Both the position numbers and the translations under genes were made by a program. From Pirellulales bacterium (GTDB lineage: Bacteria > Planctomycetota > Planctomycetia > Pirellulales > PALSA-1355): a stretch of DNA of 64,000 nucleotides. The notes beneath the pieces were generated by a model that was not told the origin of the DNA, searched no databases, and saw only the letters and a program-made list of their open reading frames with translations. Position 1 is the first letter of the stretch. Every line of letters starts with the position of its first letter. The stretch is taken from assembly GCA_963733035.1 (NCBI GenBank), contig CAVTBU010000005.1:672001-736000 (forward strand), in the 5' to 3' direction. Shown here piece by piece: positions 1 to 64,000 of the stretch.

Positions 1-2
1 GT

Positions 3-365
3 CTGCCGGGCGACTTCACGCCACCGTCGCGGTTCGTGCGCGCGGTGGCCCTTAGCCAGTCGGCCGCGCCGGTTGATACCGGCGTGCAGGCTGTGCGTGA
101 GGCATTCCATATTCTCAACTCGTTCGACATTCCGCGCGGCGCCGTGCGTCCGGACGTAGCGGCCGATCAGCCGTACGATTGCACGCAGTGGACCAGCGCG
201 TGCGACTTGCAGGCCCTGACGTACTACTTCCACACGTACGGCAATCGCCGTGTGCGGTGCGTCGAACTGGCGAAATTCGACGCCAATTCTCCGCGGCCGG
301 TGACGATTCCGATTGACCAGGACAGCGGCATCGAATTTCTCGATCCGCCCCAGGAAACGCCGTAG
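3..365 (+). CDS. Choloylglycine hydrolase / linear amide C-N hydrolase family protein, 3' part (5' end outside window)
   Basis: Frame from nt 3 reads LPGDFTPPSRFVRA...AFHILNSFDIPRG...TQWTSACDL...YYFHTYGN, the conserved C-terminal motifs of CBAH/penicillin V acylase Ntn hydrolases. Confidence 0.85.
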   Translation: MPGDFTPPSRFVRAVALSQSAAPVDTGVQAVREAFHILNSFDIPRGAVRPDVAADQPYDCTQWTSACDLQALTYYFHTYGNRRVRCVELAKFDANSPRPVTIPIDQDSGIEFLDPPQETP

Positions 366-434
366 CGCGGGTATCCAGCTGGTGACTCCCGCCGGGGCCC
401 TGGGGGGTGGATTCCGCCGAGGGCCCCGGCGCCG

Positions 435-1009
435 TCAGTACATCCAAATTGGATAGTAGCGGACGAACGGTGCCACGCGCGAGGTCTCTTCCTTGAGAAG
501 CTCCAGTTCGTCGTTGAGCAAATCCACCTGCCAGGCGAGTTGCTGCTCGCGCGGAGCCTTGGACAGCGACTGTCCGCGTTGCCATTGCAACTGGGCGACC
601 TCGTGCGCAGACGGTAACGTTCGACGTCGACGGCGGGAACCGTTAGTTTGACGCGTCGATTGGCCGCCACGGCGTTCTTCCAGCGCGTGGTGGCTGATTG
701 AAAAGCGCTTTCGGCCCTGCGCAGCCAAACGGTGAACGGGTCGCTGGACGCCTCTCCAACCGCTTGCCGGAATTGGAGTTCGGCCGTCGCCACGTCGTTC
801 TTGAATTCTGCGACCACGCTGGCGGGCACGGTCCGGTCAAGCTTTTTGTTCATTTGATCGATCCGCTTCAGGTTGGCCTCGGCCAGCGCCAACCGGGTTC
901 TGGCATAGCGCAACTCGAGCGATTCTTCGGCCGCCGCCTCACGGGGTGCGGGGACAGGGGCCTGTGCGGTCCAGAGCAAGGCCGCGATCAGAAGCATTTC
1001 GCCGTGCAT
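435..1009 (-). CDS. Secreted coiled-coil hypothetical protein (frameshift near 605)
   Basis: ATG at 1009 after GGGAGG; signal-peptide-like MHGEMLLIAALLWTAQA; helical coiled-coil sequence continues in a second frame (AHEVAQLQWQRG...YYPIWMY) ending at 435. Confidence 0.55.
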
Positions 1010-1233
1010 TATTTGCCCTCCCAACGACTAGCAATTAGCGATGTTCATTCTAGTCGCCCGCGTCCATGGAGGGTTTGCTGGCTGTTAAAGCGTGCGTGTG
1101 AGAACGGTTGTCTTGGGTTTTTGTGTTGGACTGCGGAATTTGGAAAAGGTTGATCGGTCGCGTTTGCCAATCCGATACGGTAGCTGAAGGCTGTTTCGAT
1201 AAACTTTTCCGTCGCAGAGTCGAGGTCACTCTC

Positions 1234-2634
1234 TTGCAAGACATCCATCCAACTCCGACCCCCTCGAACGTGGCCAACGCCCGCCACTTTTTCGGTTTGG
1301 ACCTGAGCGGTTGGCTCGTGTTTGCAGTCGGCACGCTGATGACGCTGGGCGTCATCTACCTGGCGGTGGTCGAGCCGATGTCCCGCGAGTTCGGCCGCTT
1401 GCGGACGCAAATCCAGTCGCTTTCCAAAAACGTCGAGCAACTGACGGCCGAGCGCGACAACGTCGCCGCAACCAACTCGCTGCTGGCCGAGCTCGCAGAG
1501 CAAGGCCGCCGCAACCGCGAAGCGAGCGAGTCGCTCAGGCACATTAGCGCCCTGCACGAGCGACTCAACGCCCAGACCGCCCGGGCCGAAGAAGCCTTGG
1601 CCGTGATGGAAAAGATGGCCACCCTGCAAGACGGCCTGTTGGCTCGAAGCGAGAAAATGGGTCAAGCCGAGGAAGTGCTCGAAGCGATTGGTGCGCTACA
1701 CGGGCGTCTGATCGCGAAGCAGTACGCCACCGACGAGAGCCATCGGGCGGTCGATTCGCTCGACGAGCTGCGTGATCGGCTGATCGATGCGGAGCCGCGT
1801 ACCGAGGCGGCCGAGATTTGCGTGGATGACGTCGAGTCGCTCAAGAACCGCCTGATCTTCGAGCACCAGACGAACGAGGCCGCACTCGATAGCCTCAATT
1901 CGCTGGTCGACATGAAAGACATCATCTGGGACCAGCACCCACAGATGCCGTACGCCTTTAATGTGCTGGCCCAGCTGGTCAAGCTCAAGAACGGCCTCGT
2001 TGACGATAGCGCAGACCTCGTCGACGCTCAGCAGGTGCTCGATAATCTGTCGAGCATGCAACGAACGCTTGCCGAATCGAGTGTCGAGGTTTGCCAGGCT
2101 CGCGACAACGCGAACCAGTTGCTGAGCATCTCGGATAACCTGCTTTGCCGCGGTTCCAACTCGGAAGTGGCCGAGAACTCGCTCGAGCGGCTGATCGCAA
2201 TCCGTCAGCGCCTTGACGATCAGGGCCAGGGTATCGAACTGGCCGAAGAGCGAGTGGCCCAGCTCATCGATCTTAAGGACCGCTCCATCTCGCAAACCGC
2301 CGACGTGGCCGCGTCGATCGAAAGCCTCGAGTTAATGGCTGACGTTCGCGATCAAATGCAGCAAATGGCACAGACCTTTGCCCGGATGCGGAATTGGGTG
2401 GTCGAGATCGTGGCATTCGAGCCAGTGATCAGCCGGGCTATGCGAACGTTGCAACCGCTGGTGCAAATGGGCAACCTGCGTCACATGGACGCGGCCGAAC
2501 TTCGACAAGTGCTTCGCACGATGAGCGAGCGCAACGACATGCAGTACGGCGGATCCATCAAGTCCGACCCGACTGCCGCCACGGAAGCGCCGGCCTCGGT
2601 TCCGGCGATCAACGACGCGGCGCTGGCCCAATAA
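1234..2634 (+). CDS. Membrane-anchored long coiled-coil hypothetical protein
   Basis: One N-terminal TM (GWLVFAVGTLMTLGVIYLAVV) followed by ~400 aa of heptad-rich helix; TTG start after GAGG is my choice (ORF open from 1108). Confidence 0.7.
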   Translation: MQDIHPTPTPSNVANARHFFGLDLSGWLVFAVGTLMTLGVIYLAVVEPMSREFGRLRTQIQSLSKNVEQLTAERDNVAATNSLLAELAEQGRRNREASESLRHISALHERLNAQTARAEEALAVMEKMATLQDGLLARSEKMGQAEEVLEAIGALHGRLIAKQYATDESHRAVDSLDELRDRLIDAEPRTEAAEICVDDVESLKNRLIFEHQTNEAALDSLNSLVDMKDIIWDQHPQMPYAFNVLAQLVKLKNGLVDDSADLVDAQQVLDNLSSMQRTLAESSVEVCQARDNANQLLSISDNLLCRGSNSEVAENSLERLIAIRQRLDDQGQGIELAEERVAQLIDLKDRSISQTADVAASIESLELMADVRDQMQQMAQTFARMRNWVVEIVAFEPVISRAMRTLQPLVQMGNLRHMDAAELRQVLRTMSERNDMQYGGSIKSDPTAATEAPASVPAINDAALAQ

Positions 2635-2652
2635 GACGACAATACGAACCGA

Positions 2653-2690
2653 AAAGTCCGGGGGGAAGAATTTTCCCTCCGGACTTTCTT
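2653..2690. terminator. Probable bidirectional intrinsic terminator
   Basis: AAAGTCCGGGGGGAA / TTCCCTCCGGACTTT stem between two convergent genes, flanked by A and T tracts. Confidence 0.6.
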
Positions 2691-2724
2691 GTTGAGCCCG
2701 GTTTTTTGTGCTGAAGGGGATGAA

Positions 2725-3018
2725 TCAGGACGCATGCTGACGTTGCTGTTCGGCGGTCAAATCCATCAGGTGCCGGGCGACGGCCGCGAGCGTGGGCGTT
2801 TCATAAACCCACCAGTCGAGGTCCTTGATCTCGAGGCCGAACATCCGCTCGACCTCGCACAAGAACTCGATGCCTTCAAGTGAACTCAAGCCGGCTCCGA
2901 CGGCGAAAAGTTGATCGTCGCCGTTCAGAAATGAATGCACATCGAAACGCTCGGCCAACAGGTTTCGCAAGGCCTCCATGGTACGTTCCAATCCGAGTTG
3001 TGCCGCGTCCAATGGCAT
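2725..3018 (-). CDS. Acyl carrier protein (phosphopantetheine-binding domain)
   Basis: 97 aa, acidic; DDQLFAVGAGLSSLEGIEFLCEVERMFGLEI...TPTLAAVA matches the ACP pattern; GAGGAGG RBS upstream. Confidence 0.7.
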   Translation of the reverse strand: MPLDAAQLGLERTMEALRNLLAERFDVHSFLNGDDQLFAVGAGLSSLEGIEFLCEVERMFGLEIKDLDWWVYETPTLAAVARHLMDLTAEQQRQHAS

Positions 3019-3324
3019 CACGTCATCCTCCTCTGCCGTGCGCGAGCGTGTGTCCGAACATATTAATTCTATCAGCCCTGCCAACCGACGTACATGAAAG
3101 GAATGCGTTGCCAGATGCCGAGAGTTGCAACCTTTGCCCACGCACGATGAAGGTGGCGAGGGGGAGCGAAGCCTTGATGGCCGCGCTGGTCAGCTAGCAA
3201 TCCGGGGAGCGGGCAATCCGACCGTGAGGGTTAGGCAAACTTGACGATGTTACAGAGCACCGATAGATTGACCCACTTCGTGCCGCAAGCGGCACCACGT
3301 CACCGCGTTACCGTCTGGAATGGC

Positions 3325-4452
3325 ATGTCAAATCTGCTCGTTACCCCCGTTACGACGCGGGCCCAGCAAAAGCAATTCATCAACTTGCCCTGGACGCTTT
3401 ACGCCGGTGACCCGAACTGGGTGCCTCCCCTGCTGATGGAGCACAAGCGGCTGCTGGGGTTCAAGCATCACCCGTTCTACGAGGACGGCGCGATTCGGAC
3501 CTTTCTGGCCAGCCGGAACGGCCAAGTGGTGGGCCGCATCGCCGCGATCGTCAACAATGCTCACAATCGGCGAGCCGAGGAGAAGCGAGGTTTTTTCGGC
3601 TTCTTCGAATCCATTGACGATCAACAGGTGGCCGACGCGCTGTTTGATGCCGCCGCCAACTGGCTGAAAGACCAGGGCATGACCGCGGTCCGCGGTCCGA
3701 CAAATCCCTCGCTAAACTACGAGGTCGGGTTGCTGGTCGAGGGATTTCACTCCCCCCCTACATTCATGATGACCTACAATAAGCCGTACTACGGCAAATT
3801 GGTCGAAGGCTGGGGCCTGAAGAAGGTGCAAGACCTTTACGCCTTCTGGGGACACATCGACATGATCTCGGGGCTCGACCGCAAGCTGTGGTTCATCGCC
3901 AACGAAGCGAAAGAACGATTCAACGTCAAGATTCGCCCCATGGACACTCGCCGCTTCCGCGAGGAAGTGGAAATGTTCCTGCACGTTTACAACGCCTCGC
4001 TTGTTGGCACGTGGGGCTTCGCGCCCATGTCCACCGCCGAAGTCAAGGAGCAGGCCAAGGGGCTCAAGATGCTGATCGCTCCGGAACTGGCCATCGTCGC
4101 CGAGGTCGACGGCGAACCGATCGGAGCGTGCCTGGGCCTGCTCGACTACAACCCACGCATCAAGGCCATCGGCGGACGCCTGTTTCCCTTCGGCTTCATT
4201 CGACTGCTCCGCAACAAACACTCGATCAAGAAAATGCGGGTCATCAGCATCAACGTGCTGCCCGAATACCAGCGGTGGGGCCTGGGCGTGGTGCTGCTGG
4301 GCGGTCTGATCGAGCCCATTCAGAAATGGGGGATGCACGAGGCGGAATTCTCGTGGGTGCTGGAGTCGAATACGCTCTCACGTGGCAGCCTCGAAAAGGG
4401 AGGCGCGCGGCTCGACAAGACCTATCGCCTCTACGACCGCGAATTGGCCTAG
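3325..4452 (+). CDS. YghO-like GNAT N-acyltransferase (bacterial ceramide synthase-like family)
   Basis: FINLPWTLY.GDPNWVPPL, VGRIAA, GFFGFFE, RGP.NPS.NYEVGLLVEGF, YNKPYY, VLPEYQRWGLG, EFSWVLESN, KTYRLY. Confidence 0.8.
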   Translation: MSNLLVTPVTTRAQQKQFINLPWTLYAGDPNWVPPLLMEHKRLLGFKHHPFYEDGAIRTFLASRNGQVVGRIAAIVNNAHNRRAEEKRGFFGFFESIDDQQVADALFDAAANWLKDQGMTAVRGPTNPSLNYEVGLLVEGFHSPPTFMMTYNKPYYGKLVEGWGLKKVQDLYAFWGHIDMISGLDRKLWFIANEAKERFNVKIRPMDTRRFREEVEMFLHVYNASLVGTWGFAPMSTAEVKEQAKGLKMLIAPELAIVAEVDGEPIGACLGLLDYNPRIKAIGGRLFPFGFIRLLRNKHSIKKMRVISINVLPEYQRWGLGVVLLGGLIEPIQKWGMHEAEFSWVLESNTLSRGSLEKGGARLDKTYRLYDRELA

Positions 4453-4668
4453 CAAGGAATCGTGTCGCGTGGCACGGAAGGCGATCGCGCCGCGAATGTA
4501 CGAATCGTGCCGGTTGCACCATTGGTGAAGATCGTTCGCACGCGCTTCGGCGCCGCTCGGCGCAACCTACCTTTTCTGTGTGGACGGCGCGGACCGTCGC
4601 TTTATATTGCGGTTGAAGATTCTCTCGACACGCTGTTCATCTGGCGCCGCGGCGGCGCAGGCCGGCAA

Positions 4669-6132
4669 ATGGAATTCGTCTCCTTCCTGGTCAAAGAGTT
4701 CTGGGAGTTGTGGCCACATCTGGTCGCCACAACGGCGTTCGTGCTCATGGTCGCGGCATCGGCGCACCTGGTGATGTATAAGAAGGATACCCGCGCCGCG
4801 ATCGGTTGGATCGGCGTGGTGGTGATGGTGCCGATTTTTGGGCGCTGCTCTACGCCGTGCTGGGCATCAACCGCTTGCAGCGGCGAGCGATCAACTTGCG
4901 GGCCGGCTCCGCCGGGCGCCCGGGTAGCGCGCCCGCTACGTCGCCGACCGCCACTGCGTCCTCAGGACCCTGCCCGACGCGCGGCACCTGGCGAGCCTCG
5001 AACATCTGATTGCCCAACTGACCGGGCGCCCCTGCTCTACGGCAACCAGATCAAACCGTTGGTCAACGGCGAGCAGGCCTATCCTGAAATGCTGGAGGCG
5101 ATCGACAAGGCCGAGCATTCGGTGGCACTGAGCACCTACATCTTCGACAACGATCGGGCCGGGGCGCTGTTTGCCGATGCCCTCGAGAGGGCCGTCGTTC
5201 GCGGCGTCGAAGTCCGGGTGATTATCGACGCGGTCGGTTCGCGTTATACGTTTCCCTCCATCGTTGGCAATTTGCAACAGCGCGGCATACGGGTCGAGCG
5301 GTTTCTGCCGACACTCGTGCCAGCGCGATTTTCCTACTCCAACTTGCGAAGCCACCGCAAGATTCTGGTAATCGACGGACGGGTGGGATTCACCGGCGGA
5401 CTCAACATTCGCGAGGGCCACGATGCGCGGTTCAATCCCACGCATCCGATTCAGGACCATCATTTTCGCATCGAAGGCCCCGTCGTCGCGCAACTGCAGG
5501 AAGTATTTGCCGAGGACTGGGCTTTTTGCGCCAACGAAGTTCTCAGCAGCGAGATCTGGTTTCCGGTGCTCGAGCCCAAGGGGGACGCATTGGCTCGTGG
5601 TATTTCCGCGGGTCCGGATGGCGATTTGGACAAACTGCGTTTGACGCTGGAAGGAGCGTTGGCCTGCGCGGAATCAAGCGTCTGTATTCTCACGCCCTAT
5701 TTTTTGCCAGAAGCAGCGCTTATCTCGGCGCTCAACGTAGCCGCGCTCAGGGGCGTGCAAGTCGACATCATCCTGCCCGAGGCAAACAACCTGACGTTGG
5801 TTAAATGGGCTTCGACGGCCCAACTTTGGCAGGTACTTCAGCGGGGCTGTCGCGTATGGATGACGCCCCCGCCGTTCGATCACACCAAGTTAATGGTCAT
5901 CGACGGCACTTGGGTTTTGTTTGGCTCGGGTAACTGGGATCCTCGCAGCCTGCGGCTGAACTTCGAGTTCGACGTCGAATGCTACGATCGCAACCTGGCG
6001 GCGCAGGCCTACCAGCTTTGCGTGCAAAAGCGCGAAAAAGCCCGTGAGGTTACGCTGGCCGAAGTCGATGGACGAAGCATCCCCATCCGCCTTCGCGACG
6101 GCTTGGCCCGGTTGCTGACGCCGTATCTCTAA
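4669..6132 (+). CDS. cls: Cardiolipin synthase (PLD superfamily), with compensating frameshifts at ~4840-5000
   Basis: Two HKD motifs (RSHRKILVIDG, HTKLMVIDG), GSGNWDPRSLRLNFE; N-terminal PLDc_N TM hairpin, whose ALLYAVLGINR segment lies in another frame. Confidence 0.85.
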   Translation: MEFVSFLVKEFWELWPHLVATTAFVLMVAASAHLVMYKKDTRAAIGWIGVVVMVPIFGRCSTPCWASTACSGERSTCGPAPPGARVARPLRRRPPLRPQDPARRAAPGEPRTSDCPTDRAPLLYGNQIKPLVNGEQAYPEMLEAIDKAEHSVALSTYIFDNDRAGALFADALERAVVRGVEVRVIIDAVGSRYTFPSIVGNLQQRGIRVERFLPTLVPARFSYSNLRSHRKILVIDGRVGFTGGLNIREGHDARFNPTHPIQDHHFRIEGPVVAQLQEVFAEDWAFCANEVLSSEIWFPVLEPKGDALARGISAGPDGDLDKLRLTLEGALACAESSVCILTPYFLPEAALISALNVAALRGVQVDIILPEANNLTLVKWASTAQLWQVLQRGCRVWMTPPPFDHTKLMVIDGTWVLFGSGNWDPRSLRLNFEFDVECYDRNLAAQAYQLCVQKREKAREVTLAEVDGRSIPIRLRDGLARLLTPYL

Positions 6133-6305
6133 AGGTCGCGCGTTCAGACGCCACGAAGACGGCTGGTGGAAAGCGGGCAGGTTTGACCCAAACGCGGTGG
6201 GTTACTATATTCGAGGGACGAGCAAACCGGTTGCCAGTCCTACGTTTACGTGGCTGCAACACCCGCCGATTGCCCCGCCGAATTCATCGCTCGCTGGGAG
6301 TCGTG

Positions 6306-9300
6306 ATGCTGCGAACGTACTCCAATTGTGCTCTTGCCTGTTTGCTTGCGCTGGGCGTCCTTTCGAGCTCCGGCCTGGCGGCCGACAATCAGTTCGACCC
6401 CGCGGCGGTCGAGTTCTTCGAGAAGCAGGTTCGTCCGATTCTGGTGGCGCGTTGCCACGAATGCCATGTCGGCGCCGAGGCCAAGGGAAGTTTGCGGCTC
6501 GACTCGCGCGCGGCAATCGTTACCGGTGGAGACACGGGGCCGGCCATCGTCGCCGGCAAACCCGACGAAAGCCTGCTGGTCGACGCCGTGCGTTATGGCG
6601 ACATCTATCAGATGCCACCCACATCGCAGCTTCCGACCGAGGAAATCAAAACCCTGGAAGCCTGGGTCAAGCTCGGAGCCCCATGGGGCTCCGAGACGGC
6701 CGAAGCGGTCGTGGCGTCGGCGAAAGAGTTCGATCTTGCCGCTCGATCGAATCACTGGAGCCTGCAGGCAATTGGCAATCCCAAGCCCCCAACGGTCAAG
6801 AACACAAGCTGGGTGAAAACGCCCGTCGACCGTTTTCTGTTGGCCAAGCTAGAAGCGGCCGGGATGAATCCGGCGCCGGCGGCCGACCGCCGAGCGCTAC
6901 TACGGAGAGTGACGTACGACCTGACGGGTTTGCCGCCGACCGCGGCCGAAATCGAGGCGTTCGTGGCGGACGCGTCACGCGGCGCCTACGAAAAGGTCGT
7001 CAATCGCTTGCTGGCGTCGCCACGTTACGGCGAGCGTTGGGCTCGGCATTGGCTCGACCTGGTCCGCTTCGCGGAAACGCAAGGACACGAATTCGACTTT
7101 GAAATCCCTGGTGCCTATCGCTACCGCGACTACGTTATCCGCGCGTTGAATGCCGATTTGCCGTACGATCAGTTCGTCGTCGAGCACGTTGCCGGCGACC
7201 TGCTTCCCCAGCCGCGACGCAATCCGCGCGACGGCTCGAATGAATCGGTGATCGCCACCGGCTGGTATTTCTTCGGGGAGGCCGTACATTCGCCGGTCGA
7301 TGTTCGCGCCGACGAGGCGACGCGGATGGACAACCAGATCGACGTGTTTGCCAAGACGTTTCTCGGCCTGACGGTGAGCTGTGCGCGCTGCCACGATCAC
7401 AAGTTCGATGCCATCTCGACAAAAGACTACTACGCGCTGGCCGGGTACCTGCAAAGCTCGCGCTATCAACAGGCGTATATCGATCGAACCGAGACCCTGC
7501 AATCCACCATCGAACAGTTGCGGGCTATTCAGGCGGAACGTCGCGACGCGATCGTGGCGTTCATTCGCAACACTATTTTCCCCCGCCTGGCCGAGATGGC
7601 CAACACGCTGGTTCATGCAGACTCGGAAACATTCGACAAGGAGGATCACACCCAGAAGTACGATTTGTTTTATCCCTGGGTTGAGGTGTCCAAGTCTGGC
7701 ACGGAAGCTTCGGCCGACGACTTCTCTCGACAGCGATTGGAACTGTTGGCGTCACTTTCGGCTGTAGGCGGCGAAAAGTCGGCCGCCGGTCAGCCGCTGG
7801 ATTTTGGCGGCCAAGGGTTTAACGCCTGGACGGCCACGGGCTGGGCATTTGCCGATGGTCCGGCGCTGCCCTTGGAATGGGCATCTGCCGCCACGCAGGG
7901 CCGTTTTCCGGGCCAGCTGCTCGCGGCGCCAACGGCACATAGCGGACGGCTCTCGCCGAAGCTGCGCGGTGTGCTTCATTCGCCGACATTTGAGATCACC
8001 GGCCCCAAACTCTGGTACCGCCTGCACGGCGACGGCGGTCGCGTGCGGCTGATCATTGACGGATTTCAACTGATCCGCAATCCGATTTACGGCGGTTTGG
8101 AATTTCCGCCTGGTGGAACCGAGCCGCATTGGCATCAGCAGGACCTGAGCAAATGGGTGGGACACCGCGCTTACATCGAGTTGGTGGATGACGGTGACGG
8201 ATATTTGGCGCTCGAGCAAGTTAGGTTCGCCGAACATCAGCCGCAAGCCATGGCGCCGAATCAGCTGATCCTCAAGATGCTTGACGATCGCTCGCTGATC
8301 TCCTCGCGACTGTTGGCCGCCAAATACCAGCTGATGTTCGAACAAGTCCTCGAAGATTGGCTGACCGAGAGTCCAACGGCTCCGGCCGAGGCGGCCGACC
8401 GAGCGGCCATTGTCGACTGGATTCTGAACCAACAACTTCTCGACCCGAAAGGGACGCAGGCCGAGGCGACTTCCTTTCATCAATCGCTGTCCGCGCTCGA
8501 CCAACGCCAACGGGAGCTCGAAGCCACGATTCAACCTCCACGCACGGCGCCGGCGATTGCCGATGGAACCAGCGAGAACGAGCATGTATTCATCAGGGGC
8601 AATCACAAGACGCTCGGGGCGGAGGTGCCGCGGCGATTTCTGGAAGTCCTCGGCGGCCGCGAACACGAGCCGCCCGCGAAGGGTAGCGGTCGATTGGAAC
8701 TTGCCCGGCAAATGGTTTCGCCCACCTCGTGTCCGCTGGTGCCGCGGGTAATTGTCAATCGGCTCTGGCATCATCATTTTGGCTCGGGACTCGTCCGTTC
8801 GCCGGACAATTTTGGCGCGATGGGCCAACCGCCGACGCATCCAGAATTGCTCGACTTCCTGGCGAGCGAACTCGTCGAACACGGTTGGTCGCTCAAGCAC
8901 GTGCATCGGCTGATGGTGCTTTCGAGCGCCTATCAAATGTCGAGCCACGTCGATCCGGTCACCGATGCGGCCGATCCGCAGAACAAGCTTTGGCATCGCA
9001 TGGCAGTACGGCGTCTGGAAGCCGAAAGTGTCCGGGACGCGCTGCTGGCCGTTTCCGGCAAGCTCGACCAGCGGATGTACGGGCCGGGCGTGATGCCGTA
9101 TTTGACAGAGTTCATGGTTGGCCGCGGACGGCCCAACCAATCGGGCCCGCTCGACGGCGACGGCCGGCGCAGTATTTACCTGAACGTCCGCCGCAACTTC
9201 CTCTCGCCCATGTTCCTGGCGTTCGACTATCCGACGCCGTTCACCACGATCGGCCGCCGTGGAACATCAAACGTTCCAGCGCAGGCGCTGACCATGATGA

Positions 9301-9533
9301 ACAACCCACTGGTGATCGAGCAGGCCGGCCACTGGGCGGATCGCGTGCTTGCCATGCCGGCCCGTTCGCCTGAAGAGCGGATTGGGCGCATGTATCTGAC
9401 GGCATTTGGCCGCCCGCCGGAAGATTCGGAATTGCAGGCCGGCCTGGAGTTTGTGCAGCCAAATGATCGACAGGCGTGGGCGGACCTGGCGCACGTGTTG
9501 TTCAACGTCAAAGAGTTCATCTACATCCCCTAG
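6306..9533 (+). CDS. Planctomycete cytochrome c domain + DUF1549 + DUF1553 protein
   Basis: FFEKQVRPILVARCHECH; LLRRVTYDLTGLPP; YGERWARHWLDLVRFAET; CARCHDHKFD; SGRLELA, VNRLWHHHFG, PTHPELLDFLA, RRLEAESVRD, PAQAL. Confidence 0.92.
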   Translation: MLRTYSNCALACLLALGVLSSSGLAADNQFDPAAVEFFEKQVRPILVARCHECHVGAEAKGSLRLDSRAAIVTGGDTGPAIVAGKPDESLLVDAVRYGDIYQMPPTSQLPTEEIKTLEAWVKLGAPWGSETAEAVVASAKEFDLAARSNHWSLQAIGNPKPPTVKNTSWVKTPVDRFLLAKLEAAGMNPAPAADRRALLRRVTYDLTGLPPTAAEIEAFVADASRGAYEKVVNRLLASPRYGERWARHWLDLVRFAETQGHEFDFEIPGAYRYRDYVIRALNADLPYDQFVVEHVAGDLLPQPRRNPRDGSNESVIATGWYFFGEAVHSPVDVRADEATRMDNQIDVFAKTFLGLTVSCARCHDHKFDAISTKDYYALAGYLQSSRYQQAYIDRTETLQSTIEQLRAIQAERRDAIVAFIRNTIFPRLAEMANTLVHADSETFDKEDHTQKYDLFYPWVEVSKSGTEASADDFSRQRLELLASLSAVGGEKSAAGQPLDFGGQGFNAWTATGWAFADGPALPLEWASAATQGRFPGQLLAAPTAHSGRLSPKLRGVLHSPTFEITGPKLWYRLHGDGGRVRLIIDGFQLIRNPIYGGLEFPPGGTEPHWHQQDLSKWVGHRAYIELVDDGDGYLALEQVRFAEHQPQAMAPNQLILKMLDDRSLISSRLLAAKYQLMFEQVLEDWLTESPTAPAEAADRAAIVDWILNQQLLDPKGTQAEATSFHQSLSALDQRQRELEATIQPPRTAPAIADGTSENEHVFIRGNHKTLGAEVPRRFLEVLGGREHEPPAKGSGRLELARQMVSPTSCPLVPRVIVNRLWHHHFGSGLVRSPDNFGAMGQPPTHPELLDFLASELVEHGWSLKHVHRLMVLSSAYQMSSHVDPVTDAADPQNKLWHRMAVRRLEAESVRDALLAVSGKLDQRMYGPGVMPYLTEFMVGRGRPNQSGPLDGDGRRSIYLNVRRNFLSPMFLAFDYPTPFTTIGRRGTSNVPAQALTMMNNPLVIEQAGHWADRVLAMPARSPEERIGRMYLTAFGRPPEDSELQAGLEFVQPNDRQAWADLAHVLFNVKEFIYIP

Positions 9534-9548
9534 CCACGAGCGGATTTC

Positions 9549-10974
9549 ATGCACTGCGGTCGATTCACCAGCGCGCCAATATCCCGCCGCGAGATGCTTG
9601 CGCGCGCGGCGAGCGGGTTTGGCGCGGTGGCGTTGGCCGCCCTGGCCCAGCAGCCGGCGTTTGGTGCGATTGCGTCCGACCGGCGTACGAATCCGCTGGC
9701 TCCCCAGGCCACGCATTTTGCCGCGCGCCAAGAACGTGATTTTTTTGTTCATGGACGGCGGCGTTTCGCAGGTCGACACGTTTGATCCCAAGCCGCGGCT
9801 CGATCGCGAGAACGGACAAGCAATTCAGGCCAAGGTGCAGCCCACGCAGTTCGACAATGTCGGCAAGGTGCTGGGCAGCCCCTGGAAGTTCAAGCAATAC
9901 GGCCAGAGCGGCATTCCGGTGAGCGACCTGTTTCCTCACGTCGCCACGTGCATCGACGATTTGGCGATCGTGCGGTCGATGGTGTCCAACTTCTCAGAAC
10001 ACACCAGCGCCAACTACTTCATCCACACGGGCAACGGGCAGCAGGGACGTCCAAGCATGGGCTCCTGGGTCACCTATGGCCTGGGAAGCGAGTGTCAGAA
10101 TTTGCCAGGGTTCGTGGTGCTGAACAGCGGCATGATACCGCCGGGTGGTTGGGACTGCTTCGGCAGCGGTTTTCTGCCGGCGACCTACCAAGGGTCGTCG
10201 TTTCACAAGGGCCAACACCCGGTAGCCGACCTGGCCCGGCAAGAAACGAGCGACACCCAACAGCGCCGCAAGCTCGCCTTGATGCGCACGCTCGACCGCT
10301 CAAACCTCGCGCGCACGGGGCCGGACGACAAGCTCGAAAGCGCGATCGCCAACTACGAGCTCGCGTTCCGCATGCAGGCGGCCGTGCCCGAACTGATGGA
10401 TTTGGTCGATGAGACTCCCGCAACGCAGGCGCTCTACGGTCTCGATGATCCGGCCACCGAAGCCTACGGCCGGCAATGCCTGGTGGCGCGGCGGCTGGTG
10501 GAACGGGGTGTGCGATTCGTCGAGCTGCTGTGTCAAAACTTGGGTCACGACCGCTGGGACCAGCACAGTAATCTGAAGGAAGGTCATGCCGACAACGCCC
10601 GTGCGACGGACAAACCAATCGCCGGACTGCTCAAAGACTTGAAGCAACGCGGATTGCTCGACGAAACGCTGGTCGTTTGGGCGGGTGAATTCGGGCGTAC
10701 GCCGATGGCCCAGGGCACAAACGGCCGCGATCACAACCCCTTCGGATTCAGTATTTGGCTGGCCGGCGGCGGCATCAAAGGGGGCACCATCTACGGAGCG
10801 ACCGACGACTACGGCTACTACGCCATCGAAAACAAGACCGAGGTGCACGACTTGCATGCCACGATGCTGCACCTGCTGGGCATCGATCACACCCGGCTGA
10901 CGATGCGTTTTGGCGGCCGCGATATGCGGCTCACGGACGTGCACGGAAACGTCCTTCACGAAATTATCGGCTAG
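9549..10974 (+). CDS. DUF1501 domain protein (Tat-like leader; frameshift near 9720)
   Basis: SRREMLAR leader in one frame, then AKNVIFLFMDGGVSQVDTFDPKP, RPSMGSWVTYGLG, ARRLVERGVRFV, GEFGRTP, GRDH, VHDLHATMLHLLG; the usual partner of DUF1553. Confidence 0.9.
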
Positions 10975-10994
10975 CAACTGGCATTTAACTCGCA

Positions 10995-11783
10995 ATGGGA
11001 AACGGCAGCATGGCGGAAAACAAGTCGCAACTTGGAGTCGGATTCGGTAGACGTGTACTTCTGGCCGCGCTGTTACTCTCGGCGGCGTCTGTAATCGTGC
11101 ATGCCGATGAAGCGGAACCACTAAAAGTGTGCCTCGTCTCTGGTTCGCTGGAGTACAACTCGAATGAGTCCCTCGCGGCATTCCAAAAGTATCTTGAATC
11201 CCACTACAACGCCCGTTGTACGAGGGCGTTCATCGAGGACGAAGATGAAACGCGTCTACCGGGGCTCGAAAACCTGGATGATTGCGATGTCATGTTGCTC
11301 TTCACCCGCAGACTGAACCTCTCGGGCGATGACCTCCGGCGGATCAAGCAGTATTGTCAGTCAGGCAAGCCGCTGGTCGGTGTTCGAACCGCCAGTCATG
11401 CCATCCAAACTTGGCTCGACTTGGACCGAGAAGTGCTCGGCGGAAACTACAAAGGACACTATAAGAACGACCTGGCGACCAAAGTTTCGATTGTCGAGTC
11501 GGAAAAGGACAGTCCGGTGCTGGCTGGTGTCAAACCGTTCACTTCGGCGGGTAGCTTGTACAAAAATCAGGGCATTGCGGCCGACTGCAAAGTGCTGATG
11601 ACGGGCACTAGCCCCGAGTCGACCGAGCCGATTACCTGGACGCGAATGCACAACCGCGGCCGGGTGTTCTACACTTCGCTAGGCCACGTGCAAGACTTTC
11701 AGGAAGAGAGCTTCCGCCGTCTGCTGGCCAACGCACTCTTCTGGGCAGCCGGTCGGCAACCGCAAGCGCCGACGAGCCCCTGA
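10995..11783 (+). CDS. ThuA-like (class I glutamine amidotransferase fold) exported protein
   Basis: Signal peptide; LLFTRR, GVRTASHA, GSLYK, EPITWTR, GRVFYTSLGH, RRLLANALFWA. Confidence 0.8.
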   Translation: MGNGSMAENKSQLGVGFGRRVLLAALLLSAASVIVHADEAEPLKVCLVSGSLEYNSNESLAAFQKYLESHYNARCTRAFIEDEDETRLPGLENLDDCDVMLLFTRRLNLSGDDLRRIKQYCQSGKPLVGVRTASHAIQTWLDLDREVLGGNYKGHYKNDLATKVSIVESEKDSPVLAGVKPFTSAGSLYKNQGIAADCKVLMTGTSPESTEPITWTRMHNRGRVFYTSLGHVQDFQEESFRRLLANALFWAAGRQPQAPTSP

Positions 11784-11784
11784 C

Positions 11785-12489
11785 ATGTCGGCCCGCAGGA
11801 AGAATTTGAGGGTGAGTTGGTCTGCCCTCAACCGCTCGATTGTTGCTTGCGAACGCTGCCCGCGATTGCGCGACTATTGCCGGGAGATTGCGACGGAAAA
11901 GCGGGCCGCGTATCGCGATTGGGACTACTGGGGCCGACCGGTTCCAAATTTCGGGGATCCCAAAGCGCGGCTGCTGGTCGTGGGTCTGGCCCCGGCGGCA
12001 CATGGCGCGAATCGAACCGGGCGGATGTTTACCGGCGACCGCAGTGGCGAGTGGCTGTATCGGGCACTTTTCAAAGCCGGATTCGCCAACCAGGCGACGA
12101 GCAAAACTCGCGACGATGGACTGGAACTGTTCGATTGCGCCATCACGGCCGCTATCCACTGCGCGCCGCCATCGAATAAGCCGGCGCGGGAAGAACTCTT
12201 CAACTGCCAGTCATGGTTCGAGCAAACGCTTAGCACTACTCCGGCCGTCGTGTTGCTGGCACTCGGACAGATTGCCTGGAAAACCCTGGTGGACGAGCTG
12301 CGGCGTCGGCAGTGGTACGACGGCCGGGCACCCAAGTTCTCACATGGCGCACGCGTCGAGCTAGCGGGCCATCGCTGGCTTCTGGGTAGCTATCATCCTA
12401 GCCAGCAGAACACGTTCACCGGCGTACTTACCGAGCAGATGTTTGACGGAGTGTTTTCGGCGGCGCGAAAGCTGCTCGAACTTGCCTGA
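11785..12489 (+). CDS. udgB: Uracil-DNA glycosylase family 5 (UdgB)
   Basis: CERCPRL Fe-S cysteines; GLAPAAHGANRTGRMFTGDRSG; CAPP.NKP; YHPSQQNT. Confidence 0.88.
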   Translation: MSARRKNLRVSWSALNRSIVACERCPRLRDYCREIATEKRAAYRDWDYWGRPVPNFGDPKARLLVVGLAPAAHGANRTGRMFTGDRSGEWLYRALFKAGFANQATSKTRDDGLELFDCAITAAIHCAPPSNKPAREELFNCQSWFEQTLSTTPAVVLLALGQIAWKTLVDELRRRQWYDGRAPKFSHGARVELAGHRWLLGSYHPSQQNTFTGVLTEQMFDGVFSAARKLLELA

Positions 12490-12675
12490 ACGCGTGGTGC
12501 CGGCTGCGGGTAGGTTTTCGCGAACACGCCCTGTGGGGAAAAAGTCGGGATCGTCGCTGATCTTGACCGTCGTGGTGGGAATCCGCTATGGTCCCCGCCC
12601 GTCTCTGGGCAATTCACCGTGCGAGACGAACACCTCATCCACCGACTCGTTCGGTCTCTCCACAAGGAACCCGCC

Positions 12676-12939
12676 ATGAAGTGGCTCACCGTTTTATTGG
12701 GCGTTCTCGCCCTGACCAGCGCCAGTGGTTGTTGGCGCCCGTACTATGGCCGCAACTTCGCACAGCCGGCAGTGGCACAACCGACCTATGGGCCGCCCAC
12801 CTACGCGCAGCAGACATACCAACAACCGGTCGTGCAAACACAGCCGGCAGTCGTGGCACAACCGCAAGTCTTCCAGGCGGCGCCGGTAATGCAATGTCCC
12901 CCTTGCCAGCCGAATCCTTGCTGTGTTCCGTGCTATTGA
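12676..12939 (+). CDS. Small Pro/Gln-rich lipoprotein with Cys-rich tail
   Basis: AAGGAA RBS; MKWLTVLLGVLALTSASG-C lipobox; ends CPPCQPNPCCVPCY. Confidence 0.6.
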   Translation: MKWLTVLLGVLALTSASGCWRPYYGRNFAQPAVAQPTYGPPTYAQQTYQQPVVQTQPAVVAQPQVFQAAPVMQCPPCQPNPCCVPCY

Positions 12940-12960
12940 TAGCCCCCTTCGAGGATGCAG

Positions 12961-13215
12961 CTAGCGCGTGAGCAGCGTGTCTTGCTCGTCCGACTGGTTT
13001 TCAAGGGTCTGGCCCGCCTGCTCCAGCGCCTGGCCGACTTTGTTCACCGCTTGCTTGCTCCTGGTTTTCAGGTCGCTGCCGGCTTGCCGCAGTTTTTGCC
13101 GGTCGATCGTGATTCGCACCTGACTGTCGCTGGACTCTACGCTGATTGAACGCGTCAGTACCCACGCTGTCCCGCCCAACACCGCCAACACAAACAACAA
13201 ACGCACGATTCTCAT
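12961..13215 (-). CDS. Small membrane-anchored hypothetical protein
   Basis: GGAGGGG RBS; MRIVRLLFVLAVLGGTAWVL N-terminal TM, then ITIDRQKL and a helical tail. Confidence 0.6.
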   Translation of the reverse strand: MRIVRLLFVLAVLGGTAWVLTRSISVESSDSQVRITIDRQKLRQAGSDLKTRSKQAVNKVGQALEQAGQTLENQSDEQDTLLTR

Positions 13216-13431
13216 CGTCCCCTCCCTGACTGGCTGAAAGGCCACGGCCGTCCCTCTTTCGTCGCCATGGAAATGCTACGCGCGGCAGCCGCCTTGGGGC
13301 AATCGGCGCAGCGTCTGCTTCAAAAGCGGTACCGATTGCGCAAAGCTTGTGGTTCAAAGGCTGCCGGTGATAGAATCTGCGCAGGCGTTGTTAGACAATA
13401 CTTCTGGGTTTGCTATCACGGGACATTCGGC

Positions 13432-14253
13432 ATGCGTGAAGCGCGGCTGGTGATTGTTGGGGTCTGCATTTTCGTCATCGCGCCGTGGGTAACGCTCGTG
13501 GAGGGCGCCGAGCAACCGCCACTCGAGCAGGCGCACGCACACAACGACTACCTGCACCAGCGGCCGTTGCTCGACGCACTGGATCACGGTTTCCGGAGCG
13601 TCGAAGCCGACATCTTTCTGGTCGACGGAAAATTGCTGGTGGGGCACACGCGCCGCGAACTCAAGCCGGACCGCACGCTCGAAAAGCTCTATCTCGACCC
13701 GCTGCACAAGCGCGTAAAAGACCACGGCGGGTCCGTCTACGGCGACGGCAAGCCGTTTCATCTGCTCATCGACCTGAAGACGGCCGGCGAGCCAACCTAC
13801 GCGGCGCTCGATAAAGTGTTAGCCGAATACGCCGACATGTTGTCGGTGGTCGAGGACGGCAAATTCGAGCAGAAGGCGGTCAACGTGTCGATCTCCGGCG
13901 ACCGTCCAATCGCCACGATTTCGTCCGCTCGGGTGCGCTATGCCGGCATCGACGGTCGGCTTGGCGATCTGGACTCGGATTTGCCCGCGCACCTCCTGCC
14001 GCTGATCAGCGACAATTGGAACCTGAATTTTCGCTGGCGGGGCCAGGGGACGTTTCGCGATGAAGAACGGCAAAAGCTGCGCGACATCGTCGAGAAGGCC
14101 CACGATCATGGCAGGCAAATTCGTTTTTGGGCCTCACCCGACACCGTCGCCGCCTGGCGAGAATTGCAGGCCGCGGGCGTCGACATGATCAACACCGACG
14201 ATCTGGCCGGCCTGGAGGCGTTTCTCCGCGGTCAGACGGAAAACAAGAATTAG
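13432..14253 (+). CDS. PI-PLC/glycerophosphodiester phosphodiesterase-like protein (AIM6-like), exported
   Basis: AHAHNDY, SVEADIFL, LVGH, TLEKLYLDPL, LLIDLK, ISGDRP, RFWA.PD, GVDMINTDDL. Confidence 0.8.
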   Translation: MREARLVIVGVCIFVIAPWVTLVEGAEQPPLEQAHAHNDYLHQRPLLDALDHGFRSVEADIFLVDGKLLVGHTRRELKPDRTLEKLYLDPLHKRVKDHGGSVYGDGKPFHLLIDLKTAGEPTYAALDKVLAEYADMLSVVEDGKFEQKAVNVSISGDRPIATISSARVRYAGIDGRLGDLDSDLPAHLLPLISDNWNLNFRWRGQGTFRDEERQKLRDIVEKAHDHGRQIRFWASPDTVAAWRELQAAGVDMINTDDLAGLEAFLRGQTENKN

Positions 14254-14286
14254 TCACAAACCACGCAGTCGCAGGAGCCAAGTGCC

Positions 14287-15177
14287 ATGGTCGATCGACC
14301 GGCCGACGCAAATTCCGGTCCGCTGAAAGATCTCGAACAGTGGGATGACGACCTCCGTCGCCGGTATCCGGAAACAGACAATCCATTGGCGCCAAATTCC
14401 ACGAAGGCCAAAGAGCAGTTTCGCGATTACCGCGCGGAGGCCCGGCCCGAGGTCAAGGAGTTCTACCGCCTCAATCACTTGCACCAGACGGTCGACTTTG
14501 TCCGCGCCAAGCGCGCCGAGTATCTGCCGCTCGACAAGCGCGAGATGGGGCTCTGGGACGGATTGGAGTTTCTCAACACGCTGGTCGACGACAGCGACCC
14601 CGATACCAGTTTGCCGCAGATCGAACACCTGCTGCAAACCGCCGAAGCGATTCGCCGCGACGGCCATCCCCGCTGGTTTATCCTCACGGGCCTGATTCAC
14701 GACTTCGGCAAAGTGCTTTGCCTGTTTGGCGAACCGCAGTGGGCCGTGGTGGGTGATACGTTTCCTGTCGGCTGCGCGTACGCCGACGAAATCGTGTTTA
14801 GCGAGTACCTGGCCGAGAACCCCGACAGCCAGGTGCCCGAGTATCAGACTCCCTGCGGGATCTATGAGGAGGGTTGCGGGCTGGACAACGTGCTCATGTC
14901 GTGGGGGCACGATGAATACATGTACCACGTGGTGAAGGACTACCTGCCGAAGGAAGCCCTGTACATGATTCGGTACCACTCGTTCTACCCGGCGCATCGC
15001 GATGGCGCGTACGCCCAGCTGATGAATGCCGAGGACCGCAAGTACTTCAATGCCGTGAAGGCGTTCAACCCTTACGACCTCTATACCAAGGCCGCCGAAC
15101 GACCCAACGCCGAGAAATTGAGGCCGTACTACGAAGACCTCTGGAGCGAGTACTTCCCGCCAAAGTTGGCGTTTTAG
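14287..15177 (+). CDS. myo-Inositol oxygenase (MIOX) family di-iron enzyme
   Basis: [71 protein letters not shown]. Confidence 0.92.
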
Positions 15178-15276
15178 GATCGAGTGGCAACAACATCGAT
15201 CGGCGGCAGCGAGTCCTCCCGAGGAGCGTCGACGAGCTTGCCGCCGACGCCCTCAGGCTGACTCTACCAGTTGTTT

Positions 15277-16791
15277 TTACCAGCGATACTCGATGCCCGC
15301 CGTGACGCCGTGAGCCCACCAGGTCGTGCTGTACGGCGCGAAGGCCGGGCTAGCCTGGCCGACGAGCGTGCCGCCGTTGATTTGCGTCGGATTGATCGTG
15401 GTATCGATGGCGCTGCCAGAGCGTTGTACGCGGTTGATGTAGAGGAACGTGTAACCGAGCGTTGCGCGGAGATTACACGTGACGTCCCATTTCAAGTTCG
15501 CGTTGGCCTCGGGAACGATGGCAAACACGTTGCGGCTGTATGAGCCGATGTTGGTCGGCTGTGTGAGCAGGCCGCCGGTGTAGTTGGTGGTCGTGCCGCC
15601 GCTGGTAATTGAGTTGGATCCGTTGATGTACATCAGCTGCTGGCAGTTTCCAAAGGCGCTCTTGGCGATCAGTTCGATACCCAGCCGTCCATGCTGCGAT
15701 TGGTACTTTACGCCGATTTCGCCGCCATTGAAGATGTTGCGGGCGCTGAAGATATCCTGGCTGGCGAACGTGGTTTCGGGGATGACGCCAGAGCTGGGAA
15801 TATACGTCGATTGATCGTTGATGGTCACGCTGTCGTCGATTCGCAAGAAGCGGTAGCCCAACAGCATGTCAAGTCGCCGCTGCATCGTGAAGTCGATCCA
15901 GACCAGCTTTCGCAACAGGGCGCCTGCGCTTTGCAAGTTGCTGGTCGTGCGAATGTTGACAAAGCCGTCGAGCGTGCCGACGCCCGTGCCGAGGACGTAA
16001 GGGTTGGGAAAGGCCACGATCGCCGAACTATTCGTGGGCGACGGAAAAATCGGGTTCACGTTGGTGAAGGGCCGGGCGATAATCATCGCGTCCGGATCGC
16101 CTGTGCTGAACATCGACAGCTTGCTGAAAGTCGTACCACCGGGCTGCAGCGTGAAGTAGTGACCTTCGACGCCGAGGAACTCGCCGTCCACCAGCCAGTA
16201 GCCCACCGTGACGCGGCCGCCGTTTCGCTGGTCGCTGTCCACGCGTCCGTTGCCAAACAACACTTCCGTGGTGGCACTGGGGGGCAACACGCCGGCTTGC
16301 GATTGGGGCGTGCCCAGCGGGCTGGTCGTGACCAGCGCCGGTAGCCAGTTGCCTTTCGTCCACATGGAGAGATACTCGACCGTGCCGTAGACGCGGCGGT
16401 GGGCGTGCACCTCGTTCCACATATCGCTGCACCAGAGCGGCGCGCACCAGCGACAGCCGTGATGCAGTCCTGGATCGTAGCCACCGCCATCGATCGCACA
16501 TTGTTCGCAGTCGCAACCGCCCTCGGCCATGCTTTGATCGATTTCGAACGGCTCGATTCCTAGTTCCTCGGGCGGCTGCACGGGGGCCGCGCCGTTGTCG
16601 TCAGGCGAGTCATCGTCGGAAACCCAGGTTCCCGTGACCGAATCCGGGGGCGTCAAGCTGGGCTGCGAAGCGTTCCGTGTGCCGACGCCCGCTTCCGCTC
16701 CAAAGGCAGCCAATGGCGGCTGCCCCCAGCAAATCATGGCGGAGCCAATCAACGTTGCGATGGCAATGGCTAGTCTGGCAACAAATCTCAC
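15277..16791 (-). CDS. BBP7-like (DUF1551) outer-membrane beta-barrel protein
   Basis: Signal peptide, Cys-rich linker, EYLSMWTKG..LPALVTTS, LFG, GGRVTVGYW, IARPF, LGYRF, NIFNGGEIG, GGLLTQPTNIG, C-terminal GIEYRW. Confidence 0.8.
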   Translation of the reverse strand: MRFVARLAIAIATLIGSAMICWGQPPLAAFGAEAGVGTRNASQPSLTPPDSVTGTWVSDDDSPDDNGAAPVQPPEELGIEPFEIDQSMAEGGCDCEQCAIDGGGYDPGLHHGCRWCAPLWCSDMWNEVHAHRRVYGTVEYLSMWTKGNWLPALVTTSPLGTPQSQAGVLPPSATTEVLFGNGRVDSDQRNGGRVTVGYWLVDGEFLGVEGHYFTLQPGGTTFSKLSMFSTGDPDAMIIARPFTNVNPIFPSPTNSSAIVAFPNPYVLGTGVGTLDGFVNIRTTSNLQSAGALLRKLVWIDFTMQRRLDMLLGYRFLRIDDSVTINDQSTYIPSSGVIPETTFASQDIFSARNIFNGGEIGVKYQSQHGRLGIELIAKSAFGNCQQLMYINGSNSITSGGTTTNYTGGLLTQPTNIGSYSRNVFAIVPEANANLKWDVTCNLRATLGYTFLYINRVQRSGSAIDTTINPTQINGGTLVGQASPAFAPYSTTWWAHGVTAGIEYRW

Positions 16792-17129
16792 GGTGGTCCC
16801 CTTTGTCTACACCGATGGTTGCGCACGTCCAAGACGTAGCAGTCCGGCTATATGTATCGATTCGACCGATTGCGCCGATAATTCCAGGCAATTCGGAATA
16901 ATTGTGAACCATGGCGCAGTGCACGCCGGCACCTAATTCGCCACAGACTTCCCATCCTCGGCAGAACCGCGCTTCGTGGTGGTCGTGCGGCAGGAGATTC
17001 GTGAATCTTTAGCCAAACCCGTTTGGAAGGAGCGACGGAGTGCTGTAGATTGGGGGTTCCGGCACACGCAGTGCCAGCATTTTTACGCCTGCAGGCTTGG
17101 CAAGTACCACACAGCAAGGGGAGTCATCC

Positions 17130-17492
17130 GTGGCCAAAGACATCGAAATCGAAGAACCCAAAACGGCGACCACCCTTCCCGAAGGGCACCGCCAGCAGGT
17201 TCAGGTTGACACCAGCAAAGCCCAGTCGGCGTATTCCAATTTTTGCCGCGTCACCGGGACGCCCGAGGAGCTGATCATCGACTTTGGGCTGAACACCCAG
17301 CCCATGGGCGTGCCGACCGAGCCCATCGAGATTAGCGAACGGATCGTGATGAACTACTTCACGGCCAAGCGGATGATGGCCGCGTTGCAGATGTCTCTCC
17401 AGCGCCACGAGGCCGCCTTTGGCGTGCTGGAGACCGACGTCCAAAAGCGGATCATGCCCGGAGCGATGCGCCAGCAGCCGAGTCAAAAGTAG
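17130..17492 (+). CDS. DUF3467 domain protein
   Basis: AYSNFCRVTGTPEELIIDFGLN, RIVMN..TAKR, HE..FG; GTG start after AAGGGGAG. Confidence 0.8.
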   Translation: MAKDIEIEEPKTATTLPEGHRQQVQVDTSKAQSAYSNFCRVTGTPEELIIDFGLNTQPMGVPTEPIEISERIVMNYFTAKRMMAALQMSLQRHEAAFGVLETDVQKRIMPGAMRQQPSQK

Positions 17493-17584
17493 TGGACGCG
17501 AGCCGGTCGTGGGGTCTTGGGGCCGGACGGCCCGCTAGTGCCAGGCCAGCAGGGACGACGAAACCCGTCCCGCGGTGAAACCCG

Positions 17585-17620
17585 ACCAGCCGTCCTTAAA
17601 TGGGCGGCTGGTTTCATTTT
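17585..17620 (+). terminator. Probable intrinsic terminator after DUF3467
   Basis: ACCAGCCGTCC-TTAAAT-GGGCGGCTGGT hairpin followed by TTCATTTT. Confidence 0.5.
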
Positions 17621-18091
17621 GCGCCCATCGCATTTGGGCTGCTTGGATCGCTCGCAATTCGACCAGTCGTCAGGGCCGGTAGAATCGTCAAAAAGAACCT
17701 GAGGGAAATACTTTGCGCTCGTTGCATTGCCCCCTCGCTTTGACTACTGTGAAAGCTCGGGGCGGCGTGGAACAGCTCTTGTCTTGGAACGTGGCAGGCA
17801 ACCCCGCGGCAGGTTCGCTGCCGGCAGTTCGGGAGTGCATGCAATAGATTCGCCGGTCTGTAACGACTCTGTCGTTACGCGGCGCTCCCTTTTGGGTACG
17901 GCAGCATTGTTGAGCACCAGGGCGGCATCGGTCATGCCATATCGTGATCTCTCCTCACACACAGCATGGCCAGGCTGGCACGGCTAGCAGGTTTTCAATA
18001 TCTCGTACGCGGGCCGGCAGTTCGAAGGGCAGCCCGCAAGAGCAACGGACAGAGTTCAGGCACAATTCAGGCACCGGTCAACAGACACACC

Positions 18092-21000
18092 ATGAAAAGC
18101 CATTGGTTTCGCTACTTTCGCTTTGGTCGCCCGCGCCGCAGCATTAGAGTGCGTGGCACCTCCGTCGTGTTCAAGCGGTTTTCCAGCTTCGAAGGACTCG
18201 AACTGCGGGCGATGCTCACCGGCAGCTCGCTGCTGGCCGATAGCGCCCTGGTTGCCGCGCCACTAGCGACTGATCCCTACGAGTCGCCGATCGATCAACT
18301 GAGCCTGGCAAGCATGCTCTCGTCGACACAGGACAATAGCAACGCTCCGGCCGCCACGCCGCTGGCCACCAACGCGACCGACGATACCGGCTCCAATTCG
18401 AACCCGACGGTCGACCCCTTGGTCGATAGCGCTGTTATCGACAGCAGCATCGTGATTGAAGACCTGAATGGAAACGCGATCACCGAGATCAATGCCGGAC
18501 AGGACTTCGTGGTTAAAGTCTACGTGACGGACGCGCGAACTGGCCAAAGCAATCCTGGCGTGTCGGCAGCGTTTGCTGGACTGACGTACAACACGAACCT
18601 GGTCTCTCTAGACAATCCTTCCTCGTTGACTGTTGACTCGGTATTTAGTTTCCTACCAACCAAAGACACCTCGACCGCCGGTAAGATTGTCGCGGGTGGA
18701 GTCTTCATTCCAAGCGGCCCAACCGATCCCAATCTACCTACCGAAGGTGAAACGCAGCTTCTTTGGAGTGTGACGCTGCATGCCGTCACCAGTGGCCAGG
18801 CGACGTTCGGTCTGACTTACGAAAACGCGAATGGCGACGGGTGGTTCGTCTTCGGTGACGACAATTCCATTCCCGACACCAGCGTGACTCTAGGCTCTGC
18901 CTCGCTGGCCATCAACGCCCTGCCGACCGTCTCGATTGGTGACGTCACGCAGGCTGAAGGAAACTCAGGCGATACGAACTTTGTCTTTACCGTTTCACTG
19001 TCGCAGGCCAGCGATCAGGCGATTACCGTGGTCTATAACACGACCGACGGGACGGCAACTAGCACGGGCACTGGGGCGGACTACACGCCGACCAGCGGCA
19101 CGATCAACTTCGAGCCTGGTACCACGACAAAGCTCATCACGGTCGCTGTTATCGGCGACACGACTGTCGAACCGGACGAAACGTTCAACGTTGTCCTCAG
19201 CAATCCGACAAACGCCACGCTGGGGAATGACACCGGGTTGGGCACGATTCTCGACGATGACTCGTTGCCGCAACTGAGCGTTCAAGATGTCTCGCAGCCC
19301 GAAGGGAATACCGTCAACTCGATGGTCTTCACGGTGACGCTCACCAAGGCCGCCACCGGAACCGTCACCGTCGGCTACAGCACGGTCGACGGCACGGCCA
19401 CGATTGCCAACAACGACTACAACGCCAATAGCGGGACGCTGACTTTCGAGGCAGGCACGACCACCCAACTTGTCACTGTGACCATCAACGGTGATACGGT
19501 CAACGAGCCCAACGAAACCTTCCAATTGGTACTCAGCGATCCTTCGGGCGCCAGTTTATTGGATGGAACGGCCACCGGCACGATCCTGAACGATGACGGT
19601 CCTATCCTATCGTTCTCCCCGGCGACGATTTCGCAGGCCGAGGGGAACTCTCAGACGTTCATGATCTTCACCGTGACACTGAACCAATCCAGCGACCAAG
19701 ACGTCACGGTGGCATACAACACGGCCGACGGCACGGCCACAATCGCCAACAACGACTACAACGCCGCCAGCGGCACGCTGACGTTCACGGCCGGCAGTAC
19801 CACTCCGCAACTCATCACCGTGGCCATTAATGGCGATACGAGTGTCGAACCGGACGAAACGTTTTCGGTCGTCCTCAGCTCGCCCGAAAACGCTTCCATT
19901 TCCGTCGACACAGCGGTCGCCACGATTTTGAACGACGACGTGCCGTCCGTTACCCTTGATGGGCCTAGCAGTGTTCTGGAGAGCAGCGGCAGTTACGTGG
20001 TAACCGTTCAGCTCTCCGCGGCAGGTACGCAGGTTGCCAATGTCGCGTGGTCGACGGCGGACGGCACCGCGATCGCCGGTACCGACTATACGGCTGCGTC
20101 GGGTACGCTAACCTTTATCCCCGGTCAGACCACCCAACTGATCACGATCGAACTGCTCAGCGACAGCGTGACGCAGCCGGACAGAACCTTTGCGATTAAT
20201 CTGACGGATCCGACGAATGCCACCATCGCGCAGCCCAGCTTCACGGCCACGATCGCAGACACCCTGCCGACGGTCGGCGTGACCGCGCCCGCGTCGAAAA
20301 ACGAGGGGAACTCGGGACCAACGCAATTTGTTTTCACAGTGAATCTTTCCGGCGAAAGCTCGACGCCGGTGACGGTCGCCTATAACACCAGCGACGGCAT
20401 CGCCACCGCCGGAAGCGACTATAACGCCGCGAGCGGTACGCTGACATTCTCTGCGAACGAAACGAGCAAGACGGTCACTGTCAACGTGATCGGCGATACG
20501 ATCTACGAAGGCGACGAAACGTTCCGGCTTGTGCTGTCGAGCCCCGGCGGCGCCACGTTGGATAGCAATACCAGTTCGGCGACGGCGGTGATTCTAAACG
20601 ACGACGCCGTGCCGACGGTTTCCATTTCAAATCTCTCGCACCTCGAAGGTGATACCGGGTTGACGCCGTTCGTGTTCACGGTCACGCTCTCGAACGCGGC
20701 AAGCCAATCGGTATCGGTGCAATATGCGACGCAGGACGGCACGGCAAAAGCGGCTAGCGACTACAACGCGACCAGCGGCACGCTGACGTTTGCCGCCGGC
20801 GAAACCAGCAAGACCGTTACCGTGCAAGTGATTGGCGATCTGCTGAAGGAAGGCAACGAGACCTTCTCGGTCGTCCTGTCGAATCCATCGATTGTCACGC
20901 TCGGCAACGCCACCGGCGTCGGCACCATTCAGGATGAGTCGTCCGACAGCACCGTCATCCCGGATTCGACGATTATGGGCAAGGTGTTTGTCGACTCGAA

Positions 21001-24000
21001 TGGCGACGGCACACAAAGCGGGCTGGAGAAATCGCTGGCCGGGATCGAGGTGAACCTGACCGGCGCGGCTACGAGGTCGACCACGACCGCCGCCGACGGC
21101 TCGTATGGATTCGGCAAGCTGATTCCTGGCACCTACACGGTGACGTTTGTCCTGCCATCGCAATACAAGAGCGGTTCGGCGGTCCTCGGCAATGCCGGTG
21201 GCAGCAAAACCACCAACGGCTTCACCTTGACGATCGATGCCGCTGGCGGCGTGACCGGCTCGGGCTATCACTTCACCACCAGCGGTTTGTTGCCGCAGTT
21301 TATTTCGCAACGCGTGTTGCTCTCGTCCTACCTGGGGAATTTGAGCGCGGGGACGAGCCAGGTAGGCGTGTCGATTGACACGGTTACCGACCCGATCAAC
21401 GCTTCGAACGCCGCTAGTACGTCCATCAGCGGCTTTGGCACCGTGGGTGCGAATGTTTCGGTGGTGGCCAGCGACGGGACCAATTCGACCGCCGCTCAAA
21501 CGACCACCATTTCCGCCGGCGGCACCTGGTCGATCAGCGGCATCAACGTGCTCGCGCTTGCCGACGGGACGATTACCTACACCGTCACGGCCTCGGGCTC
21601 GGGCACGACCGATACCAGCACAATTTCGGCCACCAAGGATACCGTCGCGCCGACCGTTGCCATCACCAGCGTCTCGGACCCGGTTAGTTCGAGCAATGCA
21701 ACGGATACGGCCATCAGCGGCACGGGCACGGCGGGCGCTTCGATCGCGTTGGTCGTGACCGACGGCACAACATCGTCGACGACGTACAACGCCACGGTGG
21801 GTGCTTCCGGCACCTGGTCGATCGGCGGCATCGATGTCAGCTCGCTCGCCAACGGCACCATCACATACGATGTAACGGCCAGTGACGCGGCCGGTAACAC
21901 TCAGACCGCCAGCAAGACCTCGACCAAGGATACCACGGCCCCGACGGTAGCCATCTCCTCGGTTCCCGATCCGATCAATTCGGCGAACCAAGGCGACGTG
22001 ACTGTCAGTGGGACGGGCGAAGCCGGCGCAACGATTGCGGTGAGCGCGAGCGATTCGGGCAGCGGTAACGTGGGCCCACTCAGCACGACGGTCGCCCAGG
22101 ACGGCACCTGGTCGATTACTGGCATCGATTTGACCAGTCTGGCCGACGGCACCATTACGTTCACCGTGATTGCCACGGACGGCGTCGGTAATACCACCCA
22201 AGTGACGCAGACCGCGACCAAAGACTCCGTTACCACGGTTGCAATCAGCAGCGTCACCGACCCAATTAACGCGGCCAATGAGACCACCACCTCGATTGCC
22301 GGTACAGGCGAAATCGGTGCCGGGATCTCTGTGGTAGTGAGCGATGGTACGAATTCGACCTCGCCCGCCACCGCCACCGTGGCGGCGGACGGCACCTGGT
22401 CGATCACCGGCATTGATGTCAGTGGGCTCGACGACGCCACGCTAACCTTCACGGTCACGGCGACGGATACCTCGGGGAATACCAATCAGGCGTCCATCAC
22501 GGCAGTCAAGGACACGGTTGCTCCGGAATTCGCGATTTCGAGCGTCACCGATCCGATCGACATGAGCAATGAAAGCGCCACGGAGATTAGCGGCACCGGC
22601 GAAATCGGCGCGACGATCTCGGTCGTGGTCACCGACGGCACGAACTCAACATCGGAAGCAACGACCACGGTCGACGGCCAGGGCAATTGGTCCATCACGG
22701 GCATCGACGTGTCCGGCCTCGCCGACGGCACGCTGACCTTCAACGTAACGGCAGCCGATGCCGCCGGCAATGAAACAACCGCTTCGACGACGGCGTCGAA
22801 GGCGACACTCGTGATTAACGGCGTAACCGACCCGATTACGCAAGCCAACCAGTCGGAAGTCACGATCAACGGCACCGGGCAGGTCGGGGCATCGGTCACG
22901 GTTGTGGCCACCGACAGCACGGACGCAAGCGTCACTCCAGACGCGGTCACGGTCGATGCGGAAGGCAACTGGAGCGTCACGTTCGACGCTTCGAGCCTGG
23001 CCGACGGAACGATCACATTCAACGTCACCGCCACCGACGGAACCAACACGAAGTTGGGCAACACGACGGCCACGAAGGATACCGTTGCCGAAGGGCAGAT
23101 CGCCGAGGTAACCAGTCCGATCAACGCCATCAATGCTACTGGCGTGTTCCTGGACGGAACGTCCGAACTCGACGCGACGGTTTCGATCGTGGCGACAGAC
23201 AACGTGAATAGCACCGCTTCGATCGATGCCCCAGCCGAAGCCGGGATCTGGGCTAGCCCGGCAATCGACGTCAGTGGCCTGGCCGACGGAACGATTACGT
23301 TCAACGTCACAATCACGGACGCCTTGGGCAACGTCAACGTGTACACCATAACGGCCGTCAAAGACACGGTGGCGCCCGAGTTGGGCATCGCCAGCGTCAC
23401 CGATCCGATCGGAATGGGCGATGAAACCGCCACGGAGATCAGCGGCACCGGCGAAATCGGCGCGACGATCTCGGTCGTGGTCACCGACGGCACGAACTCA
23501 ACATCGGAAGCAACGACCACGGTCGACGGCCAGGGCAATTGGTCCATCACGGGCATCGACGTGTCTGGTCTCGCCGACGGCACGCTGACCTTCAACGTAA
23601 CGGCAGCCGATGCCGTCGGTAATGAAACAACCGCTTCGACGACGGCGTCGAAGGCGACACTCGTGATCAACAGCGTGACCGACCCGATCACGCAGGCCAA
23701 CCAGTCGGAAGTCACGATCAACGGCACCGGGCAAGTCGGGGCATCGATCACGGTTGTGGCCACCGACAGCACGGACGCAAGCGTCACTCCAGATGCGGTC
23801 ACGGTCGATACGGAAGGCAATTGGAGCGTCACGTTCGACGCCTTGAGCCTAGCCGACGGAACGATCACATTCAACGTCACCGCCACCGACGGAACCAACA
23901 CGAAGCTAGGCAACACGACGGCCACGAAAGACACCTTCGCGGACGGCAGTATTCTTTCCATCACTTCGCCGATCAATTCGGACAACGAAACAAACGTTGT

Positions 24001-25186
24001 CGTGACGGGTACGGCCGAGATCGGAGCGACGGTCTCGATTAGCGTCGATGACGGTGCGACGATGCTCGGTCCGATGTCGGCAACCGTGGCGGGCGACGGC
24101 AGTTGGTCGCTCGACGGGATTGACGTCAGTTCGCTGCTTGACGGCACGCTGACGTTCACGGCGAACGTGACGGATACGAATGGAAACGTCACACACTATG
24201 TAAATCAAACTGCGACCAAGGACACCATCGCACCAACCGTCGACGCCACGACGGTCGATCCGAATGTGATTGCCGCGGCGACGGCCGGCGCCGTGACGGT
24301 ATCCGGCACCGGAGAGGTGGGAGCGAGCGTCGTGGTGACGGCGAGTGACGGCACCGACTCGACAAACTCCTCGGCGGTGATCGTCGACGGTGACGGCAAC
24401 TGGAGCGTCACGTTCGACGTTAGCAGTCTGGGCGACGGCACGATCGACTTTACGGCCACGGCCACCGACGAGGCCGGCAATACGGCTGACGATTTCATTT
24501 CGGCCACGAAGGACACGGTCACCTCGGTGGAAGTCAACCTCGTTAGCGGCAAAATCAACTCGGCCAATGTTGGTAACGCCATTATCTACGGAAAGCGCGA
24601 GGAATCCGCGACGGTCAACGTTTCGGTTACGGACGGTGTAACCACGCTCAACTTCGCCGGAGGCAGCGGCGCGGGCACGGGCTGGTCGATCAATGGAGCA
24701 GACCTCTCGAGCCTGGTTGATGGTACGATCACCATCACCGCCACGGCCACTGACGCCGCGGGCAACACGGCCACGGCCCAAATAATTGTCCAGAAAGACA
24801 CCACGACGTCCGTGGCGATCGCCAGCGTAACGGATCCGATCGACGACAGTAACGCATCCAACACCAGCATCAGCGGCACGGGCGAAGTGGATGCCACGAT
24901 CTCGGTGACGGCCAGCGACGGCGTCAACTCGACAATCGCCTTTTCCATCACTGTTGACAATGCAGGAAACTGGTCGATCACCGGAATCGACGTGAGCGCG
25001 CTGTCTGACGGCACCATTACCTACCTGGTGACTGCCACGGATACCTTTGGCAACACCGATCAACAGCAGATTACGGCCGACAAGAGCACGACGGCCGCGC
25101 CGCTGACGCTGTTGGCCGACAACCAGGATTCAGAAGACGGCGAAGACGGCGTCGGCGAGGAAAACGATTGGTTCAGTTTCAACTAA
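18092..25186 (+). CDS. Giant surface adhesin: LExRxML leader, cohesin-like domain, 6 Calx-beta repeats, SdrD-B-like domain, ~13 Ig-like repeats
   Basis: Basic leader ending FEGLELRAML; repeats EGNSG...FTVxL...YxTxDGTA...DY...SGTLTF...GDxxxExxETF (~18920-20935); GKVFVDSNGDG...YGFGKLIPGTYTV; Thr-rich ~95-aa repeats (SVTDPI...SGTGE.GA...WSITGIDVSxLxDGT...KDT) ~21365-25090. Confidence 0.85.
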   Translation: MKSHWFRYFRFGRPRRSIRVRGTSVVFKRFSSFEGLELRAMLTGSSLLADSALVAAPLATDPYESPIDQLSLASMLSSTQDNSNAPAATPLATNATDDTGSNSNPTVDPLVDSAVIDSSIVIEDLNGNAITEINAGQDFVVKVYVTDARTGQSNPGVSAAFAGLTYNTNLVSLDNPSSLTVDSVFSFLPTKDTSTAGKIVAGGVFIPSGPTDPNLPTEGETQLLWSVTLHAVTSGQATFGLTYENANGDGWFVFGDDNSIPDTSVTLGSASLAINALPTVSIGDVTQAEGNSGDTNFVFTVSLSQASDQAITVVYNTTDGTATSTGTGADYTPTSGTINFEPGTTTKLITVAVIGDTTVEPDETFNVVLSNPTNATLGNDTGLGTILDDDSLPQLSVQDVSQPEGNTVNSMVFTVTLTKAATGTVTVGYSTVDGTATIANNDYNANSGTLTFEAGTTTQLVTVTINGDTVNEPNETFQLVLSDPSGASLLDGTATGTILNDDGPILSFSPATISQAEGNSQTFMIFTVTLNQSSDQDVTVAYNTADGTATIANNDYNAASGTLTFTAGSTTPQLITVAINGDTSVEPDETFSVVLSSPENASISVDTAVATILNDDVPSVTLDGPSSVLESSGSYVVTVQLSAAGTQVANVAWSTADGTAIAGTDYTAASGTLTFIPGQTTQLITIELLSDSVTQPDRTFAINLTDPTNATIAQPSFTATIADTLPTVGVTAPASKNEGNSGPTQFVFTVNLSGESSTPVTVAYNTSDGIATAGSDYNAASGTLTFSANETSKTVTVNVIGDTIYEGDETFRLVLSSPGGATLDSNTSSATAVILNDDAVPTVSISNLSHLEGDTGLTPFVFTVTLSNAASQSVSVQYATQDGTAKAASDYNATSGTLTFAAGETSKTVTVQVIGDLLKEGNETFSVVLSNPSIVTLGNATGVGTIQDESSDSTVIPDSTIMGKVFVDSNGDGTQSGLEKSLAGIEVNLTGAATRSTTTAADGSYGFGKLIPGTYTVTFVLPSQYKSGSAVLGNAGGSKTTNGFTLTIDAAGGVTGSGYHFTTSGLLPQFISQRVLLSSYLGNLSAGTSQVGVSIDTVTDPINASNAASTSISGFGTVGANVSVVASDGTNSTAAQTTTISAGGTWSISGINVLALADGTITYTVTASGSGTTDTSTISATKDTVAPTVAITSVSDPVSSSNATDTAISGTGTAGASIALVVTDGTTSSTTYNATVGASGTWSIGGIDVSSLANGTITYDVTASDAAGNTQTASKTSTKDTTAPTVAISSVPDPINSANQGDVTVSGTGEAGATIAVSASDSGSGNVGPLSTTVAQDGTWSITGIDLTSLADGTITFTVIATDGVGNTTQVTQTATKDSVTTVAISSVTDPINAANETTTSIAGTGEIGAGISVVVSDGTNSTSPATATVAADGTWSITGIDVSGLDDATLTFTVTATDTSGNTNQASITAVKDTVAPEFAISSVTDPIDMSNESATEISGTGEIGATISVVVTDGTNSTSEATTTVDGQGNWSITGIDVSGLADGTLTFNVTAADAAGNETTASTTASKATLVINGVTDPITQANQSEVTINGTGQVGASVTVVATDSTDASVTPDAVTVDAEGNWSVTFDASSLADGTITFNVTATDGTNTKLGNTTATKDTVAEGQIAEVTSPINAINATGVFLDGTSELDATVSIVATDNVNSTASIDAPAEAGIWASPAIDVSGLADGTITFNVTITDALGNVNVYTITAVKDTVAPELGIASVTDPIGMGDETATEISGTGEIGATISVVVTDGTNSTSEATTTVDGQGNWSITGIDVSGLADGTLTFNVTAADAVGNETTASTTASKATLVINSVTDPITQANQSEVTINGTGQVGASITVVATDSTDASVTPDAVTVDTEGNWSVTFDALSLADGTITFNVTATDGTNTKLGNTTATKDTFADGSILSITSPINSDNETNVVVTGTAEIGATVSISVDDGATMLGPMSATVAGDGSWSLDGIDVSSLLDGTLTFTANVTDTNGNVTHYVNQTATKDTIAPTVDATTVDPNVIAAATAGAVTVSGTGEVGASVVVTASDGTDSTNSSAVIVDGDGNWSVTFDVSSLGDGTIDFTATATDEAGNTADDFISATKDTVTSVEVNLVSGKINSANVGNAIIYGKREESATVNVSVTDGVTTLNFAGGSGAGTGWSINGADLSSLVDGTITITATATDAAGNTATAQIIVQKDTTTSVAIASVTDPIDDSNASNTSISGTGEVDATISVTASDGVNSTIAFSITVDNAGNWSITGIDVSALSDGTITYLVTATDTFGNTDQQQITADKSTTAAPLTLLADNQDSEDGEDGVGEENDWFSFN
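22540..23935 (+). repeat. Near-identical intragenic direct repeat: ~22540-23083 and ~23392-23935 (offset 852 bp)
   Basis: Long stretches match base for base, e.g. GGCGAAATCGGCGCGACGATCTCGGTCGTGGTCACCGACGGCACGAACTCAACATCGGAAGC in both copies. Confidence 0.9.
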
Positions 25187-25268
25187 CTTCGTCACGCTTG
25201 CCGTTGGTCCCGTTCGCCGGGCCGATCCAGTCCACCAGTTCTGCTGCGGCGGATTGAAAACCGGATTG

Positions 25269-26735
25269 CTAGAAGTTGCATTCCAGACCGAAGTTGAGGC
25301 CTTGCAGCCAAATATCCGAGCTGTTGAAGGCAAACGCCGGGAAGTTGCCGGTACTGCTCGGCGGTGGAAACTGAGCGGGATCCACGTTCAGGCTGATTTG
25401 ATCGCCCGGCCGTAGCACGTTCGTTAAGGCCATGAACGTGTAACCAATGTTGACCCGCCACAGCGGCGACCACTGGTATCGCAGGTTAAAGTCGAATTCG
25501 GGCAGTACGCCGAACACAGTTTGATTGTATTGGCCGATGTTCGAAGGCAGCGCCAACACGCCGCCGGTATAGGTCGTGGCACTGCCGCCCGAGGGCGTGA
25601 TCACCGTCTGGCCGCTGATCGTCGCGTGCTGCGAAACGCCACCCAGCGCCACCTTGCCCAGGATATCCCAGGTCCACAGGCCGCGGGTGAATTGCAAATT
25701 CAGGCCAAGCTGGCCGCCATTGAAGTTGTTTCCCGTGCCGAACAGATCCTGAGCGTTGAATTGTGTGCCCGACGCATCGCCGCTAAGCGTGGTCGCATTG
25801 CTGTAAATGTTAAGATTTTCCGAAAGCCGAAGGTAGCGGTACCCGGCCAGTACGTCGATGCGGCGACAACAATCGGAGTACAAGGCCCGCCGCAAGTTGA
25901 TTTCGTTCGAGTAGATGGTGCGGCCCGACGTGATGTTGATGCCACCGGCTGACGCGTCCGGATAGGCCAGCAGTATGGCGTCCTGCGAGGCGCTGGTCGG
26001 GTCGTAGAACGGTCGTGCTAGAATCGGCGATCCGGACGAGCTCGCGGTATAACCCTGGTTCTGTCCACCGATGAAGAAAAACGTGTTTTCGATGCCAAGT
26101 TGGTTGCAGGGATCGAACCAGTAGCCGAACGTGAATCGCCCGCCAGATCGACCTCGCGTGTTGATCCTCTGGTTGCCGAATAGCACGGTCGCATCGGGTA
26201 GCCGTCCGGCCGTGCCAGGGAGCGTGCCATCGGGGCTGGTCGTCACCAGCGCGGGAGTATTAGCACCCCGCACCCACCAGGCCAGATACTCGGCGCGGCC
26301 CCAAAAACCGGGCTTGCACCAACCGCAACCCATGTTGCATGAGCCGCCGGGATAGTAGTCGTTGGCCGGGCCTTCCCATTCTCCGGGATAGTAGCCGTCC
26401 GTGGGTTGTTCAAACTGTTCAAACTCACCTTGCGGCATCGGTACCGGTTCCACTTCTTCGGGCGCAGTGGACTGCGGTTGCTGCGAGACAGGCCGTGTGA
26501 CCATCGACGGTCCAGTCAGCCGCGAGTCGCTCGTCGCGATTCCGCTGGTTTTACGTACTTCGGAATCGCGTCCCCCGGCCGGCCTTCGCGGCGCTGTTTT
26601 GCGCGACGGAGAGTGCTCGTCCAGCTGCCGGTCATATTGCTCCAAGCGCTGGGAGATATGTTCAAATGGGTCTGCCGAGGCCCGCGACGAGATCGAGAGG
26701 CCAAACATCGCAACCACAACGAGCAGGCGACGCAT
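25269..26735 (-). CDS. BBP7-like (DUF1551) outer-membrane beta-barrel protein, second paralog
   Basis: Signal peptide; AEYLAWWVRG..TPALVTTS, LFGN, GGRFTFGYW, LARPFY, LAGYRY, NNFNGGQLG, GGVLALPSNIG, C-terminal GLECNF. Confidence 0.8.
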   Translation of the reverse strand: MRRLLVVVAMFGLSISSRASADPFEHISQRLEQYDRQLDEHSPSRKTAPRRPAGGRDSEVRKTSGIATSDSRLTGPSMVTRPVSQQPQSTAPEEVEPVPMPQGEFEQFEQPTDGYYPGEWEGPANDYYPGGSCNMGCGWCKPGFWGRAEYLAWWVRGANTPALVTTSPDGTLPGTAGRLPDATVLFGNQRINTRGRSGGRFTFGYWFDPCNQLGIENTFFFIGGQNQGYTASSSGSPILARPFYDPTSASQDAILLAYPDASAGGINITSGRTIYSNEINLRRALYSDCCRRIDVLAGYRYLRLSENLNIYSNATTLSGDASGTQFNAQDLFGTGNNFNGGQLGLNLQFTRGLWTWDILGKVALGGVSQHATISGQTVITPSGGSATTYTGGVLALPSNIGQYNQTVFGVLPEFDFNLRYQWSPLWRVNIGYTFMALTNVLRPGDQISLNVDPAQFPPPSSTGNFPAFAFNSSDIWLQGLNFGLECNF

Positions 26736-27125
26736 ATCGCTGTTCCTTCAATCTGCTGCGAACGACTGTGAGAGAGCTTGAATGCCAGCCATTCGAATCA
26801 AAAAACCACTGACGGTCGGTGCGCATGCAGCCGACGCAAAGTCACACCCCCATTTTCGGACCTAGGGATAGTGACAGTTGAAGCGAAATTGCCGCATATG
26901 CAGATTATGTTGCGGCGGTTAAATGGAGCGTTTGGATAAGTCCGAGCTGCCTGATCCCAGGCGGCCGGCCAATGCTGCCTGCTCTGCATGCTGCGCATGC
27001 CCATCTGCTGTGCAGGCCAGACAGAGTTGACCTCGATCAAACGAGAAAATGGTCCGTCGCAAAACAATACAAACCTTTTCCAAACAACGCCTTAGGCAAC
27101 GTCGAGGGCGGCTGACGAACAATTC

Positions 27126-27141
27126 TGGCGCAGTGCTTGCT
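27126..27141 (+). promoter_or_regulatory. Candidate sigma-54 (-24/-12) promoter
   Basis: TGGCGCAGTGCTTGCT vs consensus TGGCACGNNNNTTGCW with correct GG-N10-GC spacing, ~90 bp upstream of the peptidase-like gene. Confidence 0.5.
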
Positions 27142-27229
27142 TTTGGCAACGGAGCGTCGCGGCATGTAACCCGGTCGAAGAGCGACGGGGGGCGGCGACA
27201 GATTGACCTCCTTCGACGCGAATCGCTCG

Positions 27230-28148
27230 ATGCCAGCTTCCGCCAACTGCATGCACCGGCTGCCAGCGAGCCTTGGCCTGTTGTTCGCCCTGATCGCAGC
27301 TCCCGCCGCGTGCATTCGGGCGAATTTGGCTTGGGGCGCCTCACCAGCGACCGCCGGCCCACGCTGGCATATTGTCGAGACGGCCAACTTTCGACTCTTC
27401 ACCTATGGCTATCAGCCGGTAAGTCGCCAAACGGCCGGACACTGCGAGCAAGTGCGTGAAGACCTCGTGCATCAATGGCTGGGCGACGAACGGCTCTCGG
27501 ACTGGACCCCGAAGTGCGACCTGGTGCTACATCCGAACGATGCTAGTTACCTGCGCGAGGTCGGCGAAGGAGGGCGCAATTCGGTTGCCTCGGCATTGAC
27601 CGAACGCCGCGGTGGACGGATCGTGCTACGCCGCATTGACGTCCGCGCTACACAAGACAATTGGAGGCGCGGCGCTGGCCCACGAAATGACACATGTGGT
27701 GATCGCCGATCGTTTCGTCGAAGGGCCGTTGCCTCGCTGGATCGACGAGGGCATTGCGATCTTGGCAGACACGCGGGAGAAGCGACGGGGGCACACAAAC
27801 AATGTTCGCCGTACGGTCGCGGCCGGAGCGCATTTCCGGCTGGCCGAATTGTTGACGCTTGCGGACTATCCGCCCCAGGGTCGCTGGGGGGCTTTCTACG
27901 ACCAAAGCGCCGCCTTGGTCGAATTCCTAGTTGAACAGCAGGGTCACGCCCAATTCGTTGCCTTCGTCGAATTGTCTATCGAGCACGGATACGATCGGGC
28001 GCTTGAGGAGATTTACGGCTGCGGCGTAGGCGAATTGGAGCGGCGCTGGCACCGTTCGCTGACAGTTCCGACCAGTAGCACGCTCGGCGGCAACTTTCCC
28101 TCGGACAACTCCCCAGGCGCGGTCTCCGACGCCGCCGGGGATTCCTGA
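27230..28148 (+). CDS. Exported zinc metallopeptidase-like protein (peptidase MA-like), frameshift near 27665
   Basis: Signal peptide and ETANFR...WTPKC in one frame; LAHEMTH (HExxH) and PRWIDEGIA, FYDQS in the next frame. Confidence 0.7.
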
Positions 28149-28462
28149 AATTTCTACACTTGCCCACGGTCGCGACGGGGGCAACCTGGTTGCTAGCCAG
28201 TCAGTCGCAGCGACAACTTCTGGTCCCGGTGAATCGATTTTCGCGACCGTTTTTTCCGTTTGTCCTGCTGCGGATTCGGAGCCTACGGCGCGCAAAGCTT
28301 TTCGCCGAGACCAGTTTTGTCGCCGAGGCCCGACCTTCCGGTGGGAACGTTTTGATCCCGTCGACGCATGAGCGTGGCGCAGCGGTCCAAGATTTGCCCT
28401 AGAAAGGGAGAGCTAGAGTTTGGCCATAGCTAAACGACGTCCGTGAAGCGAAGAGGATCCGA

Positions 28463-28675
28463 ATGATTGACGCCCCTCGAAAAACATCGCGTCGGCGGCG
28501 GAGCAGTCCCAAGCCCGACAACTCTCCGTCGCCCGAAATGATTCGGCAAATGACCGAGAAAATTCGCGCCGCCTGGACACCGCGGGAACTGCGGCGCCGG
28601 GCGAACGATCAGCGTCATATGCAAATCACGCAATTGCCGTTGGAACCGCGTCGCAAGGGCTTTTGGGGCGGCTGA
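28463..28675 (+). CDS. Small basic hypothetical protein
   Basis: GAGGA RBS; 70 aa with PSPEMIRQMTEKIRAAWTPRELRRRA helix. Confidence 0.55.
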   Translation: MIDAPRKTSRRRRSSPKPDNSPSPEMIRQMTEKIRAAWTPRELRRRANDQRHMQITQLPLEPRRKGFWGG

Positions 28676-28794
28676 TCCATACGCCTCCAAGGCCGCCCAG
28701 AACACCGAGCGGTAAAAAGGCCGCTGTCCTGATGAGAGAACAGGTCGGCGACAACGAACGGCACCGTCGAACCCTCTTCCGGCGGTTCGACACT

Positions 28795-28832
28795 GGGCGT
28801 CCGCCAATCGAGTGGCGGACGCCCGTTTTTTG
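28795..28832 (+). terminator. Intrinsic terminator
   Basis: GGGCGTCCGCCA-ATCGAG-TGGCGGACGCCC perfect 12-bp stem followed by GTTTTTTG. Confidence 0.75.
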
Positions 28833-28966
28833 TTCCGGCGGGCTGCACATGCCAGAAACGTCGCGAAAAGTCGGCCGCTACCAACTTCACTTGCGAAGTA
28901 GGGTAGATTAACTAGAATTCAGGCACCGCTTTGCATCGCCCCGGCGGTGCCAGGGCGTGTGCCGCC

Positions 28967-29053
28967 GGAGAGGTGGCTGAGTGGTCGAAAGCGCCGGTTT
29001 GCTAAATCGGTGACCGGGTAACCGGTCCGCAGGTTCGAATCCTGTCCTCTCCG
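28967..29053 (+). tRNA. tRNA-Ser(GCT), CCA not encoded
   Basis: GGAGAGG/CCTCTCC acceptor stem, D-loop TGGCTGAGTGGTCGAAAGC, anticodon arm CCGGT-TTGCTAA-ATCGG, long variable arm, GGTTCGAATCC T-arm. Confidence 0.95.
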
Positions 29054-29406
29054 CTTCTGGCTCGTTCCCACTGTAAGTGGCAGGGGAACGGCTCCTTCTT
29101 CTTTGTCATTCGTCAACTAGCTCCAGCGGCCGGCAGTTTCCCCTCCCTTTTGCGGCCGTTGGGTATTCTCAGTTGCGAAATGGCGCTCGCTAAGCTCCTC
29201 GGTGGGCGAGCCGATTCCTCGATGCGGGCCGGTTAGCTCCTCCGAGAGGCCGCGGATCGGTTGGCAACATGTCGCATGGCCGAACGCATTGGATCCGCCT
29301 GGGGCCGCAGGGCACTTGCGTCAGCTTCTTTCGCTCGGTAGGACTATCGAATCGCCCCGGCGCGTGTTTATTTTCGGCGATCATTATCTTGAGAGGGTTT
29401 TGCTTG

Positions 29407-30291
29407 ATGAGCAACTCTGCCCATACCAAGTCGATGTTGCCGGCTGGCACGTTCGCCGGTCGTACGCTGGTCGTTACCGGAGGTGGCACCGGTCTGGGCC
29501 GTTCGATGGGAGAGTATTTTCTCACGCTCGGAGCAAATCTTGTAATCTGTGGTCGGCGGCCGGAGGTAATCCAGCAAGCCGCCCAGGAAATGGCCAAAGC
29601 GACAGGCGCGCAGGTGCTGGCCGTACCCTGCGACGTCCGACAACCGGAGCAAGTCGAGGCCATGTTCCAAGCGGCCATCGAACGCTTTGGCACACTGCAC
29701 GGCCTGGTCAACAATGCGGCCGGCAACTTCATTTGTCCCACCGAACGATTAAGCTACAACGCGTTCAATTCCGTCGTCGATATCGTGCTCAAGGGAACCT
29801 ACAACTGCACTTTGGCACTCGGAAAGCGATGGATTGCGGAGAAGACTCCCGGCGTGGTGCTCAACATCAGCACCACCTACGCCTGGACCGGATCGGGCTA
29901 CGTCGTGCCTTCGGCCGTGTCGAAGGCGGGAGCGCTAATCATGATCCGCTCGCTGGCCTCCGAATGGGGCAAGTACGGCATCCGCCTGAACGCGATTGCC
30001 CCTGGAGCGTTTCCGACCGAGGGAGCCTGGTCGCGTTTGCGGCCGCCGGCGCTTGGAGAAAACGCCGATCCGATGAAACGGATCCCCCTCGGCCGGCATG
30101 GCGAGCACCAGGAACTGTCGAACCTGGCGGCGTATTTGCTTTCTGACTTCTCGGCCTATGTGACGGGCGCATGCATCACAATCGACGGTGGCACTTGGCT
30201 GCGCGGCGCGGGTCAATTCAACTCACTGGAGGACGTTTCCGGCGAGCAATGGGACGAGCTACAAGCTATGATGAAACCCAAGAAAAGGTAG
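29407..30291 (+). CDS. SDR oxidoreductase, 2,4-dienoyl-CoA reductase (DECR)-like
   Basis: TGGGTGLG, NNAAGNFICP.ERLS.NAF..VVDIVLKGT, PSAVSKAG, EWGKYGIRLNAIAPG. Confidence 0.85.
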   Translation: MSNSAHTKSMLPAGTFAGRTLVVTGGGTGLGRSMGEYFLTLGANLVICGRRPEVIQQAAQEMAKATGAQVLAVPCDVRQPEQVEAMFQAAIERFGTLHGLVNNAAGNFICPTERLSYNAFNSVVDIVLKGTYNCTLALGKRWIAEKTPGVVLNISTTYAWTGSGYVVPSAVSKAGALIMIRSLASEWGKYGIRLNAIAPGAFPTEGAWSRLRPPALGENADPMKRIPLGRHGEHQELSNLAAYLLSDFSAYVTGACITIDGGTWLRGAGQFNSLEDVSGEQWDELQAMMKPKKR

Positions 30292-30336
30292 CCGGCCCGT
30301 CGTCTCAGCTTCCGGTTTTGCTTACGCGTCACGTCG

Positions 30337-31710
30337 ATGAAAAAATACCCTGCGATCTGCATTCTCGGCGCGGGCATCAGCGGGATCACGATGATGAAGG
30401 CCCTCGGTGATCGGGGGATTCCCTTCACGACGTTCGAAAAGAGCGACCAGGTTGGCGGAAACTGGGTCTTCCGCAACAAGAACGGGATGTCGAGCGCTTA
30501 CCGCTCTCTGCACATCGATTCGTCGCGATATTCGATCGAGTTCGATGACTTTCCCTTCCCCGAACATTATCCAGACTTTCCGCACCATACGCAGATCGCG
30601 GCGTACTTCCGAGCGTATGCCGAACACTTCGGGCTGCTCGACAAGGTGTGTTACAACACGGGCGTCGAGCGAGCCCAGCGTGACGAGCGCGGCGGTTGGC
30701 AAATCACGCTCGAGACGGGCGAGAAGCGGCACTTCGATTTGCTCATTGTCGCCAACGGTCACCACTGGGACGCGCGCTGGCCAGAGCCGCCTTTTCCCGG
30801 GCACTTTGACGGAATCCAAATCCACTCGCACCAGTACATCGATGCTTTCACTCCGCACGACTTGCATGGCAAGCGGGTGCTGGTGGTGGGGATCGGCAAT
30901 AGCGCGATGGACATTGCGTGCGAACTGAGCCACCGCGGCGTCGCCAGCCGACTGGTGGTCTCCACGCGCCGCGGAGCGCACATCATTCCCAAGTACATCT
31001 TCGGTCGGCCGCTCGATGCGGTCATTCGCGTACGGCCCTGGCTGCCGCTGCGGCCACAGCGATTGCTGGGGTCGCTGTTGGTGCGATTGGCGGTGGGGCG
31101 CATGGAAAACTATGGCTTGCCGCGTCCGCGACAGCGAATCTGGCAAACACATCCCACCGTGTCGAGCGAATTCTTGATTCGCGTGGGCAGCGGCGACATT
31201 ACGGTTAAGCCAAACATTGCCGAATTGTGCGGCAGGGAAGTCCAGTTCGAAGACGGCGCTGGCGAAGCGTTCGACGCGATCATTTATGCAACCGGCTACA
31301 AGATATCGTTTCCGTTCTTCGGACCCGACGTGCTGGAGGTGACGGATAATCACTTCCCCCTTTTTAAACGAGCGTTTGTGCCGGGCCAAAATGATTTGAT
31401 CTTTGTCGGCTTCGCACAGGCCGTGCCGAGCATCATTAAGTTTGTTGAGATTCAAACGCGGTGGCTCGCGGCATACGTCGACGGCGAGTATGCCCTGCCG
31501 CAAGTGTCCGAGATGGAGCGCATCATGCAGCGCGACCAGCAACGGGCCAACGCCCACTTCGTCTCATCCAAACGACATACCATGCAGATCGACACGAACC
31601 TGTATGCTTGGGATTTGGCCAAAGAATGGAAACGAGGCGCCGCTCGAGTTGGTCGTCAGGGAAATCGCCTGGCGGTGGCCGACCGGCCCCTGCCGGCCTC
31701 GACGTCATAG
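30337..31710 (+). CDS. Flavin-containing monooxygenase (FMO-like)
   Basis: GAGISG, GGNW, FxGxxxHSxxY fingerprint (FDGIQIHSHQY), GIGNSAMD, ATGY. Confidence 0.88.
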   Translation: MKKYPAICILGAGISGITMMKALGDRGIPFTTFEKSDQVGGNWVFRNKNGMSSAYRSLHIDSSRYSIEFDDFPFPEHYPDFPHHTQIAAYFRAYAEHFGLLDKVCYNTGVERAQRDERGGWQITLETGEKRHFDLLIVANGHHWDARWPEPPFPGHFDGIQIHSHQYIDAFTPHDLHGKRVLVVGIGNSAMDIACELSHRGVASRLVVSTRRGAHIIPKYIFGRPLDAVIRVRPWLPLRPQRLLGSLLVRLAVGRMENYGLPRPRQRIWQTHPTVSSEFLIRVGSGDITVKPNIAELCGREVQFEDGAGEAFDAIIYATGYKISFPFFGPDVLEVTDNHFPLFKRAFVPGQNDLIFVGFAQAVPSIIKFVEIQTRWLAAYVDGEYALPQVSEMERIMQRDQQRANAHFVSSKRHTMQIDTNLYAWDLAKEWKRGAARVGRQGNRLAVADRPLPASTS

Positions 31711-31732
31711 GTCCTGTTCGGAGACGCAGGCG

Positions 31733-32581
31733 ATGAACATCATCGTGACGGGCGCCGCTAGTGGCATCGGCCGTCGGCTGGTCACGCGGCTTGCCGAAAT
31801 CGGACATAAGGTCATCGCCACCGACGTCAACGAAGCAGGCCTGGATGAGTCGGTTCAGCGTTGCGATTGGTCTCACGCAAGCGTTTTGCCGTGCCCACAC
31901 GATGTGACATCTCCACAGTCATGGACCGACTTGCTATCGCTCGCCGACGAACACTTTGGCGAGCTGGATGCGCTGGTCAATGTGGCGGGAGTGCTACGAT
32001 GTGAACCGGTGCATGAACTCAAGGCCGAAAGTGTTGCGCTGCAGATCGATGTCAACACGAAAGGGGTGATCCTGGGCACGCAGGCCGCGGCCGCCGCCAT
32101 GGTGCCGCGAAAACGGGGAAGAATCGTCAACGTCGCTTCCATGGCGGCCTTGGCGCCGATTCCCGGCATCGCCGTCTATTCGGCGAGCAAGTTCGCCGTG
32201 CGCGGTTTCTCGTTGGCTGCCGCGCAGGAATTGGAAGCCTCCGGCGTCCACGTGAGCGTGGTCTGTCCCGACGCGGTTGATACGCCGATGGTCGATTACC
32301 AGCTCGATCATGCCGGCGGAGCGATGACGTTCTCCGCGCCGCGAATCCTATCGGCGGACGAAGTGGCCAGCGCAATCGTTGATCTGCTAACGGGGAAGCC
32401 GCGTCTCGAAGTCTTGCTGCCTCGCAGCCGGGGTTGGCTGGCAAAGTTGAGCTCGCTCTTGCCGCGATTCGTCCAGCGTCGGATTACGGCCAGCCTCACG
32501 CGTAAGGGACTGGCGAGGCAGGCGCAACTGCGCGGTCAGCGCGATGCGAGCGGACGTGCGGCATCGATATCGATAAAATAG
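31733..32581 (+). CDS. Short-chain dehydrogenase/reductase
   Basis: TGAASGIG, NVAG, S-YSASK catalytic residues. Confidence 0.85.
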   Translation: MNIIVTGAASGIGRRLVTRLAEIGHKVIATDVNEAGLDESVQRCDWSHASVLPCPHDVTSPQSWTDLLSLADEHFGELDALVNVAGVLRCEPVHELKAESVALQIDVNTKGVILGTQAAAAAMVPRKRGRIVNVASMAALAPIPGIAVYSASKFAVRGFSLAAAQELEASGVHVSVVCPDAVDTPMVDYQLDHAGGAMTFSAPRILSADEVASAIVDLLTGKPRLEVLLPRSRGWLAKLSSLLPRFVQRRITASLTRKGLARQAQLRGQRDASGRAASISIK

Positions 32582-32817
32582 TGCGACCGCGTTGGTTGTC
32601 GTCGCAACTTCTGCCGACGTCGCCCACATAGCCAACGTTTGTCTCTCGGAGATTGCAAGTTGTCCGTCAGCTTGTTTTCGAGGGGCCAATTCTCTAAGAT
32701 TGGGCCGCTGGCGTTCGACCATGATCCGCTCCGCTCGCTGAGACGCGTTTTGCGGATTATTTGATCGAACTGCTCGCACACTCCGTTCGCCGCAACGATG
32801 CAACGAGCGAGGCCAGG

Positions 32818-33873
32818 ATGTCGGGAGTGGGGTTCGGAAGCTTGCTGATAATCGCGGCGGCGGATGCGTCGTTGCGCGATCTGTCCATCTTTGAGCCTGC
32901 CTCCTATTCCGCCAAGTCGATTGTCACGCTTTCGCTGCTGGCCTTTGTCGTCGCGGCGCTGATCTTCCTGGTGGTTGAGGGGATCCTCTTTTACACGGTT
33001 TTCCGCTTCCGGCACCGGGGCCGGGCGGGCGGTTCGCATACGGCGCAGTCCCAGACCAGCGAGCCGCCGCAGGTCTACGGCAGCAACCCGATCGAAATCG
33101 CCTGGACGGTTGCGCCGACGATGATCGTCTTCTTTCTTGTGCTGGTGACGGCCCGCACATTGTGGGAAGTCAACGCCGCACCGCCAAGCACGGAAACTGA
33201 AGCGGGCATGCTGGAAGTGACCGTGATCGGCCGGCAGTGGTGGTGGGAGTACCAATACAAATCGTATGACGGCCGGGAGCTCAAGTTCATCACGGCCAAC
33301 GAATTGCACATTCCGGTCAGCGATGATGATCAGGTACGTCCGACCAAGCTGACGCTCGAATCGGCCGACGTCTGCCATAGTTTTTGGGTGCCGCGGCTGG
33401 ATGGCAAGATGGACGTCATTCCCGGCCTGCACAACACGCTCTGGCTGCAGACGAAGGAAACGGGGCTCTTCCTTGGCCAATGCGCCGAGTATTGCGGCAC
33501 GCAGCATGCACACATGTTGTTGCGGGTCGTCGTGGAAACGCCTGAGTCGTTTGAGAACTGGCTCGCCAACCAGGCGCAAACGGCCGTCGAAGATCCGGCG
33601 GTCGCCGAAGGAAGGCAGGTGTTTCTTTCTGAATCATGCGTCAACTGCCATCGCATTCGCGGCACGCCGGCCGCGGGCAACTATGCACCGGACCTGACGC
33701 ACTTGATGAGCCGCCAAACGATCGCCGCCGGCATCATCGCCCTTGACGCCCACACGCTGGAGCGTTGGGTTCACGATCCGCAGGATATCAAGCCTGGTTG
33801 CCTGATGCCGGCATTTGGCCTGGACCGGAAAAAGGAAGACCTGATTGTTCGCTACTTGCTAACCCTGCATTGA
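32818..33873 (+). CDS. coxB: Cytochrome c oxidase subunit II with C-terminal cytochrome c (caa3 type)
   Basis: IEIAWT, QWWWEY, DVCHSFWVP, CAEYCGTQHAHM (CuA), CVNCH heme c, PGCLMP. Confidence 0.92.
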   Translation: MSGVGFGSLLIIAAADASLRDLSIFEPASYSAKSIVTLSLLAFVVAALIFLVVEGILFYTVFRFRHRGRAGGSHTAQSQTSEPPQVYGSNPIEIAWTVAPTMIVFFLVLVTARTLWEVNAAPPSTETEAGMLEVTVIGRQWWWEYQYKSYDGRELKFITANELHIPVSDDDQVRPTKLTLESADVCHSFWVPRLDGKMDVIPGLHNTLWLQTKETGLFLGQCAEYCGTQHAHMLLRVVVETPESFENWLANQAQTAVEDPAVAEGRQVFLSESCVNCHRIRGTPAAGNYAPDLTHLMSRQTIAAGIIALDAHTLERWVHDPQDIKPGCLMPAFGLDRKKEDLIVRYLLTLH

Positions 33874-33894
33874 ACGAGAAGACGCGGAACCGAT

Positions 33895-35555
33895 ATGGCT
33901 GTTGTCGACCACAAAGTTGATCTGCAAAGTGCGGCCGAAGATGCACGGTTGGGGTTACCGTCGATCTTGCACGAGTGGACGACAACGGTTGATCACAAGA
34001 AGCTCGGCGTCATGTACGTGCTGATGGCGGTCGTGTTTCTGGTGATCGGCGGCATCGAGGCCCTGCTCATGCGTTTGCAGCTTTGGAACGCGAATGCCGA
34101 CCTGGTGGGCCCCGACTTGTTCAACCAACTGTTCACGATGCACGGCACGACGATGGTCTTCTTCGTCGGGATGCCAATTCTGATCGGCATGGGCAACTAC
34201 CTGGTACCGCTGATGATCGGCGCGCGCGACATGGCTTTTCCACGGCTGAATGCCCTGGGACTGTGGACGACGCTGTTCGGTGGCATTCTCGTATATTGCA
34301 GCTTCGCCACCGGGGGCGCGCCCGCGTTGGGGTGGTTCGCCTACGCGCCGCTCACCGAAACGACGTTTGCCCGCAGCGCGGCCACGGACTTTTGGGCGCT
34401 GGGCCTAATTACCACCGGCGTCGGCACGCTGGCCGCCGCGGTGAACTTCGTGGCCACGATCCTGGGCATGCGCGCCCCGGCATGACGCTTCGCAAGCTCC
34501 CGTTTTTCACCTGGACGATGCTGTGGACGAGCTTCCAGATTTTACTGGCCATTCCGCCGTTGACGGCCGGCCTGGTGATGGTGTTGTTCGATCGTGAATT
34601 GGGGGCCCACTTTTTCGACGTGCAAAACGGCGGCTCGGCGATTTTCTGGCAGCATTTGTTTTGGTTCTTCGGACATCCGGAAGTTTATATCCTGATTCTG
34701 CCGGTGTTCGGCATGGTCTCGGAGATTATTCCGGTCTTCTCGCGAAAAGTGCTGTTCGGTTATGAGTTCATGGCGGCGGCCACGATGGCGATTGCCTTTA
34801 TCAGCCTCGGCGTGTGGGCGCACCACATGTTCTGCGTCGGCATGAGCCGCACGGTCGATCTGTTTTTCGTCGTCGCCAGTCTTCTCGTATCCGTTCCCAC
34901 GGGCATCAAGTTCTTCAATTGGCTGGCCACGATGTTCGGCGGGCGGTTGTGGTTTGCCTCGCCGATGTTGTTTTCGTTTGGTTTTTTGTCGATGTTTCTG
35001 ATTGGCGGGTTGACCGGCATCATGCTGGCGCTGGCGCCGTTCGACTTCCAACTGTCCGACAGCTACTTCGTGGTGGGGCATTTTCACTGGGTGTTGATTG
35101 GCGGCACGCTGTTCGGCACGTTTGCCGGCATTCACTATTGGTATCCGAAGGTGACCGGCCGCATGCTTTCGGAACGGCTGGCGCGGTGGCAATTCTGGCT
35201 GCTCTATATCGGCTTCTTTCTGACGTTTGGCCCAATGCACGTTTCTGGCATGCTGGGCATGCCGCGGCGGATCTTCACGTATGAACCGGATCGGGCCTGG
35301 GAATTGTGGAACCAGATGGCCACGGTCGGAGCGTTCATTCAGGCCCCCAGCTACTTGATCTTTGTCTACAACCTGCTGGTGTCCTTAAAAAACGGCACGC
35401 CCGCTGGTGACGATCCCTGGGACGCATGGACGCTCGAATGGACGACCAGTTCACCGCCGCCGGGCTACAACTTTGAATCCATTCCCACCGTGCACAGCCG
35501 GCGTCCGCTGTGGGACCTAAAACACCCGGACGACCCCGACTGGCAATACGAATAG
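33895..35555 (+). CDS. coxA: Cytochrome c oxidase subunit I, A1 type (frameshift near 34478)
   Basis: TVDHK, TMHGT, DMAFPRLN in the first frame; WFFGHPEVY, WAHH, HFH, GMPRR in the second; the join restores MRAPGMT. Confidence 0.92.
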
Positions 35556-35565
35556 CGAAGCGACC

Positions 35566-36195
35566 GTGAATAACCACGCCGAGATTTATGACACGCAGGG
35601 CGGCCCGGTGACGAACTTGCCGGTTCCGCCGGATGTCGTGCCAGAACATAACTTGAGTGCGCCCGAATGGGGAATGCTCAGCTTCCTCCTGTCGGAAGTC
35701 GCATTCTTCACCACGCTTATTGTCGCCTACGTGATGTTCAAAGGCACCGACACGGTGGGGCCGACACCCGGCGAAGTGCTCTCGCTCCATTTGGTAATCG
35801 GCACGACGGCCTGTCTGCTGTCGAGCAGCGTCACGGTCCATTTCGCCACGCACGCGCTTACCGGTGGACATGCGACGCGATTCCGGCTGCTGTGGACCGC
35901 CACGATTGCGCTGGGCGTCGCGTTTTTGCTTGGCACGGGGTACGAATGGTACGGTCTGATTGTTAACGACCATTTGACAATCAGCCGCAACCTGTTTGGC
36001 ACGACGTTCTATACGCTCGTAGGCTTTCACGCCCTGCACGTCTCGGTGGGCGTGCTCATGATGTCCATCATTCTCGTACTCGCGCTCGTGCGTCAGATTG
36101 GCCCGCAGCACACATTGGCGCCCCATCTAGTTTCCTGGTATTGGCATTTTGTCGACGCCGTCTGGATCGTTGTCTTCAGCGTGGTGTACTTGTAA
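35566..36195 (+). CDS. coxC: Cytochrome c oxidase subunit III
   Basis: FLLSEVAFF, LLSSS, YEW, FYTLVGFHALHV, YWHFVDAVW. Confidence 0.9.
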   Translation: MNNHAEIYDTQGGPVTNLPVPPDVVPEHNLSAPEWGMLSFLLSEVAFFTTLIVAYVMFKGTDTVGPTPGEVLSLHLVIGTTACLLSSSVTVHFATHALTGGHATRFRLLWTATIALGVAFLLGTGYEWYGLIVNDHLTISRNLFGTTFYTLVGFHALHVSVGVLMMSIILVLALVRQIGPQHTLAPHLVSWYWHFVDAVWIVVFSVVYL

Positions 36196-36211
36196 ACGTC
36201 GCAATTAACGC

Positions 36212-37484
36212 ATGGCCGACTCTCCCCCCACCACCGAAGTTCATGAAGCCGGCGTCGAGATGCCGCAATCAACGGCCGCGCCACTCGTGCTTGCACTCGG
36301 CATTTCGCTGTTGGCGGTCGGTTGGGCCACGAATGTTACGTTCGTGATCGTGGGGGCAGTGCTGTTCGTCGCCGGACTAGGCTCTTGGATTTCCCACCTG
36401 CTGCCCGGTCGGGGGCACGCAATCGAACCGCTGGCCGAACCCGCGCGGCGTGCCCACGCTGCTGAACCAAAAGTTGGCACGGTGGACCGACTGCGCCGCG
36501 GCATGCCAGGGCACCGACTGCGATTGCCAGAAAAAATGCATCCCATTTCGGCGGGCGTGAAGGGGGGCATCGTCGGTGGGATCGTGATGCCGTTGCCGGC
36601 CATGATCTACGGCGTCATGAGCGGGCACGGCATCTGGCTGCCAATCAACCTGCTGGCGGGCATGGTTCTGCCGGGAGTCGAGCGGCTGAGCCTGGAACAA
36701 TTGGACCGCTTTGACCCGACACTATTGACCGTGGGTGCCGTGATTCACGCGACCATATCCGTGACGTTTGGGTTGTTGTATGGCGTTTTGTTACCGACAT
36801 TGCCAACCATCTCGCGGCCGCTGGCTTGGGGCGCTATTGATGCCACTGTTGTGGACGGCCGCCAGCTTCTTGGCCACCACCATGGTCGATCCGACCGTTC
36901 GCGGCCTGATCGACTGGCCCTACTTCGTATTGTCGCAGTTTGTTTTTGGCGTTGTGGCTGCTTTGGTAGTCATGCTGTTCGATCCACAGCGACACGTTCT
37001 AGGAGGCCTCGTCGGTGGCATCGTGGGAGGCGTGTTGATGGTGGTACCCGCCATGCTGTGGGGCTATCTATCAGGTCACGGCATCTGGTATCCGGTGAAC
37101 TTACTGGTCGTCATGGCGTTGCCCCAGGGAGATGCGCTGTCGGTCGACGATATCGAACAGTATCATGCCAACTGGTTCGCCACGGCGACGGTCCTGCACG
37201 CCACGCTGTCGATCGGTTTCGGCCTGCTGTATGGCCTATTGCTGCGGCGATTGCCGCGCATTCCAGGGCCCTTCGCCTGGGGCGCGATGATGATGCCGCT
37301 GCTCTGGACCGCGACGAGCTACGCCATGATGGGCGTTGTCAATCCGGTGCTACAAGAGCGGGTCGATTGGCCGTGGTTCGTCGTGTCGCAGTTTGTCTAT
37401 GGTCTGGCGGTGGCGATTGTCGTCGTGCGATCCGAGCAGGTGTTCATCGCGCCTGCCGGCCAAGCAGCGAAAGGCGAACGATGA
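36212..37484 (+). CDS. Polytopic membrane protein with subunit-IV-like N-terminus and an internally duplicated 4-TM module (frameshift near 36830)
   Basis: MPQSTAAPLVLALG hairpin, then two copies of GGxxGG..M..PAM..G..SGHGIW.P.NLL...HAT.S..FGLLYG.LL...WGA..MPLLWTA....DWP.FV.SQFV.G. Confidence 0.7.
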
Positions 37485-38248
37485 GACGTGCCGAGCAAGC
37501 AACCAAGACTTGGCTATGGGCAATGCTGATCGCCTGCGCCGCCGGCTGCCACGACGAGCTACCAGGAAAGCCCAATCCGGCAAATCGCCCCAAGACGCCG
37601 GCGCAGATCACAGATTTCTCATTCCTGTATCGCCAGAATTGCAGCGGCTGCCATGGCGCCGACGGAAAACTGGGGCCAGCGCCGCCGCTGAACGACCCGC
37701 TCTTTCTGGCGATCGTGCCAGACGACGTGCTGGTCGACGTGATCACGCATGGCCGCTCGGGCACGCCAATGCCGGCCTTCGCCCGCCGACTCGAAGGCGC
37801 ACTCACCGACGAACAAATCAAGATCATTGCCGACGGACTTAAGAAAGATTGGGCATCAGACAAGATACTTACCGTCAATCTTCCGCCCTACGAGCTTTCC
37901 CAGGTGGAATCGGCCGCTACGGAAGCATCGATCGAACGGGGCGAGAAGATTTTTTCCCAGGTTTGCGCGTCATGTCACGGCAAACAAGGCGCTGGTTCCG
38001 ACCACGGCGAATCCCCCGGCCGCATTAACGACTCAGCGCTGCTGACGCTGTTCAGCGACCAGGTGTTGCGGCGGATCATCATCACAGGTCGACCTGATCT
38101 GGGAATGCCTGATTTCTCCAGCGACGAGGGGCGCGACGGCGACTTCAAGCCGCTGACATCCGAACAAATCGATGACCTGGTGGCGTTACTTGCCCACTGG
38201 CGGTCCGGCTCGCCCAAAGTTGCCGCGGCCGACGCTCAACGTGAATAG
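37481..38248 (+). CDS. Di-heme c-type cytochrome lipoprotein
   Basis: Lipobox-like CAAG-C; CSGCH and CASCH, each followed by G..MP distal Met; ATGA overlap with the upstream gene. Confidence 0.85.
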   Translation: MRRAEQATKTWLWAMLIACAAGCHDELPGKPNPANRPKTPAQITDFSFLYRQNCSGCHGADGKLGPAPPLNDPLFLAIVPDDVLVDVITHGRSGTPMPAFARRLEGALTDEQIKIIADGLKKDWASDKILTVNLPPYELSQVESAATEASIERGEKIFSQVCASCHGKQGAGSDHGESPGRINDSALLTLFSDQVLRRIIITGRPDLGMPDFSSDEGRDGDFKPLTSEQIDDLVALLAHWRSGSPKVAAADAQRE

Positions 38249-38267
38249 CTAGTTTCGAGACGAAATC

Positions 38268-38822
38268 ATGGACACGAAATTGCACCAAGGGGATTCGCCA
38301 ACGGACGTCACCGCGCCTCAGCGCCGAAGTTTTCTGGGAATGCTGGCGACAGGCCTCGGCGTCATCGCCGCAGCGTTGGTCGCGGTGCCGTTTGTCGGGT
38401 CGGTGCTTGGCAACCGCAAGCGAAAAGTCTATTGGGTCGATCTCGGACCAACGTCCGACTTTGACCTGCATCAAACACGACTCGTTACGTTTGACAACCC
38501 GCTGCGTCAGCCATGGGACGGCGTAACCTCGCAAACCGGCGTGTACGTCCGCTACCAGGGAGCCGAAGTAAAAGACACCGAGCAGTTCCTGGTCCTCAGT
38601 GTCAATTGCGCCCACCTGGGTTGTCCGGTATCCTGGTTTCCGCAATCGGAATTGTTCCTCTGCCCCTGCCATGGCGGCGTCTATTACTCCAACGGCGCGC
38701 ACGCTTCTGGCCCGCCGCCGCGAGGGCTCTACCACTGCGTGTGGCGGGTGCGCGACGGCAAACTTCAGGTTCAAGCACCGCACTACCCCACGCTGCACGA
38801 CACGTTGCAGCAACCGGCCTAA
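38268..38822 (+). CDS. qcrA: Rieske 2Fe-2S subunit of a bc-type complex
   Basis: Tat motif RRSFL + TM; CAHLGC and CPCHGGVY; GPPPRGL. Confidence 0.9.
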   Translation: MDTKLHQGDSPTDVTAPQRRSFLGMLATGLGVIAAALVAVPFVGSVLGNRKRKVYWVDLGPTSDFDLHQTRLVTFDNPLRQPWDGVTSQTGVYVRYQGAEVKDTEQFLVLSVNCAHLGCPVSWFPQSELFLCPCHGGVYYSNGAHASGPPPRGLYHCVWRVRDGKLQVQAPHYPTLHDTLQQPA

Positions 38823-38842
38823 GAGTTCCAAGGAACGGCAGC

Positions 38843-40363
38843 ATGTGGCACCTTTTAAAACGCATTGGAACCTGGTTTGATCGGCGACTGGCCGTCAGCG
38901 AGGTGATACTGCCGACGATGCGACACCCGGTGCCCCGCGCCGTCGACAGCGCGATGGGTTGGTGGTATGTGTTCGGTAGCGCCTCGCTGACGTTTCTGTT
39001 GATCCAGATCCTCACGGGCATCGGACTGGCCATGACCTACGTGCCAGCCGCGAATGAAGCCTATGACAGCCTGTTGTATTTGGACTACGAACAACCGTGG
39101 GGATGGTTTCTACGAGCACTGCACTACTACGCCGGTTCCGGCATGGTCGTAATGGTACTGGTGCATATGACGCAAGTGTTTCTGCAAGGTGCCTACAAAT
39201 ATCCCCGCGAACTGACTTGGATCGTAGGCGTCTTTCTGCTGGTCTGCGTAATGGGCATGTTCTTCAGCGGGCAAATCCTCCGTTGGGATCCCGATGCCTA
39301 CTGGGGGCTGGCCGTGGCTGGGTCGATGGCAGGTCGCGTACCGCTGGTCGGGCCGCAGGTCGTGCACGCCCTGCTCGGCGGCGATATCATCGGCGCTTCG
39401 TCGTTGAGCCGGTTCTTCACCTTGCACGTATTCGTCATTCCCGGCGCGCTGCTCGGATTGTTGGCAGTGCACTTGTGGCTGGTGCTCAAGTGCGGTATCA
39501 GCGCTCCGCCGGTTCGCGGCGTGACGGTCGACCCGAGTACTTACGACAAGCAGTACGATCAGGAGTTGAAAGCGGGCGTTCCGTTTTTGGGCGATGCCCT
39601 GTGGAAGGATATTTTCTTCTCGGCGTTGGCCACGATTATCGTCGTGGTAATTGCGGCCGTGGTGGGGCCCAAGGGACCAAGCGAGCCTCCCGACCCAACG
39701 CTAGGCGGGGCGAACCCGCGACCCGAATGGCCGTTTCTGTGGCTGTTTGCCATGCTGGCTCTCAGCCCTCGCGACGTTGAAACGTTCATCATGTTGGTGT
39801 TTCCGGTCGTAGTGATTGGCATCCTGTTGCTGGTGCCGTTCGTCAGCAATCGAGGCGAACGAGCACCGAGTCGACGGCCCGTGGCGGTGTTGGTGGTCAT
39901 CGTGACCTACACGACGATTGGCGTGTTGACATATCTGGGAGCGACCGCCCCTTGGTCGCCGAAGATGGACGCCTGGACTGGCGATCCGGTGCCCATTGCC
40001 ATGGTGAAGCAGAGCAACGTTTCGGAATTGGTCGGCGGCGCCGTTTTTCAATACAAGAATTGTCGCAACTGTCACGCGTTGGACGGCATTGGCGGACGCC
40101 GTGGCCCCGACTTGACGACGGTTGGCGCGCGTTTGACTCGCGATCAATTGATCGATCAGATCAGCAACGGCACGCCCGGTGGTGGTCTGATGCCGGCGTT
40201 TGGAAAGCAGATCACGCCGGCACAAATGACAATCCTGGTTGATTTTCTGGTCGGTCTCCGTCCCGAGGGACAGCCCCCCGCTGGCTGGTCGACCCCGGGT
40301 CCATCTCTTGGAATGGAACCGGAGTCGGCCGAGAAGGACGAACCTTCGCCCAATGCGTCATGA
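38843..40363 (+). CDS. qcrB: Cytochrome b (b6 + subunit IV) fused to C-terminal cytochrome c
   Basis: QILTG, ALHYY...VH, YKYPRELTW, RFFTLH...VH, PEWP, then CRNCH...GPDL...LMPAF. Confidence 0.88.
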   Translation: MWHLLKRIGTWFDRRLAVSEVILPTMRHPVPRAVDSAMGWWYVFGSASLTFLLIQILTGIGLAMTYVPAANEAYDSLLYLDYEQPWGWFLRALHYYAGSGMVVMVLVHMTQVFLQGAYKYPRELTWIVGVFLLVCVMGMFFSGQILRWDPDAYWGLAVAGSMAGRVPLVGPQVVHALLGGDIIGASSLSRFFTLHVFVIPGALLGLLAVHLWLVLKCGISAPPVRGVTVDPSTYDKQYDQELKAGVPFLGDALWKDIFFSALATIIVVVIAAVVGPKGPSEPPDPTLGGANPRPEWPFLWLFAMLALSPRDVETFIMLVFPVVVIGILLLVPFVSNRGERAPSRRPVAVLVVIVTYTTIGVLTYLGATAPWSPKMDAWTGDPVPIAMVKQSNVSELVGGAVFQYKNCRNCHALDGIGGRRGPDLTTVGARLTRDQLIDQISNGTPGGGLMPAFGKQITPAQMTILVDFLVGLRPEGQPPAGWSTPGPSLGMEPESAEKDEPSPNAS

Positions 40364-42696
40364 ACTCCGCACTCGACGCCTTTTTGCGTTCGTGGCCCTC
40401 CGAGCCTGGCTTGGTTGCGATGCTCGCGGCATCGGGCGCGGTGTATTTTCGCGGCTGGCGAAAACTGCGTCGCCATGACGCGGATCGTTGGAATTTCGGC
40501 CGGCTGGCGACCTTCTGGGGCGGCCTGCTGACGATCTTCGCGGCGCTTGCTTCGCCGATCGAGCCGTTTGCCAATCTGCTGTTGCAAGTGCACATGCTCC
40601 AGCACATGCTGCTGCTCGTCGCGGCACCGCCGCTCATTTGGCTTGGCGCGCCTCTGCTGCCGATGCTGCGGGGGCTGCCCAAGCGGTTGCGGGTTTCGTT
40701 CGTCGTACCGATCTTACGATCGCCGGTGGTGCGCGATGCCTTTACATTCTTAGTGCATCCGCTCGTGGCCTGGCCGTTGCTGGTCGGTGTTGTCTGGCTC
40801 TGGCACTCTCCGCGCGGCTATGAGCTTGCGCTCGACGACCCGGCGTGGCATGTTATCGAACATCTCAGCTTTACGGTCGCCGCCCTGCTGTTTTGGTTTC
40901 CCGTGGTGTTGCCATATCCCAGCCGGCCGCGCTGGTCGCGCTGGATTGTCTTGCCGTATTTGATCCTGGCGGACGTGCAGAACACGATTCTGGCTGCCTG
41001 GCTTACGTTTGCCGCGGTACCAATTTATCCCCACTACAGCGAAGTTCCGCGGGTGGGCGGTTGGTCTCCGCTGGCAGACCAACACGTCGCCGGCGTGTTG
41101 ATGTGGGTTCCCGGATCACTTGCGTTCCTACTACCCGTGTGCGTAATCGGTGTGCGAATGCTTTATGGCCCGTCGCAAACACGAACCGTGATGCGACGCA
41201 AAGGCGTACCGTCTTTGGGCGCGCTACCGGTCCTGACGGAACACGACCTTCGCGCCAAGCCACGCGTTTCGCACGCGCCGGCGTGGGACCTTCTCAGGGT
41301 GCCGCTAGTCGGCCGCTTCCTACGTCGCCGGTGGGCTCGTCCGGGATTGCAACTTATCATGCTGGGCTTGGCGGTGCTTGTGATCCTAGACGGACTATTG
41401 GGGCCTCGCGTCGGCCCGGCAAATCTGGCGGGCGTCGCTCCCTGGATTCACTGGCGCGGACTCGTGATGTTGGGGCTGCTTGTGGGCGGAAACTTGTTCT
41501 GTATGGCCTGCCCCTTTACCTTGCCACGCAAGCTGGCCCAACGCTGGCTACCCGAGGGCAGAAGTTGGCCGAGAGCCCTAAGAAGCAAATGGCTTGCGAT
41601 CGTGCTGGTTGCATTGTTCCTTTGGAGTTATGAAGCGTTCTCCTTGTGGAACAGTCCTTGGCTGACCGCCTGGATCGCGGTGGCCTACTTTGTCGCGGCG
41701 TTTGCAGTCGACGGACTGTTTCGAGGCGCGGCTTTCTGCAAATATGTCTGTCCGATCGGCCAGTTCAACTTCGTGCAGTCGCTTGTCTCTCCGCTGGAGG
41801 TCGGCGTGCGTCAGCCAGCCATCTGCGCTGGCTGCAGCAGCAAAGAGTGCATTCGCGGTAGTGCGGCTGCGGCTGGCTGCGGCATGCAGCTGTTTCAACC
41901 GCGCAAAAACGGCAACTTTGATTGCACTTTTTGTTTCGATTGCGTGCAGGCCTGCCCACACGAAAATGTTGGCGTGTTCGCGACATTTTCCGCCGGTCGA
42001 CTCGCCGATACGCGATTGTTCCGCTCGGGAATTGGTCGGTTAGGCCAGCGCGGCGACGTGGCGGCGCTCGTATTGCTGTTAGTGTTCGGCGCGTTTGCCA
42101 ATGCCGGAGGCATGATTGGCCCCGTCGTGGCTTGGCAGGACGACTTGCGATTGCGGTTCGGCAATCCGCCACACATTGCGGCCGTGAGCGTGTATTATTT
42201 TATAGCCATTGTCGTTGCACCGCTGATGGTCGTCTCGCTGGCCGCGATGGCTAGTGGTTTGTGGAACGGCACGGCACGGTCGCTGTTCCGCATTGCCACG
42301 CGCTACGCCTATGCGTTGATCCCTTTGGGGTTCGGCATGTGGCTGGCACATCATGGATTTCATCTCTTTACGAGTTACGGCACGATCGTGCCCGTGGCTC
42401 AACGGATGACGATCGATTTCGGCTTCTCGAATTTGACCGAGCCGCAATGGCAACATGCCTGCTGCCTGGGCGTAGCCGATTGGATCATCAAATTCGAGCT
42501 GCTGGCGCTCGATGTGGGGCTGATTGGTTCTCTGATGGTCGCTTATCGCGTCGCAGTGGATGACGTCGGCCAGGGAAGACGGGCATTGGCAGCCATGCTG
42601 CCCTGGGCTCTGGTCATCTGCACCTTGTTTGCCATCGGTGTGTGGATTGTGCTGGAGCCGATGCAGATGCGCGGCACATTGCCGATGGGTGGATGA
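40360..42696 (+). CDS. CtaG-like oxidase assembly domain fused to a membrane 4Fe-4S (NapH/CcoG-like) domain
   Basis: ALASP, HMLQHMLL...APPLI, WLWH, HVIEH, DQ..AG.LMWVPG; then FCMACP, FCKYVCPIG, CAGC...C...C, CTFCFDCVQACP. Confidence 0.8.
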   Translation: MNSALDAFLRSWPSEPGLVAMLAASGAVYFRGWRKLRRHDADRWNFGRLATFWGGLLTIFAALASPIEPFANLLLQVHMLQHMLLLVAAPPLIWLGAPLLPMLRGLPKRLRVSFVVPILRSPVVRDAFTFLVHPLVAWPLLVGVVWLWHSPRGYELALDDPAWHVIEHLSFTVAALLFWFPVVLPYPSRPRWSRWIVLPYLILADVQNTILAAWLTFAAVPIYPHYSEVPRVGGWSPLADQHVAGVLMWVPGSLAFLLPVCVIGVRMLYGPSQTRTVMRRKGVPSLGALPVLTEHDLRAKPRVSHAPAWDLLRVPLVGRFLRRRWARPGLQLIMLGLAVLVILDGLLGPRVGPANLAGVAPWIHWRGLVMLGLLVGGNLFCMACPFTLPRKLAQRWLPEGRSWPRALRSKWLAIVLVALFLWSYEAFSLWNSPWLTAWIAVAYFVAAFAVDGLFRGAAFCKYVCPIGQFNFVQSLVSPLEVGVRQPAICAGCSSKECIRGSAAAAGCGMQLFQPRKNGNFDCTFCFDCVQACPHENVGVFATFSAGRLADTRLFRSGIGRLGQRGDVAALVLLLVFGAFANAGGMIGPVVAWQDDLRLRFGNPPHIAAVSVYYFIAIVVAPLMVVSLAAMASGLWNGTARSLFRIATRYAYALIPLGFGMWLAHHGFHLFTSYGTIVPVAQRMTIDFGFSNLTEPQWQHACCLGVADWIIKFELLALDVGLIGSLMVAYRVAVDDVGQGRRALAAMLPWALVICTLFAIGVWIVLEPMQMRGTLPMGG

Positions 42697-42703
42697 CCTT
42701 GTT

Positions 42704-43243
42704 ATGAAACTCACAAATCGACGCCGCTGGATGTTTGCCGCCGTCTTGACTGTTTGGTTCCTGGCCTCTCGGCCCGAGCTTGCCGGGGCCGACGGCGGTA
42801 CCGTTCGGGCGATCGTACGCGACGGCGGACTTCAGATTTCGGTTTTTACGTCTCCCGTCGTCCTGGTGGCGGGGGACGCGGACATCAGCATTCTCGTGCA
42901 GGACGCTGATACCCTGGCCACACTTCCGGTGGCGCACGTGGAGATATTCATGGTGCCCCGGGGTCGCAACTATGCTGCCGAGCGGCATCTTGCCACGACC
43001 GAAGCCGCGACGAACAAGTTGTTCCGAGCATGCCATGTGCAATTGACCCCTGGATTGTACGACGTCGAGGTCGCCGCCATGACAGACAATCGCCACGGGC
43101 AGGCGACATTCACAATGCAAGTCGCCCCCCCACCGACCAAAGCTACGATGTTTTGGCCATGGTTCAGCTGGCCGGCCGTGCCAATCCTGTTGCTGGCCGC
43201 CCACGCATGGCGCCGTCGGACGCGAGATGCCCGAGCCGTGTAA
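42704..43243 (+). CDS. Exported Ig-like protein with C-terminal TM anchor (possibly YtkA/FixH-like)
   Basis: Signal peptide, beta-rich VFTSP..L.AGDADISILVQD...ATNKL...PGLYDVEV, C-terminal hydrophobic segment with basic tail. Confidence 0.5.
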   Translation: MKLTNRRRWMFAAVLTVWFLASRPELAGADGGTVRAIVRDGGLQISVFTSPVVLVAGDADISILVQDADTLATLPVAHVEIFMVPRGRNYAAERHLATTEAATNKLFRACHVQLTPGLYDVEVAAMTDNRHGQATFTMQVAPPPTKATMFWPWFSWPAVPILLLAAHAWRRRTRDARAV

Positions 43244-43268
43244 CGCCGGCTATCCCGATCCGACTAAC
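43239..43268 (+). promoter_or_regulatory. Candidate ECF sigma promoter, copy 1 (TGTAACG-N15-CGACTAAC)
   Basis: Bipartite motif identical to that at 57354-57383; ~95 bp upstream of the redoxin gene. Confidence 0.55.
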
Positions 43269-43363
43269 CGTGGGGCGGACGGTGGGGCCGACACGATCTA
43301 TAATCAGATCCGTTCGACGGAGGGGCTCGTCATCGTCAACGAGCACGGAGAAAGGCACATCGC

Positions 43364-44404
43364 ATGTACGCAAAATTTGAACAGACGCTTGGCTGGCAGG
43401 TCGGCATTTGGATCGCTAGCCTGATTATTTCATTAACAAACGAACTGGCGTCGGCCGCCAAACCAGATGCCGCCGAGATTCCGGCCCCGGCTTACGTTAC
43501 GTTAATGATGGCCCGCGACCCGGCAGTGCAATCGGAGTTGAAACTCACTGCCGCGCAACTTACCGCGGTCAAAGCAGCGATTGCGGAGGTCGATCAGCCG
43601 TTTTGGCAATTGCGCGACGTGCCTCCGCAAAAGTGCGCCGAGAAACTCGATGCCGGCTTGCTCAAGCTCCGTGCGCGACTGGCCAAGGCCATGACGCCCG
43701 ACCAGCTCATACGTTTCGATCAGCTTGTCATGCAAGCCCGCGGCGCACGCGCTTTGGTCGCCCCCGATGTGCGCCAGCGGCTTAAGTTGGGCGAGGTCCA
43801 GGTCGCGAAGATCGACGAATTGGTGGCCGGGACAAAGGAGGGCGGGCTCGACTCACAACAGGTGATGGCCCTACTAACTCCCGAACAACAATCGCAATTG
43901 ACGACGATGTTCGGCCCGCAGTTCGACTTGAGCCGCGTTACTCGCGTCGGTTGCATGGCCCCCGAAATTCGGTCGGTCAGCGCGTGGGTCAATAGCCAGC
44001 CGCTAACGCTCGAAGCGCTGCGCGGGAAGGTCGTCATCGTGCACTTCTGGGCCTTTGGATGCATCAATTGCATCCACAATCTGCCGCACTATCAGGCCTG
44101 GTACGACAAGTTTCCACAGTCAGACGTGACGATTATCGGCATCCATACTCCGGAGACATCCGCCGAGCGTGACTTGAGCAACCTGCAAGCAAATATCGCC
44201 GAGCGGGGAATTAAGTATCCTGTGGCTTTCGACGCCGCCGCCGAGAATTGGAAAGCGTGGGCAAATAACGTGTGGCCGGCGGTCTACCTGATCGATCGCC
44301 GCGGTCAGGTGCGAGCCTGGTGGTATGGCGAGTTAAACTGGCAAGGGGCGCGCGGCGAAGAGTCAATGCGCAAACAAATCGAGGCGCTCGTCTCAGAGCA
44401 ATGA
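43364..44404 (+). CDS. Exported redoxin (DipZ/TlpA-like thioredoxin domain) with N-terminal helical domain
   Basis: W.NSQPLTL..LRGKVV.VHFWAFGCINC, IGIHTPE, YPVA.D, W..WPA.YLID..G. Confidence 0.85.
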   Translation: MYAKFEQTLGWQVGIWIASLIISLTNELASAAKPDAAEIPAPAYVTLMMARDPAVQSELKLTAAQLTAVKAAIAEVDQPFWQLRDVPPQKCAEKLDAGLLKLRARLAKAMTPDQLIRFDQLVMQARGARALVAPDVRQRLKLGEVQVAKIDELVAGTKEGGLDSQQVMALLTPEQQSQLTTMFGPQFDLSRVTRVGCMAPEIRSVSAWVNSQPLTLEALRGKVVIVHFWAFGCINCIHNLPHYQAWYDKFPQSDVTIIGIHTPETSAERDLSNLQANIAERGIKYPVAFDAAAENWKAWANNVWPAVYLIDRRGQVRAWWYGELNWQGARGEESMRKQIEALVSEQ

Positions 44405-44434
44405 CGCCGACACAAGCGCCGCTGACGTGGGAAG

Positions 44435-45151
44435 CTACGGCCGCTGGTCGCGCGGCTGGCCCCCCCGAGCGAACTCGTTCAACCCAGCAGACGGGTTTGA
44501 CGCCAGATTCAGATTCAGGCTTCGCAGGAGATGAAAGTCCTGGCCATGAATGAATTGGCAGCCAATTAGATAGTTGGGGCCGACGCAGAGCGACCAGCGA
44601 ACCTTTAGTCGCAGCGTTTCTTCGCCATTTGGCGTTTGGACCAGCGTGTGAATACTGCGCGTTTGTTCCGGCGCCTGGCTGGTCATCAAACATAGACCAC
44701 CCTCGGAAAGGTCGCGAATCATTCCTGGTATGCGCGGTGCTTCACGCGACCAGCGTATGTCGACGGGAATTCGCGTTTGAAACCGTATGGCCGATCGCCG
44801 CTCGAGCAGGCCGCTGGCTACCAGTTCGGCAAATCGTGTTTCGCTCATTCGCTTGTCGAACTCGCACTCAATCAACCAGTCGCCCGTCGGGTTGAGCCGG
44901 GCCCAGGCGATTTCGCCGAAAATTACCAGCGTGCGCGTGAGCTTTGAGCTGACCAATCTCAGTCGACAACGACAGGGTAGTTCCGGCGGTCCGGCGACCA
45001 GCAATTTGGCACTGGCCGCCGAAATCTCCCGCAACTCCGCGCCGCAGTCGGCCGGCAGTTCTCCATCGCTGGGAGAGAGAATCATGGCATCGACCAACTC
45101 TGGATGAACCAAAGGATAGGAGCGGTCGCACCTGGTAGACGCTATCGACAT
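44435..45151 (-). CDS. Tandem PilZ-domain protein
   Basis: C-terminal domain with ERRSAIRF (RxxxR) and DLSEGG (D/NxSxxG), VRW...IGCQF; degenerate N-terminal PilZ (EISAAS...IAW...IECEF). Confidence 0.75.
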   Translation of the reverse strand: MSIASTRCDRSYPLVHPELVDAMILSPSDGELPADCGAELREISAASAKLLVAGPPELPCRCRLRLVSSKLTRTLVIFGEIAWARLNPTGDWLIECEFDKRMSETRFAELVASGLLERRSAIRFQTRIPVDIRWSREAPRIPGMIRDLSEGGLCLMTSQAPEQTRSIHTLVQTPNGEETLRLKVRWSLCVGPNYLIGCQFIHGQDFHLLRSLNLNLASNPSAGLNEFARGGQPRDQRP

Positions 45152-45594
45152 GGTCAAACTCGTGGTTTCAATTGGGAGGCTGAACTCCCAACTGTAGGTC
45201 GAGACGGCGCGTTGTGGGAGCAAAAAAACCAGTACGGACCTGGACAATCGAGGGCGTGACAACGCGCGGCATGTACACGGCAATGCTGCGCATGCCCTAA
45301 AGTCTGCCTTGCCAGCCGGTAAAATCGCTACGATTTTCCTACGTGCACTGCCATCGCCGACTTACGTGACCCGCATTCGTCGGCCGCTCGCGAAAGTCGT
45401 AATTGCTTGCCCGCGCATACCAATTGGCAATGCCGTCAGATAGCACACGCAATCAAGGCGATAAACGCAAGTTACTTGCGAATTTCATGGACAGCTAGCA
45501 TCGAATTTAATCATAATCTACGTGACTTGTCGGGTTTGGCTTCCGTGGCGCGAAGCAACAAGTCCCCCTCTCTCTTCCGCGGCAATTGCACGTC

Positions 45595-48229
45595 ATGGCG
45601 AACGTGGTCGATCCGAATTCCTGGCGCATGATTCCACTCCCAGATCCCCAACGTACCGGGCCGACCGCCGACCCTATCGGCTCCGAGGTCCAGGCACCGG
45701 AAAGTTTGGCCGCCTCGCGGCAATCAACCATCGACGTGTTGACCACTGTTCTCGAGGGATCCTTCGCGGCCCCTGGTGACCGAGTTGTGTGGAACCTGTC
45801 GGAACGTCTGTCGAATTTAGCCGCAGACGGGAAGCAGCTGCGTGTCGATTCACAACATGAGATTGCCGCGCCAGCCGCCCAATTTCCAGAGCAACCTGGC
45901 GTCGATTCCGAAGCGCCTGCACCACGGCCGTGGCTGGTGCTGGTGGAAAATGCGAGCGGCGTCCAAACGGTTACGCAGGCCGAGCGACTGCGCAGCGATC
46001 GATCTTGAATCGCAACTTCTCGTCGTACTTTGCGATGTGGACGATTCTCAGCTACGACACGTTGACACGCACGAAGCAAGTGGGGCCGCGCGTGTCGCGG
46101 ACCGGTTGCAATGCGATTTTGTAGGCCCATTGGACGCGGCCAACCCGGGCCAGCTGAGCGAGGCCTTGGCGCGTGTCAAGCAGAGTGGTCGGTCGACCGT
46201 TTTATATGTTGACGCACGGACTTTGCAGGCCCCAGCCCCTCATTTCGCACCGGTTGACCGAGCGTCAGACGGCGAATCGACGGTCGGCGCTGGAGAGCGG
46301 CTGCGGGATATCGCGTCGGGGGCTCTGGCAACGCTGGCCGCCAACGATCGGCGAATTGCCGTGTATTCAGCAGACGACGATTCGCTGTTCAAGACGACAG
46401 CCGAATCCAGTATTTCGCAAGAATTGCCGCTCGATGAGCGCGTGCCGATGGCCATCGACCAATGCGCCTCCCTCGCCGCGCGGGGCGGCAAACCGTTTCT
46501 CTTTATGTCGGCAGACGAAGTGCAGAACCATCTCGGTCGTATTCGTCGCGAGATTTGCCTCGATCGACGTGGGGTGACGCTCGTCATCGAGGCACGCCGT
46601 GCTGGCGCGGTGTCCGAAGTCATCGGTTCGGCGAGTCTGTCGGGCATTCGCCACTTGCCAGACATTTCATTGTTGGCACCTAAGGACGGCACCGAGCTTT
46701 GTCAGATGCTTACTTGGTGCGTGGATCAAGCTGACCCGGCGGTGATTTGGCTTTCCGAACAGTGGGAGCCACCGGTTCACTGGCCGCCAGGTGACGAAAT
46801 TGTCCGCGGTCGCGCCGAGCGACTGGGAAAAGGGACGGACGTGACGATTATCGCGTGGGGCTCCCAGGCCGCTGCGGCCGCGATTGCAGCGGAGAATCTG
46901 GCACAGCAGGGCATCGTTGCCACGGTTGTCAACGCCCGCTTCGCGCAACCACTCGATGTAGAGACCTTGGCCCGCGCTTGCTCCGACGCGGCCTACTTGG
47001 TGATTGTGGATGATGCTCCGGCCGGGGGCGGCTTTGCGGGATGGGTCTCGGAGCAGCTTGTCCGACGAGGAGTCGTGCAGAGTATTACGATCGTTTCCTC
47101 TGCGAATCTCTCGGAACGCTCCCATTCCGACGACCCGCATGACCAGTTGGCGTCGCACATTGTTGATCGCTGCCGTTGGCTGAGCGAGCCGATGTTCGGC
47201 CAACGGGTTGATCCGGAAATGCGGGTCGTGTCGGTGGAGAGGCCCGTATTTCCGAGCTACCCGGTAGCGCGGATTTTCGAGACGGCAGGGAGTTCGGACG
47301 TTCAGCAGCAAATCCTTGCGCAGCAATTCAGTCCGTTCATCCAGCGTTGGGTCGAGCGATACGCTCTGGTCGGCAGCCGTGACGTATATTTGTGGCGTTG
47401 GTGTTTGCACGGACTGGGGTTGACGACGCTGTCGTGCGTCCCGGTGGCGTTGCGCCATGATTTGTGCGATACGAAGCTGCTGGCGGTGATGTATGGCGTC
47501 ATGCTAGACGACGTGGCCGACCAGGCGGGAGGCGACGAATTTCTAGCGGCCCTGATCGGCATCATCGCCGGTGAGTCGGAGCGCAATTTTGGCGCGTTCT
47601 CCAGTGAACAGCAAGAGTACGCTCGGTTTACATGCGATTTGTGGGACACGTTTCGAGGTCGTCTGGAATGCTCTCCCTGCTACCAGGAATACGCAGAGCT
47701 GTTGGACTACGACCATCGGCAGATCCTCAACACGTTTGCGTACTCTTGCATGGTGAACAAGCATCCGGCGCTGCTCAACGTGCAAGAACACGACATGTAC
47801 ATGCCACACAACATGCAAATGATGAGTTTTGCCACGATGGACCTGATGTGCTCGCCGAAGTTCGATCGAAACGAACTCGGGAGATTGCGAGAGGTGATCT
47901 GGCACGCGCAGAGCATGGGGCGTATCGGCAACCTCGTCAGCACGTGGCAGCGAGAGATTGCGGATCGAGATTTTACCAGTGGAGTATTCGCCCGAGCATT
48001 GCGGCAAGGCGACCTGACGCCGGACGACCTGCGTTCGGCATCGGCCGAGTCGATCGAAGCGGCCGTTCGGCGTGGCGGACACGAACAATATTTCTTCCAG
48101 AAATGGGAGACGCACCGGCGTTGCATCCTGGGGTTGGCTCCGGACATCCATAGCGTCGACGTGGGTCAGTTGCTAGGGGCGCTGACCCAGCTGATGGACA
48201 TGGAGATCCATAGTCGCGGTTTGAAATAG
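45595..48229 (+). CDS. Degenerate DXS-like (transketolase-fold) protein fused to a class I terpene-synthase-like domain (frameshift near 45990)
   Basis: Colinear with DXS: SFAAPGDRVVWNL, LLVVLCD, FVGPLDAAN, LAARGGKP, IRHLPDISLLAPKDGTE, GTDVTIIAWGS, VVNARFAQPLD, GGFAG; C-terminal ~310 aa helical domain with LDDVAD and GNLVSTWQRE. Confidence 0.7.
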
Positions 48230-48279
48230 CGCGTTTTTGCGCCCGGCACTTGATGTCGGGGCCGAGTGAAGTGCATGCG

Positions 48280-51386
<3,107 letters not shown>

Positions 51387-51390
<4 letters not shown>

Positions 51391-52556
51391 AGCGAGAAAT
51401 ACTCTACGTCGACGATGAAATGGAGAATCTGGTCGTTTTTGAGGCCACGTTCGAGGACTATTTCGACGTCGTTACCGCCTCGAGCGGAGCCGAAGCGTTG
51501 GCCCTGCTCGAGCAGCGCTCATTCCCCGTCGTCGTCGCCGATCAGCGAATGCCCAAGATGAGCGGTGCCGAGCTATTCGAAGTCATGCGGCGTAAGTTTC
51601 CGCACACGAAACGGATCATGCTTACCGGGTACGCCGATTCCAAGGCAATGCTTAGTGCCATCAACCAGGGCCAGGTGTTCTATTTCATCAAGAAGCCTTG
51701 GGAGCAGGATGACGTTTTCTCAATTCTGCTGCGGGCCATCGAAGCCTACGACATGTCGCTGTCGAACGTGGTGTTGCAGGATCGACTGGTTGCCGCCGAC
51801 CGCTGCGCCATGCTGGGTCGCTCGGCCGCACGGCTCGCTCACGAAATGGGCAACCAGCTATGTATGTTGCCGCTGCTCGAACTGATTGAGGACGAATACA
51901 GCGATCACGAAGACCTCGTGCGGATGGCGTCGTTCGCGCGATCAACCTACGATCGGCTCGTGCAGATCGTCGAAGAAGTAAAATCCTTCGTTCGTTTCGA
52001 ACGCGAGGAAATGGTTACTCAGCCGCTGGAGTTGTCCGAGGCCGTGCACGAACTGGTGGAGTTCCTGCGCTTTGAACGAAGTCTGCCGATGGACCGCTTG
52101 ACGGTCAATGTGCACGGCGAGAGCTGGGTGCGTGCCAATCGAATCAAGATTCAGCAAGTGCTGATCAATTTATTGAAGAACGCCGAGTTCGCGACACGCA
52201 ATCGCGACGATGGACACATCACGCTCACCTTGTCCAACGAGGGAGAGCGGGCCATCCTCACGGTCGCGGACAACGGATGCGGGATGACGGCTGAGGTGGA
52301 ACAGCGAATCTGGGAACCGTTTTTCACGACCAAGGGTGAGCAGGGCACGGGGCTTGGCCTCGACGTCGCCAAATCGATCATCGAGGGACACGACGGCAGC
52401 ATCGATTGCACCACCGAACCCGGCGCCGGCACTTCGTTCACGATTCGGTTGCCGCGCATCGAACCCACCGATCCCGCCGCGAGCCTACAGCTTCCCATCG
52501 AGGGAACGGCACTCCACGATTTTTCGTCGCTTTCCACCCCGATGTCGCTCAACTAA
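51387..52556 (+). CDS. REC-HisKA-HATPase cytoplasmic hybrid kinase
   Basis: YVDDE, ADQRMP, LTGY, KPW; AHEMGNQL, NLLKNA, DNGCG, FFTTK, GTGLGL; ATGA overlap with the upstream kinase. Confidence 0.9.
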
Positions 52557-52603
52557 ACGCCCAGCCGGACTCCCGGCCCAATGGAGACGGAGATCGTTTG
52601 ACC

Positions 52604-53539
52604 ATGAAGATACTACTGGTTAGCCCTCGCGGTTTTTGTGCGGGCGTCAACATGGCGATCGATGCGCTCGAACAGGCCATCAAAATGTTCGGTACACCGC
52701 TCTACGTGTTCCATGAAATCGTACACAACCGCCATGTCGTGCAGCGGTTCAAGGACAAGGGCGTCGTGTTCGTCGATCACGTGCATGAGGTTCCGCGCGG
52801 CAGCCACCTGATGTACAGCGCCCACGGCATTTCTCCCGCCGTACGAGAACAGGCCCGCGAGCGCGAATTACAAGTCGTCGATGCCACGTGCCCACTCGTC
52901 CGCAAGGTGCATCTCGAAGCGATTCGCTTTGCGCGCTTGGGTTACTCCATCGTCCTGGTTGGCCATCGCGATCACGATGAGGTCGTCGGTACCTTGGGCG
53001 AGGCCCCCGGCCAGATCGTACTCGTGGAAACCGTCGACGACGTCGATCGCCTGCACGTTGCGGATCCCAACAAAGTTGCCTACCTCACGCAAACGACTCT
53101 CAGCGTCGACGACGCGGGCGTTATCATTGATCGACTACGAGCAAGATTTCCCAATTGCGTCGGTTCGCCGAAAGAAGACATTTGCTATGCCACGCAGAAC
53201 CGGCAGGAGGCCCTTAAGGCTGGCGTCGAACGGGCCGACGTCGTCCTGGTTTTTGGCAGCAAGAACAGTTCCAACAGCATCCGTTTGACGGAAGTGGCCG
53301 CCGAGTTCGGCCGTCCGACACATCTGGTTGACAGTGTCGAGGAAATCGATCGCGATTGGTTTCGTGGCGCTGAAACGGTGCTGATCACCGCGGGCGCCAG
53401 CGCGCCGGAGGATCTGGTAATCGCCTGTGTGGATCTGCTGACCCAAGAATTCAATGCGACCGTCGAACGCCTGGCCGTGCGCGATGAGAATGTGGAGTTT
53501 CCCCTCCCGTACGAGATTCGCCCGCTGTCGGCCGGTTGA
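52604..53539 (+). CDS. ispH: 4-hydroxy-3-methylbut-2-enyl diphosphate reductase (LytB)
   Basis: RGFCAGV, EIVHN, SAHG, DATCPLV.KVH, GH..HDEV, QTTLS, ICYATQNRQ, SSNS, TAGASAP; three Fe-S Cys present. Confidence 0.95.
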   Translation: MKILLVSPRGFCAGVNMAIDALEQAIKMFGTPLYVFHEIVHNRHVVQRFKDKGVVFVDHVHEVPRGSHLMYSAHGISPAVREQARERELQVVDATCPLVRKVHLEAIRFARLGYSIVLVGHRDHDEVVGTLGEAPGQIVLVETVDDVDRLHVADPNKVAYLTQTTLSVDDAGVIIDRLRARFPNCVGSPKEDICYATQNRQEALKAGVERADVVLVFGSKNSSNSIRLTEVAAEFGRPTHLVDSVEEIDRDWFRGAETVLITAGASAPEDLVIACVDLLTQEFNATVERLAVRDENVEFPLPYEIRPLSAG

Positions 53540-53785
53540 TCTTTCGGCGGTCGCTTTGCCGCTCGGTTTCGTGCCGGTCGTCCCAGCCGCCATTCGGTGT
53601 ACAAGAAGATCCTCAACTTGCGAGCTCGTGATTTTCGAGCGAATCCTTCCAGTCGGCACGTGATGCCGTTCGATTAAGTCTATACGGAGACTGGACTTAA
53701 GATCGACTTTTCCGGTTAGGCAAGCTCGGCAAAGCCACTTCCGGCCGAGGCCACGGTTTCGTTCTTTAGGGCGATGGAGCGCTTC

Positions 53786-55054
53786 ATGAAGCTGCGTCGA
53801 ATTCTTGCCTGTTCGGGTCTGCTACTGCTGCTGGTTGGCCCCACGTTGGTCCGCGCCGATGGCCTAATTCTGGACGGCGTCGGCCCAATCTCGAGCGGTC
53901 GTGGCGGTACGAATCAGGCTTTTTCCGACAACGCTGCGATCATCCTCGACAACCCGGCCGGCATGATGAACGTCGCTGGCAACGGCTTGGCCGAAGCGGG
54001 CGTCGATACCGTGATTCCCGTCGTCAACTACTCCGACCCGTACAATGATGTCCAAAGCAAGATTCGCCCGCTGCCGGTTCCGAACCTGGGCTTGATCCGA
54101 AAAAGCGCCGACGGACAGTGGGCCTGGGGCATCGGTGCATTCATGCCAGCGGGCTTCGGAGCGAGCTACGGTGTGCTAAACAATCCCGTCACGGGATCCA
54201 ACCTGCTTCGGTCGCAAGGCGGCCAGGCGAGGTTGTTGCCCGCCCTGAGCTTTCGTGCGACCGAACGTCTCTCACTGGGGATCTCCGTGGGAGTTGGGCT
54301 CAGCTATGCTTCGCTCGACGGCCCGTTGTACTTGCAGTCCGGGGCACTGGCTGGCGCGCCCTCGATTATCGACGTCGAGGGGACAGGTGTCGCGCCGATC
54401 GGTTCGGTCGGCATGCAATACCAGTTGACCGAGAAGACAAGGATCGGTGCCACGTACACCGAACAAGCCAACTATTGGTGCCATGGCGGAAGCAACGCGA
54501 CGATTATCACGGGCTTGGGCCCTCTGCAAAGCCACTTCAATAGCCAATTCAGGATCCAATGGCCGCGAAGCGTAGCCTTCGGTCTGAAGCACGACTTTTG
54601 CCCACATCGCCACTTCTCGGCCGATGTGATTTGGTACGACTGGGCACACGCATTCAACAACATTCAACTGTTATTCTACGACGCGACGAACCCGTTGCTC
54701 GCCGGCCAGATTAGCCAGACGCTGCCGCTAAACTGGACCGATAGCGTTTCGATGCGGCTGGGATACCAGACGGAGTTTACGGAAGTCGATACCTTCCGCT
54801 GCGGCTATGTTTATCACTCCAGCCCTTCGCCAAACTCGACGTTGAATCCCTACATTGACGGCATCCTGCAGAATGCATTCAGCTTGGGCTATAGCCGCAC
54901 TTTCTCCCGCGCAATCTTCAACGTGGCATACCAATATCACTTCAGCAATACCCGCCACGTTGTCAACAGCGGGTTGATCGGCGGGCAATTTGATAATACG
55001 ACCATGCGAGCTCAAGCACATTTCGCGATGCTGAGCTTGCTGGTGCCGTATTAG
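53786..55054 (+). CDS. FadL/OmpP1/TodX-family outer-membrane channel for hydrophobic compounds
   Basis: Signal peptide; G..SSGRGGT, NPAGM hatch motif, WGIGAFMPAGFGASY, PALSFR.TERLSLG, DVIWYDW, WTD...RLG, GYVY. Confidence 0.8.
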   Translation: MKLRRILACSGLLLLLVGPTLVRADGLILDGVGPISSGRGGTNQAFSDNAAIILDNPAGMMNVAGNGLAEAGVDTVIPVVNYSDPYNDVQSKIRPLPVPNLGLIRKSADGQWAWGIGAFMPAGFGASYGVLNNPVTGSNLLRSQGGQARLLPALSFRATERLSLGISVGVGLSYASLDGPLYLQSGALAGAPSIIDVEGTGVAPIGSVGMQYQLTEKTRIGATYTEQANYWCHGGSNATIITGLGPLQSHFNSQFRIQWPRSVAFGLKHDFCPHRHFSADVIWYDWAHAFNNIQLLFYDATNPLLAGQISQTLPLNWTDSVSMRLGYQTEFTEVDTFRCGYVYHSSPSPNSTLNPYIDGILQNAFSLGYSRTFSRAIFNVAYQYHFSNTRHVVNSGLIGGQFDNTTMRAQAHFAMLSLLVPY

Positions 55055-55124
55055 TCGCCACTCACCCGAAGCGGCGGCGCAAGAGATTGAGGCGACGGCC
55101 CCAATAGTGCGACGTTTTGGCGTA

Positions 55125-55655
55125 CTATTGCGACGCAGCCCCCGTCGGCTCTGCCTGGCAAGGATCGCCCGATGGTTCTAGCGGCTCGCTGTCAGGAGAC
55201 CGATTTAGTCGGGTAAACTCGATCGCGTATACGTCGTATTCGAACGAGTACGTTATCGATGTTCTGGTTGCCGTCACGCTGATCGGCAGCGGAAATATTG
55301 CCTCCCAGACAAAGTACGGCAATAAAAAGAACACGAGACCGCCGGACCGGATGACGTTCAACAGGGGGCCGCGGTAGCAAATCAGGAGCACGCCGTAGAG
55401 AACAACGGCTGCGGCCAAAGCGATCACGACGCCCCATCGCCGCAGCTGACGTTGACGGGACATGAGTTCATAACAAGTCGTGCAGGCTGGCACCTGAATG
55501 GTTCGAGCGGCAGGCTTTCTAAAAAGCCAACGCCAATTGGCGTCGGGGCTTGCTGACAGTTCCAATGAATCGCCGGGGCCTTGATGGCCACAGAGGATGC
55601 AACGATCCGGAAAACGCGCATTTCGGGTTACATCCAGCGTCACGCTTGTACTCAT
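55125..55655 (-). CDS. Hypothetical membrane protein with CxxC...CxxC and two TMs (paralog A)
   Basis: FPDRCILCG, VPACTTC, 2 TM, YSFEYDVYAIEFTRLN. Confidence 0.6.
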   Translation of the reverse strand: MSTSVTLDVTRNARFPDRCILCGHQGPGDSLELSASPDANWRWLFRKPAARTIQVPACTTCYELMSRQRQLRRWGVVIALAAAVVLYGVLLICYRGPLLNVIRSGGLVFFLLPYFVWEAIFPLPISVTATRTSITYSFEYDVYAIEFTRLNRSPDSEPLEPSGDPCQAEPTGAASQ

Positions 55656-55739
55656 CACCTCCGTACGCCTTCCTTCCCTGCCCCATCACTCGCTGCCGTG
55701 CCACGGACCGCTCGAGGGCGAGTCCAAACTCGAATGGCT

Positions 55740-56234
55740 CTACTGGTCGCCGCTGGGCGGCAGGGTGGAATGCGCCTGCACGCCATTTAGTTCCGCAAAC
55801 TCCTCGGCATAGTCGTGATTCTCAAAATCGAACCGGAGACCGTCGCCCAGGATGACCAAATTCAGCGGCCTGGGGTGCTGCATCTCCCACAGAATATAGG
55901 GGAGTGCGCCGATCGCGCCGGCGAGCGCCAACAGCTTGTACTCCCTCATTACTTCCCTGCCAATCATATCACTCAGAAAGACGAAGGTAGCCGCCATGCA
56001 GGCCAAAAGCGCGAACCGTCGGCGGTAAGTGATCCATTTCAATCGACGATCACATGCGTCACAGCCAGGCAATTTGATCCAACAAAATGGCCAAAAACTC
56101 GATAAAATGGGGGCGGTGGAATCAAAGGCCACCGTGCGCAACTTCAATTGATCGACGGGCTCATCTAGGCCGCAAATTGGGCACCAATCCGGAAATCCGG
56201 GTCGTTCCGTTTTTGATACTTTGACGTAGCGCAT
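55740..56234 (-). CDS. Hypothetical membrane protein with CxxC...CxxC and two TMs (paralog B)
   Basis: FPDWCPICG, LPGCDAC, 2 TM, FDFENHDYAEEFAELN. Confidence 0.6.
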   Translation of the reverse strand: MRYVKVSKTERPGFPDWCPICGLDEPVDQLKLRTVAFDSTAPILSSFWPFCWIKLPGCDACDRRLKWITYRRRFALLACMAATFVFLSDMIGREVMREYKLLALAGAIGALPYILWEMQHPRPLNLVILGDGLRFDFENHDYAEEFAELNGVQAHSTLPPSGDQ

Positions 56235-56339
56235 GGCCAGCGCTCCCAAGCAAGTGAATGCGCACAACGACATCCACCACTATAGTGCACGCGGAACTAC
56301 CCACAAGAGGTATTCTCGGGCCGTGGCAGTTGCCCGCAA

Positions 56340-56627
56340 CTACTTGGTTCCGTCGCGCATCGCTTGGACGATTCGCAGCCGGGCCGTATCGGACAAACCG
56401 GACTGTTCATCGAAGCGTTCCACATGGGCAGCCAAGGCGCGCGACATCCGCCGCAGAAAGTTGAGTTGCCGGTTGAAATGCCGGCAGCTGTGGCACACCA
56501 GCAGGTGTCCTGCCAATGCCAGCTGATCCACCAAGGGCAATCGCTCGTCCATGCGGCGTGAACTCAATTCAGCCGCCGACTGGCAAGAGCATGCCAAGAC
56601 GTGTTTCACCCGCTCCCAACGCCGCAT
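56340..56627 (-). CDS. zf-HC2 zinc-finger anti-sigma factor (soluble)
   Basis: SCQSAAELSS...HLLVCHSC (HxxxCxxC) directly downstream of an ECF sigma gene. Confidence 0.8.
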   Translation of the reverse strand: MRRWERVKHVLACSCQSAAELSSRRMDERLPLVDQLALAGHLLVCHSCRHFNRQLNFLRRMSRALAAHVERFDEQSGLSDTARLRIVQAMRDGTK

Positions 56628-56640
56628 GACGCTCCTCGGC

Positions 56641-57273
56641 TCAGGTTTCGCCTTCGTTGCCAAACCAACGCTTTTCCAAGCACGCCCGCAAAAGTTGGCG
56701 AGCCCTAAATAATCTCACGCGCACATTGCCAGCACTTAGCGCGAGCGACTTCTGCAATTCGTTTGCATCCATCCCCTCCAGTTCACGCAACACGAACGCG
56801 CTGGCGAGTGCCCGTGGCAATCGCGCGAGGCACCCGTCCAGGACGCGCCAGAACTCTCGATCTTCCACGATCCGCGACGGTGTTTTCCAACTGGCCACCG
56901 CGTTTCGCCACGCACCCTCGGCCGTAAACCACTCGGAAGCATCCACGCCGCCAGGCGAATCGATGTCGCCGCGCGCACGGGCCGCGGACACTTTCCGATA
57001 GTGGTCCACGATCTTACGACGCAGGATCGAGACGAGCCAGGTGCGAACGCTGGACTGCCCGCGAAAGGGTTCCCGCGCGCTCATTGCCGCGAGGAACGTT
57101 TCTTGCACGAGGTCTTCGGCGGTCTCTCGCCTACCAACTCGCATCCTCGCGAAGCGATACAGCGCGTCACCATGTTCGCCCAGCCAGTCTTCTGCCCGCT
57201 CCAACGTCTCGGGGGCGTCAGCACGGACAGCGACATTTGGGCGCCCCTTGGAATCCGACTGTGAACGATTCAT
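56641..57273 (-). CDS. ECF sigma-70 factor
   Basis: HGDALYRFA, AEDLVQETFLAA, SSVRTWLVSILRRK, CLARLP, FVLRELEG, VRLFRAR..LR.CL. Confidence 0.9.
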   Translation of the reverse strand: MNRSQSDSKGRPNVAVRADAPETLERAEDWLGEHGDALYRFARMRVGRRETAEDLVQETFLAAMSAREPFRGQSSVRTWLVSILRRKIVDHYRKVSAARARGDIDSPGGVDASEWFTAEGAWRNAVASWKTPSRIVEDREFWRVLDGCLARLPRALASAFVLRELEGMDANELQKSLALSAGNVRVRLFRARQLLRACLEKRWFGNEGET

Positions 57274-57353
57274 ACCGAAACTTGTCTCCTCATCTGCAAA
57301 TCGTCGTCTCATTCGCAAGGCCCGTCAAGCTGGAAAAACTTTCGTCGGAAGGT

Positions 57354-57383
57354 TGTAACGTTTGACTTTGTCGTTCGACTAAC
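57354..57383 (+). promoter_or_regulatory. Candidate ECF sigma promoter, copy 2 (TGTAACG-N15-CGACTAAC)
   Basis: Lies in the divergent intergenic region beside the ECF gene and points at the spondin gene; identical to the motif at 43239. Confidence 0.55.
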
Positions 57384-57658
57384 TCCCCAACATAACTTCC
57401 AACGCCGCCCGCATTGCCAGTCGGCGTCCAACGGCCCGCGACAGCACAATGAAACCTCTGGAAGCGCCAGTGACCTGAGAATCTCGCCCCGATACGTCGT
57501 TTGGAACAAGACGCATCGTCCGAAGCCGCCCGCGAAGTCCCTCATTCTTCGCTTCGAGCTGCCGCCATCCCTGCGAGTATTCGTGCTTGGCGTGCGCGCC
57601 GGCGGTTCGCTTCACCGCTGTTAACATTCATCAACTTCGACCTGAGGAGCATCACGAA

Positions 57659-58480
57659 ATGTCGCCCCGATCTCTTAAAACCGCGCTGCGCAGCCTGTTG
57701 CTCGCCGGCGTTGCCTGCGTGTCCGCGACCGCCTTGGCCACGGATCTGCAAATCACAATCACGAACCAGAATCCCGCCGGCGGCTTCGCTTTTTCAGGTG
57801 TGTGGTTAGGCATTCATAGCGGCTCGTTCGATAACTTCGATTCCGGCAGTGCGGCCAACGGCGACGTTGAAGCCGCCGCGGAACTGGCTGACTTGGGCCC
57901 CGTTTCGACGACGTTCACGGGTCAAGGACCTCAAACGGTGCTGGCACCGGGTGGCCCTTATGCTCCGGGCGCAACCGCGACGACGACGATTAGCGTTCCA
58001 TCACCCGCGACGACACGCTTCGTGAGCTACCTGGCAATGGTTGTTCCATCGAACGACATGTTTTTTGGCAACGACGATCCACAGGCAGTGGAACTGTTTG
58101 ACGCCGGCGGAACTTTCCTCGGACCGACGACAATCAACGTCTTTGGTGGAAACGTGTGGGACGCCGGAACCGAAGTAAACAACGCTAACGACGGGGCTGC
58201 ATTCCTCGTCGGTCAGGACGCCACACTCGGCACGGATGAAAATGGCACCGTCGGCCTGTTTCTTGATCGTCCCGACGCGGCTACCTACCTGGCCAGCATC
58301 CTTGGGAAAACTACACCCGCGGGCTACGACATCAGTGAATTGATTAGCGCCCAAGGTTTGATCGCCACGATTCAAATTCAGGAGGTTCCCGAGCCCGACG
58401 CTTTGGCCCTGGCCGGCGTCGGCGCGGCGGCGTTGGTGCTTACCGGACGACGTCGACACGGTCGACGTCGCCCACGCTAG
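57659..58480 (+). CDS. Spondin-domain protein with PEP-CTERM sorting signal
   Basis: GAGGAG RBS; signal peptide; ITITN, H.GSFD.F, AE, AMVVPSNDMF, WDAGTEVN; C-terminal VPEP + hydrophobic segment + RRR. Confidence 0.8.
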   Translation: MSPRSLKTALRSLLLAGVACVSATALATDLQITITNQNPAGGFAFSGVWLGIHSGSFDNFDSGSAANGDVEAAAELADLGPVSTTFTGQGPQTVLAPGGPYAPGATATTTISVPSPATTRFVSYLAMVVPSNDMFFGNDDPQAVELFDAGGTFLGPTTINVFGGNVWDAGTEVNNANDGAAFLVGQDATLGTDENGTVGLFLDRPDAATYLASILGKTTPAGYDISELISAQGLIATIQIQEVPEPDALALAGVGAAALVLTGRRRHGRRRPR

Positions 58481-58549
58481 CGGAAATTCGTCAAAGAGGC
58501 AGAAGCGGCCCGTGCGGAACGACACCGGGCGTCTGGGCCGGCACTTGGC

Positions 58550-60954
58550 TCAGGCGCCCGGTTGCCGGCGCGAGACCCCAAGCGCTCGGTACGTCAGCAG
58601 CTTGGCAAAATCGTTGACCACGAACCACGCCAGGGCATATCCCCATACGACGAACGCCCATCCCCAACCGATGGGATTCATCAATCGGAATCCATACACG
58701 GCAATCAGAGTCGCCAGCAGCTGCGTGGTGAGCACGGCCGAAAGCAGGGCCTTCGACGGGGCGAATGACCAAAACGGCCCACGCGTACGCGTCAGGAAGA
58801 TTGTCAGGTGCCCGGCCACGGAGAGCTTCAGGTACATCAGCGTCTGAATCGTATCGCGGTCGAGTTTGAATACCTGTTCGCCCAGGTAGAACAAGCCGAA
58901 CGACGCGAACACGCCAAAGATTCCCAGCACCGTGGCCAGCGACAATACGCGTCGCATATCCCAGGCTTCCGGTCGATTCGCATACAGCACATGATCGTAG
59001 GCGATCGAGAGGATTGCTCCGTCATTCAAGAGTGCCAACAAGACGATCATAACCGCCGTTACGGGATAAAAGTTGAACGCGATTATCGACAGCGTCATGA
59101 ACAGCAGCACCCGGACCGTCTCGGCGATCCGGTAGATCGCGTAGCTGTTCATCCTCTGAAAGATTTTGCGGCTTTCCTTGATCGCATCGATGATCACCGA
59201 CAGACCCGGCGTCAACAGCACGATGTCGGCGGCCGCTCGCGCCGCGTCCGTCGCTCCCGAGACAGCAATGCCGGCATCGGCCTTTTTGAGGGCGGGCGCA
59301 TCGTTCACGCCGTCACCGGTCATGCCCACAATGTGCTCGCGTCCTTGCAACAATTCGACGATCCGATACTTGTGCTCGGGAAACACTTGGGCAAATCCAT
59401 CGGCGGCTTCGATCGCCTGGACCATGTCGCTGTCGCTTTTGTTTGAATCGCTGAAAAGCCGTGCATCGAGAATGTCGGTTCCGAGACCGATTTGCCTGGC
59501 AATCTCTTTGCCAATGGCGACCTGGTCGCCGGTGACCATCTTCACATCGACGCCCATGCCGCGGGCGGTGGCAATCGTGGCGGCTGAGTCGTCGCGTGGC
59601 GGATCGAAAAGCGGCAAGACTCCGAGGAACCGCCAGGGACCGTTGCCGTCGCGCCGCGCTACACCCAGTGAGCGAAATCCTCGCTTGGCAAAATCATCCA
59701 CCGCCTGTTCGACGGTTGGTCGCACCTGATCGGCGTTGGAAACCAACTCGGTAATGACCTGCGGTGCGCCCTTGGTGACCTGAAAGCTCTCGCCACCGGG
59801 TCCACGAATCGCGGCTTCGGTTCGCTTGCTCACCGGGTCGAATGGCTGGTAATGCGCAACTTGATACGCGTCGAGCTTCGCGGCAGCCGGCAAGGCCGCC
59901 AGAACGGCATTGTCGATCGGATCGTCGTCTTCCGACCGCGATGCCAACGCGGCACTCACGACAACGTCGCCGGGAAGAACTCCATCGAGCGTAAAAGGAT
60001 CCGCGAGCGCAAGTTGATTCTTCGTCAGCGTGCCAGTTTTGTCGGAGCAGAGCAGGTCCATCCCTGCCAACTCCTCGATCGATACCAACCGGCTTACGAT
60101 TGCTTGGCGCTGCGCCAACTTTCGAGCACCCACGGCCATCGTCACCGAAAGGACCGTGGGCATGGCCACCGGAATGGCCGCAACGGTGAGGACCAGCGCG
60201 AATTGAAAGGTCTCGAGCATGGGGTCGCCGCGCCAGAAGGCCACGGCAAGAATCAATGTGACGAGCGCCACGGCAATCACAATCAGGTAATTGCCGATCT
60301 TCAGCACGGCTTTCTGGAAGTGGCTTACGGTATGGGCAGCCGCCACGAGGCTGGCTGTCTTGCCGAAATAAGTGTGCACGCCAGTTCCGGTCACAACCGC
60401 GTCAGCTTCTCCCTGGCGAACGATCGAGCCGGAATAAACCGTTTCGCCCTGCTTACGCGTGACGGGGAGTGATTCGCCCGTGAGTGCGGACTGATCGACT
60501 TCCAGCGGATCTCCGGGCGCAGCGCGGCGTCGGCGGGCACGATATCGCCCAGCCGCAGTCGCACGAGGTCATCGGGCACCAGCTCTCGTGAGGCGATTTG
60601 GATCCATCGGCCGCCGCGTTTGACGCGTGCCTTGAGGGCCAGGCGTTCTTTCAACGCCGCAATCGCATTGCCGGCCTGAAATTCTTCCCAGGCACCGACG
60701 ACGGCATTAGCCACGAGCAACAGCAGGATAATGGCGAAGTCGTCCCAATGTTCGACGATCGCCGAAAGCACCAGGGCCGCCTCGATCATCCACGGAATCG
60801 GCCCCCAGAAGTAGCCTAGGAATTTAAGAAGCGGATTGTCCTTTTTCTCCGCCAGTTCGTTATATCCCCAGCGCTCGAGTCGCTCGGTCACTTCGCTGTC
60901 CGTGAGTCCGCCGGACGAAACCCCACTGGTAACATCGACGTCCTGGGCATGCAT
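58550..60954 (-). CDS. Plasma-membrane-type proton-efflux P-type ATPase (type IIIA), frameshift near 60515
   Basis: FWGPIPWMIE, GDIVPAD, DQSALTGES (shifted frame), IPVAMPTV, CSDKTGTLT, PFDP.SKRT, KGAP, DPPR, TGDGVNDAPALK, LLNDG...SIAYD. Confidence 0.9.
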
Positions 60955-61251
60955 CGCAGCTCTCCATGGGGTGCCGGTGAGTGCCACACGTCATTTTTAA
61001 CGAATGTGGGCGATCGGAAAAGGCCAGGACTAAACTGCTCGCTCGATTGAATTCCCGCCGGAATAGCGACGGAAGTCTTCGAAATGCTTTGCAAACGGAG
61101 GTTTCATCCTGCTTCTGGCAGCGTGACGAGACCGCGCGGTGCTACTCAGGGAAAATAGGGGAGCGGTGTTTCCTGAATTTTCAGACAGCAATTCCGATAT
61201 CGTCGGAGCGCGCACAATGTCCAAGTTATCGACCCGAAATGCCTCAGGCAA

Positions 61252-62208
61252 TCACAAACCTTCGCGAGCGGCCTTCACCGGGTTGGTTAGCGTACCGACG
61301 CCTTCGATCTCGACCTCCACCTTGTCTCCCGGCTTGATTGCGCTAGTGCGACCGGAAGTACCCGTGAAAATCAGATCGCCCGGGTGCAGGGTGACATGGT
61401 GGCTGATGAAACTCACCAGTTCCGGCACGCTATGAATGAGTTGGCTGGTACGTTCCGCTTGTTTGACCTCGCCGTTGAGTTTGAGTTGCACGAGGAGGTC
61501 GTCATAGTTGAGGCCGCTGGCGATCAGGGGGCCCACCGGTCCAAACGTGTCGCTTCCTTTGGCCCGCCACCACTGCACGTCTCCTTTCTGCCAATCTCGC
61601 GCGTGAATGTCGTTTCCGCAGGTGACACCCAAGATGCAGCGTTTCGCTTCGGCCTGGCTCACGTTTTTCGCTTCGCGGCCGATGACGATCACCAGCTCGG
61701 CCTCGTAGTGCACCTCCTTGGTGCCCGGCGGAATCACGATCGCCTCGCCATCGGCTATTAGGCAAGAGGGCGTCTTGAAGAAGACTTGCGGGACTTGAAA
61801 CTTCTTGGGAATCTCGCCCGGCTTTTCGGCGTCGACCGTGGTCTGGCTGTCGGTCTTCGTTTCGCCGGTTTTGGGATTGGTGGTTACTTTCGTGGTCGTG
61901 ACGATCGTGGTGACGAAGTCACCCGCGCCCAGATGGCTCTTGTAGCTGCCGGCCAGCGCGATCACCTGGCTCGGCCTTTCGACCGGTACCAACAGTTTGA
62001 CGCTTGAGAGGGGAAAGCTGCGTTCGCCGGCCTTCCATTCATCGAACAAGTCGCCGTCGATCTGGCGAATCTGGTCGCCTTCCACCACGCCGTAGGCCGT
62101 GGTGCCGCCGACTTGGAATCGCGCATAGCGCGTCACTTCACCTTGTGCGGCAGCTGCCGTTAGTGCGATGAACAACAAGCTGGAAGATGCCCAAAGTCGA
62201 TGATTCAT
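61252..62208 (-). CDS. Fumarylacetoacetate hydrolase family protein with predicted signal peptide
   Basis: P.VFFK, HYEAEL, GVTCGND..ARDWQ, WWRAKGSDTFGP, TLHPGDLIFTGT; hydrophobic N-terminus ending AAAQG. Confidence 0.85.
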   Translation of the reverse strand: MNHRLWASSSLLFIALTAAAAQGEVTRYARFQVGGTTAYGVVEGDQIRQIDGDLFDEWKAGERSFPLSSVKLLVPVERPSQVIALAGSYKSHLGAGDFVTTIVTTTKVTTNPKTGETKTDSQTTVDAEKPGEIPKKFQVPQVFFKTPSCLIADGEAIVIPPGTKEVHYEAELVIVIGREAKNVSQAEAKRCILGVTCGNDIHARDWQKGDVQWWRAKGSDTFGPVGPLIASGLNYDDLLVQLKLNGEVKQAERTSQLIHSVPELVSFISHHVTLHPGDLIFTGTSGRTSAIKPGDKVEVEIEGVGTLTNPVKAAREGL

Positions 62209-62302
62209 GGCGGATAGTCCTCGCGCGAAAAATGTTTCTTCGTGTCCTTATGTCGGCAAAGCAGGCGGCAACTATCTTACCCCGGGCGAATCGCCGCGTC
62301 TC

Positions 62303-62785
62303 TCACGACCACCGCGGCGCCGGCTTGTTTTTCCATTGCCAGATGATCCAGTCGACGTTTTTCGGCTCGCCGCCAAAATCCCGCAGCCGCGTCATGCACT
62401 GTCCACGATGATGCTGGGTGTGCAACGCGGCCTGGACGAGCGCATCGGAACTGCTCAAGACGCACGGCGGCTCGGGAATCCAGGGAATCAGAACTTGGCG
62501 AGAAAGGTCTTCCTCGCTCAACGACGCCAGGTACTCGCTCATTTGCCCGTGCAGCTGCTCGGCCCACCGCTTGAGTTGGTCGTAACCGGCCGGCGGGCCG
62601 TCAGGCGGCAGCCCGGCGTCCTCGCCCTTGAGAACCGACATGAAGCCTTGCTGGACGCCGAGAATGTGTTCAACCCGGCGCCGCAGCTCTTCGTGGTCGC
62701 GCGCGGGACCCTTGCCCCAGGCATGAAAGAACACTCCGTCCGCCCACTCACAGTACGCAAACAGGTTTCGCAAGAATTCCAGCAT
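62303..62785 (-). CDS. DinB/YfiT-like protein
   Basis: AGGAG RBS; Y..WAD, HIL, H.QHHRGQ. Confidence 0.75.
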   Translation of the reverse strand: MLEFLRNLFAYCEWADGVFFHAWGKGPARDHEELRRRVEHILGVQQGFMSVLKGEDAGLPPDGPPAGYDQLKRWAEQLHGQMSEYLASLSEEDLSRQVLIPWIPEPPCVLSSSDALVQAALHTQHHRGQCMTRLRDFGGEPKNVDWIIWQWKNKPAPRWS

Positions 62786-62986
62786 CGCAGCATCTCCTGG
62801 CCGATACCAAAGCCGATTTGTCTCCAAACGATTCTCGCAGAGTACCGGCACCGTCCAGTGGATTCAAGCAAAACGAGACGTTTAAGAGAACGCCGGGCGA
62901 GGAAGCGGCGTCGAGCAATGCGTGGCACGTTGGACTAGATTTTGCATCACAGCACCGGGCAGGTCCGTTGCGGCATGAAGTGCGAG

Positions 62987-63784
62987 TCAGGCATCGACAA
63001 CGTATTTAAGCCATGCGACCAGATTGGCCGATTCATTGGCGACGTTGTGCAGCAGGATTGGCCATACCAGGCTGCCGGTACGCGCACGCAACCAGGCGAA
63101 GACGAAACCTCCGAGCAGGGGAAGAAAACCGGCCATCCAATTCAGCGTTACCGTCCAATCCGAAGAGATGCCGACGGCGTGCACGGCGGCAAACAAGACC
63201 GACGTAGCGACCACGCCCAACCCCAGGTCGGCCCCCAAGACACGGCGCCGGGGCGGCGCGACTCGGTCAACGAGCGCCAGGAGAACGCCACGGTACATTA
63301 GCTCTTCGCTTAGCCCAGGAAGCGATAGTTGAAACACATGGTCTTCGAGGCTCGGTACAGCCGGACCAATCAAGAGCCAAAACAGCGGAAGCTCGATCAA
63401 CAAAACACCGCCCACCGCAATCACCGCGGGACGAATTGAGCCCGGGCGCTGCTCTAGCGTCAGCCCCACTTCCTTCGGACTGACGAGACGAAACACGTAG
63501 ACGCAGGCAAGGCCCAGCGCGAAACTCAGGATCTTTCCGCCCCAATTGTAGGCGAACCCTTCCGGGCGGATGAGCGGAATGGCCCGTGGCAGGGTGAGCA
63601 GCAGTTCGTCGGCAATGGCGATCGCGGCGAATGCAGTCAGCGCCGAAATTGCGCAACGTTGCCTGGCCGACCGCGCCGGCAGCACGAACAGTAAAGCAAT
63701 TGCCGTCAACACGGCTTGCAAGACAACGCTTGGGATCAGGAGTTCGATGGGAAATATCCCTCGTGTGGGCTTCGAGTTTTGCAA
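62987..63784 (-). CDS. CPBP (CAAX/Abi) family intramembrane glutamic endopeptidase
   Basis: Multiple TMs; EELMYRG, FAAVH, RTGSL..PILLH...N. Confidence 0.8.
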   Translation of the reverse strand: MQNSKPTRGIFPIELLIPSVVLQAVLTAIALLFVLPARSARQRCAISALTAFAAIAIADELLLTLPRAIPLIRPEGFAYNWGGKILSFALGLACVYVFRLVSPKEVGLTLEQRPGSIRPAVIAVGGVLLIELPLFWLLIGPAVPSLEDHVFQLSLPGLSEELMYRGVLLALVDRVAPPRRRVLGADLGLGVVATSVLFAAVHAVGISSDWTVTLNWMAGFLPLLGGFVFAWLRARTGSLVWPILLHNVANESANLVAWLKYVVDA

Positions 63785-64000
63785 TTCCAGCCGGCGGATC
63801 TTCCCATTTCATCAAACGCTTGAATTCCTAGCGCGGAAAACGATCTCAAATGCCAGGGTGGCGTTGACGCTCGATTCAGGCGGAAATCGAGTGGGTCGAT
63901 TCTGGTTGCTACCCGATCTTGTTGGACTTAGGGGCGGAATTCGGCAATGACGAAGCAACACTGGCAGGCGATAACGGCCAATACGCTCCACAGCAAAGTG

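Follow-up and report, generated by a model that had tools for sequence, protein, structure and literature searches.

DXS, a target of drug design and of metabolic engineering, controls the flux that enters the MEP pathway, and the locus studied here raises the question of why a bacterium would carry a DXS-like sequence that seems to have lost its catalytic and cofactor-binding residues. The locus lies in the window, by which we mean the whole 64,000-nucleotide stretch of DNA analysed, where one protein of ~870 aa is encoded at 45595-48229 on the plus strand. Two plus-strand ORFs, 45586-46008 and 45842-48229, together form this one gene, which starts at the ATG at 45595 (MANVVDPNSWRM...) and switches frame at about 45989/45990. 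Its features are as follows.

45488..45517, plus strand: pair of hexamers resembling a promoter, 78 nt ahead of the start codon, with 10/12 matches (weak evidence)
45595..45989, plus strand: first frame, N-terminal part of the DXS domain I remnant, by motif alignment
45595..45642, plus strand: nearly invariant N-terminal peptide MANVVDPNSWRMIPLP, aligning with the N-terminal SPxDLKxL segment of DXS
45787-45807, plus strand: WNLSER, in the domain I remnant
45841-45861, plus strand: family motif RVDSQHE, in the domain I remnant
45940-45957, plus strand: LVENAS, the remnant of GDG, in the domain I remnant
45988..45993, no strand: frameshift site, CTGCGCAGC in the window; a 94%-identical contig from a relative carries an additional GC after 45989
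45992..46228, plus strand: second frame, remainder of the domain I remnant, by motif alignment
46028-46045, plus strand: LCDVDD, the remnant of NDN, in the domain I remnant
46124-46141, plus strand: GPLDAA, in the domain I remnant
46229..46807, plus strand: domain II (pyrimidine-binding) remnant; PF02779 E 0.0058, below its cut-off
within 46436-46459, plus strand: V in place of E370, in the domain II remnant
46508-46528, plus strand: SADEVQN, in the domain II remnant
46589-46612, plus strand: EARRAGAV, in the domain II remnant
46748-46762, plus strand: WLSEQ, in the domain II remnant
46808..47182, plus strand: domain III remnant (Transketolase_C), the best-kept part; PF02780 E 2.6e-19
46925-46957, plus strand: VVNARFAQPLD, in the domain III remnant
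47024-47041, plus strand: GGGFAG, in the domain III remnant
47183..47308, plus strand: variable linker of low model confidence (pLDDT <50 at P0005 residues 526-545)
47309..48229, plus strand: class I terpene-synthase-like domain, by fold and metal-binding motifs
within 47504-47521, plus strand: DDVAD, in the terpene-synthase-like domain
within 47927-47956, plus strand: NSE-like NLVSTWQRE, in the terpene-synthase-like domain

The frameshift was a 2-bp deletion in a GC repeat, which reads (GC)2 in the window and (GC)3 in the 94%-identical relative, where the two extra bases give a single intact open frame. Besides this one indel, which the original prediction had already noted in an otherwise open frame, no second stop or indel was present over ~870 codons, and 3′ of the shift site the synonymous third-position changes relative to the 94% relative tracked the second frame. 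The two extra bases and single frame of this close relative also led us to reject programmed frameshifting at 45989. Either the deletion was introduced in error during assembly or it is a lesion of very recent date, and since the window copy carries it, the DXS-like half may not be produced in this strain. Upstream of the gene, three promoter-like sites were found against 3.0 expected from shuffles, the promoter and terminator scan as a whole gave no more sites than shuffled sequences, and an Rfam search at E up to 0.1 over 44300-56000 returned no match, so the 310-nt leader contains no riboswitch, for TPP or otherwise.

Residues 1-530 of the protein were homologous to DXS across the whole DXS length. 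When the family profile was compared with PDB sequences, D. radiodurans DXS was matched at E 4.7e-31 and transketolases at only 2e-6, and by these sequence scores the likeness to DXS far exceeds chance. The AF2 model of the intact homologue P0005 (pLDDT 83) had DXS structures as its top Foldseek matches (E 2.4e-20, ~590 aligned columns) and showed a predicted three-domain fold of the DXS/transketolase type, in keeping with the earlier claim that the DXS fold is retained; TM values were 0.41-0.49, with a relative domain placement that differs or is uncertain. The sole Pfam match of the half was Transketolase_C, PF02780 (69.8 bits against a gathering score of 25.9, at P0002 residues 323-410), and the TIGR00204 dxs equivalog cut-off of 465.95 bits was reached neither by P0002 (78.3 bits) nor by P0005 (69.2 bits). 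Among the columns invariant in 13/13 DXS, at least 70% of the family kept 8 of 52 in domain I, 7 of 31 in domain II and 11 of 15 in domain III, so that the C-terminal transketolase domain is, as had been proposed, the best preserved. A separate canonical DXS is encoded in the same genome, with 686.5 bits and its key residues intact, and the dead half is ~28% identical to it.

To what extent the chemistry has been lost was judged from a MAFFT alignment with 13 real DXS, namely E. coli dxs (L007), the genome's own DXS and 11 others, which recovered every motif substitution that the original prediction had listed by eye. In domain I, WDVGHQ became WNLSER, VIGDGA became LVENAS, LNDNEMS became LCDVDDS and GPVDGH became GPLDAA; in domain II, IAEQH became RVPMA, YSTFLQR became SADEVQN and RYPRG became WLSEQ; and DRAGIVGADGQTH of DXS became EARRAGAV--SEV. 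At 17 key E. coli positions, 0-1 residues were kept in the window's close family compared with 13-17 in 8 real DXS, which, together with the low dxs score, bears out the proposed loss of catalytic and ThDP-binding residues. One detail had to be corrected: the His of WDVGHQ, which had been called catalytic, is indeed lost but is H80 by E. coli numbering, whereas the His usually called catalytic is H49 in the SGHF motif; both are lost in the window protein. The ThDP/Mg motif GDG...N(D)N was replaced by ENA...CDV in the window, with D152 changed to A and N181 to V, M or L across the family, although sequence identity is low in the alignment behind these domain I equivalences. H49, Y392, R398, D427, H431 and R478, which we take to be substrate-binding residues, show little or no variation among the 8-13 aligned DXS, and none survives in the window protein or its close family, where each is either substituted or deleted. 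Residues ~104-128 and ~190-240 of E. coli DXS were deleted. In domain II, what we presume to be the cofactor-activating Glu and the stacking Phe of DXS were also replaced (E370 by V, F395 by E); Glu and Phe are counted among the TPP-binding residues in passages of one source (PMC10675008). Because the ThDP/Mg motifs, Glu370, the substrate residues and the deleted loops with the other cofactor contacts are all gone, the DXS-like half, as judged from this alignment, cannot be a ThDP enzyme.

Loss of catalysis did not coincide with neutral drift. The codon comparisons indicated that the DXS-like half is under purifying selection, with dN/dS 0.22 for L008 vs L009 (dS 0.12; binomial p 4e-9) and 0.17 for L024 vs L025 (dS 0.83), values that are not near 1 and that agree with the earlier suggestion of selection rather than neutral decay. 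The p values for dN/dS <1 in these two unsaturated pairs ranged from 4e-9 to 4e-37, and in both pairs each of the three DXS-like domains had a dN/dS significantly <1 (0.11-0.31). The synthase domain gave 0.08-0.12 in the same pairs, and the linker 0.67 (L008/L009) and 0.23 (L024/L025), with a range of 0.23-1.03 in six pairs. Between the window and the 94% relative, the first 193 codons carried 17 synonymous and 19 non-synonymous codon changes, an estimated dN/dS of roughly 0.4 and thus only moderate constraint. Such numbers bear directly on the view that the N-terminal half is functionless, a slowly eroding leader carried along by a selected synthase domain, in a gene that is a fresh pseudogene here. 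The frameshift, the near-neutral linker in some pairs, the progressive truncation or erosion of the N-terminal half in many relatives and its identity of 26-48% across loci, vs 59-81% for the kinase and mostly 72-83% for IspH, all fit that view; however, the low dN/dS of every domain, the lack of any further lesion, the intact frame of the 94% relative and the synonymous changes that follow the second frame past the shift site speak against it, and we consider it quite unlikely.

The C-terminal ~330 aa were modelled as an all-helical class I terpenoid synthase fold (pLDDT 92.6). The best structural match was LrdC (6oh6; Z 21.2, 274 residues aligned, rmsd 3.4 A) and the top seven rows were all bacterial type I synthases, compared with which prenyl diphosphate synthases scored lower (Z 17-19); Foldseek TM values were 0.5-0.62. 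Among 66 sequences, D90, D91, D94 and E239 were invariant and N231 and T235 at least 90% conserved, which places an Asp-rich DDxxD on helix 69-94 and a second metal-binding motif, NSE/DTE, on helix 210-241, given what we take to be the definitions and expected positions of these motifs in terpene synthases. No RY pair was seen in the domain. Sequence searches were silent: the curated terpene-synthase models PF19086, PF03936 and PF06330 gave no match at E up to 10, PDB sequences gave 0 matches to the domain profile at E up to 10, and the nearest Atlas cluster, named 'terpene synthase family protein', has PF19086 on only 10% of its members. The domain, which is the most conserved part of the fusion protein, is on the model a class I terpene-synthase fold and a candidate synthase, and its family comprised 230 short and 160 fused matches with no Pfam model.

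Where the dead half came from is suggested by relatives in which a true DXS sits on the same C-terminal domain. Six such proteins of 914-922 aa were found (P0198, P0207, P0209, P0239, P0248 and P0254), known only from metagenome contigs; the three scanned (P0207, P0209 and P0239) scored 706-740 bits, above the 466-bit dxs cut-off, and all six keep 13-14 of the 17 key residues, the only conspicuous changes being H80 to N and M183 to F. Homologues with the catalytic residues in place, which the original prediction had named as evidence against a pseudoenzyme, thus exist only in this separate clade of six distant fusions and not among the 43 forms of the window's clade. A full-length match to P0207 was absent from 401 sampled genomes of the phylum, where every match was of DXS length; the same scan also contained several open frames of 868-933 aa. 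Unfused DXS and synthase genes stand as neighbours in G450. No paper on a DXS-terpene-synthase fusion was found in the full-text literature outside subscription journals.

In the tree of the DXS half, the 43 dead fusions formed one clade (SH-aLRT 100) and the six live fusions another (92), all 49 fused forms lay on one side of a branch (91), and the dead clade was sister to the live six. L030, L032, L034 and L038 were left out of this tree, since their ORFs of 676-1092 aa came from a crude longest-ORF extraction and were judged mis-extracted; in the first build they had very long branches inside the dead clade. The dead clade could be produced by long-branch attraction. The tree of the terpene-synthase domain scattered the six live fusions (three changes, two of them forced by starred branches), which conflicts with a single clean origin and loss. 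Architecture labels were likewise scattered on it (55 changes), and because many of the short forms may be truncated gene calls, no order of events was drawn from this tree.

The synthase gene has constant company. The order fusion, hybrid histidine kinase, REC-HATPase, second IspH and FadL-like porin was conserved in 16 loci, and the neighbours in the window are these.

44435..45283, minus strand: divergent PilZ-domain gene, upstream in 10/16 related loci
48250..51390, plus strand: hybrid histidine kinase (HAMP, HisKA, HATPase, REC), directly after the terpene-synthase gene in 16/16 fused and 3/3 standalone loci
51387..52556, plus strand: REC-HATPase protein, its start overlapping the kinase stop codon by 4 nt
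52406..53539, plus strand: IspH/LytB, the second of two genome copies; the Pfam match begins at ORF residue 69
53774..55054, plus strand: FadL/TodX-family outer-membrane channel, a cluster member

Taken with the selection data, the reading that we favour, at slightly better than even chances, is that of a two-module protein whose relic DXS half descends from a live DXS-synthase ancestor and was kept most likely as a homodimerisation scaffold for a working synthase domain. The ancestor would have been a bifunctional DXS-terpene synthase, the form surviving in the sister clade; with DXP supplied by a separate housekeeping DXS, the fused DXS half could have lost catalysis and survived for its structure, most likely as a homodimerisation scaffold of the DXS type by which two synthase domains are paired or positioned. 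The working part would then be the synthase domain, acting with the adjacent kinase, second IspH and FadL-like porin.

A homodimer model of P0005 residues 30-525 is consistent with the scaffold: it reached an ipSAE of 0.71 against 0.00 for the best of three controls (partner pLDDT 72), with runs agreeing in at least 95% of contacts on a symmetric interface through domain II/III segments. In calibration, 20 of 30 solved homodimers and 1 of 23 single chains attained the homodimer mark; the pass may nevertheless stem from solved DXS dimers that the model has learned. A hand count showed no enrichment of conserved residues at the predicted interface (6/29 vs 93/525 overall). L047-L051, whose N-terminal half is strongly eroded or absent, and standalone forms keep the same cluster, and in some backgrounds the half is therefore dispensable. 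The same symmetric interface could serve docking instead, one of the two roles that the original prediction had offered, with the dead half heterodimerising with canonical DXS and so tethering the synthase to the pathway entry or damping DXS as a dominant-negative subunit. A canonical DXS coexists in the genome, and DXS is described as an obligate dimer in passages of PMC10675008; yet the two share only ~28% identity and the interface is already satisfied in the homodimer model, and docking seems to us improbable.

Conservation that is peculiar to the family raises a different reading, that the dead half is a regulatory receptor which senses a ligand (IPP/DMAPP, as the original prediction had offered, or another MEP intermediate) and gates the synthase allosterically or signals to the adjacent histidine kinase. 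All three DXS-like domains are under purifying selection, a new site is suggested by invariant residues absent from DXS (R80, D82 and H85 of the RVDxQHE motif, together with the N-terminal peptide), the kinase is next to the synthase gene at every fused and standalone locus listed above, and real DXS is feedback-regulated by IPP/DMAPP according to portions of PMC4993486 and PMC10203381. However, IPP/DMAPP are reported, in a portion of PMC4993486, to compete at the ThDP pocket of DXS, and in this family that pocket is dismantled, with the 112-128 loop deleted and D152, N181 and E370 replaced; moreover, RVDxQHE falls in a segment modelled at pLDDT 30-40, and standalone synthases without a DXS-like half keep their kinase partner. 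A sensor is therefore a possibility that we hold to be rather unlikely. The same polar residues not inherited from DXS (R80, D82, H85), with constraint across the whole half, might alternatively mark an enzyme that has regained activity without ThDP, but the searches turned up neither a pocket nor a motif of a known catalytic type and the new conserved residues lie in low-confidence loops, so that new chemistry has very little probability.

A broader and doubtful proposal concerns the cluster as a whole, namely that the terpene-synthase-like protein and the hybrid histidine kinase form a previously unrecognised planctomycete isoprenoid-based signalling module, in which the synthase-like domain would make or sense a hydrophobic isoprenoid signal, the FadL-like porin would move it across the outer membrane and the kinase would read it, with the dead DXS as an allosteric input domain in the window's clade. 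The partner N-terminal to the synthase domain was always live DXS, dead DXS, RibB or IspH; these are enzymes at an end of the DXP/MEP route and, on the signalling proposal, would couple the signal to pathway flux. The module so conceived is often extended by the REC-HATPase, a dedicated second IspH and the FadL-type channel.

Whatever the dead half does, selection maintains a dead DXS in a bacterial clade that numbers at least 43 representative proteins, and the clade's live fused sisters, unfused neighbours and truncated forms offer a natural series for what the DXS fold does without chemistry. Fusion or neighbourhood moreover links a sizeable unannotated terpene-synthase-like family to DXS, IspH and RibB, and in every case to a sensor kinase.

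Compared with canonical DXS, the window protein shows homology over the full extent of DXS, shares its three-domain fold and keeps the domain III motifs VNARFxxPLD and GGF, but it scores 78 bits against the cut-off of 466, has lost the active-site residues and is fused to a 330-aa terpene-synthase-like domain. That domain shares with bacterial type I terpene synthases (LrdC 6oh6, T-muurolol synthase 9hqd and selinadiene synthase 4okm) the alpha-helical fold (Z 20-21 over ~270 of 329 residues, rmsd 3.4 A), a DDxxD ending a long helix and an N..T...E ~140 residues later; it differs in being only 9-11% identical, with no Pfam or PDB-sequence match, and in that a hybrid histidine kinase gene invariably accompanies its own. 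The live DXS-terpene-synthase-like fusions have the same architecture and the same C-terminal domain as the window protein and are its sister on the DXS-half tree, but unlike it they pass the dxs cut-off and keep most key residues. Prenyltransferase-cyclase terpene synthases are bifunctional isoprenoid enzymes that likewise hold two isoprenoid steps in one chain. So is the IspDF fusion, named as such in passages of PMC10663253; yet both kinds join two active enzymes of adjacent steps, whereas here the first pathway enzyme is joined to a downstream synthase and is dead in the window's clade. Also close in kind are the plant class 3 DXS (DXS3, DXS-like), described in passages of PMC10675008 as DXS homologues without DXS activity or TPP-binding residues that are retained in genomes with no known function, a description whose lack of TPP-binding residues the window's family shares. 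Non-catalytic DXS relatives were already known in plants; those described here form a bacterial clade. The plant proteins are eukaryotic, stand-alone, full-length paralogues, whereas the dead DXS described here is bacterial, shortened, fused and from a fused ancestor; since its sister group on the tree is bacterial fused DXS, the window's clade likely arose independently of plant class 3 DXS.

Two overlapping open reading frames make up the fusion in the window:

45586-46008, + strand, ORF 1, 140 aa
45842-48229, + strand, ORF 2, 795 aa, overlapping ORF 1

ORF 2 was matched along its length by 13 database proteins, the longest of 911 aa, and the full-length matches (811-911 aa) start with MANVVDPNSWRM, the peptide opening ORF 1; therefore, the two frames constitute one gene (45595-48229), with the frame change just past ...AERLRS. 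A public contig from a different study, ~94% identical, carries an extra GC behind 45989 (CTGCGCAGC to CTGCGCGCAGC), by which the frames are joined as ...AERLRAAIDLES..., consistent with the family, and past this site the window and this relative differ at third positions of the second frame. From 45990 on, the window is matched exactly by a 151-nt contig belonging to a sister sample of the probable source study; the first five letters of this contig are unaligned, which is compatible with, although not proof of, the same GC insertion. Judged from these alignments, the window carries a 2-bp loss within a GC repeat, which is due to misassembly or is a lesion of very recent origin. The ~870 codons contain no other stop, in agreement with the original prediction of a frame open apart from one indel. 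In the related locus L013 the kinase matches as two pieces (8560-11648), and the database protein P0015 is read in the wrong frame past its DXS-like half, so indel errors or lesions in this cluster are not unique to the window.

On the DXS-like half, Pfam detected only Transketolase_C (PF02780; E 2.6e-19), with Transket_pyr sub-threshold (E 0.0058), and the NCBIfam dxs equivalog cut-off was not passed (78 bits vs 466). Searching the family profile against PDB sequences ranked DXS first (6xxg, 4.7e-31; 2o1x, 7.4e-31; E. coli 2o1s, 1.3e-19), followed by pyruvate dehydrogenase E1-beta (4e-15) and transketolases (2e-6). For P0005, an intact homologue, the AlphaFold2 model (pLDDT 83.3, pTM 0.53; built on 76 aligned rows) had DXS structures as its best Foldseek match (E 2.4e-20, ~590 columns), which supports a retained fold as initially proposed, with a TM per target of only 0.41-0.49 that leaves the mutual domain placement uncertain.

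The family was then aligned with 13 DXS sequences (E. coli dxs, the genome's own DXS and 11 database proteins). The half aligns from the N-terminus through the end of domain III, and every motif substitution listed in the original prediction was present. In E. coli numbering, H49 and H80 vary within the family; the stretch ~104-128, including the invariant E112, S113, D116, H122 and S128, is deleted, as are H299, D427 and G428; and D152 is changed to A, N181 to V, M or L, E370 to V, Y392 to S, F395 to E, R398 to N or D, and R478 to E. Among the columns invariant in 13/13 DXS, scored as kept when at least 70% of the family retains them, the family kept 8/52 in domain I, 7/31 in domain II and 11/15 in domain III, the last being the best preserved domain, as anticipated. 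Across 99 fused proteins (600 aa or longer) aligned with DXS, 17 key positions were surveyed: six proteins (914-922 aa) keep 13-14 of them, and the three of these six that were scanned all passed the dxs equivalog cut-off (706-740 bits), while the others keep at most 4 and the window's close family 0-1. The sequences bear out the predicted loss of catalytic and ThDP-binding residues and demonstrate that the N-terminal half would be unable to bind ThDP/Mg or DXS substrates in the DXS manner. A separate DXS in the same genome (686 bits) has the listed key residues intact.

Two segments stand out. The first 14-16 residues (45595-45642; MANVVDPNSWRM[IV]P) are almost invariant though the proteins are otherwise 45-60% identical, and look like a short functional peptide; the ~30 residues after it vary and are disordered in the model. 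At 45841-45861 lies a family-specific motif without a DXS counterpart, RVDxQHE, whose R80, D82 and H85 are shared by all 10 sequences compared; its segment is modelled at pLDDT 30-40.

For the C-terminal domain, neither Pfam (residues encoded by 47240-48226) nor a profile search against PDB sequences gave any match at E up to 10. Its AlphaFold2 model (66-row alignment) is all-helical with pLDDT 92.6 and pTM 0.91, and matched bacterial type I terpene synthases with Z of 21.2 (LrdC, 274 residues, rmsd 3.4 A), 20.8 and 20.6, prenyl diphosphate synthases ranking lower (Z 17-19); Foldseek agreed (TM 0.5-0.62). All 66 sequences share D90, D91 and D94 of the DDxxD motif as well as E239, and nearly all share N231 and T235. 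The nearest ESM-Atlas cluster is labelled terpene synthase family, with a Pfam model on only 10% of its members. Together, model and alignment show a class I terpene synthase fold with its metal motifs, and we name the domain terpene-synthase-like, its catalysis being putative.

The synthase-like domain occurs alone in 230 matches (30-436 aa), mostly planctomycete 'hypothetical proteins', and behind N-terminal extensions in 160 (437-1392 aa). Alternative fusion partners are RibB (DHBP synthase; P0168, P0181) and RibB plus IspH (P0244, where the domain follows RibB and precedes a complete IspH, with NCBIfam cut-offs passed). Ribulose 5-phosphate is reportedly turned into DXP by a RibB variant, in which case all N-terminal partners would be enzymes of the DXP route. 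In the contig-truncated P0131, an ordinary-looking DXS C-terminus (LEEHSGAGGFGSAV, GLPDCFVDHGS) runs directly into the synthase-like domain, by its sequence another live-type DXS fusion, and DXS-length matches within open frames of 868-925 aa on contigs of four genomes (G432:C358, G244:C111, G321:C37, G256:C73) may be further DXS fusions. Exhaustive phmmer with the window's DXS-like part gave 12 representatives (E ≤ 1e-30), and the matches grade into ~900-aa fused forms and then ordinary DXS. Among the 33 genomes of the window's taxonomic family, the full-length fusion was found in 14, the window's own included, partial or eroded forms in 6, and, with the query used, ordinary DXS-level matches only in 13; of 70 further genomes in the class, three carry the synthase domain (E ≤ 1e-40), in each case as a standalone copy.

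In a tree of DXS domains II+III (E. coli outgroup; four rows judged mis-extracted left out), the 43 fusions with a dead DXS half grouped as one clade (SH-aLRT 100), as did the six live ones (92), and a branch with support 91 had all 49 fused forms on the same side. This topology fits one fusion followed by a single loss of catalysis, with the caution that long branches can attract each other and that the live fusions are dispersed in the synthase-domain tree. The ancestor would have been a bifunctional DXS-synthase, whose fused DXS may have become redundant for DXP supply and lost its chemistry, the relic probably being kept as a structural module.

Two homologue pairs were close enough for codon analysis. 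For L008 vs L009, from the window's genus and 95% identical, dN/dS of the half was 0.22 (dS 0.12; 29.5 non-synonymous vs 42.5 synonymous differences; binomial p 4e-9), with 0.13, 0.31 and 0.18 for its three domains, 0.08 for the synthase domain and 0.67 for the linker. For L024 vs L025 the half had 0.17 (dS 0.83) and the synthase domain 0.115; pairs further apart gave 0.15-0.32 for the half, but with saturated dS. For the family, these ratios rule out neutral decay, and the selection foreseen in the original prediction is upheld: codon comparison shows the half to be conserved by selection despite its lost chemistry. Over the first 193 codons, the window differs from its 94% relative by 17 synonymous and 19 non-synonymous codon changes, and this copy may itself be decaying neutrally if the frameshift is real.

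Modelled as a homodimer, P0005 residues 30-525 reached an ipSAE of 0.71 vs 0.00 for the best of 3 controls (partner pLDDT 72; contacts agreeing at least 95% between runs), passing a mark reached in calibration by 20/30 solved homodimers and 1/23 single chains, a pass that may only reflect likeness because DXS dimers are solved. The predicted interface comprises residues 302-310, 338-345 and 469-493, where a hand count found no enrichment of conserved residues. We lean slightly towards the dead half being a scaffold. A ligand sensor is rather unlikely, docking on the canonical DXS and a functionless relic are both more doubtful still, and a new chemistry is most improbable. The gene lies in a cluster (44435-55054) with the following neighbours:

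44435-45283, - strand, divergent PilZ gene, upstream of the fusion
48250-51390, + strand, hybrid histidine kinase, first gene after the fusion
51387-52556, + strand, REC-HATPase protein, overlapping the kinase stop
52406-53539, + strand, ORF of IspH/LytB, downstream of the REC-HATPase gene
53774-55054, + strand, FadL/TodX-type porin, last of four same-strand genes

The fusion stop lies 20 nt from the first possible kinase start, and the ATGA overlap at 51387-51390 suggests translational coupling of kinase and REC-HATPase. Neighbour tblastn over 16 related loci, which span 10 or more genera (L008, L010, L013, L039-L051), placed the kinase directly after the fusion in 16/16, REC-HATPase, IspH and porin next in 14/16 (the other two ending at a contig edge) and PilZ upstream in 10/16. 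Identity across loci was 59-81% for the kinase and 49-83% for IspH (14 loci; 72-83% in 13), vs 26-48% for the less well conserved dead DXS half; this IspH is a second copy, the other lying elsewhere in the genome (G000:C7:313009-313836). A kinase orthologue immediately follows 3/3 standalone synthase genes of other families. One of these three is in locus L052 (G450:C45, 4868-9743, minus strand), which carries a true DXS (698 bits), a 431-aa ORF with no NCBIfam match, a standalone synthase-like gene and a hybrid kinase, the DXS being 2 kb upstream of the synthase gene on the same strand. Collectively, fusion and neighbourhood both link the synthase-like domain to DXS and IspH, and the kinase, adjoining in every locus examined, is linked to it as well.

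No paper on a DXS-terpene-synthase fusion or the synthase-like family was found in a full-text library covering few subscription journals. The protein is a pseudoenzyme that descends from a ThDP enzyme; the surrounding synthase-kinase-IspH-porin module may be more novel. The closest known analogue of a dead DXS is the plant class 3 DXS, a homologue without activity or TPP-binding residues and with no known role (PMC10675008). By descent, the protein is nearest to the live DXS fusions described above.
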